A stretch of DNA of 64,000 nucleotides from Octopus vulgaris (taxonomy: Eukaryota), in NCBI GenBank assembly GCA_951406725.2, contig OX597830.1, positions 33,728,001-33,792,000 on the forward strand. Reading direction: 5' to 3'. The notes beneath the pieces were generated by a model that was not told the origin of the DNA, ran no database searches, and saw only the letters and a program-made list of their open reading frames with translations. A program made the translations under genes and the position numbers. The stretch's first letter is position 1; every line of letters begins with the position of its first letter. This document shows, piece by piece, positions 1 to 64,000 of this stretch.

Positions 1-345
1 TGAACATAACAACTTCAAAAGATGGTAAACCCAATACAACAAGCTAAGAAATCATTTGTCCATTTTCTTCTGTGCTTCCACAGTTTAGTGTTACATTTTT
101 TTCTATTGCACAGAACCTATTTTTAGTTTGACAGTGCTTTTTGAACGTTAGGTTCCTTAAGAACAGGCCCATAAATGCTGTTATGGTAGTGGGATATAAA
201 CGGCTAAATTCTTACCTGGTTCTCCTACATCTTATCAATTTAGCTTTCTATGTTCTAAGCTCACAGATCACCAATTCAGATCTGCTGTGCATTTAATTGT
301 TCCTGAGACTTGACAATACAACTTATTCCTCAATGCACTCTTTTA

Positions 346-441
346 AAGCCTAGCTAGGCTCATGGGCCCTGTTTCCTGGTTTCAATGGCATATGTGTTCC
401 CCAGCTGGTTGGGACGCCAGTCCATCACAGCGTTACTCATT
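346..441 (-). mobile_element. Family C SINE 3' tail fragment
   Basis: Aligns by eye with 12298-12393 (ctagc.agg.tcatgggccc.gtttcc.ggtttca.tggc...ccagtccat..cagcgttactca). Confidence 0.65.
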
Positions 442-462
442 TTTTAATTATCTTCCTGGTTT

Positions 463-693
463 GACATCAAGCTGGGCAGCTGGGCAGCTGTCCAGACTCC
501 AACTATCTGTTGTAACATGGTTTCTATGGCTGGATGCCCTTCCTAGTGCCAACAAGCACACACTTTTAAGTGGTTGGCATTAGGAGGGGGCATCAGGCTG
601 TAGAAACCAAACCACAACAGACAGTTAGGTCTCAAACTGTCCAAACCATGCCAGCATAGAAAGCAGATGTTAAACGATGATGACGATGATGAT
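463..693. mobile_element. Two head-to-head fragments of family D (RTE-derived, (GAT)n tail) forming a hairpin
   Basis: 518-553 is the imperfect reverse complement of 573-609. The right copy ends ccatgccagcatagaaagcagatgttaaacgatgatgacgatgatgat. Confidence 0.75.
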
Positions 694-1605
694 GTGCCTA
701 GTGTGGTGCTGTTTCAGGGTAGTGTTGAAGTTGTTTCTAACAGTTTGAACAACTAGATAGAGTCTCTTACCATTGCCTGGTATTGGTTATATATCTATAT
801 AAACATATGTAAAACTATGCAGATATATATATCGGTGCTTGTGAGGAGTCGATCAGGTGCTGACGATATTGTTCGGGTCATGAATAAGAAGAAATGAAGA
901 AGGAAGTACAGTGACTCAAAAGAAAGGAAGCAAAACAACACACAAAAAGAAGAAAAAAGCAAAAAAAACAAAAGAAAATACTGTCTGATTGACAGAATGA
1001 AGAAGACAGAAATGAATAATTACAAAATTAGTAGCAGATAATGAGGAAAAGACAAAACAATGGAAAGAAGATTAATAGCAAGAAATGTAAACAAAGGCAA
1101 GCACACACACACACATGGTAAAAATAGCAGACAAAAACATGAAGGAAATTAGGTGGTAAAATTAAAAGAACCAAATGAATGAAGTTTTGGTTGAAAGAAA
1201 AGCGAAGGAAGACTGGTGAAAATGAAGGAAGATTGATTGTGTACGGATTTCTTTCTTTGTCTCTTATAAAGAAAATAGAAAAAGAAAATGTTAAAAACAA
1301 CAACAAAAAAAAATTAAAAAAAGACAGATTGGAACAAATAAACAAAGAAATAAAGGTAGGAAAGCAAAAGAAAAAAAAAAAGAAACCCAATAAAAATCTT
1401 TCGAATTATTAAGGGAGGAATAATTATATAATTAAAAAAGTGTGTGCGAATGTATGTGTGTATTTATGTGTGCGCCTGTGTGTGTGTGACTAGAAGCAAC
1501 AACAAAACATTTTTAATTATATTTGCTTTTCATTAAACAGTCAGGTGTTTGTGAAATATATAGAACAACATCTTGGTTTTTCACTGCGATGATCAAGGTA
1601 CGGAT

Positions 1606-1800
1606 GAGGTGTGGTGGTGGTGGTGGTGGGGCAAGTGTTGAAGGTGCTAGGGTTGGTTGTAGTTGTAGTGGTTGCGGTGGCGGCGGCGGCGGCGGTGGTG
1701 GTAGTGGTGGTGGTGGGCGGCGGTGGACCGGCGCGGTGCAGTGCAGCGATGTGAGAGGAGTAGGCAAGACAGAGGCGCGGTAGGGTGGAGCAGGGTGGCG
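1606..1800. repeat. GC-rich (GGT/GGC)n low-complexity tract
   Basis: ggtggtggt and ggcggcggc runs; source of the poly-Gly and poly-Pro ORFs. Confidence 0.8.
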
Positions 1801-1875
1801 AGAGTTTGATTTAATGATCAAAATGAATTTCAGCAATAAATCTTTTAAGATGTTTCCCTATCACCATTTATAGCT

Positions 1876-1921
1876 TCATCATCATCATCACCATCATCAC
1901 CATCACTACCATCATCATCAC

Positions 1922-1957
<36 letters not shown>
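1876..1957. repeat. (CAT)n microsatellite
   Basis: Read directly from the sequence. Confidence 0.95.
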
Positions 1958-2367
1958 AGTTGTCTTTCGTGGAAAGGAAGGTGTTGGATTATAAGTTATC
2001 ACTGTATATGTGTCGGTGATGGTGGTGTGGTGATGATTATGTTGGTGTTGGGTGTGCGTCAGGTGAAGTGAGGTGATGTTGGCTGTTTACTTAGTTTCCA
2101 TTTGTTTGTATTTTTTCTTCCTTAGAGTTTTTTTTTTAATAATTTGTTTATTTTATCATTATTTTGCTTTTTGCTGATTGTTTTGTTTTAATGTTATTTC
2201 ATTTTAATTTAATTTACTTATTAATTTAAATATTTTCCATTCTTAAGTTTTATCTTAATTGATTGGGTCAGTAATTTCAGAAGTTAATTCATCTATGTGA
2301 GAAGAGAATCACACAAATTAACTAATGAATGCTTTTCAAAATTAAGCAAAGGGCAATATACACACAC

Positions 2368-2398
<31 letters not shown>

Positions 2399-2771
2399 TA
2401 TATAAATGTGTGTATATATAAATGTGTATGCGTGTTTATATAAATGAATATATATATATGAATCTATATCTTTATGTATATATATATATATATATATATG
2501 TTTGTATGTATATATGTATATGTATCTATATGTATATAGGCATGGCTGAGAGGTTAAGAAGTTCGTTTCACAACCTTATGGAGTCAGGTTCATACCTATT
2601 GTGGCAACTTGGTTGAGTTTTTCCTTCTACTCCTCTGAATCAAGTTTTGTAAGTTTGGTAGACAGAAATTGAAAGGACTCATCAATTACATATATGTGTG
2701 TGTGTGTGCATGTGTATGAGTGTGTGTCTGTCTGTATATATATATCATCATCATCATCATCATCATCATCG

Positions 2772-3275
2772 TGACTGCAGCCATGCTGGAGCACCAACAT
2801 CAGTTGTCAGGTGATGGTGGAGGGAGAGACGCAGACACACTCACAAATATATACATATGAATATATACTCATTTACTCTTTTTCTTGTTTCAGTCATTTG
2901 ACTGTGGCCATGTGTCTGTGTTTGTTCCCCTAACATTGCTTGACAATCGATGCTGGTGTGTTTACATCCCCGTAACTTAGTGGTACAGCAAAAGAGACCG
3001 ATAGAATAAGTACTAGGCTTGCAAAGAATAAGTCCTGGGGTCGATTTGCTCGACTAAAGGTGGTGCTCCAGTATGGCATGGCCACAGTCAAATGACTGAA
3101 ACAGGTAATGATGATATATATATATATGGTAAGCTTCTTTCAGTTTTCATCTATCAGATCTGGTCACAAAATTTTGGTTGGCTTTCAGCTATAGCAAATG
3201 GCACTCACATGATGAGAGTCATTCCCAAGTCTGCATGGCTGGGAAGTAAATTTCTTAACCACTCAGTTACGCTTC
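2772..3275. mobile_element. Cluster of family A SINE fragments in both orientations
   Basis: Minus-strand tails at 2772-2850 and 2872-2911, a plus-strand body and tail at 2912-3107, and a minus-strand head at about 3125-3275. Confidence 0.75.
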
Positions 3276-3626
3276 TACCCGTGTATCTTCATCATAAAAA
3301 TCCCCTTTTTCATGTTTGCCTGGATGAGAGGGAATTTATTGAGGTAACTTTTTTTATGTCTGGATGCTTTTTGCTTTACAAACCCTTGTCTGTTTCTAAG
3401 CAAGCAAATATTTCCAGTCGGACAAGGAAGGAGATTGGGGAGAGTTAGAGAGAAAGATAGAGACAGTCAGAGTGAGAGAGAAGGCTTGCTGACAGGGAAC
3501 AGTGGGGATTAGTGTGAGTAATACAAAGGGGATTAAGGGAGAATGTTCCATGAGAGTGTGAGAGGGGAATATTTAGAGATAGCAGGCAATGATGAGAGGA
3601 GTTGGAGTAGCTGGGAAGTGAATATG

Positions 3627-3844
3627 TATTTCTTTACTACCCACAAGGGGACAAACAAGGACAGACAAGCGAATTAAGTTGATTACATCGACTCCAGTGT
3701 GTAACTGGTACTTAATTCATCAACCCCAAAAGGATGAAAGGCAAAGTTGACCTCGGTGGAATTTGAACTCAGAGCATAACAGCAGACGAAATACAGCTAC
3801 GCAATTCACCCGGCGTGCTAACATTTCTGCCAGCTCGCTGCCTT
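3627..3844 (-). mobile_element. Family B tRNA-derived SINE (Meta/Sauria-like central domain)
   Basis: Head aaggcagcgagctggcaga, B-box gagttcaaattcc, core gcctttcatcctttt. Perfect 16-bp TSD ctgggaagtgaatatg at 3611-3626 and 3845-3860. Confidence 0.92.
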
Positions 3845-4109
3845 CTGGGAAGTGAATATGATTTATATGTAAAGGTATGGCGGGTGTGTAGATTGGCACG
3901 TGAGGGAGAGTGAAGGGCCCTACAGTGGATGGTGGAGATGTTGGGAAGGTGGATTGTGGGGGAGTTTCACCTGATTAAAAAAAAATGAAAAGAACTAAGA
4001 ACATTTTATACCCTAAATATTGCAATACATATTGAGAAAGTTACTGATTAGGAAAATAACTCAGAATAATTGTGAAATTAGTGAAATATTTAAAAAAAAA
4101 CAGCAAATA

Positions 4110-4323
4110 GGCGTAAGAGTGGCTGTGTGTTAAGTAGCTTGCTTACGAATCACATGGTTCCGGGTTCAGTCCCACCGTGTGGCACCTTGGGCAAGTGTCT
4201 TCTACTATAGCCTCAGGCCTTGTGAGTGGATTTAGTAGACAGAAACTGAAAAAAACCCATCGTATATATGTATATATATATATATATATTATTATTATAT
4301 TATATATTTATCATTCATTTTAT

Positions 4324-4354
<31 letters not shown>

Positions 4355-4413
4355 GGTTTATGTCTATGACTGTTTGAGTTGCATAATAGTGGTTTTATCT
4401 CTAATTCATGTTT

Positions 4414-4457
<44 letters not shown>

Positions 4458-4666
4458 TTTGTGTGTCTGTGTTTGTTCCCCCAACATCGCTTGACAACTA
4501 ATGGTAGTGTGTTTACGTTTCCATAACTTAGCAATTTCGCAAAAGAGACCGATAGAATAAGTACTAGGCTTACAAAAGAATAAGTCCTGTGGTTGATTTC
4601 TTCAACTAAAGGCAGTGCTCCAGCATGGCCACAGTCAAATGACTGAAACAAATAAAAGAGTAAAAG
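4110..4666 (+). mobile_element. Family A tRNA-derived SINE, full length (probably octopus OK-like)
   Basis: A-box tggctgtgtg, B-box ggttcagtccc, internal (TA)n/(TG)n, tail gtgctccagcatggccacagtcaaatgactgaaaca..taaaagag. Confidence 0.9.
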
Positions 4667-5457
4667 GCAGCATACTTTCTGAGAAAATAACAAAACCGCA
4701 ACAGTAAAATTTAACATGATTATATGTCTAATTTATATGTCTAATTATATTTTGTATATTTTTCTGAAGTTTAACTTGAACTATGCTCTGAATTGCTTGA
4801 ATGCAAAACATTTGAGTGAAACAACATTCTCAAACTAACTGAAAATAATCAACATATTTTTGAAAGCAACTTAGTCATGTAGTTTGTAGGATTTATTTCT
4901 TTTTAAGTATTAATAGATCCATCTAAGACCAGGTATTCTTGTTAGGGTAAAATAAAATTAGCTGCTTCGAAACTCAACAAAATATCAGTTGTGAGTTTAA
5001 ATTTGCTTTCCATGAGCAAGTAGTTGGATCGGATACTTTTATGTATTTGGTCATTTCAGTTCAACAAAGATAAATATTTATTTATTTATCCTTCACAGTG
5101 GCATGAAAGATAGTCGATGATATTGACTGTTTCTCAATATTTTATCAGAAATAGGTATCAATAGTCAATAAAGATAAGCCTTATTAATCTCCCACAGAGG
5201 AAGAAAAACAAAGGTTTTGATTAATGATTCTTGACTGATAGATAAATTGGGACCAAATATATACTTGGCTCAAAATAACTGTTCATTCAGATCAGTCATA
5301 CCTACCGTTATGGACAGAGGGATTTAGGTTGACTGCAAAAAGTTAATAAAACAGTTTATCGCTATTATACAGTGTCTGCAGCAATGGTACACTTGAACCA
5401 GCATCGAACACTTTTGTGTATGTAGGTGCAACAGGCTTTTGTCAACAGAACTTTTAC

Positions 5458-6085
5458 CTACTTGCTTAAGGTCTTTGTCCTTCTTGGAGCAAAGGCCATC
5501 AGTAACTTTTCTCCACCATTCTCAACTCAAGGCTGCCTTTTCTGCTTCATTCCAGTTAGATCCCTGCTTATTTCGGTTCTGACTCACTGACTCACTTCCA
5601 CCACATCAGACATGGTCTCGAGAGCCTATATTCAGACATGGTCTCTTTTGCCAAACATGGATGCCAATATGGCTATGTGGTCAACAAGTTCACTCCACTA
5701 CCTCTTTTCTGCCTCCCTTGTGGACCCCAGGTCAGGGCCTGATGTATTATGTAGAATATTGGTTGCCTTCAGGTGTGACCAAGCCATCCTTTTCGATTGT
5801 GCTGAACTGTGTCATATGTTTCCCCGAGGGATGATGTTCCTTTCACAGATCTTTTCAGTTTTGAATTGTCATCGATGTTTCTGTAACTTTGCTGTTTTCT
5901 AGGTAGGGGTATTGGCCCCACGCGACCTCATTTTGACCTCTGGGAAGAGGTGGTCCATATTAGTTTGGCCTTTATCTTTTGAGCCATCCAGGTTGGGTGG
6001 GCTTACCTGGAACTTGCACTCCACATGTGTATCTCTCTGAGTCATTGTGACACATAAGCCACCATATCCCAAGGAGAACTTCAAT
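5458..6085 (-). mobile_element. Internally deleted RTE-clade LINE (ORF C-terminus plus 5'-UTR-like part)
   Basis: Minus strand reads KQGSNWNEAEKAALS*EWWRKVTDGLCSKKDKDLK, an RTE-type C-terminus. 5900-6080 resembles RTE 5' leaders. Confidence 0.65.
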
Positions 6086-6164
6086 GGGTCATAAATGCAA
6101 AAATGATATTTTGTAATGTTTCATGGCATTTGTCAGTATCATCACTTCTTCTGTTGTATTCTTT

Positions 6165-6909
6165 TATTCTTTTATGCTTTTATTTGTTTCAGTCATTTGA
6201 CTGTAGCCATGCTGGAGCACTGCCTTTAGTTGAACAAATCAACCCCAGGACTTATTCTTTGTAAGCCTAGCACTCTTATTCCATCAGTCTTTTTCACCAA
6301 ACCACTAAGTTGCAATAGAATAAGTACAAGGCTTCCAAAGAATAAAGGAATAGTGACAAAGGGATGGAAGTGATAATTTTTCCAAATAGCACCCTGCAGG
6401 CTGCGATGGCCAATGAAATAGAAGCAATCCTTTATCTTTTATCTTTTACTTGATTCTCTCATTAGACCACAGCCATACTGGACCATGGTCTTGAAGAACT
6501 TTTTTCGGTCGAATGAATTAGTCCCAGTAATTTCTTTTATTTAAAGCCTCCTACTGATTTTATCGGTCTCTTTTGCTAAACCACGAGATTATGGGGATGT
6601 AAACACACCAACACTAGTTGTCAAGCTGTTGTGGAGAACAACACAGACACAAAAATACACACAGATACATACATACTAACATACATACATACATACATAC
6701 ACACACAGACACACGCACACACATATATATGTATATATATATATGTATGGATGTATGTATGTATGTATGTATGCATGAATGTATGTATGTATGTATCCAC
6801 TCACAAAGCTTTTGGTCAGCACAAGGCTATAGTAGAAGACAGTTACCCAAGGTGCTGCACAGTGGAATTGAACCTGAAACCATGTGATTAGGAAGCAAAC
6901 TTCTTACCA
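6165..6909 (-). mobile_element. Two family A SINE copies (tail at 6165-6310; degenerate copy at 6433-6909)
   Basis: tttcagtcatttgactgtagccatgctggagcac tail; head caaggtgctgcacagtggaattgaacctgaaaccatgtg. Confidence 0.8.
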
Positions 6910-7749
6910 TGGTACCAGATATGTCATGGCCTGGTACTGGTCTATAGCCCAATGTTTGGGAACCCCTGGCCAAATGGTTTGTGAGACATTTGGCCATTGT
7001 TTTGATTAAATTGAGTTTTAGCTATATAGAATATTTCTTGAGTGGTCATTCAGAAAAGCATTTGTTGTATCCATGTCCAAAATCCAAGGGAAGAAAATGA
7101 AGAAAAAGAAAGAATTTTTTAGTCAGAAGGTTACATCTAATACACCTCCAAACAATGTAGTGTGACATTAGGAGTGGTAGAAATTGAACCTAACTCTCTT
7201 GATATGACATCAGGCTCTTGTGGAACAATATCGCAGTGACTCATTCGGACAAGTAAAAAGAAAAACTTATTTTTATAATATAAAAAAAAATAAGCTCTAA
7301 TAAAAAAAAATGAAAGAAACTATAGATTCAGAAATGTAATTGAGACAAAAACCAAAATGTAATTAAAAAATATATATATATAAATAAAATAAACCAAGAT
7401 AAAAACAAAATAAAGTGAATTATTCTGATGTTCTAAGTGAAATAAATGATGGCAGTGGTTGGTTATGGGTTTATGTTGTGTGTATTGAGAAATGGTTGCC
7501 CTCATAGACGTTGGCTGCAGTAGAAATGTACTAAAGAACTCTAAAGTGGGGACGATTGTGAGATGGGTTTGGAGAGGGTGTGAGGCAGAGGAAGGGTCAT
7601 AAGGATGAAGGAAAAAAAATGATCCCCCATACACCTCAAAAAAAAAAAAAAGAAATTTCTATGAAAAGAAATGACCAAAAAAGAGAAAAATTCCAAAAAC
7701 AGTACGACAGAGGGAAAAAAACAACTTCTGAACCATAGTAACGGAATCA

Positions 7750-7800
7750 TATACATACATGCATATATATATATATATGTATGTGTGTTATATGTATGTG

Positions 7801-7891
<91 letters not shown>

Positions 7892-8247
7892 GATATGAGA
7901 ATCTGCCTGCAGAATAATTGTTTGAATCTGTCTTCAACGGACTGTAAAGCAATACAATGTACACAACAGAGAGACGGTGAATTTGGGGGATAGCAGGAGG
8001 AGGCAACACCATAGGAGAATGTTGGGAGAGGGTGATGAGTAGGAGGTGAGATGATGTTGCAGAGCAGTAGGAGGAAGTGGAGGACAATTATTCAAAAGAA
8101 AAATCCAATTTGTTTATAATTCACTTTGAAAGAAAGTTTGTGTGTGTTTGGTATGTACTTATATATATATATATGTACGTAAGGTATGTATATATATATA
8201 TATATGTACGTATGGTATGTATATATATATATGTATATATATGTATA

Positions 8248-8324
<77 letters not shown>

Positions 8325-8411
8325 ATTTGCTGATGTAAATGTATATATTTGTAAGCCTGTATCTACTGGTAAGAAATTAAAAATGTGTTTTTATCTATCT
8401 TTCTATCTATC

Positions 8412-8474
<63 letters not shown>

Positions 8475-9170
8475 ACTAGTGCATGTGTATGTATTTATAT
8501 ATATATATATTAGTGCATATGTAGGTATATATATTTGTATGTATGAGTGTATATCTATGTATATATTTGCCTCTGTATGTGTGTGTGTGTATATATATAT
8601 GGGTGTGTGTGTGAGTGTGTGTGTCTGTGTATGTCTACATATTAAATCTATTCATGTGTTGTATATACGTGTGTTTGTCATTTCATTTAATATAAATTTT
8701 AGTCTATGAATCTGTATATGTCTCATACATACATACATACATAAACACACACATACACACACACATATATATAATTCCATTATTGATCTTTTATTTTGTT
8801 GTTCTACTTCACTATTTTTTAATCCATTAAGAATTAAGTTTTTCCTTAACAAATACAGACAAATATTGTGTTGAGCTCAGATGGGAATTTTGAGCCTATT
8901 TAAGCAAGGTACTTAACTCATATAATATACATACATACATACATACATACATACACACATATATATAACTATATATGTATATATATACATATACATATAT
9001 ATGTGCGTGTGTGTGCGTGTGTGTGTGTATTTGTATTTATGTGTGTATATATATGTGTATGTATATATATATGTGTATATATATGTATGTGTATATATAT
9101 GTATGTATATGCATATGCACACATACATACACACACACACGTATGTATACATACACACAGTGGGCATAGT
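7750..9170. repeat. Cluster of (TA)n, (TG)n and (TACA)n microsatellites
   Basis: Read directly; explains the YIYI and VCVC ORFs. Confidence 0.9.
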
Positions 9171-9743
9171 CATATAGGTTTAGTGTTTTATATATACATA
9201 AATGTGTGCACTATATTTCTTTATGTGCACTATATTTGTCCTACACTGTTTCTGTCATTCACACACTTATAACAACCATTGTCATATGCATTACTTACAT
9301 ACATACATACATACATGCATACATAACCATAGACATACGTTTATGCAGTGTGTATATTGAAACAATACAAATCAATGATGTATGTGTGTTATCACATATA
9401 TGATATTCTATATATTATTGATATTAACTTGTACAATTTCTCTTTGACTTCATTCATACATCTACATTCATGGAGACACTTGCATACAATCCCCAAAAAG
9501 CATACAATCATGGCATACACAGAAATACATACATACTAATACTCACAGAAATGCATACATTTTAACACTCATAAAAATATTTACATATTTAATCGTACAA
9601 ATAATGCATAAATGCCAACATCTGTATTCCTAACCATATACACTAGTATGTGTACATTTTTTTGTATGATGTTTATTAGTATACATGTTTAGATATTTAA
9701 ATATAAATATAAATGCCCGTGAATTATATATACTCATTTTTGG

Positions 9744-9784
<41 letters not shown>

Positions 9785-9785
9785 A

Positions 9786-9854
<69 letters not shown>

Positions 9855-9864
9855 CATCTATCTA

Positions 9865-9939
<75 letters not shown>

Positions 9940-9945
9940 TTATCC

Positions 9946-10023
<78 letters not shown>
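9744..10023. repeat. (TCTA)n microsatellite
   Basis: Read directly from the sequence. Confidence 0.97.
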
Positions 10024-10895
10024 TGGTTTGTCTGTCTGTTGCTTGGTCAGTCAGTCTGTTTGTTGTTGGTCTATTCATTTGTTAATCAGTTGGTCAATCT
10101 CTCTGTCTGGTCGTCTGCTTGTCTATCAGTTCGTGTGTCTGACTATCTGTCTATATGCTGGTCTATTTGCTTGTCTGTTGTTGGTCTATTTTCTCTGCCA
10201 GTCAGTTGGTCAATCTGTCTGTCTGGTCGTCTGCCAGTCTATCAGTTCATGTGTCTGACTATTTGTCTATATGCTGGTCTATTTGCTTGTCTGTTGTTGG
10301 TCTATTTTGTCTGTCAGTTAGTTGGTCAATCTGTCTATTGCTGGTCTATTTGTTTGTCTGTTATTGGTTGGTCTGTTGGTTGGTCAATCTGTCTGGTCGT
10401 CTGCCAGTCTATCAGTTCATGTGTCTGACTATCTGTCTATATGCTGGTCTATTTGCTTGTCTGTTGCTGGTCCATTTGTCTGTCAGTTAGTTGGTCAATC
10501 TGTCTGCCTGGTCGTCTGCCAGTCTATCAGTTCCTGTGTCTGACTTTCTGTCTATATGCTGGTCTATTTGTTTGTCTGTTGTTGGTCTATTTGTCTGTCA
10601 GTCAGTTGGTCAATCTGTCTGTCTGGTCGTCTGCCAGTCTATCAGTTCATGTGTCTGACTATCTGTCTATATGGTGGTCTATTTGCTTGTCTGTTGTTGT
10701 ATATATGATGGTCTATTTGTTGTCTGTCAGTCAGTTGGTCAATCTGTCTATTGCTGGTCGTCTGCCAGTCTATCAGTTCCTGTGTCTGACTATCTGTCTA
10801 TTGCTGGTCTATTTGTTTGTCTGTTATTGGTTAGTCTGTTGGTTGGTCCGTCAGTCAGTCAGTTGGTCTATCTATCAGTCAGTCAATCTATCTGT
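10024..10895. repeat. Complex minisatellite with a unit of about 116 bp
   Basis: Unit cagttggtcaatctgtctgtctggtcgtctgccagtctatcagttcatgtgtctgactatctgtctatatgctggtctatttgcttgtctgttgttggtctattt recurs about 6 times, plus partial units. Confidence 0.9.
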
Positions 10896-11274
10896 ATGTG
10901 GATACACACACAGAGAAATACATTTATTAAAAATTAAAAGTGCCTGTTAAAGACAAATGTATATCTGCACATATTTAATTATCTAAATACAAATATAGAT
11001 GTACTCAGACAAATCAATGTTTGGTCATGCATGCACATACGGTGCATACACACATACACACACACACACACACAAACTCATTCCTTTATACATACGCATT
11101 TGCCGTATTCCCTACCAACATCGTTTTGTCCTTGTTATGAGTCCCAAATGAAAAAGTAGGAAATGGATAACAAACATACAGAAAAATGCACATACACAAA
11201 CAAAAGCATAAGTGAAAATGTGTTTGTGTGTGTGCACTGAAATTGTATCTGAAAAAAGAATTAAATATTAAATC

Positions 11275-11669
<395 letters not shown>

Positions 11670-12291
11670 GAAAGAAAAAAAATGACATTAATTCAAACAA
11701 AAATCTGCAAAAATATACACAAAGAAAAGCAAATAAAATAAATAAAACAAACAACAATAATAAAAATCAGTCATTAAAGTATCGGTATTGATTTTAATGT
11801 TTTAGGTTATCTAAAATATATCTAAAATATAACAATATCAGATGAAGACTAATGTTGTTATTTTTTTCATTAAGTACTGTTTTTAAAGACTCTGATATCC
11901 TATATAAAAAAATTCTGATATATATATGTAAGTATATATATATATATAGCAATACATATATATGCGTGTGTGTGTGTATGTGTGTATTCTGTTGGTGCTA
12001 AGACTTATACCTTATTGTTTTGGATGAAATTCTACTGCAGTCTTCATCAACACAAAGCAACCTAGCAGTGTCTATTCCACTCAGTGCTCTCGTGTAAGCA
12101 TCAAAGTAGAAATGAGCTGGTTTAGTGGATATGGTATTGGACTAACATTGTTCGTGTTTTGAGTTCAAATGAGTTTAAATCCACTCCAAGTGTTACATGG
12201 TTTATTTATAAAAAGGAAAAGAAAAGACCTTAAAGACATCGCTATATGGGAAGGTGGGAAGTAAATATAGCAACTATATTAAAAACTCACC

Positions 12292-12835
12292 CTTTTCAAG
12301 TCTAGCCAGGGTCATGGGCCCGGTTTCCCGGTTTCAGTGGCGTATTTGTTCTCCCCAACTGAACGAGACACCAGTCCATTGCAGCGTTACTCAATAAACA
12401 GAAAAAGAAAGTGAAAGAAAGTTGTGGTGAAAGAGTACAACAGGGGTCACCACCACCACTTGCCAGAGCCTCGTGGAGCTTTTAGGTGTTTTTGCTCAAT
12501 AAACACACACAATGCCCGGTCTGGAAATCGAAACCGCGATCCTCCGACTGCAAGCCCACTGCCTTAACCTATTTCTTATTTCTTTACTAGCCACAAGGGG
12601 CTAAACACAGAAGGGATAAACAAGGATAGACAAACGGATCAAGTCGATTATATCGACCCCAGTGCATAACTGGTACTTATTTAATCAACCCCGAAAAGAT
12701 GAAAGGCAAAGTCGACCTCAGAGGAATTGGAACTCAGAACATAATGGCAGACGAAATACGGCTACGCATTTCGCCCGGCGTGCAAACGTTTCTGCCAGCT
12801 CGCTGCCTTAATCACTGGGCCATTGTGTCTCCACA
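12292..12835 (-). mobile_element. Family C SINE (tRNA-Arg-like head, OR-like), interrupted by a family B SINE
   Basis: Head tgtggagacacaatggcccagtg...ggtttcgatttcc on the minus strand; body matches 53699-53890. Confidence 0.85.
12570..12809 (-). mobile_element. Family B SINE nested in the head of a family C SINE
   Basis: Full head-to-tail match with 3627-3844 and 29064-29297. Confidence 0.9.
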
Positions 12836-13285
12836 GCAACTATATTAGAAGTGCTTAATTCTAGAAGGCTCTTAGGTTAGTGGTTAGAGTTTTGCTCTCA
12901 TGGTCATGATCTCATGAGTTCGATTATTGGACCAAATTGCCACATGTTGAAGTGATTGCAGAGCAACATTAGATGCAATGCTTTGCTCAAGAACACAAAA
13001 GACATGTGGCACACTGTGCACTTGCACAGGCAATGTTGGTTTGATGCGGTGGTAGTGGTGGAGGAAATGAGCTGATGTACTGCACCAATGTTTAATCACT
13101 ATAGACACATTATCTTGGCAGGCTGCTCAGCAAGAAATTCCAGGAGTGTCTTTCTTGAACTCAGAAGTCTGCCATGAATTAATAATTAATTCTGCTTAGT
13201 GTCCTGAAGAATTATCCAACTGACTTCGGAAATGCAACTTGATACAGGTTGGCCACCTTTCTAGAGAATGAGTTTTGCACCTTAA

Positions 13286-13675
13286 CTCTTTCGCTACTGT
13301 ATTTATTTTGAGATGCTCTGTGTTTTTTTCATTTACTTTAAATATAACAAAAAATTTAGTAAAATAATTTAGTTATCATTAAGCTAGTGCTAGGAACATA
13401 AATTGTAAGTAAGGTTTGGTTGAAGATTTTAATTCAGAACTTATGAAAACAAGACATTTGTACTATAGAGCCAGAGGTAGTTTTAGTCAGGTTGATATCA
13501 AAAGGGTCAAATACAACAAAGAATTTAATAAAATAACCTAGTTATCATTAAGCTTCTGTTAGGAACATAAATTGTGACTAAGGTTTGGTGGAAGATTTTA
13601 ATTCAGAACTTATGAAACCAAGACATTTTTACTACAGAGCCAGAGTTGGTTTCAGCCAGGTTGGTAACAAAAGGG
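13286..13675. mobile_element. piggyBac-like MITE with a duplication of about 169 bp that includes the right end
   Basis: TTAA|ctctttcgctac ... gtaacaaaaggg|TTAA; 13341-13509 is repeated at 13510-13679. Confidence 0.8.
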
Positions 13676-14321
13676 TTAAATATTGTTTTGTCATTGCTTT
13701 CTTCTGACCATAGATTGTAACCATTCTGGGGCACTGCTTGAAGGATTTTAACTGACCATGTTGTGCACCCACCCCTATACTTATTTTCTGATATAGGTAC
13801 TTATATCAATCCCTGTTTGTCAAGCTTCTGTCATGAGCTGTTAACTGTACTTAACTGTTGTCATGATAGACATTGAATGAAGGATAAGAGACGATGGTAG
13901 GTGAGTTGGGTTCTGACTGCGTATAACAGATGCACAACACTTGTGAAGAATTAACAGAATTTTATTTCACTGCACAACTATTTTTCCATGTTGGTCATGA
14001 ATAAAAAATGTGACAACAAAGTTTACACACTGGAAAGGACAATTTCTGTGGCTCTTATGAATAGTTGATTAAAAAGCTTCTGTAATTAAGCTGTCAAAAC
14101 AGGAGGAAATTTACTCACTGAGGTTCATGTCAGTAAACTGTTGCGGCTTTCTACGATAAGTAAGAGTCATCACAATGACTGTTAAAGACAGCAAAAGGAA
14201 AATGTGGTTAGCTTATTTGCAGGTGGCTACAAAGCTGAAGTTTGGTGTTCAAAATGTGTCTATTTATAAGCTTTGTAAAGGAACATTCAAGTAGCTTCTA
14301 GAAAGATGCATCACATGATGT

Positions 14322-14720
14322 CTCTTTCTTCTTCTTCTTCTTGTCTTGAGACAGCATTCACCTGGGGTGGGTGGAGCTGGCTTCATTCATCCTCAATGCT
14401 GCATCTCTCACAAACGCCGATCAGGCCCGACGATTTGAAGCTAACGATCGCGTGATCTCCAACCACTCCCTATTCCAGTTGCAAACGCCAAAGACATGGG
14501 GGGCTAGGTTGGATTCCAGATCAGCCTTGACCGTCATCAGCCAGGCTTTTCATTGTCCACCACATCGTTTTCGCCAACCCTGAAGGGGAGCTGGGGAAAT
14601 TGCTTTGTAGATGAATTCTCCTGGCTGACAAGGGAGAGCATGACTCAGCCAATGCAGACGTCTCGTTAGGATGACTTGTCAGAGGGAGATGATCCCTCCA
14701 ACATTCAAACATTCCTCATG
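14322..14720 (-). mobile_element. RTE-clade LINE 3' end with (AAG)n tail
   Basis: Minus strand reads PLQGWRKRCGGQ*KAWLMTVKADLESNLAPHVFGVCNWNREWLEITRSLASNRRA*SAFVRDAAL; (tct)n lies at 14322-14342. Confidence 0.8.
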
Positions 14721-15040
14721 TGATTTTAACTTGGCAATTTGTTGATTTGATTTTGAATCTTGCTACACCTCTAAATACAGAACACCACTTATTTCAAGTG
14801 ATCTCTAGATTAAGAGAGACATGGAAAACATCACACACACATGTGTATGCAACACACTTCTGTACAGTTTCTGTCTATCAGTTTTATACAGAGGGCATGG
14901 TTCAACCTGAGGTTATAGTTCTTGCTCAAGATGCCACTGTATGGGACTGAACATGCAAGCATTCAGTTACACAATAAAACTCCTTAATCAAATACACAGT
15001 TTTGTCTGCTTGAAGCCATGAAATTGTAACCAAGAAGCAG

Positions 15041-15260
15041 CCCTTTAGATTCTAAACTGGCCATAACCTGCGAAAATAATCTGCCTGTTTTATCTTCGAA
15101 TTAGCCAAATCTGGCTTCTTACATTGGCCCTACAATATTATTTTAAAAATGAACAATCACGTCATTGAAATATCAAAGCTACTAGGTAATGTGTGATTAT
15201 GTCTAATCAACGTGAATAAATAAGTAATACATTTGGCAGACAAATCTGAATGTTCAAGGG
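15041..15260. mobile_element. piggyBac-like MITE (same family as 20560-20781, opposite orientation)
   Basis: ccctttagatt...gaatgttcaaggg|TTAA; reverse-complement similarity to 20560-20781. Confidence 0.7.
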
Positions 15261-15352
15261 TTAATCTGTGTGGTGGGTGAACAGTAAGATTAATCTTAAT
15301 CTCTTCTTGCCTGAGCATCTTTACAATGAGTACATACCATTATGTTCACAAG

Positions 15353-15645
15353 ATCATCATCAGCATCATTATCACCATCATCATCATCACCATCATCATT
15401 ATCACCATCATCATCATCATCATCATCAACATTGTTGTCATCGTTGTCCTCATCATCATTGTCATCATCATCATCATGATTATTGTCGTCATTGTCATTA
15501 TCATTGTCATCGTCGTCGTTATCATCGTTGTTGTTGTCGTCGTCATCGTCATCATCGTCATCGTTATCGTCATAGTCATCTTCATCATCGTCGTTGTCAT
15601 CGTTGTTGTCGACGTCATTGTCGCCGTCGTCATCGTCATCATCAT
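15353..15645. repeat. Degenerate (CAT/CGT)n tract
   Basis: Read directly; continuous with the tail of the adjacent family D element. Confidence 0.93.
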
Positions 15646-15949
15646 CCTTTAACGTCTGCTTTCCATGCTGGCATGGGTTAGAAGGTTTGACTGAAACTGG
15701 TAAGCTGGAGAGCTACACCAGGTTCCAGTCTGATTTGACATTCTTTCTATGGCTGGATGCCCTTCCTAACACCAACCACTCCATGAGTGCAATGGGTGCT
15801 TTTTATGTGCCACCGGCACGGGTGCCATTTACACACAACACTGTCAACAGCCATGAATATGGTTTCACTTGGCTTAATGAATCTTCTCAAACTCAGCATA
15901 TCGTGAATGATCTCGATCACTTGTCATTGCTTCCGTGAGGCCCAACATT
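15646..15949 (-). mobile_element. Family D RTE-derived non-autonomous element, subfamily 2
   Basis: tttaacgtctgctttccatgctggcatggg...ggctggatgcccttcctaacaccaacc; the distal part matches the reverse complement of 55170-55310. Confidence 0.82.
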
Positions 15950-16187
15950 GTTTCTGTCTAAATCAGAGATCCTGGGACTGAGCCACATCAGACGTGAAGA
16001 GTGTCTACGAAGAACAAGAAAAGCAACAGTGAAGTTTCTGATCATGTGATAATTTCAACGTAGTTTTCTTGTTATAATTTATGATACAGCCTTGGCCACA
16101 TTAGTAAGTCTATATGAAGAAAATGGAATATGTTGAAATATACAGGAGTATGTGTATGTAAGTTAGTCATTAAACACATATAGACAA

Positions 16188-16219
<32 letters not shown>

Positions 16220-16638
16220 ACACACTCACAAACAGACATGCATACATGTATATAGATATAATGTATTTATACGTTTGTGTGCCCAAATCTAGAAAAGCTG
16301 ACGATCTATGGGTATGTCTGACCATATACATACATACATTCTATAAATGTGCATCTGTGAGTGTCTGTCTGTGTGTGCATGTGTGTGTTTGTGTGTATAA
16401 ATGAACATATGTATAAAAATATATAATTCTATGTATGTATATATATATATATATAGACACACATACACACCCACCCATGCCAGCATAGAAGGCAGACATT
16501 AAACAATGATGATGATGATGATATATATACATACACACACACATATATATTTATAAATATACATATATATATATACACATATATATATACATACATACAT
16601 ACATACATATATCATACATAAGTGTGTTGGTGTATGTA

Positions 16639-16688
<50 letters not shown>

Positions 16689-16730
16689 TATACATATATA
16701 TCTATATATATATATATGTAGACATATATG

Positions 16731-16766
<36 letters not shown>

Positions 16767-17149
16767 TACATATATATATAGGGTGACTTGGAGAGAAGTT
16801 TCTGTGAAACTATTCAATATCAAGATGTTTGTGTATGTGTAATAGAAACATTGATGGAGAAACTGTGTGTGTGTATATGTCTGTACTCTTGTATGTATGC
16901 AACTCTATATGTAAAGGTGTGTGTGTGGTGTTTGTGTGTGTGTGTGTGTGTTTGTGTGTGTCTGTGTGTGTGTGGCCTGAAAAGAGAGAGATAGACAGAT
17001 TGATTGACAGATAGAGAGAAAGAGAGAGAGAGAGAGAACTAAGCTTTAACAAACTGGCTATTATGGTTTCTCTCATTTTAGAATCACAAACAGAAAAATA
17101 ACAAGCTCTTAATTAGAAAACACTAATTAGTCTGTGTGTCCCCCCATCA

Positions 17150-18157
17150 ACTAGTACCGCTCACCACTCACTTCCCCACTCACTCTCACATTAACCATCA
17201 AGCTGATCTACCAACTTGCACACCTACCACCAGCACCAACCTCTACCAACAAAACAAACTGATATTTAATTCAAGAACTTCTTTTTTCTATCTAATGTTC
17301 ATTACAGATTTATCAGCTCTACCAACACCACTACTCACAAGAAAAGCAACAACAACGCTAGCAACGATGACAACAAGTGCAATGCCAAAGCCACCAACAA
17401 CTACAATAACACCACCAGCAGCTACAGACAGTAGTATTAACAACACCAAAAATAGCAACAGTGGTATTAGCAGCCCCAGCAATAGCAACCAGAGAAATAG
17501 CAACGTCAATCTTGAGAGCAACAATAGGAACATTGGCAATACTAACGGCAACTATGGTGACATTAGCACTGTAACAAACATAGGAATAGCATAGCTGTGA
17601 AAATAGCAACACTAGAAGTAAAAAAATTGCATCACAGTAAGAATAATAACAGCAACAGTGATACCACCAACAATATGAATAGCAACACATTACTAGCAAC
17701 GACAATTATAGCAACATCATCACTATCCCCACCTTAACAATAGCATTAGCAACACCATGAACATGACCACCATCAATAGCAATACCAACACTATGAAAGA
17801 AAACTAAAGTGACACCAAACAAAGAGCACCAATAGCAACACCAAGGCAACAAACTTGAAACACTGCAGTAAAATTAGCATCACTATGATAGCAAAACCAA
17901 CAACAATGATAGTTGTAATGCCAACACACCACCACCACCACCACCACCACCACCACAGACAGTAGTGGAAATATTTCTATATTCCTATTACTAGCACCAA
18001 CAGCAATAGCAACATCACAACTATCAACAGTAATAACAACACTGTCAACAATGTCAAATAGCAACATCTCTACAACCCAAACTACCAACAATTGTAACAC
18101 CAACAACAACAACAACAACAATAGCAACATTACCATCACCACTATCAGCAGCAACCA
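17150..18157. repeat. Degenerate (CAA/CAG/CAC)-rich low-complexity tract
   Basis: Read directly; gives Thr/Asn/Ser-rich spurious ORFs. Confidence 0.75.
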
Positions 18158-18430
18158 CACCTAAAGCTCCACTAGGCTCTGCCAGTGGGTGGTGGTGACC
18201 CCTGTTGTACTCTTTCACCCCAAATTTCTCTCACTCTTTCTTCCTGTGTTTTGTCCCCGACTTCCTATGCAACCACTGAACCTGGATGCACATTCATCCA
18301 TCCGTCGATGCTCTTGGTGTCGGGGGGGGGGGAGTTGACCTGCTTTCTCTTCTGCGGGTCTTACAAATAGCAAAGGACCACGTGTTGGACTTCTCCCATC
18401 TTGCGAGCTCTGGGACGAAGACTGTTCGCT

Positions 18431-18432
<2 letters not shown>
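18158..18432 (+). mobile_element. Family C SINE, 5'-truncated, tail variant 2
   Basis: Highly similar to the reverse complement of 22231-22497; ends gggacgaagactgttcgctc followed by (caacag)n. Confidence 0.88.
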
Positions 18433-18465
<33 letters not shown>

Positions 18466-18784
18466 ATAATAGCAATGTCAACACCATTACAGTAATATAG
18501 CAACTGTACAATGCAAAAGAAAGAAGAAATGCATTGCTTGTCGCTATTACAACTGCAGCACCAACAATAACCATGACCCCACCCAGCTTCTTTTTCTTTC
18601 AAATAAGGGGTCTCAAATTCTAGATGTCTTTGAAGGCACAAAGCCAATGGACTGTTTTTGTTCTGGGAAATAGAAACAACGCCACTTGTAGCTTAGCAAA
18701 TTTTGGAGAAATACAAGCATAAACTAGCACACATGCATGCACACACACACACAAACACACACACACACACACTTTTATGCATGA

Positions 18785-18945
18785 GGGACTGCTTTCAGAT
18801 TTTGTGTAGAAAATTACACCAAAAGCCTTTGATCATCCTGAAGCTATAGTAGAAGACATTTGCCCAAGGTGCCATGCAGTGGGATTGAACCCGGAACCAT
18901 GTGGTTGGGGAGCATACTTCTTAACCACATTTTCATGATTGTGCT
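18785..18945 (-). mobile_element. Family A SINE head fragment
   Basis: gcccaaggtgccatgcagtgggattgaacccggaaccatgtggttgg. Confidence 0.8.
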
Positions 18946-18958
18946 TTATGGTGTAAAC

Positions 18959-19211
18959 TAGTGATTCTCAGCCCTCTTTTTTTGCGTATTGATTCCTAGT
19001 GATTCCTTTTTTTACTCAAGTGGGCCCTTATAGCAATTCAATGTTTAAAAAACCCTATTATATTATATAAGTGCAGGCATGGCCATGTGGTAAGAAGTTT
19101 GCTCCCCAGTCACACAGCCACGCCTGTATAAAGAATTATTAAAGTATTTTGTGTGATGTAGAAGTATAACATTTAGCCTCAAAATCTTATATGGACCCCA
19201 GAGAATCACTG
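18959..19211. mobile_element. hAT (Charlie-type) MITE
   Basis: TIR tagtgattctc / gagaatcactg; 8-bp TSD gtgtaaac (18951-18958) and gtataaac (19212-19219). Confidence 0.8.
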
Positions 19212-19275
19212 GTATAAACTAAAGAAAAAAGACAACTATAATAATGTAGTCCAAGATAATAATGCAGTCCAAAGG

Positions 19276-19713
19276 CACCATTCGAGTGTGATTGTTACCA
19301 GTGTCGCCTTATTGGCACTCAAGCCCCGTGCTAGTAGTGTATTAAGAGCACCATCCGAGCATGATCGTTGCTAGAGCGGCTATCTAGCTTCTGTGCTGGT
19401 GGCACGTAAAAGACACCATTCAAGCGTGATCGTTACCAAAATCGCCTTACTGGCACCTGTGCCGGTGGCATGTGTAAAAGATTCGAGCAAGGTCGTTGCC
19501 AGTACCGCCTGACTGGCCCCGTGTCAGTGGCACGTAAAAAGCACCGACTATACTCTCGGAGTGGTCGGCGTTAGGAAGGGCATCCAGCTGTAGAAACTCT
19601 GCCAGATCAAGATTGAAGCCTGGTGCAGCCATCTGGTTCGCCAGGCCTGTCAAATCGTCCAACCCATGCTAGCATGGAAAGCGGACGTCAAACGATGATG
19701 ATGATGATGATGA
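19276..19713 (+). mobile_element. Family D element, subfamily 1, with internal 60-72 bp tandem units
   Basis: About four units, then ggcgttaggaagggcatccagctgtagaaa and tail ccatgctagcatggaaagcggacgtcaaac(gat)n. Confidence 0.88.
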
Positions 19714-19846
19714 AGAGACGGTGTCTGATGGAAAAAGACCATCATCATTAGAATATCATAGTTCATTGATTGGAACTGACTTTATACTAAACAAAACAAC
19801 AATCAAGTCTGGTAATTGGAGAAACAACAGAGAAATGTCTGTATAG

Positions 19847-20266
19847 TTTACTCTTTTACTTGTTTCAGCCATTTAGCTGTGACCATGCTGGAGCACCACC
19901 TTTAGTCGAGCAAATCAAATCAACCCTAGGACTTGTTCGTTGTAAGCCTAGTGCTTATTCTATCAGTCTCTTTTGCCGAAATGCTAAGTTACAGAGGCAT
20001 AAACACACCAGCATCAGTTGTCAAGCAATATTGGGTGGGGACAAATACAGACACACAAACATATGCACACACACACATACATACATATATATACATATAT
20101 ATATGACAGGCTTCTTTCATTTTGCATCTACCGAATCCGCTCACAAGGCTTTGGTCAGCCTGGAGCTATAGTAGAAGGCATTTGCCCAAGGTGCCACACA
20201 GTGGGACTGAACCCGGAACCACGTGGTTCGTAAGCAAGCTACTTACCACACAGCTACTCCTACGCC
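19847..20266 (-). mobile_element. Family A SINE, full length
   Basis: Reverse-complement match to 4110-4666 from head to tail. Confidence 0.9.
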
Positions 20267-20559
20267 TATGTTTGCTAGAAATAGTGATCAAACCTCCCTC
20301 AAAGCATTAAGCAATGTTGTACTATATGTTGTTTAGCTAGCTGAAGTCAAACCTGATCAAGTAGATGCCAGATCAAAAGAATTCCATCAGCGACCTACAT
20401 GTCATTTTCCCATGTTTTCCTTAAAATGCCAGGGTGTGATTTTAAGGGAGATTTGACAGTTGATCTTAGCATATTCAGTGATCATAGAACGGTTTATACA
20501 GATGGAGGTTATAGATTTTGTTGGGGGCTTTACACTGTTTGCGTTGCTTGTTTTGTTAG

Positions 20560-20781
20560 CCCTTTACAACATTCAGTTTACTCTGTCAAATGCAATGTTT
20601 ATTTATCCACATTGGTTCCATTTAATCATGCCTTATCTCATAGCTTCAAGATTTCAATGATGTTATTGTTAATTTCTCGAATGACATTTTAGGGTAGGTG
20701 TGAGAGGTCAGATGTGGCTGTGTTGAATATAAAACAGGTAGAATTTTGGGGTCGGATATGGCTGGTTTAAATGCTAAATGG
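20560..20781. mobile_element. piggyBac-like MITE
   Basis: ttag|ccctttacaacatt ... aatgctaaatgg|TTAA. Confidence 0.7.
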
Positions 20782-20855
20782 TTAAATGTCATGCCAAGAA
20801 AACGTTAACGGTGACTGTATCATTGTTTGTTGTTGCAGATGATGATGATGATCGT

Positions 20856-21330
20856 TTTCTCAACTGGGGCTCATATGGCCTCTGAGTGTCCATGTAGCAA
20901 AATAGTTAATTGGAGATTCACAATAGTATTTTAAGGGTCCCTGAAAAAAATGTTGCCTTAGATGTATGTACTGGTATTTATTGCAAGAATCAGCTAGGTT
21001 TCTTTTTCTAACATTTTACAGAGTTAAGGCAGCAAGCTGGCAGAAGCATTAGCATACTGGGTGAAATGCTTAGCGGTATTTTGCCTGTCTTTACATTCTG
21101 AGTTCAAATTCCACCAAGGCCAACTTTACTTTTCATTCTTTCGTGGTTGATAAATAAAGTACCAGTTGAACACTGGAGTCGATCTAATTGACTGGCCCTC
21201 TCCCACAAAATTTTGGGCCTTGTGCCTTGAGCAGAAAAAGAACGTTTTAAAGAGTTCAACCTACACAAGGTAATGTGTGGAAAACAAAATAGTAATTTGA
21301 AAAAAGTATCTATAAAACTAGTTTTTTAAG
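20856..21330. mobile_element. Truncated hAT-like MITE, paralog of 21332-22024, interrupted by a family B SINE
   Basis: Shares cacaatagtattttaag..., aaaatag.aattt and ctataaaactagttttt with the next copy. Confidence 0.7.
21026..21240 (+). mobile_element. Family B SINE
   Basis: 16-bp TSD aacattttacagagtt / aacgttttaaagagtt. Confidence 0.9.
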
Positions 21331-21331
21331 C

Positions 21332-22024
21332 CAGTGGTTCTCAAATGGGGTCCATATAAGATTTTTGAAGGTCCACAATAGTATTTTAAGAGCTCTTGAA
21401 AAATTTCTGCTTTAGATGTCTATATTAGTATGTACTGCAAGAAACAGGTGGGTTTCTTTCTCTACCATTTTTACATAGTTCTACCTACATGAGTTAGTGT
21501 GGGAAAAGCAAAATAGGAATTTTGAAAGAATCTCTTTCTATATAAACGGCAGTTTGTCTGTGCGTGTTTCTGTGTGTCTGTTTTCTTGTACCCTCACCCT
21601 GACCACAGCTTTCAACCGATTCTGATGAAACTTGACACACACATAGCCCAATGTCATAATTCAAAACTAACGCAGCGAAAATTTTGAAAAGTTCCCCCAG
21701 TTCTGAAAAAAAAAATCGATAAATTCGACATGGGGTCGAGAATCAGAAACACAAACCGCAAACTGTCTAGGGGACGCAACTCCACCTTTTTTAACTAAAA
21801 AAAAATTCACCATCATTTTTTTCCATCTTTTGCTGTTTTTTGGCTATAACTCTCTAAAAATGGTTTATAGTTATTTCCCTTACAAACCTGAGCAACGCTG
21901 GGCGATACTGCTAGTTTTCTATAAAACTAGTTTTTAAACATCGAATGACTATTGGGGTTCCACCAGAATAAAATAGTAATCAAAGTGGTTCATAGATAAA
22001 AAAGAAAATGTTTGAGAATCCCTG
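21332..22024. mobile_element. hAT-like MITE hosting a Helitron
   Basis: TIR cagtggttctcaaa / tttgagaatccctg; no clear TSD. Confidence 0.75.
21531..21914 (+). mobile_element. Non-autonomous Helitron
   Basis: A|TC start, imperfect subterminal hairpin cctgagcaacgctggg, CTAG|T end, no TSD. The paralog at 21284-21327 shows the empty site. Confidence 0.88.
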
Positions 22025-22230
22025 CATTAAAGGGTTGAATGGGATTTCTTACAGAATATTTTCGTTGACTGTGTTCTGAGTTCTAATCCCCATGGGGATG
22101 TTGCTCAGATCATGGTAGTGGTGGTTATGGTGGTGGTGGTGGTGGTGGTGATTTTGGTAGTGATGATGTTAGAGGTGATATTGATGTTGCTTGTGGTGCT
22201 GCTGATAGTGATGTTGTTGCTGTTGCTGTT

Positions 22231-22595
22231 GAGCGAACGGTCTTCGTCCCAGAGCTTGCAAGATGGGAGAAGTCCGAAACGTGGTCCTTTGCTATTCGTA
22301 AGACCCGCAGAAGAGAAAGCAGGTCAACCCCCGACACCGAGAGCATGGACGGATGGATGAATGCGCATCCAGGCTCAGCGGTTGCATTGGAAGTCGGGGA
22401 CAAGAAACAGGAAGAAAGAGTGAGAGAAAGTTGGGGCGAAAGAGTACAACAGGGGTCGCCACCACCCCCTGCCAGAGCCTTGTGGGGCTTTAGGTGTTTT
22501 CGCTCAATAAACACCCACAACGCCCAGTCTGGGAATCGAAACCACGATCCTCTGACCGCAAGTCCGCTGCTCTAACCACTGGGCCATTGCGCATC
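22231..22595 (-). mobile_element. Family C SINE, tail variant 2
   Basis: Head gcgcaatggcccagtggttagagcagcggacttgcggtc...ggtttcgattccc on the minus strand; (caacag)n tail. Confidence 0.9.
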
Positions 22596-22851
22596 CTGAT
22601 GTTGTTGCTGTTGATGGTGCCGGTAGTGACATCGATGATGTCAGTCACAAAGTGAGGGATAATTGCTGGTGATGATATTGGCAATGATGTTAGAGGTGAT
22701 GCTGGTAAAGATGTTAATGCTGCTGATGATGATTATAATGATGATGTAGATAATGATTGTGATGATGATGTTGACAGCGATGATGATGATCGGAACGATG
22801 GTGATGATGATGTTGGTAGTGATGTTGGTACTGAAGATAATGTTGATGGTA

Positions 22852-22909
<58 letters not shown>

Positions 22910-23180
22910 CAGTAAACAGTAAAAACTAAGAGAAATAATTAACGAAAGAAAAAAATAACAAGTTGCCATAGAAATAGCAGTAACAGTAACGGCATTAATT
23001 ATACAAAACAACAACAACAACAACAGCAACAACAACAACACTTATAGTGAATAAAACAACTACAACGGTAATAACACCAACATTAATATTAGTTACTTTG
23101 AGATCAAAGTTAATAACATTGACAATATTAATAACTATAATGATACTAGCCACAACAACTAAGATTACCTGTAGTAGTAC

Positions 23181-23228
<48 letters not shown>
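22596..23228. repeat. (GAT)n, (CAA)n and (AGT)n tracts
   Basis: Read directly from the sequence. Confidence 0.85.
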
Positions 23229-23799
23229 AAATATTTATAATTATATTCTGAGGGAGAAAGGACAATATCACCTCAGGGGAAAAATGGTAACAAAAACGGA
23301 TGTTGGCAAATGAATATATATTGTTTATAGTTAATTACATTCCTCTAACGACTTTCTAAAAATATCTACAGGTGTTCTCATCGAAGCTTTTCTTTCCACA
23401 AATTTTTACATATTCATCTTTATTTTTAATAATTCCTATGTTTTATTTTATTTATTTATTTATCTTTAGTTTATACTGTTTTTGTATTTTTTTGATGCAG
23501 TTATTTTGTTTTCTTTTGTTGTTTTTTCTTCATTTTTTTGTTTCATTTTTATATTTCATTCATTTCCTGTCTACTTTTCCCTCATTCCTTTCTAACCTCG
23601 CTCACAAACTGCAATTCATTTTTTCGTTTCATATTTCATTTTTTTTTTTAATTAAAAAAAAATATTAGCTATATTCATCTATCTTTTGTTTATAATTTCC
23701 CTCTCTTCTTTCTCAGACCTTCTCTTCCCCTTTCTCTCTCCATCTTTATTTCTCTTTCTTTTTATTTTTCTACCTATCTGTTTCTCTATCTTTATGACT

Positions 23800-23831
23800 A
23801 ATTATCTAACTATTTATCTGTCTATCTATCA

Positions 23832-23879
<48 letters not shown>

Positions 23880-23880
23880 G

Positions 23881-23914
<34 letters not shown>

Positions 23915-23956
23915 CATCTATCTATCTATCCATCCATCTGTCCATCTGTCTATCTA

Positions 23957-23998
<42 letters not shown>

Positions 23999-24200
23999 CG
24001 TCCATCCGTCCGTCCGTCCATCCGTCCGTCCATCCGTCCGTCCGTCCATCCATCCCTCCATCTATCTATCTAGCTATCTATCCATCCGTCAATCTATCTG
24101 TCTATCTATCTATCTATCTGTCTTTCCGTCTGTCTGTCTGTCTGTCTGTCTATTAATCTATCTATCTATCTATCGATCTATCTATCTATCTATCTATCTG

Positions 24201-24259
<59 letters not shown>

Positions 24260-24285
24260 GTCTATCTATCAATCAATCTATCATT
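23800..24285. repeat. Compound (TCTA)/(TCTG)/(TCCG)/(TCCA) microsatellite
   Basis: Read directly from the sequence. Confidence 0.95.
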
Positions 24286-24677
24286 ATATGTCACTCTATC
24301 TGTGTGTCAATATGTCTAACTATCTATCCATCTTTCTAGCTACTTTTGTGTTAATGTATATAAATGCATGTGTCTGTATAAATATATAAGTATTTTATGT
24401 AAATACCATATACATATATACAAATATACATAAAGTGATGTACCTGAATAATACACACACACAAACACACACATATGTATGTATGTATATTTTTGTATAT
24501 GCATATGTGAGAGTATGCCTGTATATGACTATGATGTATGTGTGCGTAAGCGTATATATATGTATGCGTGCATAACTAAACATATATGTTAATCAGTATA
24601 CGTGAGTTTAGATGTGACAGTATCTTAAACACATACACATACTCAAACAAATTAGACAGAACGATATAGACATACAA

Positions 24678-24726
<49 letters not shown>

Positions 24727-25149
24727 TGTATGTATGTGTGTGTGTGTAAAACATTAAAAACAAATTAATAATTGAATTAATATTGTACAAAGCATCATAT
24801 ACAATACTTTTATACGCAATAACAATAACACCAACAGGCAACAAAAACCCTCACACCGCTACCACTCAACCACCTCTCAACCGCATCGACAATGACGATT
24901 GCAATAACGAACTTAAAACATTCTGTGTCTCTTCATTTCCAGAAGTAATTCTTCTATTATTTTTTTAAGAATTTGCCTATAATATTTTACCTACTAATTT
25001 CCTTTGAAGAATTCTAAGAAGTTATTACTCATCAAACTATGATTAAATAATTTTCTATAGAACAGGAACTTTTAAAAATATTCTATTATACTGCGTTAGA
25101 ATAGAAGACAAATGATATGTGCAAGTTTCTCTTGTGTATATGTGTGCCT

Positions 25150-25255
25150 ATATATATATATTTATTTATGATATATAACATATATATATAACATCTGTAT
25201 TATATCTATTATATATGAGCATATATTATATAAATATATATGTAATATATCTATA

Positions 25256-25319
<64 letters not shown>

Positions 25320-25359
25320 CATATATATATATATTCCTGTATATATTTATATATACGTA

Positions 25360-25392
<33 letters not shown>

Positions 25393-25401
25393 TCATGTAC
25401 A

Positions 25402-25465
<64 letters not shown>
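25150..25465. repeat. (TA)n microsatellite
   Basis: Read directly from the sequence. Confidence 0.95.
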
Positions 25466-25472
<7 letters not shown>

Positions 25473-25811
25473 AATTAAATGCGTTGGTATGTTTATGTGT
25501 GTATGTGTGTGTTGGATTATATATAACAAGACATTTTACAGTTTCAGTAATGGTGTGTGTGTATGTTTATTTGTATATTCTCTTGTGTGTGTATGTGCAT
25601 GTGTGTGTGTGTGCGCGCATACATGCACCATACATGAAGGACATACAATATATGTGTGTATACTGGTATATTGTGCGTCATTGTTTTTCTATGTACAAAG
25701 ACAGATTTACTCAAAACTCTGTGTGTGTGTGTGTCAATGTACGTGTGTATATGTCTGTGTGTTTGTGTAAGCAAACACATTCACACACATATTCATATAC
25801 ACAAACGTGTA

Positions 25812-25858
<47 letters not shown>

Positions 25859-26382
25859 CTCTCTCTCATGTTTAAAATTTAATTACATATGTCATATTAT
25901 ACAAGTTTGCATGTAATATATATATATACATATATCTACACACACACACACACACACATGTGCATATGCATACATACACATACATACACACACAGATAAA
26001 TACAAAACACACAATTGCACACAAACATGCATTCATGTCGTTCATACACATCCGATTGCATCATCATATCGCATTATTTGACTAAAGAAAAATAACAAAG
26101 AATAAATTTTAAGAGATTGTGATGTCTCTTTATCGCTGTCTTTCCTTCTTCTTGTGTAGAATGAAATCTAAATAATTCTTGCTAATTACAAAGACATCTT
26201 CAGTTCAGTAAGAATTAAAGAACCAAATGACTTTGTTAATAATGCTGCTTATTTTGTTTATGTCTATTGGTGTCTCTAAATCTTTGCTCTTCCTGTTTGA
26301 TATTATATCATACATAGGAAATAGCAATATTTCAAAGGTTGGAGTTGATGTGTATGTGGTAGGGGTGGTGTATGTGTGTATG

Positions 26383-26438
<56 letters not shown>

Positions 26439-26628
26439 TTGTGTTTGTGTGTGAATGCATTTGTAGCAATGTGTTATGTGAACTTATGATTGTTTAAATA
26501 TATGTTTAATGTGCACCTCTGTGCTTGTGTGTATGTGTGTGTGTGTGTGTGTGGGTGGGTGTGTTTGTGGCTTTGTATGATTGTGTTTTATTGATGTGTT
26601 TAACATGTATATATGTGTTTGTATATAT

Positions 26629-26905
26629 AGGCACAGGAGTGGCTGTGTGGTAAGTAGCTTGCTAACCAACCACATCGTTCCGGGTTCAGTCCCACTGCGT
26701 GGCACCTTGGGCAAGATGCAGGAGGAAAGATTGAGAGAAAGTTGTGGCGAAAGAGTAAGCAGAAGTTTGCCATTACCTTCTGCCGGAGCCACGTGGAGCT
26801 TAGGTGTTTCGCTCATAAGCACACACATCACCCGGTCTGAGATTTGAACCCATGATCCCTTGACTGCGAGTCTGCTGCTCTAACCACTAGGCCATGTGCC
26901 TCCAC
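26629..26905. mobile_element. Family A SINE head (+) fused to a family C SINE (-)
   Basis: ggcacaggagtggctgtgtgg...ccttggGCAAG joined to GCAAGatgcaggaggaaag...ggccatgtgcctccaca. Confidence 0.85.
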
Positions 26906-27232
26906 AAATGCATGTTGGGTAGAAGGTAAGTACAAAATGGAAATGAAGCAATGGTTATCTCTTAGAGCTTTAAGATTTTGGCTTTAAAAATCATTTGATT
27001 GAAGAAAATATTTACTAAGCAAGTTCTGACCGAAACTGTTATGTAGAGATGAGGGTGACGGTGGCAACCACTGATGAGAAGAGTTTTATTAGCCTTTGCA
27101 GATATTACAGCTCTTGTGTCTATTGTTGATTGAAGAATTAATTTATTAATAACAATGGTCACCTCAACCATTTTGTTGCTATATTTCTGCGGAAATCTAC
27201 TACATTTAAATCAAGTTGATAAAATCATCATT

Positions 27233-27738
27233 AGACATCACCTGCTCTTTCCTCATCTTATAGGAACTACACCTGATGTTCTCAAGCATCACACATCTGA
27301 TAACAGATAGTTTCTAACTGAGCTGCTCAGTGATGGCACTCGTCAACCTGTTGGCATTTTTACTGCCAATACCCTGAACCTTCTGGACAAACTTGGCAAT
27401 CCTTGATGAGATTTAAAACTCTGGGAGAACGTTTTGTCTCTTGGCAACAGACATGACCTTATAGAAGTCTTCAGCACATTGCTAACCTCAGACACAAAGC
27501 ACTCAGTTATCTTTAAAGAAAGTGGGGATCTCTAAGTCTCTGCATTTTTAGCTACAGCAACGAGCATGTGTTGCCCTTTTGTTTCCTGTGTCATTGGCCA
27601 TAGTGATGCTGTTGATACAATTGAAAAAGTAATGAGAAAATTAAAATTTGGTGCATACTCTTTGACCTCTGTGACATTTAGATCTTCAAATTAAGGAAAG
27701 CAAAAATTTCGGTCACAAATACTTGACACAGACACTAT
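27233..27738 (-). pseudogene. 5' part of a decayed maT/DD37D-type Tc1/mariner transposon
   Basis: Frameshifted minus-strand blocks MTQETK, KFVQKVQGI and SVIRCVMLENIRCSSYKMRKEQVMS resemble maT N-termini. TIR-like gtcacaaatactt near 27712. Confidence 0.6.
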
Positions 27739-28029
27739 GTGTGTGTGTGTGTGCATGTGTGTGTTCATATGCCTTTATGCTTGTTCCATCCCCCTCCACC
27801 ACTTGACAACTGTAATGGTTTGTTTGTGTCCCTGTGACCAAAAGAGTTCAGCAAAAGAAACAAGTAAGACGAGTCCCAATTTCTGTGTGTGTGTGTGTCG
27901 TGTTTGTGAGTGTGTGTATGAGTGTGTTTATAAGTGTGTGTGTATTTTTGTTTACATCCAAAAGACACTTGACAATCAAACATGCTTTGTACTACCTAAG
28001 ATAATAATAAGAACATATATTTATACCAG

Positions 28030-28555
28030 ACCCATGAAAAATATGTTGACAATTTCAAACATGCATAAGGGGCCACTTTGTATCAGGTCAAGATGACCGG
28101 AACTGCCAATGAACCTTTTGAAGCCATTGCTGGTGCTATTGAGGGAAACACACTGTTTTCTTTACATTTTGTGTTGGTGATTAATTAATTTATGGAGAAA
28201 TTTTCGAAGGGAAGAATTTCTGGAATATAATAGAAGAATAATAAAGATGCTAGCTGATTCTGATCTAGATGAAGTCGCTGCCCTAGTGATGATTACAAGA
28301 ACAACAGAAGAAATGCAACTAATATTGGATAGTTGAATAAAAGAGGGAAGCGGTGATGGTCTGGTTATTAACTGTTCAAAGGCAGAAATGATGAATATAA
28401 ATTATGCCAATCCCTTCTAATTGCAGTATAGAAAGAAAAATAATTAAGATCACTTGACACTTGGAGTATTTGAAGACTGTGATTGTAAATAATGGCTGGC
28501 TTGGTTTGGAAGGTGGAGAAAGAAGTAGAAATAAAGAGAATAATAGGCAATGAGC
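28030..28555 (+). pseudogene. Decayed RTE-clade reverse transcriptase fragment
   Basis: EPFEAIAGAIEGNTLFSLHFVLVIN*FMEK (GVxQGxxLSP-like block) and LADSDLDEVAAL..TEEMQLILDS*IKEGSGDGLVINCSKAEMM (YADD and GLxINxxKT-like blocks). Confidence 0.7.
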
Positions 28556-28591
28556 ATGTTGAAATTTATGTGGATGTCCAGTTGTTTCTTG

Positions 28592-28780
28592 ACATCATCA
28601 TCTTCATCATCATCCTCATAGGTTCTACGTCCACTTTTATTCATGCTGACATGAGTTAGACAAGACTTCCTGAGGTAGTACTCTACATCATCATCTTCCT
28701 CATCATCCTCATAGGTTCTACGTCCACTTTTATTCGTGCTGACATGAGTTAGACAAGACTTCCTGATGTAGTACTCTACA
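28592..28780. repeat. 93-bp tandem duplication of an old family D tail
   Basis: acatcatcatcttc...gtagtactct occurs twice with very few differences. Confidence 0.9.
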
Positions 28781-28927
28781 GCAGGATGCTCTTCCTGATG
28801 TCAACCTTTCTTTTCAATGAGGCACGTTGTTCTATGTCTTCAAACATTGAACCACTGAGTAAGATGTTTTGTTTATGGGGAACCAAGTTATGTCATCACT
28901 ACCCAAACTGCGAAAATGTAAATGGAG

Positions 28928-28967
<40 letters not shown>

Positions 28968-29063
28968 ACACACATACACACACATGCATGCACATGCGCA
29001 CTCACATGAAAATGTGTGGGCTTACATCCTTTCCTTTACTGTGTGGCAAGAAACTTGCTTCTC

Positions 29064-29297
29064 AAGGCAGCGAGCTGGCAGAAATGTTAGCACACCGGGC
29101 GAAATACTTAGTGGTATCTCATCTGTCTTTACGTTCTGAGTTCAAGTTCCGCTGAGGTCAACTTTGCCTTTCATCCTTTCGGAGTTGATAAATTAAGTAC
29201 AGTTACGCACTGGAGTCGATCTAATCGACTTACTCCCTTTGACTGTCTTTGTTTGTCCCCTCTATGTTTAGCCCCTTGTGGACAATAAAGAAATAAG
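29064..29297 (+). mobile_element. Family B SINE nested in a family A head
   Basis: TSD aagaaacttgcttctcaa at 29048-29065 and 29295-29312. Confidence 0.92.
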
Positions 29298-29344
29298 AAA
29301 CTTGCTTCTCAATCCCATGGTTTTGGCTTCAATCCTACAGCATG

Positions 29345-29603
29345 ATCATGATCATCATCATCATCATTTAACGTCAGTTTTCCATGCTAGCATGGGTTGG
29401 ACGGTTCGACCGGGGTCTGGTAAGCCATGGAGGCTGCACCAGGCTCTAGTCTGATTTGGCAGTGTTTCTACAGCTGGATGCCTTTCCTAACGCCAACCAC
29501 TCCGTGAGTGTAGTAGGTGATTTTTACGTGCCACCGGCACAGGGGCCAAAGAAGGCTGGCAAACGGCCACGATCGGTTGGTGCTTTAACGTGTCACCGAC
29601 ACA
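29345..29603 (-). mobile_element. Family D element
   Basis: (cat)n tttaacgtcagttttccatgctagcatggg...gctggatgcctttcctaacgccaacc. Confidence 0.87.
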
Positions 29604-30223
29604 GATTCCTTGGGCAAAATTCTTCTACTATAGCTCTCTCTCTCTCTCATGACACTTGATTTCTTTCATTAAACTTCTTTCTATCTCACCCAATGTGGGC
29701 AGGTGGGCAGGAAGAGAGTTGTCTCTTTATGCAGTTATCAATTTGGATAACACCCTCTCTTCCTAAGCTCACAGGCTCTCCTTGTTTTGTCCTCATCCTC
29801 TCTCAGAATTAATATATATTTTCTACCAACAATACTCTACCATTCCTCCTCCTCCTCCTCCTTCTCCACCCCTCCCACCTCTTTAAACCCTATCAGTAAA
29901 TCAGCCTCCCTCTCATCCACTTTACCTCTCTATGCCACACTCTATCTCTTTCTCTCTCTCTCTCTCTATCCCCCTCCCCCTCTCTCTCTCTCACTTATGT
30001 TGCTCACCTATGTGTCTAGTCTTTGTATACTGTAGACCAGTCAGACCAGTTACGTCAGCAGGTAATAAAAAAAACAAAAAAAAAACTACGAACATAACAA
30101 AGATAAATCATATAAAACAACAAACAGTACCACACCTTGGTTGAAGTAGTTAAACTACATAAAACGAGGAAGAGAAAGACATTAGACAGAGGCATACATT
30201 ACACAAGTATGTGTGTGCGTGAA

Positions 30224-30258
<35 letters not shown>

Positions 30259-30336
30259 TATAATATTCATATAAATCTATATACATTCTGTGCATGTGTG
30301 TATCGTAAATATACATATATATATATACACATATAC

Positions 30337-30420
<84 letters not shown>

Positions 30421-31087
30421 GTATGTATATATATTGAAGTATTGAACATGTGCGTGTTGTGCATATTCATTCATATATGTTCGCATTTATAGTTTTGCCG
30501 TGCATGCAATTTCATTCCCTTACATTAACCTCAATTCACCTGTCATTTTGACCTCTTTATTCATATTAACTATTTAAAAGATTATACGTATCCAAATGCA
30601 CAGACATGCAAGCAAACAGTGCATTTGGATATCTGTCTTCGTTGAAGGTCAATATCAGTTTAAACCAATGCTGAAGGAGTACTTGGTCATGTTTGGTCGT
30701 ATTTGTTATGGCTTGGTTGTATATGTCTTGTACGTTTGAAAACAAAAATAAAATTAGTTTGGTTTTTTTTTTTTTTATCAATTTTAAGTTTTGAATATTT
30801 GGTATTCTTCTATGCATTCAAACACACACACACACATACATGCATACTAGGTCTGATCAATAAGTATCCGGATTACCCATGCTAAATCCCATCTGTTCCA
30901 TATGTAGGTGCAGTGCGGCAGATTAGTTAAGAAGTTTGTCTTCTGACCATGAGGTCCCAGGTTCAAAAACACTGTATGACATCATGGGTAAATATCATTA
31001 CTTATTCTATCATAATAACTGATAAATTATGGGTGATTTAAACAAACCAGTACTGGGTTTTGCTGGGGGAACATACACATGAATGTA

Positions 31088-31495
31088 TTCGGTTGTCCGG
31101 AAAGTTTGTGCCAATTTATAGTAGCTTAACTTTCGACTTATCTTAAAACATGGTTGAGTTCATAAAATAGGATTTGACTACATCTTCATTTAGAGCACAG
31201 TTTAAGCTATCTTTTCAGGGAAGAATGTTTATGTTCCTATAACCTGTGTTAATTCTGTAATCCTTTAAAATGGAAGATAAGAAAATTCATTTTAGGCACT
31301 TGATGTTTTGGGAACCAGACAAAAATTGCTACAGCTCGGCTGGGATGTGTTACCCCACCCTCCATATTCACCAGATATTGTTCCTTTGGATTTTCACTTA
31401 TTCAGGTCTCTGCAGAATAGTCTTAATGGTAAAAATTTCAATTCCTTGAATGACGCAAAAAGATACCTTGATGAATTCTTTGCCATGAAACCACT
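31088..31495 (+). mobile_element. Internally deleted mariner element
   Basis: TA|ttcggttgtccggaaag left end; ATG at 31270 MEDKKIHFRHLMFW joined to TRQKLLQLGWDVLPHPPYSPDIVPLDFHLFRSLQNSLNGKNF. Confidence 0.88.
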
Positions 31496-31934
31496 GACAT
31501 TATTCATTTGATGTAGTCATATAAGAGTAGTGACATAATGATTACAACAATTTAATCAGAATCTCAACAGCAGCTTTCTTACTGGAAAATATAGTTTCAA
31601 TACCAAACAGTATGTTCAGTCTGAGTGACTGCACTGCTTCAAAACAATAATTAAGCAAGTGCTGGGAATTACAGATATATACAGATTAATGAAATGATTG
31701 CATTGTTCAATTAAATGGAGTTGCATGAAACGATCGTACTGCATTACCTCTGGATATCCTTGTTGCTTGTTTTGATTTTAATCACCTTATTTTGAAATTG
31801 TATGGACAATACCGTACTAAATTCTGTTGCCTCAACTTAAGTACCATATTCATCTGAATCAAAATTTTTCCCATTCTACATGCATACATCCACATACACA
31901 CATGCACCACACACATACTCATGCACACACATCT

Positions 31935-32175
<241 letters not shown>

Positions 32176-32547
32176 TGTGTATATACACATATAGAAATGT
32201 GTATCTATACATATGTCAGTACTTTTTTTTTTTTGCTGTGAAGACACAAAAGTGATGCAGTAGATGAGAGTTTTGTTTGACAGATCCCTTGCTCGAAACT
32301 GTAGAACTCTCCCGTCATTTATCTATCTTCACAGCCAATAAATAAAGAACTAGATATGTGGTTTTATGTGCTGAGAAGAGTTCTACTTTCCTTGTTTGTG
32401 CACACTCATATTTACACAGACATATACAGACCATACATAAATATATTCTTTATACACACTCAGACATACTCTCACATACAGAAGCATCATGCATCTAACT
32501 CACACACACATATGGTAAATAAAACAGTTTGTGTGTGTGTGTGTGTG

Positions 32548-32585
<38 letters not shown>

Positions 32586-33177
32586 TGTGTGTGTGGGTGT
32601 GTGTGTGGGTGTGTGTGTGAGTGTGTAAGCATTTATGTATTTGTTTATTAACTATATGCTCTCAGACACTTCGGAATGCTTTATTCAACACACCTTATTT
32701 TCTCAGCATAAAACAATAACAAAATATATATACATATATGAATATATATACAGAAATAAAAAAAAGAAAAACAACAGGAGAGGGCGAAAAAAATTATGTC
32801 AATTGCTGTAACAATACTGAAAAGAAACAAACATTATTGCCACACATACACGCACACTTTGACACATTTATATACACTCACATGTAAACTTGATCAAATA
32901 TACAGACACTGAGCCGGATATAGACTCACTGAGAAACGTGTACATATACATACACAAAGACACATATACATATGTTAATGATTTTTCTCTTTATTTTTTT
33001 ATCTGTATGCATGTATGGAAGGGAGGATCTGTTTTTAGTTTGTGTAGCAGGCTTCATATCATTAAAAACTAAAGCTTGGATTAGTCAAAGGGGTAAGAAT
33101 TGTTCTTAATTTTCTTCATTCTTAATCCTGTTACTCTCTATTTATTGATGCGGTTCCTGTACACATAAATATCTATA

Positions 33178-33220
<43 letters not shown>

Positions 33221-33494
33221 GGATATAAATACGAATGTGTGTCTTTGTGAATGGGTATATATCCATGAGTTAACGTGTGTACTTGTATTTATTAGTCACC
33301 GTTTTACATTGTGGAAGTGACTGTAATAGTACAAGTGGTGGTTAACCGGCGCCTTATATAATGTCAACAGTAATTCAAGCTTCTAGTGAACCAAAATTTT
33401 CAGTATCTTCTTACTTTCTGCTGTTATTTCTCAAGTTTTGGATTTATTATTATTCCTTTGTGAACAGCTTTGTATTTTTACTTGTATCAATATT

Positions 33495-33715
33495 CTTTTT
33501 TACTCTAGGCACCAGGCCCAAACTTTTTGGGGAGCGAGGGGGGGGGGCAGTCGATTAGATCAACTCCAGTACACAACAGGTACTTAATTTATCAACCCTG
33601 AAAGGATGAAAAGTAAAGTCGACCTCAGCAGAATTTGAACTCAGAACGTAAAGACGGATGAAATACCACTAAGCATTTCACCCAGCGTGCTAACATTTCT
33701 GCCATCTCACAGCCA
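33495..33715 (-). mobile_element. Family B SINE
   Basis: TSD cttgtatca(a/g)tatt at 33481-33494 and 33720-33733. Confidence 0.87.
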
Positions 33716-33743
33716 TTTTCTTGTATCAGTATTAATTACTCTT

Positions 33744-33958
33744 AAGGTGATGAGCTGGCAGAATCGTTAGCACACTGGATGAAATGCTTAGCAGCAATCC
33801 TTCTGTCTTTACTTTCTGAGTTCAAATTCTGCTGAGGTCAACTATGCTTTTCATCCTTTCAGGATTGATAAAATGAGTACCAGTTGAGCACTGGGGTTGA
33901 TGTAATCGGCTTACCCCTCCCCTGAAATTACTGGCCTGGCGCCAAAATTTGAAACTGA
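33744..33958 (+). mobile_element. Family B SINE
   Basis: 14-bp TSD tattaattactctt at 33730-33743 and 33959-33972. Confidence 0.9.
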
Positions 33959-34139
33959 TATTAATTACTCTTCGTCATGGCCTGAATGTTACATAATTTT
34001 ATTTGATCTTGTTTATGAATCAGAACCCTTGTTCTGTTGGGTGATTGAAGTCACTATTGTCAGCTTTTTAATATTATATCAAATATTAGTGTTCCAGGGC
34101 AAATAATGCAGTAACTAGATGTATGATTTAATTGTTGAT

Positions 34140-34770
34140 TAGACAGGCTATTCCTGATCCAGTAGAAAATCTATGATCAATGATGACTATTCCATCTTTT
34201 ATTCATTCCTCATGTATCTATGATGATATTATTCAACATGTTAACTTCTTTCAGAACAGACTATGAATTGAGGGAGATATTACAGCTATTTCTAGCATGT
34301 TAAATATCTTTGTAGAAGTTCTTTCATTTCTGTACTTTTGTTGTTTAAGTGCAGGTCAGACTTGACCAAGTTAACTGAAGATCAATTTCAATCCAGCCAT
34401 ACACATCCTGTTTGCTTTCTCAGATATTATGTATCTAGAATTATCTCATTTTCTGTCTTTTATTTATTTTCTTTTTCTGACACAAGGTTTGAGATTTGTT
34501 GGAAATCATGTACTATTTGTTCATTGTTGAGTGACTCTATTTTCACTCTCTTGTAGTTTATGTTATTCTCAGGTCTTGATCAAGCAGAACTATGATCAAA
34601 GATCTTCTAGCCATGACCATTCCATTTTTCTTTCAGGTATTGAATTGTAACTCTAGGACTACTTTATCAAAGTTGGATTTTTTTAAAAAGTTATAGGATA
34701 TAATAAGAACAAGTTTTAGCAGTTCTTTCTTACAAATTGATCATCAACCATGTGGAAGAAATCTTGACTT
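34140..34770 (+). repeat. Three old tandem copies of an unclassified repeat of about 200 bp
   Basis: Motif tgatcaagcaga.ctatgatcaaa..ccagccatgaccat.ccat...tctaggactac recurs near 34153, 34360 and 34575, and also near 20350 and 35149. Confidence 0.55.
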
Positions 34771-35340
34771 TTCAATGTCCTAGTTTCACTTTCAGGTCTA
34801 CAACCATTTCACTGAACAAAATAATTGCCAGTGAAAGCCACAAAAATATCTTATTTCCTTTTGCTTTATGAATATACAATCTTGAAGCTATGAATGACAA
34901 AAAAAAAAAAAAGTTATTAAGGAGCGTAAATAAAATTTTCATAGAAATTAACTGTTGCTCATCTGCTTTTGAATTTGAAATTACACCAAGTAAGACTTTA
35001 CTTTCAGTTTCTCAAGGGTTGGTGAAATAAGTACCATACTTCTATTTAAGTTAGATGAATCATCTAGGATACTTTTAAAGGACTGTTGTCTTATGCTAAT
35101 GCTTGAATAAATATTTTTAACTATGTTACCATACAGCAGAATGTCTGTCCTGATCAAAGAGGCTTATGATCAAACTTATTCTGTTCTCATCCTGTCCCAT
35201 TTTAGCCAGACACTGTGTACCTAGGATCACATTAGCTAATGTAGTCTTGCTTTAATTCTAAGTGAGTAGAGTACGAGGAAAACTTTACTTCCTTTTCTCA
35301 TCCTGTCATGATATTACTTAATATTTCTTGTGCAGTTCTT

Positions 35341-35397
35341 CAGACCAAAGCCTTGTGAGTGGATTTGGTAGACAGAAACTGAAAGAAGTCCATCGTA

Positions 35398-35470
<73 letters not shown>

Positions 35471-35668
35471 ATATATGTTTGTGTGTCTGTGTTTGTCCCC
35501 CCAACATCGCTTGACAACCGATGCTGGTGTGTTTAATTCCCTGTAACTTAGCGGTTCAGCAAAAGATACTGATAGAATAAGTACTAGTCGATTTGCTCGA
35601 CTAAAGGTGGTGCTCCAGCATGGCCACAGTCAAATGACTGAAACAAGTAAAAGAGTAAATGAGTAAAG
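35341..35668 (+). mobile_element. Family A SINE, 5'-truncated
   Basis: gaccaaagccttgtgagtggatttggtagac...ggtggtgctccagcatggccacagtcaaatgactgaaacaagtaaaagag. Confidence 0.9.
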
Positions 35669-36196
35669 ACTAAATCAAATATATTTTTCAGTTTGTCTGC
35701 TAGAAGATGGGCCAAATTCACTGACCAGTTTAACATCACCTTTGCTTGCCAATGTAACAAACCCTATTTAGCAATACCAGTTAGCAATACCAGTTAAATT
35801 TTCCTCAAATTTTAAGCTGGTGTTTTCCTAAAAAGTTTCTTTACATAACGTAGTCCGTATGACAAACAATGCTGTTCCTGTTATACATCAAGATGAATTC
35901 GTCATTGATAGACTGCACTTTATCATAAATCTCCTCAATCAAGACAAAGTTGGTGCTTCGTAATAAATGTCATCACATTCAATCTCTCTCATTCTTTCTA
36001 CCCGTCTATAAACATGCACATATACGAGGCATTTCACTAAGTAATATCCATACACTCTTCAAAAATACTTATTGTCCATATTCCATGCTAGCATAGGTTG
36101 AATGGTTTGATAAGATCTGATAGGTCAAAATGACTGTGTCAAGCTTCAATATTAGTTTTTTTGCATAGTTCCTAGTTGCCATTGCAAATCTTAACC

Positions 36197-36356
36197 TATT
36201 TCTTTATTACCCACAAGGGGCTAAACACAGAGGGGACAAACAAGGACAGACATAGGTATTAAGTCGATTATATCCACCCCAGTGCGTAACTGGTACTTAA
36301 TTAATCGACCCCGAAAGGATGAAAGGCAAAGTCAACCTCGGCGGAATTTGAACTCC
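36197..36356 (-). mobile_element. Family B SINE, 5'-truncated
   Basis: Tail and core gaccccgaaaggatgaaaggcaaagtcaacctcggcggaatttgaactc. Confidence 0.88.
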
Positions 36357-36609
36357 AAGTTTACTGTTTTTGTAGCAAAAGGGCTCAAAAGGAAAGACCA
36401 TTTAGTTGGGTGGAGTGGAGCATCAAGGAAGGTGGAAGGTGTTGAGAGGTAACAGAGTAATAACAGAGGGAGAGAGGAACAAGTGTTTTGCTGTAGAGGA
36501 GATGCATGGGTACCCTGGCTGGGAAAGGAGAGAAGATGATGGTAGTGATGAGGTATCGGGATACACCCACTAAGTACAAAAGGTTGAAATATACATATGT
36601 TTACGTGCA

Positions 36610-37080
<471 letters not shown>

Positions 37081-37685
37081 GTACACAAGTATATGTATCT
37101 AGATGAGGAAAATAAAAGCAACCAAATACAATATTTCAAAAAAGTGCTTGCCATATTTTAATGTTTTTCTCACCACTATTTTATGACTGGCAGTAATTAA
37201 CAATATTTAATTAGTTTCAACTATGCTGACCTCGTTACTACTATGTCATCAGAATTACTGCTGCTACAACCTACAACCAGCAACAACCCTATCTCCAGCA
37301 AAAAAATTTCACTACACCACATAAAAACAATTAACAATACCATTGTGTCTAAGCACCAATAACCTCAACCATAACAGTGAAAGCAACACAGAAACACTAA
37401 AGCACTGGCGTATTGAACCTTGTTACATATGTCACCACACACTTTGACTTGGACTTCACAGTTGATAAACTTGGTAACAGCCATGCCCTGATAAACAGCT
37501 GTGTTTATTAGGGCATGGCTTGGTAGATCATGTGACGACAACCTTGTATCTGTTTCTGTACGTGCATACATATATACATGTACACACACTCAAGTACACA
37601 CACATATACACATACACACACACATATATATATATATACATATGCACACACTCAAGTACACACACACACATATATACACATACAA

Positions 37686-37716
<31 letters not shown>

Positions 37717-37717
37717 A

Positions 37718-37934
37718 CAGCTATACATACATATAGCTGCATTAAGACAAAATTTAATTAAATTAAAACAGAAATGTGATACGTAGGTATATATGCATAT
37801 GCATATATATATATATATATATAATATATATGTATATATATATATATATGCATATGCATATATACCTACGTATCACATTTCTGTTTTAATTTAATTAAAT
37901 TTTGTCTTAATGCAGCTATATGTATGTATAGCTG
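37718..37934. repeat. Perfect 102-bp inverted repeat with a 13-nt spacer
   Basis: 37718-37819 is the exact reverse complement of 37833-37934. The ORF track gives [22 protein letters not shown] on both strands. Confidence 0.95.
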
Positions 37935-37940
37935 CATAGA

Positions 37941-37972
<32 letters not shown>

Positions 37973-38081
37973 TGTATGTGTATATATGTGTGTGTGTGTC
38001 TATATATATAGATATATATGTATATACATATACACATATACACACATATATATATACATATATATATATATACATATATGT

Positions 38082-38138
<57 letters not shown>

Positions 38139-39153
38139 TATATGCATATTCACACATACATATATATATATACACATATACACACATAGACAGACAGACA
38201 GACAGATGGATAGAGAGATAGATAAATAAACAGGTAGATGTATAGATGGATAGATTAATGGATAGATTGGTAGATAGATGGATAGCTAGATGGACAGACA
38301 GACAGATAGATAGATAGATGGATAGCTTGATGGATAGATCAATGGATGGATGGATATAAAAAGAGATAGATACACACAAGAAAATCACTACATCAGATCA
38401 AATAAGCTCTTAAACAAACTGAAAAATCCTGCAGAAGAAGATTTTATTAGGTTTTTGCTAAATGAGAAAAACTTCAACCAAGATCAAAAAGTTAACAGAA
38501 GAAATGATAGATGGCTATGTGCAGACCCTTACGAAGTTCCAAATGTTATGCATTCAAAATTTCCTGCAACTGTCATGGTTTTAAGGGTTGTCAGTAATGA
38601 AGGACATGTTATGCCTCCTTACTTCATTCTACAACGCCTTAGAGTTAACTCTGCCACCTACATTGAGGTCCTGGAAATAACTGTTAAGCTATGGATAGAC
38701 AGTGGATGCAATGGAAGGCCAAATTTTTTTCAGTAAGACTCTGCGCTATCACACATGGCTCTAGTAACACAAGAATGGATGGCTGGAAATTTTTATGATC
38801 GTATAACCAATGCAGTTTGGTCTCCTGATTCCCCAGATCTCAATCCATTGGATTATTACATGTGGAGCATTGTTGAGAGAGAGGTCAGTGAACATGCCCA
38901 TAAGACCAAAGATTCTTTGAAAGATGCCATAGTCAGAATAATGTTCAAAATGTATCAGGACCATTTGATTTGAGCTTGTAAATGATTTAGATCTCATATA
39001 CAAGCAGATGTTGAAGATGAAGATGGCTTTATTGAATAATATTATAGAAAAGAAGGTTTATTTTACAGTTCTGTATTTGAGAGATGAGGAATTATGTACA
39101 TTATTTACATTATTTACATTTGACGGATATTTGTCCTCATCTTGTTTGTTGTT

Positions 39154-39199
39154 AACTCAACTTTTCGGCTGATATACCCTCCAGCCTTCATCAGGTGCC
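39154..39199 (-). ncRNA. Minimal type I hammerhead-like motif (degenerate)
   Basis: Minus strand: ggcac CTGATGA a ggctg-gagggtatat-cagcc GAAA agtt gagtt. Confidence 0.65.
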
Positions 39200-39247
39200 T
39201 TGGGGGAAATTTCAAACCTGGGTTCTCATTCCTAAAGTATTTTTCGA

Positions 39248-39286
<39 letters not shown>

Positions 39287-39456
39287 TATTCAGGTCACTG
39301 CCTGGAATTGAACTGAAAATCTTGGGGTTAGTAGCCCACGGTCTTAACCACTACGCCATGGTCATATGGCGTAGTGGTTAAGAGAGCAGTCTACTAACCC
39401 CAAGATTCCAATTTCCATTCTAGGCAGTGACCTGAATAATAATAATAATAATAATG

Positions 39457-39507
<51 letters not shown>

Positions 39508-39566
39508 TTTACAACAACATGAAGAAATACCTTAGGAATGAGAACCTAAGTTCTAAATTTCCCCAA

Positions 39567-39609
39567 GACACCTGATGAAGGCTGGAGGGTATATCAGCTG
39601 AAATGTGTT
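39567..39609 (+). ncRNA. Minimal type I hammerhead-like motif (degenerate)
   Basis: gacac CTGATGA a ggctg-gagggtatat-cagct GAAA t gtgtt; stem I gacac/gtgtt; the stem III region is deleted. Confidence 0.6.
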
Positions 39610-40024
39610 AGCAACAAAGAAGATGAGGACAAATATCCGTCAAATGTAAATAATGTAAATACCATAAGGTTTATTTTAATCCTCATAGCATATTTTTGAT
39701 AAATAATTATTATCTGTTATTATGTATCTGTTTTTTATAAACATAAATCTGTCCCCAAATACCTTATGCACCCTGTATACTTGTATCATATAATGCAAAG
39801 GATACGGATTCTCATACCCTCCCACCTCTGTATATCGGTTTCTGGTGACCTATAAACAAAGGTACTAATGCTTCTATATTTGCTCATGCTTACACACCCA
39901 TGCAGCATCTCATGCATACACACATGCTTACACACACACACTCACATACACACACACACACACACACATACCAGACCATGACTCTTATGCAGACACTGAA
40001 ATGCATACCCTCTTCCATATGTGT

Positions 40025-40330
40025 ATCTATCTGTCAACCTACCTACCTACCTACCTACCTACCTACCTACCTACCTACCTACTATCTATCTATTTATCTA
40101 TCTATCTATCTACTTATCTATCTCTCTGTCTGTCCATCCATCCATCATCCATCCATCCATCCATCCATCCATCTGTCCATCCATCTATCTATATATCTGT
40201 CTGTCTGTCTGTTTATCTGTTTATCAATCCATCTATCAATCCATCCATCCATCTATCTGTCTGTATGTCTATCTATTCTATCTATCTATCTATCTATCTA
40301 TCTATCCATCCGTCTATCCAACCATCTATT
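40025..40330. repeat. Compound (CCTA)/(TCTA)/(CCAT) microsatellite
   Basis: Read directly from the sequence. Confidence 0.93.
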
Positions 40331-41057
40331 GACCAAGCTAGCTAGCTATGTAAACACACATTAGTACATACATACACACACATACATGCACACACATAGA
40401 GCAAAGATATAGGTACACAATCATATGCACAGCATAACATATGCAGGTTCATGCTATAACAGCCCACATCTCCTTCATGGCAAGTTTCCATTGGAAACAG
40501 CATAGACAGGGTTATTAATATTGTTTTTGCATTACATAACTTAATGAATCATTTACTTGATGAACAACCACACACACACCCCACTCCACCCCCCACACAC
40601 ATACTTGTAAACTTCCTTTCTCCTATATAAGCTCCTCCACCACTTCGACACCTAAAGCCATCCTACCTTTTAAAACACTATCATCATCATCATTACTGTC
40701 ATTATCAATCACCATCATGATTATGATCGTCATGATGATGATGATGATCATGATCATCATCACCATCACCATTATCATCACCAACTCTATGTCTACACAC
40801 ACCTGGCAGTTTTTAATTCTTTTTATTTCATTATGGATTAATCAGGTTTTTACTATGCTTTGCAATTTACTGCTGTTGTCCAATAATTGATCTTTTGCCA
40901 ATTATTGATACTCTAAAGTACACCTCCATACACACACTCACACATGCACAGATAGAGGGCCATAGAGACACATACACGTATGCATGGAGATGCACATGTA
41001 CCCACCTGTTTGCAGGTGTGCATCAGTATATTTGAATACACATACATATAAACAGAT

Positions 41058-42043
41058 ATTTTAGTAATATTTAATTCCTATATTTATTTTATTTAAATTA
41101 TTGCATTTTTTTATTTATATATTCTATTCAACTGCTTTAGAAATAAAATTATGTGGTTATTTGAATCAGGGGTTGGGAGTTCAGTACTTCATTTTACTAA
41201 ATGTAAAATTACTTTAAAGAGAGTACACCCTTAATTGGAGTATTATAGGTAGAGCCGACTACTGTAATATTGGGAATGAAATATGTTTATTATGCATAAC
41301 TGAATTTATGAAGCTACTACAGTCTAGAGATGAATTATTAAACACACATGATGAACGAAGAGTTAAATGTAGGCACTAATGTAATTTTACATTTAGTAAA
41401 ATGAAGTGCTGAACCCCCAACCCCTGAATAAAATAGCAACATAATTTTATTTCTAAAGCACTTGAATAGAATATACAAATAAAGAAATTTAAAAAAGTGA
41501 TAATTTAAATAAAATAAATATATGAATTAAATGTTACTAAAATTATATAATAACAAAATATATATACCTCCCAATATAGGTAAATTTGAAAATAATAATA
41601 GAGAATAATTTAAAATTAAAACTATGTATAGTGTAATTACCCCACTTGGTACTAATCACCTATAAATACCTATAGTTCTCTGCTATCTTTTTCCTCTAAT
41701 CACCATTTTAGCACCAGCAAAAAAAGGAAGATATGTATTTGAATTTTTCTTGTTATATATCACATTTAAACACAAACATTTTAATTCTGATGTTTAATTT
41801 TATATCTCACATTCTGTATTTGACATATACTTGATTTTACATGATTGATATATATATACTAATTCATATTTATGATGTACAATTTATAAATTTTAATTTT
41901 TAATATTACAAAGTAAAATTTTTATTCTTAATTTTTAATGTTTAATGCTTAATTGTATTGCTTATTTTTAAAGGGATGTAAAATTAGATATATAATATTT
42001 TGAAATAGAACCTGAAGATGTGCTGGAATAATTGTGAATCTGA

Positions 42044-42050
<7 letters not shown>
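41058..42050 (+). mobile_element. 5'-truncated Penelope-like element with an inverted 5' copy of its ORF end and 3' UTR
   Basis: 41218-41412 reads REYTLNWSIIGRADYCNIGNEICLLCITEFMKLLQSRDELLNTHDERRVKCRH*CNFTFSKMKC*. 41058-41212 is the inverted copy of 41381-41543. The AT-rich tail ends near cctgaagatg and (TA)n; the right boundary is approximate. Confidence 0.78.
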
Positions 42051-42091
<41 letters not shown>

Positions 42092-42214
42092 GACAAAAAT
42101 TATTTCTTGTTGTATATGTGTGTATGTGAGGTATAGTTAGGATACCAAAGTTTAACTCATTAAATTGTTGAGACTTATGTCAGCCTTTGCGAATTAATCT
42201 TTGGTCAAAAAGCA

Positions 42215-42920
42215 GTCCAGCTGTGGCCACGCTGGGGCAAAACCTTGAATTTCTAGTTGAATGAATGAATTGACCCTAGTACTTTTTTCTCTTTTTCTTA
42301 AGGCCTGGTACTTGTTCTGTTGGTCTCTTTCGCTGAAATGCTAAGTTATAAGTTATGGGGATATAAACACATCAACACCATAGTTGTGTGGTAAGAAGCT
42401 TGCTTCCCAACCACATGGTTCCGGGTTCATTCCCATTGTGTGGCAGCTGGGCAAGTGTTTTCTGCTATAGCCTTGGGTCAACCAAAGCCTTGTAAGTGGA
42501 TTTGGCAGACGGAAACTGAAAGTAGCCCGTTATATATATATGTTTATATATGTATATGTTTGTGAGTCCTTGTTTGTCCCTCCACCATTGCTTGACAAAC
42601 AATGTTGGTGAGTCTACATCCCGTAACTAAGTGGTTTGGCAAAAAGAGACCAATAAAATATATACTAAGCTTACAAAGAATAAGTCCTGGGGTCAATTTC
42701 CTTGACTAAATGCAGTGCTCCAGTATGGCTGCAGTCAAATGACTGAAACAAGTAAAAGAATAAAAGAATATAAATATAAATCCAAATCCACTCACAAGGC
42801 TTTGGTCGGCCTGAGGTTGTAATAGAAGACACTTGCCTATGCAGGAGCCATGCAGTGGGACTGAACCTAGAACCATGTGGTTGAGAAGCAAGCATCTTAC
42901 CATGCAAACATACCTACACC
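42215..42920. mobile_element. Family A SINE (+, 42383-42770) nested in a minus-strand family A copy
   Basis: Minus-strand tail at 42215-42382 and minus-strand head at 42781-42920 flank a plus-strand copy. Confidence 0.82.
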
Positions 42921-42937
42921 TATATTCTTACCATACA

Positions 42938-43154
42938 AAGGTGTCAAACTGGCACAAACATTAGCACATAGGGCAAAATGCTTAGTGGTATTCTGTCTGT
43001 CTTTACTTTCTGAGTTCAAATTCTGCTGAGGTCAAATTTGCCTTTCATCCTTTTGGGGGTCGATAAAATAATTACCGGTTGCATACTGGGGTCAATCTAA
43101 TCGACTGGCCCTATCCCTCAAAATTTCGGGTGTTGTTCCTAGAGTTGAAAAGAT
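42938..43154 (+). mobile_element. Family B SINE
   Basis: 17-bp TSD tatattcttaccataca at 42921-42937 and 43155-43171. Confidence 0.9.
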
Positions 43155-43869
43155 TATATTCTTACCATACAACCATGCCTAATTAAAAGTCAAATATTTT
43201 GTCCTTGTAATTCTTCATTATTCATGATGGTGTTGAACAACTTTAAAACTTCAGAACCCTCTTAATTTTAATTAATGATTTTAATAAATGTGGCAGTTTG
43301 TTTACCCACTTTTCAATCTGCAGAACACTGCCCTCAATGAAACCTGGTCATATACTATGTTAGGTGTAGAACATATACTACCAGATTATTCTGGTTCATT
43401 CTCATACTAGAGCTCAGCTGGTGTCTTAATCATAAAAGAGCAGGATGTGTTGCCTTGCTATTGGATATTATTGCATGTATGGTGTAACATCTGTTATCAC
43501 ATATCGATCAATTAATTTTTACATTGATGTATTTATTGTCTGTTTTTCCCTACTAGCATGTCTTGAATGGGTATTGATTTTTGTTGTTGTTTTAGGAAGG
43601 ATTTTCATAGCTGGATATTCTTCCTGTAATCAGCCCTCACTTGTTTTTTACAGTTGGGGATTTTTATTCCACAGTCCCTCAAAAGTGTAGAGTGATTAGT
43701 TTTAATGTCTATAAGCAATTAAGCAGTCCCACTCAAACGGTGACAAGTGAAATTTCAACATTGTCACCCATTTGCACACCCACATATATTTATATACACA
43801 TATACAATAGGCTTCTTTTAGTTTCCATGTGACAATTGACAATTCCCTTAACTACTTGGGGGTCATTGG

Positions 43870-44066
43870 GGTACTGCAGCCATGCAGCGTATCAAGGATG
43901 AGAAAGCCTGGTGGAGCCCACTCTCTCCAGGCTAAACTTATTTCTACAGCTGAGTGAACTGGTAAAATAAAGTGTTTTGCTCAAGAACTCAATGTATCAC
44001 CCAGTCCAGGGATCGAAACCACAATCTTATAGTCCAACACCCTAACCACTAAGCCATGCTCCTCCA
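43870..44066 (-). mobile_element. Older tRNA-headed SINE related to family C
   Basis: Minus-strand head tggaggagcatggcttagtggttagggtg...ggtttcgatccc. Confidence 0.6.
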
Positions 44067-44399
44067 TGCATTAAATCCAATAACAAGATATGGTAACTGT
44101 CTCATGACAGAAACAAGTAAAAGATAAAACATGCCAAATTTGTTTCTCTATCCATTTTTCCAAGCTAGTATTGGTTAGTTGGGTGTATCTAAATGCTTTC
44201 TTTTTAGTTTCTGTCTTCCAGATTCACTAACAAAGCTTTGGACAGGCTGAGGCAAAAGTAAAAGGCACTTGCCCAAGGTGTCATGCGGTGGGGTTGAACC
44301 CAAGATCATGTAGTTGGGAAACAAACTTCTTAGCCACACAGCCCCATCTTAGGATAGTAAGTATAGAATGTTTAATGATTGGTAATAGAGAATGATACT

Positions 44400-44640
44400 T
44401 ATTTCTTTATTCTTTATTGCCCACAAGGAGCTAAACATAGAGGAGACAAACAAGGACAAACAAAGGGATCAAGTTGATTACATCGACCCCAGTGTGTAAC
44501 TAGTACTTAATTTATTGACCCCGAAAGGATGAAAGGCAAAGTCGACCTCGGCGGAATTTGAACTCAGAACGTAACGACAGACGAAATACCGCTAAGTATT
44601 TTGCCTGGCATGCTAACAGTTCTGCCAGTTCACTGCCGTG
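44400..44640 (-). mobile_element. Family B SINE
   Basis: TSD gagaatgatact at 44388-44399 and 44641-44652. Confidence 0.9.
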
Positions 44641-45129
44641 GAGAATGATACTATCCGGATACAGCAATACATAAATGTTGTTTTGTGTTAAGTCAATGTA
44701 GTTAAGGTTAAGAAGAAAACTAGTTTTTTTGTGGAAATTACTTGTAATGTGTGTCAGCAAAGAAGAAAAAGAAAAAAACAATGAAAAAAAGAACAGATAA
44801 AATTTTATGAAATAAGACATATGTGTTCTGAGAGTTGAGAGGTGAGTACTGTAAATTTCAAGTTATTTTTAGAATGTCATTAGTCTTGATTGAGTGATAT
44901 TTCTGGAGAATTTTATATTTGTTCTGGTCAACCAACTTAGTAATCTAGTTGTCAAATCTACCAAATCAAACACATTTTCTTCTTTAAAAGGCTGATCTAC
45001 AAGTTAAAATTGAAACAGAGTGAGTTAATATATCAATGATTTTAATAGTCCCAACACATCACAGTGTTTATCTACAATGGTTATAAATAATAATTTAGCA
45101 GAAACAGCCCCAAATTAACTAAGATACTT

Positions 45130-45590
45130 TTTTTTTTATTATTTTCAATGTTTTTTTTTTCACTTGTTTGGTCAGGAAAATGGGGCTATACCCCCATACC
45201 CAGGCTCTCCAAGAGAGATGAACTTGATGCTGTTAATGTTCTGTTTGAAAGATGCTGATTGATACCTGCAGGAAAGACATGAACAGAGAGAAGATTCCAG
45301 TGGGTTGATATCCTGGGGTAGAAGGACTAGAAATATTGGTGGTTAATGTGAGAATAATGGGAGGAGAGGCAACCAGGATGAGTGTGAAATGGAGAGACAA
45401 ATGGCTCAAGGATGTCTAAATGGTAGTGGCAATATGAGGACAGATAGATCTGAGGACAGATAGATCTGAGGACCAAAGACTATATTATAGTAGTAATAGA
45501 AAAATTAGAGAGAGGAGACAACATGCTTTCAGGGAGAAGACTGGAGAATGTCCATTAGTGATGAGAACGATAAGCATAAACCGTTCTGCT
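45130..45590 (-). mobile_element. Jockey/CR1-group LINE 3' end
   Basis: Minus strand reads SFYPRISTHWNLLSVHVFPAGIN / SFKQNINSI, followed by an A-rich tail. Confidence 0.6.
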
Positions 45591-45596
45591 TATTGT

Positions 45597-46020
45597 CATC
45601 ATCATCATCATCATCGTTTAATGTCAGCTTTCTATACTAGCATGGGTTGGACGATTTTGACTGAGGACTGGTGAACCAGATAGCTGCACCAGGCTCCAAT
45701 CTTGATCTGGCAGAATTTCTACAGCTGGATGCCCTTCCTAATGCCAACCACTCCGAGAGTGTAGTGGGTGCTTTTATGTGCCACCGGCACAAGGGCCAGT
45801 CAAGTGGTACCGGCCACACTCTTTCAACACTCAAATGGTGTTTTTTACGTGTCACCTGCACAGGAGCCAGTCCAGCGGCACTGGCAACAACCTCGCTCGA
45901 ATGTTTTTCATGTGCCACCAGCACAAGTGCCAGTAAGGTGACGCTGATAATGATCACGCTTGGATGGTGCTCTTAACGCTCCACTAGCATGGATGCCAGT
46001 CCTCGATTTTGATTTCGATT
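45597..46020 (-). mobile_element. Family D element, subfamily 1
   Basis: Reverse-complement match to 19276-19713, including the internal tandem units. Confidence 0.88.
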
Positions 46021-46029
46021 ATCATTAGA

Positions 46030-47761
46030 AAATGAGCAATGCATCAATGAAGGCAGGCAGGCTAAAACACACTTGGAGACAGGACATCTCAACAATTCTA
46101 ATTCAGATTTGGAGTACTTCAAATCACTGAAAGAAAATTTTGGAAACTGAACAAAAGTTACTTCACTATTTGCTGTAAAGTAAGCATCCCCAAAGCCAGT
46201 TATGAAATCTCCTTGCTTATAGCAAAACATGGAAAGGATCAAACTAGAGAGCTACTGATTAAACCAGCTATCTCAATATTCTTAGAAACTGTACAAGAAG
46301 AAGATAATAGAGATGTCAGGGCCATACCACTCAGTAATAACACTGTCTACAACAGATTTGATGAAATGGGGCAAGATTTTGAAAACCAGCTTATTGAGAC
46401 ATTAAAATCACGAAAATTCTCATTATTAGTGGATGAAACCACATTTCAGGACACTGAGGCCGTGTTATTGACTTATGTGAGATACACTGAGTATGAGGCA
46501 TCATTGGAAACAACCATAAATGCAAAGGATATCCAGAGCACGCTTAAACATTATTTGGATGAAAACAAAATGCCGAAAGAAAACATACTGTCTTGCATGG
46601 CAGATGGTGCACCTGATATGATGGGCAAGAAAACAGGATGCTTAAAAATGATGAAGGATGAAAATCCAAACATGTTGATTGTCCATTGTATCATACACCA
46701 AGAAAATTCGGTTGTCAAGAAACTGTCCCCTGTTCTTAATGAGATTCTATAAGCTGTGATCAAGTGTGTCAATAGCATTAAAGCAAATCCCAAAGCTGAA
46801 CGTCTTTTTAAGCAGTTTTGTGTAAATCAAAGTACTGAGCATGTTTGATTATTGCTTCATACAGAAGTAAGGTGGCTATCAAGTGGAAATAGCTTAAAAA
46901 TGTTGATGGAATTATTTGATCAACTTAACGACTTTCTCAGTGATAAAGTTAAAATGAAAATACTGTCAACAACGGATGGAAAAGCGTTTGTCAGTTATTT
47001 GACAGGCATCTTTGAGAAACTTGGAAACTTAAATAAGCAACTCCAAGGTACAAACATGATGCTTGTTGATGTGAAAGCAAAGACTTTTGGATTCATTGCA
47101 GCCTCGAAATATGCCAAAAAAAATGTTTCCAAAAGAAATTTCAGCCAGTTATACTGGTTGAGTAAAAGTGAGAGGACAAATAATGCAGCCACCATAATCA
47201 TTGACCATTTGGATAACTTTAATAAAGGACTTCAATGACGGATTTTGTGATTTGCAGGCAATGAATTTTCCCACATGGTTAACTCAACCACTGCTGATTG
47301 ACGTTTCTGATGCTGCAGTTCAATACCAAGAAGCGTTATCAGAATTGCAACATGATGAATCAGAGAAGACATTGTTTAAACTGAAAGGTACAAATATGTG
47401 GCTATGTTGAAAGAAAATACCTCAACATCTCTAAATCAACAAGAGAACTATTGATTTATTTTCCTTCGTCTTATTTGGTCGAATGTGGATTCAGTGCAGT
47501 TGACAATTTGTAGGAAGCCAAGAGAAACTGGCATGAAATTACAAAGCATGGTGATTTAACACTGAAGTTAACAAAATTGTCTCTCATCAAATCAAGGATC
47601 TGTGCCATAGGGTTCTCACTAAATGAGTTGAGGTATCATATATCCATCTATATTAAAAAAAAATGTTGGTGAGCACCAGAATTTTTGTCATTAAAAAGTG
47701 AGGTACCAGAAAATTTGTTATTAAAAAGTGGGGCACCGGGAGAAGAGATTGGAAAACACTG
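46030..47761 (+). mobile_element. Decayed hAT (Buster/Charlie-like) transposon with right TIR
   Basis: PLSNNTV, FSLLVDETT, SCMADGAPDMMG, VHCIIHQE and LHTEVRWLS motifs, with stops and frameshifts. Subterminal ttaaaaagtg repeats; end ttggaaaacactg|ttctacat. Confidence 0.92.
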
Positions 47762-48234
47762 TTCTACATGCTTCAGTTGAGGCCTATAACTGAATATTGT
47801 TTTCATGTATACATTAGGAATGTAGCTATGCTCACAGATATCTTTGATTGCATCCAGAGAAGGGTCTCATACACACACTTATATTGATATGTTCACACAA
47901 TTAACTTCTTTCAGTTTTACTTACAAATCTTTGGTAAGTCTGATGCTATAAGTTAAAGGCACATGTTGCAACTGTTACACAGTGGTGGGGTGGACCCAAA
48001 AGAATGTGGTTATGAAACACAACAAATAAGTCATTCATCTTCAAGCCATGTGACTTGAAAATTGAACTTGTGTAGAATGATCTCATAACATCCTACTGTT
48101 AGTGTTTACTATAACTATAGAATATCCAGTACTACAGTTACTGCATGACGAAAATGAAGAGCAGAAAAAGAAACAAAAGATGTCACAAAAGTAATTTGTG
48201 AGTAGCACAAACATTTATTAAATATCGATATTTA

Positions 48235-48398
48235 GGTGCAGGTGTTGCTGCGTGGTAAGAAGCTAGCTTCTCAACCTTATGGTTTCAGGTTCAGTCCCAC
48301 TGCATGGCACCTTAGGTAAGTGTCTTCTACTTTAGCCTTGGGCCAACCAAAGCCTTGAGTGGATTTGGTAGACAGAAACTGAAAGAAGCCCATCGTAT

Positions 48399-48452
<54 letters not shown>

Positions 48453-48589
48453 TGATAGGGCTCAGAAAGTGTGTCAATAGCCAGCTGGAGGAGATGTCTT
48501 CCTGGGGCTGCAAGCTACAGTAACATCAACTCTTATGGGTTAGCCACATTTAGGTGGCAAATATATTTCACGATATGTATGTATGTATG

Positions 48590-48620
<31 letters not shown>

Positions 48621-48907
48621 AAATATTTATATATACATGCACATATATATGTGTGCGTGTGTGTGTCTGTATATGGATATATATTTGTGTGAGTGTCTTT
48701 GTGTCTACCTTTGTACCCCATCACCACTCAACAACTGGTGTTGGTGTGTTTACATCCCCATAACTTAGTGGTTCAGCAAAGAGACCAACAGAATACGTAC
48801 TAGGCTTTAGAAAATCAAAATAAGTCATAGAGCCGATTTGCTCAACTAAAAACCATTCAAGGGAGTGCTCCAGCATGGCTGCAGTCAAACGACCAAAACA
48901 AAAGAAT
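48235..48907 (+). mobile_element. Family A SINE, full length with an internal insert
   Basis: Head ggtgcaggtgttgctgcgtggtaag; tail gtgctccagcatggctgcagtcaaacgac. Confidence 0.87.
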
Positions 48908-50267
48908 ATGACAAAATGGAGTCATTTATATTTAGGACATCGTAATCATTCATGTTACTTCACACAAAATGCATACATAATTTATATCACTCTAATGTTC
49001 GTTAAAATCTTCGTAAAGGAATCTTTAATTCAAAAATATCAGGACTAATTAAATATTTTTGAGATAAAATTTCATTATTTTTATTATTGTGTGTTTTATT
49101 ATTAGTGTGTGTTTTTATGATCTCCTGCAATGCACAGCTTTTCTGCAATTATTCTTTTCATTCTTATGAATCTGTTACAATAGTTTGGTGTAATTGTATT
49201 TGTGATGATCGGATATGTTATCAACATCGTCTATTGTTGCTCAGCTTATGTTATTGTCATTGCTGTTATTATCATCATTGCCACATGAGTGGCCGTGTTT
49301 GGTTGAGACCAACTGAAATGACTAAAGGGTTTTCTGCATTCTTCAATGTTATGGATTTCAGGTTTAGGAGTTCAAGATAAATGGCTTGTTGAGACTGAAT
49401 TATGCCTTCAAGTTGCAAATTAAATTAGAACATGCTAGTTAGACAGTTCTTCAATTACTATCACCTTGTTAATTAATTGACTATTTTTTTTTGTTTTTAG
49501 TCCTCAACATTTTTTCTTTTTTAAATCGATTTTTTTTTTTTCAAAGGAATTCATTCTGTTAATGTCAGAAAATTAAGGATGAAATCACTTGAAGTTTCCA
49601 CTGTTGAACAACTTGTAATGTTAAGCATTTTGTGTTACGAGGTGATTGCACATTTCAAGTTCTAGGAGGCAATCATCTTATATTCATTTAAAGCAAATGA
49701 AAGTTCTTTGTCGTGTTTTATCATCTCGTTTGCGTTAGATTTAATTGAGTGCATAATGGGAACAAGTATGAAATAATCGCTTGAGAAATGAAATACCTTT
49801 TCTTTAGCTGAATGCAAAAAAAGTAACATATAAACTCAAAGAACACAAACCAAATCCATGAGGTTTTCATTTTAGTTTCTATTTATATTTTATTTATTTA
49901 TTTTATTTTTCATTTCTATTTATCCATTTTCCTATTTATTTATTTTTCTCTTTTATTTATTTCTTGTCCCACAATATCCATTGACAGTCATTGCCAAGGT
50001 TTTGTTGATATTGAAAGTTGGTCAATTGTAATGTTGCTGAAATGAAATGTTTTCACCTTGGCCTCTTTCGCATGATCTACTTTGATCTGAGATGCACATT
50101 TATTTTGTATGATCTTTAAAGTGAATCTTTTCTTTCAAACAACTTCTCTATCAAAGCCAGAATGTTATAAACTCTTTACAAGTTTAAACAAATGTTTTAT
50201 AACTTTGTAATTTGACATTAATTCATTAAGTTAACCCACTCACACCTGGATTTAATTCCATTCTCCA

Positions 50268-50537
50268 CCTGTTTGTTCCTTCTCGAGCTTTGTCTGGCTC
50301 ATAAGGGCCGGTTTCCTGGTTTCCTTGGTGTATAGGTTCTCCACATGGATGGGACACTGGTCCATTGCAGGTGAGCTGCAAGATGCAGGAGGAAAGAGTG
50401 AGAGAAAGTTGTGGTGAAAGAGTCAGCAGAAGTTCGCCATTACCTTCTGCTGGAGCCGCGTGGAGCTTAAGTGTTTCACTCAAACACACACATCACCCGG
50501 TCTGAGATTTGAACCCATGATCCCTCGACCGCGAGTC
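50268..50537 (-). mobile_element. Family C SINE variant
   Basis: Matches 26711-26870; tail related to 346-441 and 12298-12390. Confidence 0.85.
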
Positions 50538-51409
50538 TTTACCAGGAATCCAGCAAATATGATGTTTATCCTATTCCCATCATAGTGGGAATACTGTATG
50601 CAAAAGAATAAATAGTTGCATATACAGCTCAAGAGTAACAATTGCAGACAAACTAACAGACAGAACTGGCTGCTATCAATAATGACTTGTAGAGATGTAG
50701 TATTTCATAATGCAACCATGATATACTTATAAAGTATATTAAACATTTTTATAAGTCAGTACCATCTTCTCTTGTGATAGCAGTGCGATATACATCACTT
50801 GTTAAGGTTATCTTAACAGATATTCTATGCATCTTCTTTTCCTGCATGTGTCATTCATTACCGCTTTACGTTGTCATCTATCAAACTTCAGGGTTAAGTA
50901 ATTTTCAGACATTCGCCGTCAGGTTTCTGCTGCCAAGGTGACCACTGCAGTGGAACTGAGCCTAAGAACCATTTTGATACACCAATGACACATTCTAGTA
51001 GCAGATTTAGGTCAATATTCGAAAACAAAACTTCCAAAATTTTCATCAAAGAATACTTTTATTTTCATCTTTTCATTTCATCATAATGCAATAAGTTAAA
51101 CTGCTTTAAATCATTGACAATTTCATTTCCAACATTGGAAAGATTGGGAGAAGAGGATGTAAAAGAATAAGAAAGAGAAAGAGCGAAAAACAAGAGTAAA
51201 AAGGTCATATCAATTGCACATCAGAATTATTAATATAAACTTACTTGGAAGATATATACATATATATATATATATATGGCAAATGAAAGATGGAAGATGG
51301 AATATACATAACAATCACTGTGAAAGTGCCAGTGCTTTACCAGTAAGCGACCAGGTGTAAAACATTCTTTTTATTATCCATTATACACACACACACACAC
51401 ACATACATG

Positions 51410-51943
51410 ATTAGCTTCTTTCAGTTTCCTTTCCATCTATCACATCCACTCTCAAGGCTTTAGTCAGCCAAAACCTATAGTAGAAAACACTTTGCCCAAG
51501 GTGACCACTGCAGTGGAACTGAGCCTAAGAACCATGTGGTTTGGAAGCAAATAACTTATCTCACAGCCACGTCCATGCCTATCTTGATCATATTTGAAAA
51601 CAAGACTTGCAAATCTTCATCAAAGATACTTTTATTTTCATCTTGTCATCTCATCATAAGCCAATAAGTTAAACTGCTTTAAATCATTGACAATTTCATT
51701 TCTGATTCTAGTAAAAGTTGGTATTTCCTTTTTATCTTCAAACAGCAATCATTTAGTTGCTTCAAAGATGGTAAAATGTTTTAAAATAATCCATAGCACT
51801 GGTATCTTTTATCTTTTACCTGTGTCAGTCATTAGACTGTGGCCATGCTGGGGCACTACCGTGAAGAATCTCAGTCAACTGTTTCAGCTCCAGGATTTAA
51901 TTTCTTTTAATGCTTTTTTTTATTAACAGTATCTCTCTCTCTC

Positions 51944-51986
<43 letters not shown>

Positions 51987-52260
51987 TGAGCCACTAAGTT
52001 GCAGGGATGTAAACACACCTGCATTGGTTGTCAAGTGGTAGTGGGCGACAAACACAAACATGAACACACACACACATATGCATGTACACACAATAGGCTT
52101 GGCTTCTTTCAGTTTCCTTTCCATCTATCACATCCACTCACAAGGCTTTAGTCAGCCAAAAGCTATAGTAGAAAACACTTGCCCAAGGTGCCACACAGTG
52201 GACTGAACCCAGAATCATGTGGTTGGAAAGCAGACTTCTTACAACACAGCCACACCTGCA
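51410..52260 (-). mobile_element. Two family A SINE copies (51410-51580 and 51805-52260)
   Basis: Both carry the unusual string tcagtttcctttccatctatcacatccactc.caaggctttagtcagccaaaa. Confidence 0.85.
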
Positions 52261-52367
52261 TAGACTTTTGCTCTTGGACTACAGAAAATCTATCCTGTAA
52301 AGTAAAGCTTTTACCAATTTCATAAGGTAATAGAAAAGCTATGGTTTATTACTTGTAGAGGATTTCC

Positions 52368-52808
52368 GGATCTTTTCGGTTTGAATGGCAGTTTTTAACA
52401 TAATTTCTAGGTAACTAAAAGATTTTTAACTTCGTATACTGATAGAATGTGTTTATAAAACATCTTTTTCTCTTGGCTTTATTGAGAAAATTCTATAGTT
52501 TGTAAGATATTTGTCGTATTTTTTTCTTCAATTTCTGCAATTTCAACCAATCAATTACGTCCATTAATGTAAAAAAAACATTCTGTGCCGTATGAATATG
52601 TCCCTCGTTTAAGAAACAGATTGGGTTTATTTACATTTCTGAAGAAAAAAAGATACCCTTTCCCCCTACCCCTAACCCTAATTAACCCTAACTAACCCTA
52701 ACCCTAAAACAGATTGAAATGCAATAGATCGATACTAGGGTCATAATTATGGGTGACAATTTCGTATGACACTGCTAGAAAAAACTGCTGTTCAAACCGA
52801 AAAGATCC
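52368..52808. mobile_element. MITE with GG-initiated TIRs and an 8-bp TSD (Merlin-like) carrying telomere-like repeats
   Basis: TIR ggatcttttcggtttgaa / ttcaaaccgaaaagatcc; perfect TSD ggatttcc at 52360-52367 and 52809-52816. Confidence 0.88.
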
Positions 52809-53454
52809 GGATTTCCCTTTAAGGCTTTGACAAAAAGCATCCCCAAAACATTCTACTTCACTTGTAATAAGAAACTTCAAATATTTTGATACTTGTTGAA
52901 GAGAAATGACAAAGTCATTAGCAGGTTGTCTAGTCAGTTGTTTCAAAGAATAAAGGCCTTGTTCATTCTCTGAGTATCTTTTTGTCATTTCTTTATTTTG
53001 ATAGATGGAATATTTTTGTTTTTGATTAGTAGGTAATGTCATCTTTAACCTGCTCTTTAGTAAGTTCAGACCATTCTGTTTTTCATCAGAATAACCAGAA
53101 TTAATGGAAATAAATCCATTTATCTTCACAACTGGCTTCATAAATCTAAGATATCTTTCAGAATAGATAAAAACAAAAATTATCAAAAGACTGGAAACTT
53201 ATCTTTTAACACATGAGGTTTTGATTCTTAATAATGACATTACTGATTACAGAGACTCCTGGAGTGTAAAAATAGTTTGCCAATATCCAACCAATGATGC
53301 ATTTCACACTTCAGAAGTTATTGAGAAATGAAATCATTTCATACACATTTTAAGTGTGAGTTGTTCTACTACAGGCCAGTAAACACGAGCATCAAACTCT
53401 TGTAAAATTGCATGTAATCTCACATCATTAACTGTTACTTGTTAACATAATATT

Positions 53455-54110
53455 ATTATAGAATACCCAATACTATATATTTCTCTTGTGAATTTCACTA
53501 TCAGTAAGAGAGCCCTTGTGACAAAAGCACAACCTAAAGATAGTAATGATCATATCCTATTCTCTATCATTATAGAATACCCAATACTATATTTTCCTCT
53601 TGTAGTATTGGTGGGCTTCACTATCGCCAAGGAGCCCTTGTGACAAAAGGACAACTTTAATTACTTACCACCATATCCTATTCTATATAAATGTAGAATG
53701 TGGAGGTGCAGTGGCCCAGTGGTTACGGCAGTGGACTTGCAGTCATAGGATCGCAGTTTCAATTCCCAGACTGGGCATTGTGAGTGTTTATTGAGTGAAA
53801 ACACCTAAAGCTCTATGAGGCTCTGACAATGGGTGGGGTGGCGAACCCTGCTGTACTCTTTCACCATAACTTGCTCTCACACTTTCTTCATGTTTCTGTT
53901 GTACTTGTATTTCAAAGGGCCAGCTTTGTCACACTCTGCATCATTGCTGAATCTCCCCAAGAACTACACTAAAGGTACATGTGTCTGTGGGGGGCTCAGT
54001 CACTTGCACATTAATTTCCTGTGCAGGCTGTTCCATTGATCGGATCAACTGAATCACTCGTTGTTGTAATAGACAGAGTGCCACAATGAATTATAGAATA
54101 CCCAATACTA
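53455..54110. repeat. Local tandem repeat of about 115 bp, interrupted by a SINE
   Basis: attatagaatacccaatacta at 53455, 53569 and 54090; gagcccttgtgacaaaag occurs twice. Confidence 0.8.
53699..54086 (+). mobile_element. Family C SINE, full length, tail variant 1
   Basis: Head tgtggaggtgcagtggcccagtggtta...gtttcaattccc; tail gctgttccattgatcggatcaactg...gagtgccacaa. Confidence 0.9.
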
Positions 54111-54165
54111 TGTCTTTTTCTCATATATATATATATATATATATATACATAAATATATGATATAT

Positions 54166-54517
54166 CACTGCATAGTGCCAAAGATCCTAGTATCGCCATC
54201 AAAATACAGGACCAGATACTGCAACAGCTTGGGCTTCAAGGGCCCACAGCTCATCAGTATCCTTCCAAAATGCCTGAGAGACCTGCATGGTGTGGCTGTA
54301 ATTTCCTTTAAAACAAAACTGGATCTCTTCCTGTCAAGGGTTCCATAAGAGCCTACCTAGCAGCAAGAAACACAGATGTGGGCAGCAGCATCAAACTCCC
54401 TCATTGACCAAATTCCACATGTTGGAGGAGGTTTCAAATAATGGTGTTGCTCAGTCAACGGTGGTGCCCCAGCATGACTGCAGCTTTGAAACTGAAACAT
54501 TTTAAAGAATTAAAGAA
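54166..54517 (+). mobile_element. CR1/L2-group LINE 3' end
   Basis: HCIVPK..RYCNSLGFKGPQLISILPKCLRDL..FKTKLDLFLSRVP*EPT..AAASNSLIDQ, then a 3' UTR sharing the family A SINE tail. Confidence 0.8.
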
Positions 54518-54540
54518 AAAAAAAAAATATATATATATAT

Positions 54541-55095
54541 CATCATCATCATCATCATCATCATCACTTAACGTCCGCTTTCCATGTTAGCATGGGTTGG
54601 ACGATTTGATTTAGGTCTGGCAAACCAGATGGCTGCACCAGGCTCCAATCTGATCTGACAGAGTTTCTACAGCTGGATGCCCTTCCTAATGTCAACCACT
54701 CTGAGAGTGTAGTGAGTGCTTTTATTAGCCACTGGCACGAGGGCCAGTCAGGCAGTAGTGGCAACAGGAACCAGTCCAGTGGCACTGTCAGCGACCTCAC
54801 CTGAATATTTTTTCATGTGCCACCAGCACAAGTACTAGTAGCTGATGCAGGTGACGATCACACTCAAATGGTGTTTTTAACGTGCCATCGGCTCAGAGGC
54901 CAGCTTGTTGCTCTGGCCCTGATCTCACTCATATGGTTCTCTTAGCGCTCCACTAGCACGGATGCCAGTCATCGAATTTGATTGCCTCAACAAGTCTTTG
55001 CAAGCAGAGTTTTGTGTCCAATGAAGGAAAGGCACATGTAAGTGGACTGGTTACACCCCTGGCATAGGCCACAATGTTATGGTCTCACTTGCGCT
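54541..55095 (-). mobile_element. Family D element, subfamily 1
   Basis: (cat)n cttaacgtccgctttccatgttagcatggg, with internal tandem units. Confidence 0.85.
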
Positions 55096-55129
<34 letters not shown>

Positions 55130-55130
<1 letters not shown>

Positions 55131-55472
55131 TCGGGCCTCATGGAGGCAAAAGGGTTGAGTTCCTTTTGAATGTTGGGCCTCACAGAGGCAAAGACTGAGA
55201 CTGTTGGCATTATGTTGTGCTTCAGAAGAAGACCCATCAAGCTGAGGAAAATAACAGTCATGGCAGATACCGGTGTCATGCAAATGGTACCCATGCCAGT
55301 GGCACATAAAAGCAACTATTAAACTTTCAGAGTGGTTGCTATTAAGAAGGGCATCCAGCCGTAGAAAACCAGACTAAATCAGACTGGAGTCTGGTGCAGA
55401 CTTCCAGTTTACCAGCCCTGGTCAAACTGTCCAACCCATGCCAGCATGGGCAACAGACGTTAAATGATGATG
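55130..55472 (+). mobile_element. Family D element, subfamily 2
   Basis: gaagggcatccagccgtagaaa...ccaacccatgccagcatgggcaacagacgttaaatgatgatg. Confidence 0.85.
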
Positions 55473-55499
<27 letters not shown>

Positions 55500-55503
<4 letters not shown>

Positions 55504-56200
55504 GGGCCCAGGCTTGTTCATGTTTTCCATGTTGGATTTAAGCCCATATCTAACCTTGTATTGAAATCTTCTATGTTCACCGTGCCAAGTATTACCCATT
55601 AAGATGTTATATCTGGTTCAGCAGGCTGTTGCAGGATGAGTAGGTATGTGGCAGGCAGAAGTAAAATGGCCAGAGCAGGCGGTAGAGTTTTGTTGATGGA
55701 GCAGAGCTTTTGCCGCCATCGACGGTATGTTCAATGGTGCAGCGAAGTGAGGCTGAAGTAATAAATTTTATTTTTTGCCGTAACTTTTTCATTATTGATC
55801 CAATTTCAATGAAATTTGAGATGTAGATCAAGTTTGTGGTGAGGGTGATGCATAAGGTGTTTATTTAATTCAAGAGGGCTTGAAGAGGACACAAATGTAA
55901 ATAAGCATTTCCTTAAAGACTATTCTGTCGTTTTTGTTGAAATTTTACATGTGAAAAAATGCAAAAACTGCAAGAAAAAATAACATCATTATGGGAATTT
56001 CCATTCAAACACCCAACTGAGCTCACAAAAATCGATGCCAACTGAGCATTATTGAATAGCCTTATTTGAACTTCAGGGCGTGTGATCTACTGGTGTGCTA
56101 AAAATCATTAAAATCAGTTGGACGGTGTGGGAGGAGTTAGAGTAACCCCAAACACACATACATAGACAGACACCATTACACACTTATATATATATATAGA
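55500..56200 (-). mobile_element. Probable non-autonomous Helitron (3' end decayed)
   Basis: Minus strand begins A|TCtatatatatataa..gtctgtctatgtatgtgtg..caactgattttaatgattttt, like the 5' end of 21531-21914. No clean CTAG end. Confidence 0.5.
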
Positions 56201-56689
56201 TATAAGCAGTCATTCATTCATTTGTTTATTCATACGTACAGAAACAACCTCTAAAAGACAAATATATACAAATGCACTCAAAACTATTGAATTGATGTAA
56301 AATAGTCCTAAGTATGACTTTGATTAGTTCAAATATAATTTGACAGTAACATTAAAACTATAATGAAGCTGGGGACATTTACCTGTGTATATGTGCCTGT
56401 CTATTTAAGTGTGTGTATATGTGTTTGTATGAGTGTGTGTGTGTGTGATCTTAGGTGTATATCTGTGCAGCCATGTATAAATGTTTCTGTGACTGTATCT
56501 GTGTGATTTGTTGTTGTTCTTGGTTTATTTTATTTGTTTATTTATTTATTTATTTATTTATTTTCTCTATGATAAACTCATCAATAGCAAAACTTGTTAA
56601 ACTAATTTATCATTTGAACACAAATCATCTTAAACTATCAGAAACAAGCTATTAGAAAATATGTTTTTCAATTGTCTTGTGTGTTTTGT

Positions 56690-56798
56690 AATCATCATCA
56701 TCATCATCATCATCATCATAATTATTATTATTATTGTTATTGTTATTGCTATAGTTGTTCTCATTATTATTATCATTATCATTGTTGTAATTATTATC

Positions 56799-56890
<92 letters not shown>

Positions 56891-56897
56891 CATCAGT

Positions 56898-56995
<98 letters not shown>

Positions 56996-56999
56996 CAGT

Positions 57000-57074
<75 letters not shown>

Positions 57075-57120
57075 GCTGCTGCTAATATTAATATTATTAT
57101 TGTTCGTATTACTATCATTA
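56690..57120. repeat. (ATC)n/(ATT)n microsatellite
   Basis: Read directly; source of the poly-I and poly-Y ORFs. Confidence 0.96.
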
Positions 57121-57566
57121 TTTTTATATTTTTTTTTATTATTTATTGTTGTTTAGTGTAATGTTTATTGTGGTGTTTGTTTTATTTTTGGTTTTTTGTT
57201 ATTGTTGTGTATTTTGCAATGATGTTCTTTTATTATTATTTTTTTTTTTTGTCTACCTAGCTTTTGTTTTCTTCTTTATCTTTTTTACCTTTTATTTTCT
57301 TTTTTATAAGTGTTGTTGCCGCTATTTGAACTGTGTGTTTATATTGTTCTTTAGAGTGTAGTATTCATGTTTGTGTGTGTGTGTGTGTGTGTTTTGGTTC
57401 ATTATTTCATTGTTGTTCTTATGTTATTGTATGATGTTTTTAAGTAGTCTGAAAAATAAATAAATAAATAAATAAATAATGGTCAAAAATATTTTTAAAG
57501 AAAACAATGAAAAGAAACTGAAAGAAAACAAAACAAATAGAAAAGTAAGGTAAAAAGGAAACAGAA

Positions 57567-57714
57567 ATATATATATATGTGTGTGTGTGTGTGTGTATGT
57601 GAGTGTGTGTATATATGTGTAAATATATATATGTATATATATATATACACACACATATATATACACATATATATATGTGTATATATATGTACATATATAC
57701 ACACACATATATAC

Positions 57715-57762
<48 letters not shown>

Positions 57763-57775
57763 GTATATATGGATA

Positions 57776-57820
<45 letters not shown>
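57567..57820. repeat. (TA)n/(TG)n microsatellite
   Basis: Read directly from the sequence. Confidence 0.94.
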
Positions 57821-57822
<2 letters not shown>

Positions 57823-58302
57823 TAAAACAATAAATTAAACATTGACGAGACAAACAGTATATTTTGATAATCAAGCTGTAATTAATGAGAGTTTTGCTAA
57901 GAGCATCTTTTGACATAGTGTCATTAATTGTTAAAAGTTATATAAAAGTAGAAAAACAGAAAACAAAAAAAGTGAAGTGGGAGCGGGGGTGGATGGAAAG
58001 AGAAGCAAATAGAATAAGAGAAGAGACAAGTTGATGTGATTAAGATGATGATGATGATGATGATGATTTAGGCTAGGAAATATAAGAAAGGATACAGAAA
58101 TCTGAGGAAAAGTAAAAAGACAAACATTTTGAAGAGGTAAAGGAGAGGATACGTGAATATCTGCTATAGCTATCAGTATCATTACAAGCTACTACTACTA
58201 CTACTACTATTACTACTACTACTGCCAGTAATAATAACAATCATTTTTTTGTTATTAGTCTCAAGGGTCATTTAATGATAATAATAATTATTATTTGTAA
58301 TT

Positions 58303-58720
58303 AAGGTGGCAAGCTGACAGAAACATTAGCGTGACATACAAAATGATAAGTGGTATTTCGTCAAATTCCACTGAGGTCGACTTTGCCTTTCGTCCTTTTG
58401 TGGGGTCGATAAAATAATTACCAGTGGAGCACTGGGGCTGATGTAATTGACTATCCCCTCCCCAGAATCTTAGGCCTTGTGCCTATAGTAGAAATGATTA
58501 TTTGTAATTAAGGTAGCAAGCTGACAGAGTCGTTAGCAGGCCAGACAAAATGATTAGTGTTATTTCATCTATCTTTACATTCTGAGTTCAAATTCTGCCA
58601 AGGTCGACTTTGCCTTTCATTCTTTCAGGGTCGATAAATTAGGTATCAGTCAAACAGTGGGGTTGATGTAATTGACTAACCCTATTCCCACAAAAATTTC
58701 AGACCTTGTGTCTATAGCAA
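58303..58720 (+). mobile_element. Two tandem family B SINEs (58303-58496 and 58510-58720)
   Basis: Each is preceded by attatttgtaatt and starts aaggt.gcaagctgacaga. Confidence 0.88.
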
Positions 58721-59298
58721 TGACCATTGTAAGTAAGGCACAAAAACAATAGCTTTGATGGGAGGGGCTTAGCATATATCAGAGATGCCTAAAATTGAAT
58801 GATGCTTTTTTTCATTGACCCCTTGGAAAGAGGAAAGAAGCAAAGTTGATGTCAGTGGGATTTGAACTGCCAAAAAAATATTGCACAGCATTTTGTCTGA
58901 CAGAGGTTTCTGACAACCAAATGCTCTTAATCTTCCTCCTCATTATCATTTACCATCCATCTTCCAGGCTGGAATAAGTTAGACAGCTTATCAGGATTCA
59001 GCAAGCCAGAGGACTGCTTTAAGCTCAAGTGTCTGCTTCGGTATGGTCTCTATGACTGGATGCCCTCCTTAATGCCAACCACTTGACAGTGTGTACTGGG
59101 TACAATTTTTTTTACCAGTGAAGCCCCCCACCAAGTAGCGAGCAAGACAATAAAAATGACACCATGGCTGAGTAGGATTGGAGTAGAGAGGAGATGGTGT
59201 GGTTATGTTGCTGACTTTGATCAGGCATTTTCTACTATTACTATAGCCTTGCACTGACCAATGTTATGTGGATGAAATTGGCTGATGGAAGCCTGTGA

Positions 59299-59360
<62 letters not shown>

Positions 59361-59397
59361 CTGTAATATAATTTGTGACAATTATTCGGTTGCCATA

Positions 59398-59453
59398 ATA
59401 AGACTCTGAGTTTTGGATGTTGGGGAGGAAACCTCTGGCATCTCGTCAGTTAT
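59398..59453 (-). ncRNA. Type I hammerhead-like motif with G12 mutated, in a probable PLE 3' tail (about 59365-59630)
   Basis: Minus strand: ataa CTGACGA gatg-19 nt-catc c AAAA ctc a gag TC ttat; stems I, II and III all pair and the triplet is GUC. Confidence 0.6.
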
Positions 59454-59703
59454 AGAGGCAATCGAAAAATGCTATGAAAATAACTGTTAAACAAAGGGAA
59501 ATTACTATGTAATTGACTGTTTTTAAGACAATAGAGCTATTAGAATAACTGTTAAATAAGGGGAAAAAAGCAGAGGGGAGAAAGTAAAAAAGTAATGTAA
59601 AAATGCTCATAGAAATCGCGGATATACGCAGGTACATACATACACATGCATGGACGCATACACATGCACACACAAATATATATATATATATATATATACA
59701 CAT

Positions 59704-59750
<47 letters not shown>

Positions 59751-59926
59751 TAGATAGATAGATAGATGGATAGATAGATAGATAGATAGATAGATAGTTA
59801 TTGAAGCATGAATATGAAAATGTGTACCCCGTGTACATCAGAAAACTATTTGTTCACATGTAAATATATTTATATTTGTATATGAGTATATTTTGTGTAT
59901 ATTCTTACATATATGTGTGTGTGTGA

Positions 59927-59965
<39 letters not shown>

Positions 59966-59995
59966 ATAAATAAATTTTATCTTTTCTTATATATA

Positions 59996-60233
59996 TGAGG
60001 GTGAGTCAAAAAGTGATGCCATTTTGTTTAGGACAGGTATAATTATCAACACTGGAACATGTATCATACATCAAAATGAAGCTGGTTCTCTGTGGATCAC
60101 ATCCCTACTTCTTAACAGAGTCACCATTTCTCTCAATAGCAATGTTCCACCTTTGAATGAGAACATGTATATGTCCCCCATAAAATTCTGCTGACTGTTC
60201 GTTGAGCCACTTCTTCACTACAGTTTCCAGCTT
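59996..60233 (-). mobile_element. Mariner 3' end with TIR
   Basis: Minus strand reads KLETVVKKWLNEQSAEFYGGHIHVLIQRWNIAIERNGDSVKK*; end TA|tgagggtgagtcaaaaagt. Confidence 0.82.
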
Positions 60234-60496
60234 CTTTCTTCCAATTATTTCATCATTTTAAACAATTAATCCCTACACATTTTTTCTCTCACTGTTTTTT
60301 TTTTTCTCTCCCCATTTTATCACCTCTCAATCCATTCTGTCAAAGAGCATAGGCTTGAAACATCAAAGATTTTTCCATTCTTCCAGTGCATCAAACTAAT
60401 ACACTGGCTTGTTCCCGCACCCATCTTTGTCTTTTGTTTTCTGAAAATTTGAACTACATATATTCATGCATATATGTATATATATATATACACATG

Positions 60497-60534
<38 letters not shown>

Positions 60535-60559
60535 CTCACACACATACACACAAATGTGT

Positions 60560-60775
60560 GTGCGTGTATATTTGTATTAGTGTTTGGCCTCCTACAACTG
60601 TTTGGCAACAAGTATTGTTTGTTTACATCCTTGTATATTAGCAGTTAAGTAAAACAGGCCAAAAGAATAAATGCTAGACTTAAATAAAGTACTGGTTTGA
60701 TGAGTTTGACTAAACCCTTCAAGACAGTGTTCCAGCATGGCCACATTTGAATGACTAAAATAAGTAAAAGATAAA
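60560..60775 (+). mobile_element. Degenerate family A SINE 3' half
   Basis: agtgttccagcatggccacatttgaatgactaaaataagtaaaagat. Confidence 0.7.
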
Positions 60776-61037
60776 AAAAAATTATATATGTAAAAGAAAG
60801 CAATTGCAAAGAAAAAAATTAGAATGAAAGAGATGAAGAAAGTGTAGAGTGAGAATGAATTTAAGACAAGAGGATGTAAAGGAAAGAAAATAATGGAAAA
60901 TTGAAATGGTACTAAAGAGAAAAATATAATTAAAAATTAATGAACAATTAAATGATTTAGGATAATATTAGCAGCCACCAGTTAAGTGCACTTCCTGTGT
61001 CCAGAGACTGGCTTGTGAACACTCTCCACTTCTTGCT

Positions 61038-61280
61038 GTGTTGAGCAGCATGTGTGCTATCAGCTAGGCCCTTGTCCTTTGCTAATTCTTTGACGTCGTC
61101 AGTTCACAAACGTCTTTGAGAATCACTTGCTCTCTTACCCTCCATGTTTCCTATCAGGGTAGCTTTGGACAGTGATTCATGAAGCTTTGTTTGTCCTAAA
61201 TATAACTTTGTGGACTTGATACTTGATAATAGGTGTCTTTGAATTTTCAGCTTTTCTAGTAAAGCAATGATTTCCAATAT
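61038..61280 (-). mobile_element. RTE-clade LINE 3' ORF fragment
   Basis: LLEKLKIQRHLLSSIKSTKLYLGQTKLHESLSKATLIGNMEGKRASDSQRRL*TDDVKE resembles the RTE motif YxGHxxR..LEGKxEGKRxRGR..WxDDxK. Confidence 0.75.
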
Positions 61281-61795
61281 GGAACACACGTTAATTCTTC
61301 AGTAACACCATTGACTGTACATGAACATTTACTTGTAATATGGTATTAAAGTTTTCATCACCTCAAACTATAACTTGTTTACTGACAAAAAGTAGGGCTG
61401 CATTTTTCGTCAGTGACCGGATCACAGTTTTGAGTGATTAAAATTTTGAAGCATACAAAAAAAATTAACATCATTTTCCATCTTATTGTTAGTTTTGTCA
61501 TTTTGAAAAATAAACATTTACTTTATGGTTTGTCATTGTTTACATTTTGAATTATTTTTCTATATATTTTGAACCCTTTGCATATACTTGAGGGCATCAA
61601 AACCTTTTGGGCCTCTATGGGTCTTAATTGAGCCTTACCTCAAGGATATTTCTATTGATCTTATAAGGTAACAACAGCAACTGCAATCGCCTCCACCATC
61701 ATTTATGCACTCACACACATACAGAGTGAAAGAAAAACAGACAGACAAACACAGACATTAATATGTACCTGCCTGGATGTATAACATAATACGGG

Positions 61796-62162
61796 CAACC
61801 ACATGGTTCTGGGTTCAGTCCCACTGCGTGGCACTTTGGGAAAGTCTCTTCTACTATAGCCTCGGGTTGACCAAAGCCTTGTGAGTGGATTTGTTAGATG
61901 GAAACTGAAAGAAGCCTGTCGTATATATGTGTATATATGTGTGTGTGTATATATGTTTGTGTGTCTGTGTTTGTCCCTCCAACATCGCTTGACAACAGAT
62001 GCTGGTGTATTTACATCACCTTAACTTAGCGGTTCAGCAAAAGAGACTAATAGAATAAGTAGTAGGCTTACAAAGAATAAGTCCTGGGGTCAATTTGCTC
62101 AACTAAAGACGGTGCTCCAGCATGGCCACAGTCAAATGACTGAAACAAGTAAAAGAGAGAGT
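61796..62162 (+). mobile_element. Family A SINE, near full length
   Basis: caaccacatggttctgggttcagtcccactgcgtggc...ggtgctccagcatggccacagtcaaatgactgaaacaagtaaaagag. Confidence 0.9.
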
Positions 62163-63054
62163 AACCCAGAGAGGATTTCTTAGGATTGTTGGAAACAAGC
62201 TGTTTAGAGCCTTTGGCACAATAAAAATGTACTCAGTCCTTGTTTTAGAGTGTTTAGTGATAGGAAGGGTTTATAGCTATGGATATAGTGTTGAATAAAA
62301 GAAGGAATAAATGGATGTTGCACTGTATAGAGAGGACTGTTTAGCTTTTGTTGGAAATGACCTGTCTTGGAGAAGGAAAGGAAGAGGTTAATATTCTGTG
62401 TTGCTGTGTGTACAAGTCAGATTATGAAGGACCAAATGGTGTGGAATGTCATAAGAGAATCGTCCAACCCTGACAGCAGGAGAAGCCCTTTATGAAACGA
62501 TGATGATAATGATGATGATGATGATGATTCATAGACACACTCTCTCTCTCTCTCACACACACATACAAATACACACACTTACATGCTCAGGCAGACACAC
62601 ATAGTTGCACGCAATCTTAAAGTTGGGAAAAAGATTTTGCAAACAAAAAAAAAATCCAGAAAAGAAACCTATTTAATACAGACAAGAAGGAAAAAAATAT
62701 AAGAAAAATTCAATGGAAAACAGTTGCACAAAAATAAAGAAAACCTGAAAAATATTTAAAACAACAACAAAAACCAAAAATATACAACAAAAAAAAACCC
62801 TAAAGACTTTCTGCAGTGAGAACAAATGATGAAATGGTGTCATTATACAAACTTCAGTGAAAAACAAAGATGAAAGAAGGAGACGGAACACAAATGAGAC
62901 TAAGACAAGGCGAGACTTATCCTCGTCAACATTAAAATAGCAAGATGACGATGAAGACAACAACCAACCAATGGCAGACAATTAATTAAAGACCACAATA
63001 ACAAATACACAAACAAGAAAACTACATTACTCTCTTTTCAAAATAAACAATGTC

Positions 63055-63068
63055 AAACAACAACACCT

Positions 63069-63101
<33 letters not shown>

Positions 63102-63402
63102 GCAGCAGCAACTTATTTATTTAAAATTAACCAAAAAAAAACAAAAAAAAACAAAAAATTAATTATACTATTCTTACTTTCTGTTTTTAATTATCTGTTT
63201 TGTTTATTTTGTTTGCCATCAATTAATTCTTTTAAACAATATCTTTTCTTTTTGTTGTATTTTTTTTTTCTTGTTTGCTTGCGACATCCCTGCTGTTTCA
63301 TTATGCTTTATATTTTACCTGATCTTGTTGTTGTTGTTATTGTTGTTGTTGCTCTCGCTGATGAGAATGATAACAGTAATAATGGTAATGATGATGATGA
63401 TG

Positions 63403-63450
<48 letters not shown>

Positions 63451-63576
63451 CTAATGATGGGGATGGTGGTGGCAATTTTGTATTTTTATTTACATCATTT
63501 TAAAATTCTATATATTTACTTTTCTTTCCATTTTATTGTTAATTTGTTGTTCTTAGTTTATTTTATTTTATCCCAT

Positions 63577-63608
<32 letters not shown>

Positions 63609-63618
63609 GTTGTTGTTC
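63055..63618. repeat. (AAC)n, (GAT)n, (AAT)n and (TTG)n tracts
   Basis: Read directly from the sequence. Confidence 0.85.
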
Positions 63619-64000
63619 GAGTGGTGGGAGGTAGTCGTAGTTTAAACTTCTCCCATGTTTCAGTTCAACTCTTCCTTTTACCCCCCACCCCACCCCCGCA
63701 CCACGCCTCATACTTCCTCCAGCCTTCTGACTAATCTCTTGTTCGTTAAATTTTCTCAGACATGCATTTAAAAAGAACAACTTACCCTTACTTACATGCA
63801 TGCACAGATACTTACTTGCATCGATGCACGTACACGCACTTACACACAACATGTGCACACAACACATACACACAACACGTACACACGTGTATATAAACAA
63901 TAGCAGTAAACAATAGAACAGAAAAATCATTAACTTTGATGTTTTTTAACAGCAAGGAGACTGACAATTGTTGGTTCTTTTTCTTCTTGTTGAGCATTTT

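Follow-up and report, generated by a model that had tools for sequence, protein, structure and literature searches.

The insertion and its host

What kind of element arrives in a genome as two tRNA-like units joined head to head, each followed by a hammerhead motif, and what machinery makes such a palindrome, is the question raised by a 600-nt insertion in Octopus vulgaris. The initial annotation took it for a ribozyme-bearing SINE, mobilised as one palindromic unit by a Penelope-like element (PLE). The reading that we favour, and consider fairly probable, is a single Penelope/Poseidon-type insertion of two short head-to-head copies of an element's 5′ end, the tRNA-derived sequence at that end being a likely internal Pol III promoter.

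Coordinates are positions within the window, by which we mean the whole 64,000-nt stretch analysed, and positions in the family are counted from the first G of the head (+1). The insertion is flanked by a 13-bp target-site duplication (TSD), the direct repeat AAGGTTTATTTTA, present as annotated at 39053-39065 and 39666-39678 (both plus strand), and the arms are inverted, at 39066-39359 and 39366-39665. The left arm (39066-39359, minus strand), delimited by family alignment, is a tail-bearing pseudo-LTR (pLTR) copy made of head +7 to +75, an (AAT)n tract and codons 1-52 of an ORF. Its head (39291-39359, minus) has an A-box at 39348-39358, a B-box at 39304-39313 and an acquired TTTT at 39316-39319; the (AAT)n tract spans 39251-39290 (minus), the first in-frame ATG of the PLE ORF lies at 39227-39229 (minus), in a frame that runs on into the ORF in natural copies, and the minimal type I hammerhead, mutated at position 15.2 and in stem I, occupies 39154-39199 (minus). 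The PLE ‘tail’ (39066-39101, minus), about 36 terminal bases where about 37 had been noted, is found on this arm only and is ORF coding sequence. The right arm, on the plus strand, consists of a head running from -4 to +75 (39356-39434), with an intact A-box at 39367-39377 and a mutated B-box, an (AAT)n tract (39435-39516) and a body without the tail (39517-39665), which includes the ORF ATG at 39538, about 43 codons, and a minimal hammerhead (39567-39609) with CpG decay and a 3-nt deletion over the predicted cleavage site. The features first described hold up: tRNA-like heads that both have an A-box and, in the left arm, a B-box as well, (AAT)n followed by CTGATGA-A-GGCTG..CAGCY-GAAA in both arms (cores at 39194, minus, and 39572, plus), and ribozymes that are mutated on either side. 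The 6-nt spacer once placed between the heads is in fact positions +1 to +6 of the right-arm head, and the arms overlap by a 4-nt microhomology, CCAT (39356-39359), that links them head to head. ARAGORN found no tRNA in the whole window and Rfam, including its hammerhead models, matched neither tRNA nor hammerhead in 38500-40300; the family alignment is the basis for calling the head and the ribozyme.

As judged from their sequence, both ribozymes and both putative promoters of the window copy are damaged; the TTTT in the left head and the broken B-box of the right one make this copy probably silent, and it is probably dead. Transcription in both directions, or folding into about 260 bp of dsRNA, had also been proposed. 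The 600-nt insertion does fold, as a single RNA, into a hairpin of 248 pairs, whereas two divergent promoters would yield RNAs of the same sense that do not pair with each other, and dsRNA from the window copy would need read-through from outside.

The host is a remnant of a maT-type Tc1/mariner element (38338-39777, plus; left boundary approximate), whose DD37D spacing was read from the translation and whose transposase matches Pfam DDE_3 only at E=0.006. That the insertion splits this transposon is right in that the element is interrupted, though the break lies just past the transposase stop codon, outside the ORF. None of the 11 other host copies examined has an interruption at the site, and each contains the target sequence once, so the 600 bp arrived in one event, as the annotation had it. 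Elsewhere in the window, 46102-46752 (plus) holds a 216-aa open stretch with no significant Pfam match, which we take to resemble a hAT/ZBED-type transposase fragment.

An autonomous element containing the whole arm

At one locus (L003) a genomic match places a GIY-YIG C-terminus directly before the head. This stretch, used as a query, led to 29 further loci, all 29 of which run on into the head. The autonomous partner with RT and GIY-YIG domains that had been predicted is thus found and has the same tail; mobilisation by a PLE is borne out as well. The RT of the longer copies matches Pfam RVT_1 (E=3e-11), and the nearest Atlas clusters, at 0.96, carry HTH_animal (93%), GIY-YIG (13%) and RVT_1 (12%). 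Pfam gave no score to the EN part of the element; a C-terminal nuclease with CCHH and the motifs VYSIPCSC..LYKGET..EEH..ADH is legible in natural copies. The translations inspected have no CX2-5CxxC linker between RT and EN, of the kind that Neptune and Nematis possess, and by the criteria in the accessible part of PMC8557442, which use this linker to separate those groups from Penelope/Poseidon, the translated family is Penelope/Poseidon.

The layout of the element can be read from full-length copies (L168, L176 and L285), partial tandems (L265 and L270) and two copies with head, (AAT)n and ORF in order, starting at +1 and +4 (L254 and L272, respectively). The ORF has the hammerhead in its first codons, then the RT and, at the C-terminus, GIY-YIG, and the body plus tail of the arms correspond to its first 43-52 codons, and natural copies, L262 and L272 among them, keep both in frame with it from one ATG. 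These copy structures and the shared reading frame show that the unit is head, (AAT)n, ORF and about 40 nt, and that the arm is its pLTR. A separate non-autonomous element with a borrowed PLE tail, as first envisaged, does not survive this result, since the whole arm, head included, sits in the autonomous PLE, both at the 29 loci and in the copies running from head through body to ORF. A SINE distinct from its partner would have the 3′ tail alone in common with it, whereas here head, (AAT)n, body and tail are all part of the PLE. The copies show the PLE signature of pLTRs from partial tandems, an inverted 5′ copy and a one-sided tail; the portion of PMC8557442 on PLE anatomy describes an inverted 5′-truncated copy and a one-sided tail of 30-40 bp.

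A 30-mer from the hammerhead has 4027 exact matches in the genome which, at a local match rate of 16/98, gives a rough figure of ~25,000 arms, and divergence between copies is star-like, with a mean of 4.1% at non-CpG positions. Contigs of four sequencing runs cover 30, 28, 0 and 11 of the 30 bins of the full-length copy L176, a coverage that cannot show starts, strand or level. The run with 28 bins covered bears the label of a second species, in which the family is therefore present too.

The tRNA-like head and the 5′ boundary of short copies

Among 27 distinct host tRNAs sampled, the best match of the head is tRNA-Arg (50/77 identical, z 7.3), an assignment that is weak because the sample is without most isotypes. 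The A- and B-box motifs of the family head are intact, and the acceptor and T stems are unpaired. The head therefore has what marks the 5′ end of tRNA-derived SINEs, namely tRNA kinship and both boxes. We considered whether it belongs to another SINE family and rejected this: among 40 copies selected by their heads, 33 have the body within 700 bp and the other 7 enter the same (AAT)n within the first 95 bases. From -35 to -1 a spacer separates the ORF stop from the head; it bears a weak likeness to a head fragment in inverted orientation (P 0.046 overall; 0.41 with the core removed), which hints at capture of the head through a snap-back junction.

Short copies begin at a sharp boundary. Exact genome counts are 781 in the ORF (-196 to -175), 831 at -28 to -7, 3293 at +2 to +25 and 2675 at +51 to +75, with reversed-pattern controls giving 0. 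Copy number therefore steps up at least 4-fold across 8 nt (831 versus 3293), against 6% over the preceding 170 nt, and the local exact-match rates (14/40, 22/47 and 19/83) would widen the step. The same picture emerges from 143 arms at 87 hammerhead-selected loci, where 35 start between -8 and +4, 20 further upstream, and 88 are truncated downstream; no start was scored at -40 to -9 in these arms, and one was seen by eye (L100). The 40 head-selected copies agree, with 33 starting between -7 and +2, 7 running on upstream and none at -8 to -43. About 86% of the arms (123/143) are without ORF 3′ sequence and about 14% carry some of it.

As in SINEs, then, there is a common 5′ end just before the A-box. 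Starts at -6 also occur beside a neighbour other than a head (L084, L237, L259 and L279), and the G at -6 forms a pyrimidine-purine step 13 nt before the A-box, the distance at which Pol III would be expected to start on a tRNA-type promoter. The pile-up coincides exactly with a 12-14-nt palindrome around +1, and many of the -7 starts are perfect snap-back palindromes, which do not by themselves place the RNA end. RNase P-type cutting at +1 is disfavoured, since many ends reach -4 to -6. TTTT is absent from the 2.7-kb sense strand, where a run of four A occurs 32 times; its absence is not significant (P 0.07 by a Markov model, 0.19 by codon shuffle) and is compatible with Pol III read-through. 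Given head and boundary together, Pol III transcription from the head is plausible, and a tRNA-like promoter would explain thousands of short copies starting exactly at the head.

The hammerhead

The family majority carries a complete minimal type I hammerhead, with CUGANGA(N), an extra A after A9, a 5-bp stem II with the G10.1-C11.1 pair, GAAA, palindromic ACGU at 15.2-16.2, a GUU cleavage triplet (UH) and a 5-bp stem I; neither window arm has the full set. The main deletion hot spot of the family is at body position 89, with 14 three-nt and 4 five-nt events in 184 arms, against 4 at the next site. The 3-nt deletion over the predicted cleavage site occurs in 15/98 arms; it keeps the frame, falls in a GT repeat, shows partial linkage with subfamily markers and is common to both arms in 4 of 14 affected pairs. 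These deletions (body 89-93; 39600-39609 in the window) may be either scars of reverse transcription across cleaved RNA or inherited in-frame variants. Truncations at the 5′ side cluster loosely just 3′ of the predicted cleavage site (13/93, P 0.08, not significant), and neither the hot spot nor the cluster proves cleavage in vivo.

Head-to-head pairs and a model for their origin

In a set of 232 arms, 30 of whose loci were picked for their similarity to the window arm, 81 head-to-head pairs were counted; a single tail is present in 70 of them, no tail in 11 and two tails in 0. The hammerhead-selected loci alone give 54 pairs in 87 loci, of which 48 have one tail, 6 none and, again, 0 two. The 3′ ends fall in two clusters about 27 nt apart. 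Among 65 scored pairs TSDs vary from 7 to 18 bp, most commonly 12-13, with one mismatch allowed in the scoring, and the shortest may be chance; the variable length that the annotation had implied is thus seen. Its view of the palindrome as the unit that transposes is wrong, because junctions differ from copy to copy, lying variously in the ORF, the head, the (AAT)n or the body, and on the evidence of these junctions the palindrome is remade at each insertion. The two arms of a pair may stem from one RNA or from two: they have non-majority alleles in common more often than random pairs (4.8% versus 1.4%) and agree at head +64 in 23 of 25 pairs, where 17 are expected if independent; they are discordant at body 131 in 10 of 71 pairs and for the cleavage-site deletion in 10 of 53.

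Two further kinds of junction were seen. At L259 (1317-1973) and L279 (oriented, ~1730) the same junction joins the 5′ part of the ORF, extending ~230 nt past the tail, to head -6, which seems to be an internally deleted derivative copied at least twice. At L258 and L266 (oriented, ~1730) ORF 5′ sequence meets the body at or beside the predicted cleavage site via a short common word.

The biochemistry of an anole PLE offers a template for a model. In vitro it cuts and extends both strands, and reverse transcription starts at two internal sites that define the tail, on RNA that must reach >50 nt past the RT start (accessible text of PMC11167929). On our favoured reading of the octopus family, transcription by Pol III would begin at source loci that have the ORF behind the head, from a point ~6 nt ahead of the head and 13 nt ahead of the A-box. 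AT-rich DNA would be cut by the PLE protein with a stagger of about 12-13 bp, and the two 3′ ends would each prime reverse transcription at an internal site, ORF nt ~129 for one and ~156, which gives the tail, for the other. Both cDNAs would extend as far as the RNA 5′ end and be joined head to head by microhomology or by snap-back at the 12-14-nt palindrome around +1. With internal initiation of this kind, an RNA starting at the head would leave nothing more than a SINE-like arm of ~300 nt, and RNAs begun further upstream in tandem arrays would be the origin of the ~14% of arms that carry ORF 3′ sequence. The 5′ pile-up would then mark a transcription start, and its place relative to the boxes points to Pol III.

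A bolder version, which we put forward tentatively and hold to be doubtful, makes the tRNA-derived Pol III promoter the only one of an autonomous protein-coding Penelope: the whole 2.7-kb terminator-free unit would be read by Pol III, the ribozyme would lie in the first codons of an uncapped message and, with internal RT initiation, every promoter-proximal transcript would become a SINE-like copy.

Other readings of the short copies

The short copies might instead be ordinary 5′-truncated PLE copies of a long Pol II or read-through RNA, with the pile-up a structural hot spot of snap-back or annealing at the -7 to +7 palindrome; on this view the tRNA-like sequence is carried along as a passenger, perhaps an old SINE head taken up by the pLTR. 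That the boundary might be structural follows from the palindrome lying exactly on it, from the many junctions that are perfect short palindromes, and from rotifer PLEs, for which the accessible text of PMC3846280 describes 5′ pLTR palindromes and self-priming together with TATA/Inr-like motifs; the weak resemblance of the upstream spacer to an inverted head fragment (P 0.046; 0.41 without the core) would suit a captured head. However, arms start at -8 to +4 also when joined to the body, to (AAT)n or to genomic DNA, and truncations are dense downstream of +1 and very sparse upstream (781 versus 831 over 170 nt), which two template lengths fit better than one stall. The head has, moreover, retained its A and B boxes while losing the tRNA stems, and on balance we think this reading unlikely.

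Improbable, in our view, is a tRNA-headed SINE that propagates independently, parasitising the PLE and having its own short or palindromic copies as source genes. It would account for the ~86% of arms (123/143) without ORF 3′ sequence, for the many short copies that keep both boxes, for the existence of minor subfamily markers and for the internally deleted derivative that L259 and L279 have in common. Yet the autonomous element contains all parts of the arm, copies diverge in a star-like pattern (mean 4.1% non-CpG), the junctions vary between copies so that the palindrome is not copied as a unit, and the short copies are without the >50 nt past the RT start that the RNA of the anole PLE needs, going by the available sections of PMC11167929. 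A DNA-transposon MITE with terminal inverted repeats, which the long inverted arms might bring to mind, is refuted for practical purposes, as the termini are asymmetric (0/81 pairs two-tailed) where they should be symmetric, the TSD length is variable where it should be fixed, and the arms run on into an RT ORF without a break.

Relation to known elements

The favoured Pol III-headed PLE end is mostly familiar in its parts. In the accessible portions of the descriptions of Penelope/Poseidon PLEs, the anole Poseidon PAc (PMC11167929) and rotifer Pen2/Pen3 (PMC3846280), one finds the same single ORF with RT and C-terminal GIY-YIG, an ORF start inside the pLTR with a hammerhead overlapping it, two fixed 3′ ends with an optional tail, partial tandems, an inverted 5′ pLTR, a palindrome at the pLTR 5′ end and a TSD. 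The octopus insertions differ from these PLEs in being mostly pairs of pLTRs only, at a rough ~25,000 arms, and whereas TATA/Inr-like motifs are proposed for Pen2/Pen3 in that part of PMC3846280, the octopus pLTR begins with a tRNA-derived head with A and B boxes. This head at the 5′ boundary of the pLTR is the new part; architecture, ribozyme and partner are known PLE features. In open-access full text we found no description of a tRNA-headed PLE or a PLE-driven SINE.

Schistosoma has minimal hammerheads on opposite strands 100-700 bp apart, read as truncated PLEs (PMC4209133); they have the same minimal type I motif, with an extra base between 9 and 10.1 and a palindromic 15.2-16.2, and the same inverted layout, but a tRNA head is not mentioned in the accessible part of that paper. 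The schistosome Sm-alpha and Sj-alpha repeats (PMC2770079) are likewise tRNA-derived, SINE-like and hammerhead-bearing, though no autonomous partner containing the head is mentioned in the available text, while the octopus unit is the 5′ end of an autonomous PLE. A small-RNA-derived Pol III promoter inside a terminal repeat is known from the TRIMp3 elements Cassandra, Helenus and Ajax, which, according to the accessible text of PMC10886601, are non-autonomous LTR elements with autonomous partners argued to need Pol II; the octopus head lies in the autonomous PLE itself. Animal non-LTR retrozymes are non-coding hammerhead repeats related to PLE pLTRs, and in the sections available (bioRxiv 10.64898/2026.07.22.740005; PMC7761336) they form head-to-tail tandem arrays, in contrast to the head-to-head pairs, TSDs and tRNA head seen here.

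The family bears on the promoters of PLEs and on how their inverted insertions arise: its insertions, thousands in number, come with a sharp 5′ boundary, two fixed 3′ ends and a strict limit of one tail, which agrees with the two-strand internal-initiation model drawn from in vitro work and allows that model to be tested. With a head that does work as a Pol III promoter, SINE-type transcription would be tied to a PLE, and repeats annotated as SINEs here could be PLE ends. Should the doubtful sole-promoter version be true, it would provide a route to SINE-like families without a separate SINE gene, and part of the ‘SINE’ load of the genome would be Penelope pLTRs. Long inverted repeats make up about 60% of the loci sampled (54 pairs in 87), and host transcripts that read through them could be a source of dsRNA.

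Existing SINE catalogues may already include the short copies. Ohshima and Okada reportedly described the octopus tRNA-derived SINEs OK, OR1 and OR2 in 1994; OR1 and OR2 have tRNA-Arg-like heads, and Twhb is the name of another octopus family of tRNA-derived SINEs. Cephalopod repeat surveys record abundant SINEs and Penelope families, with no such detail of a head in their accessible text (PMC13282606, PMC8967140). A different tRNA-like SINE, identified by eye, lies within the (AAT)n tract of an arm at L021 (1710-2130), and insertions like this one part the head from the body in several loci.
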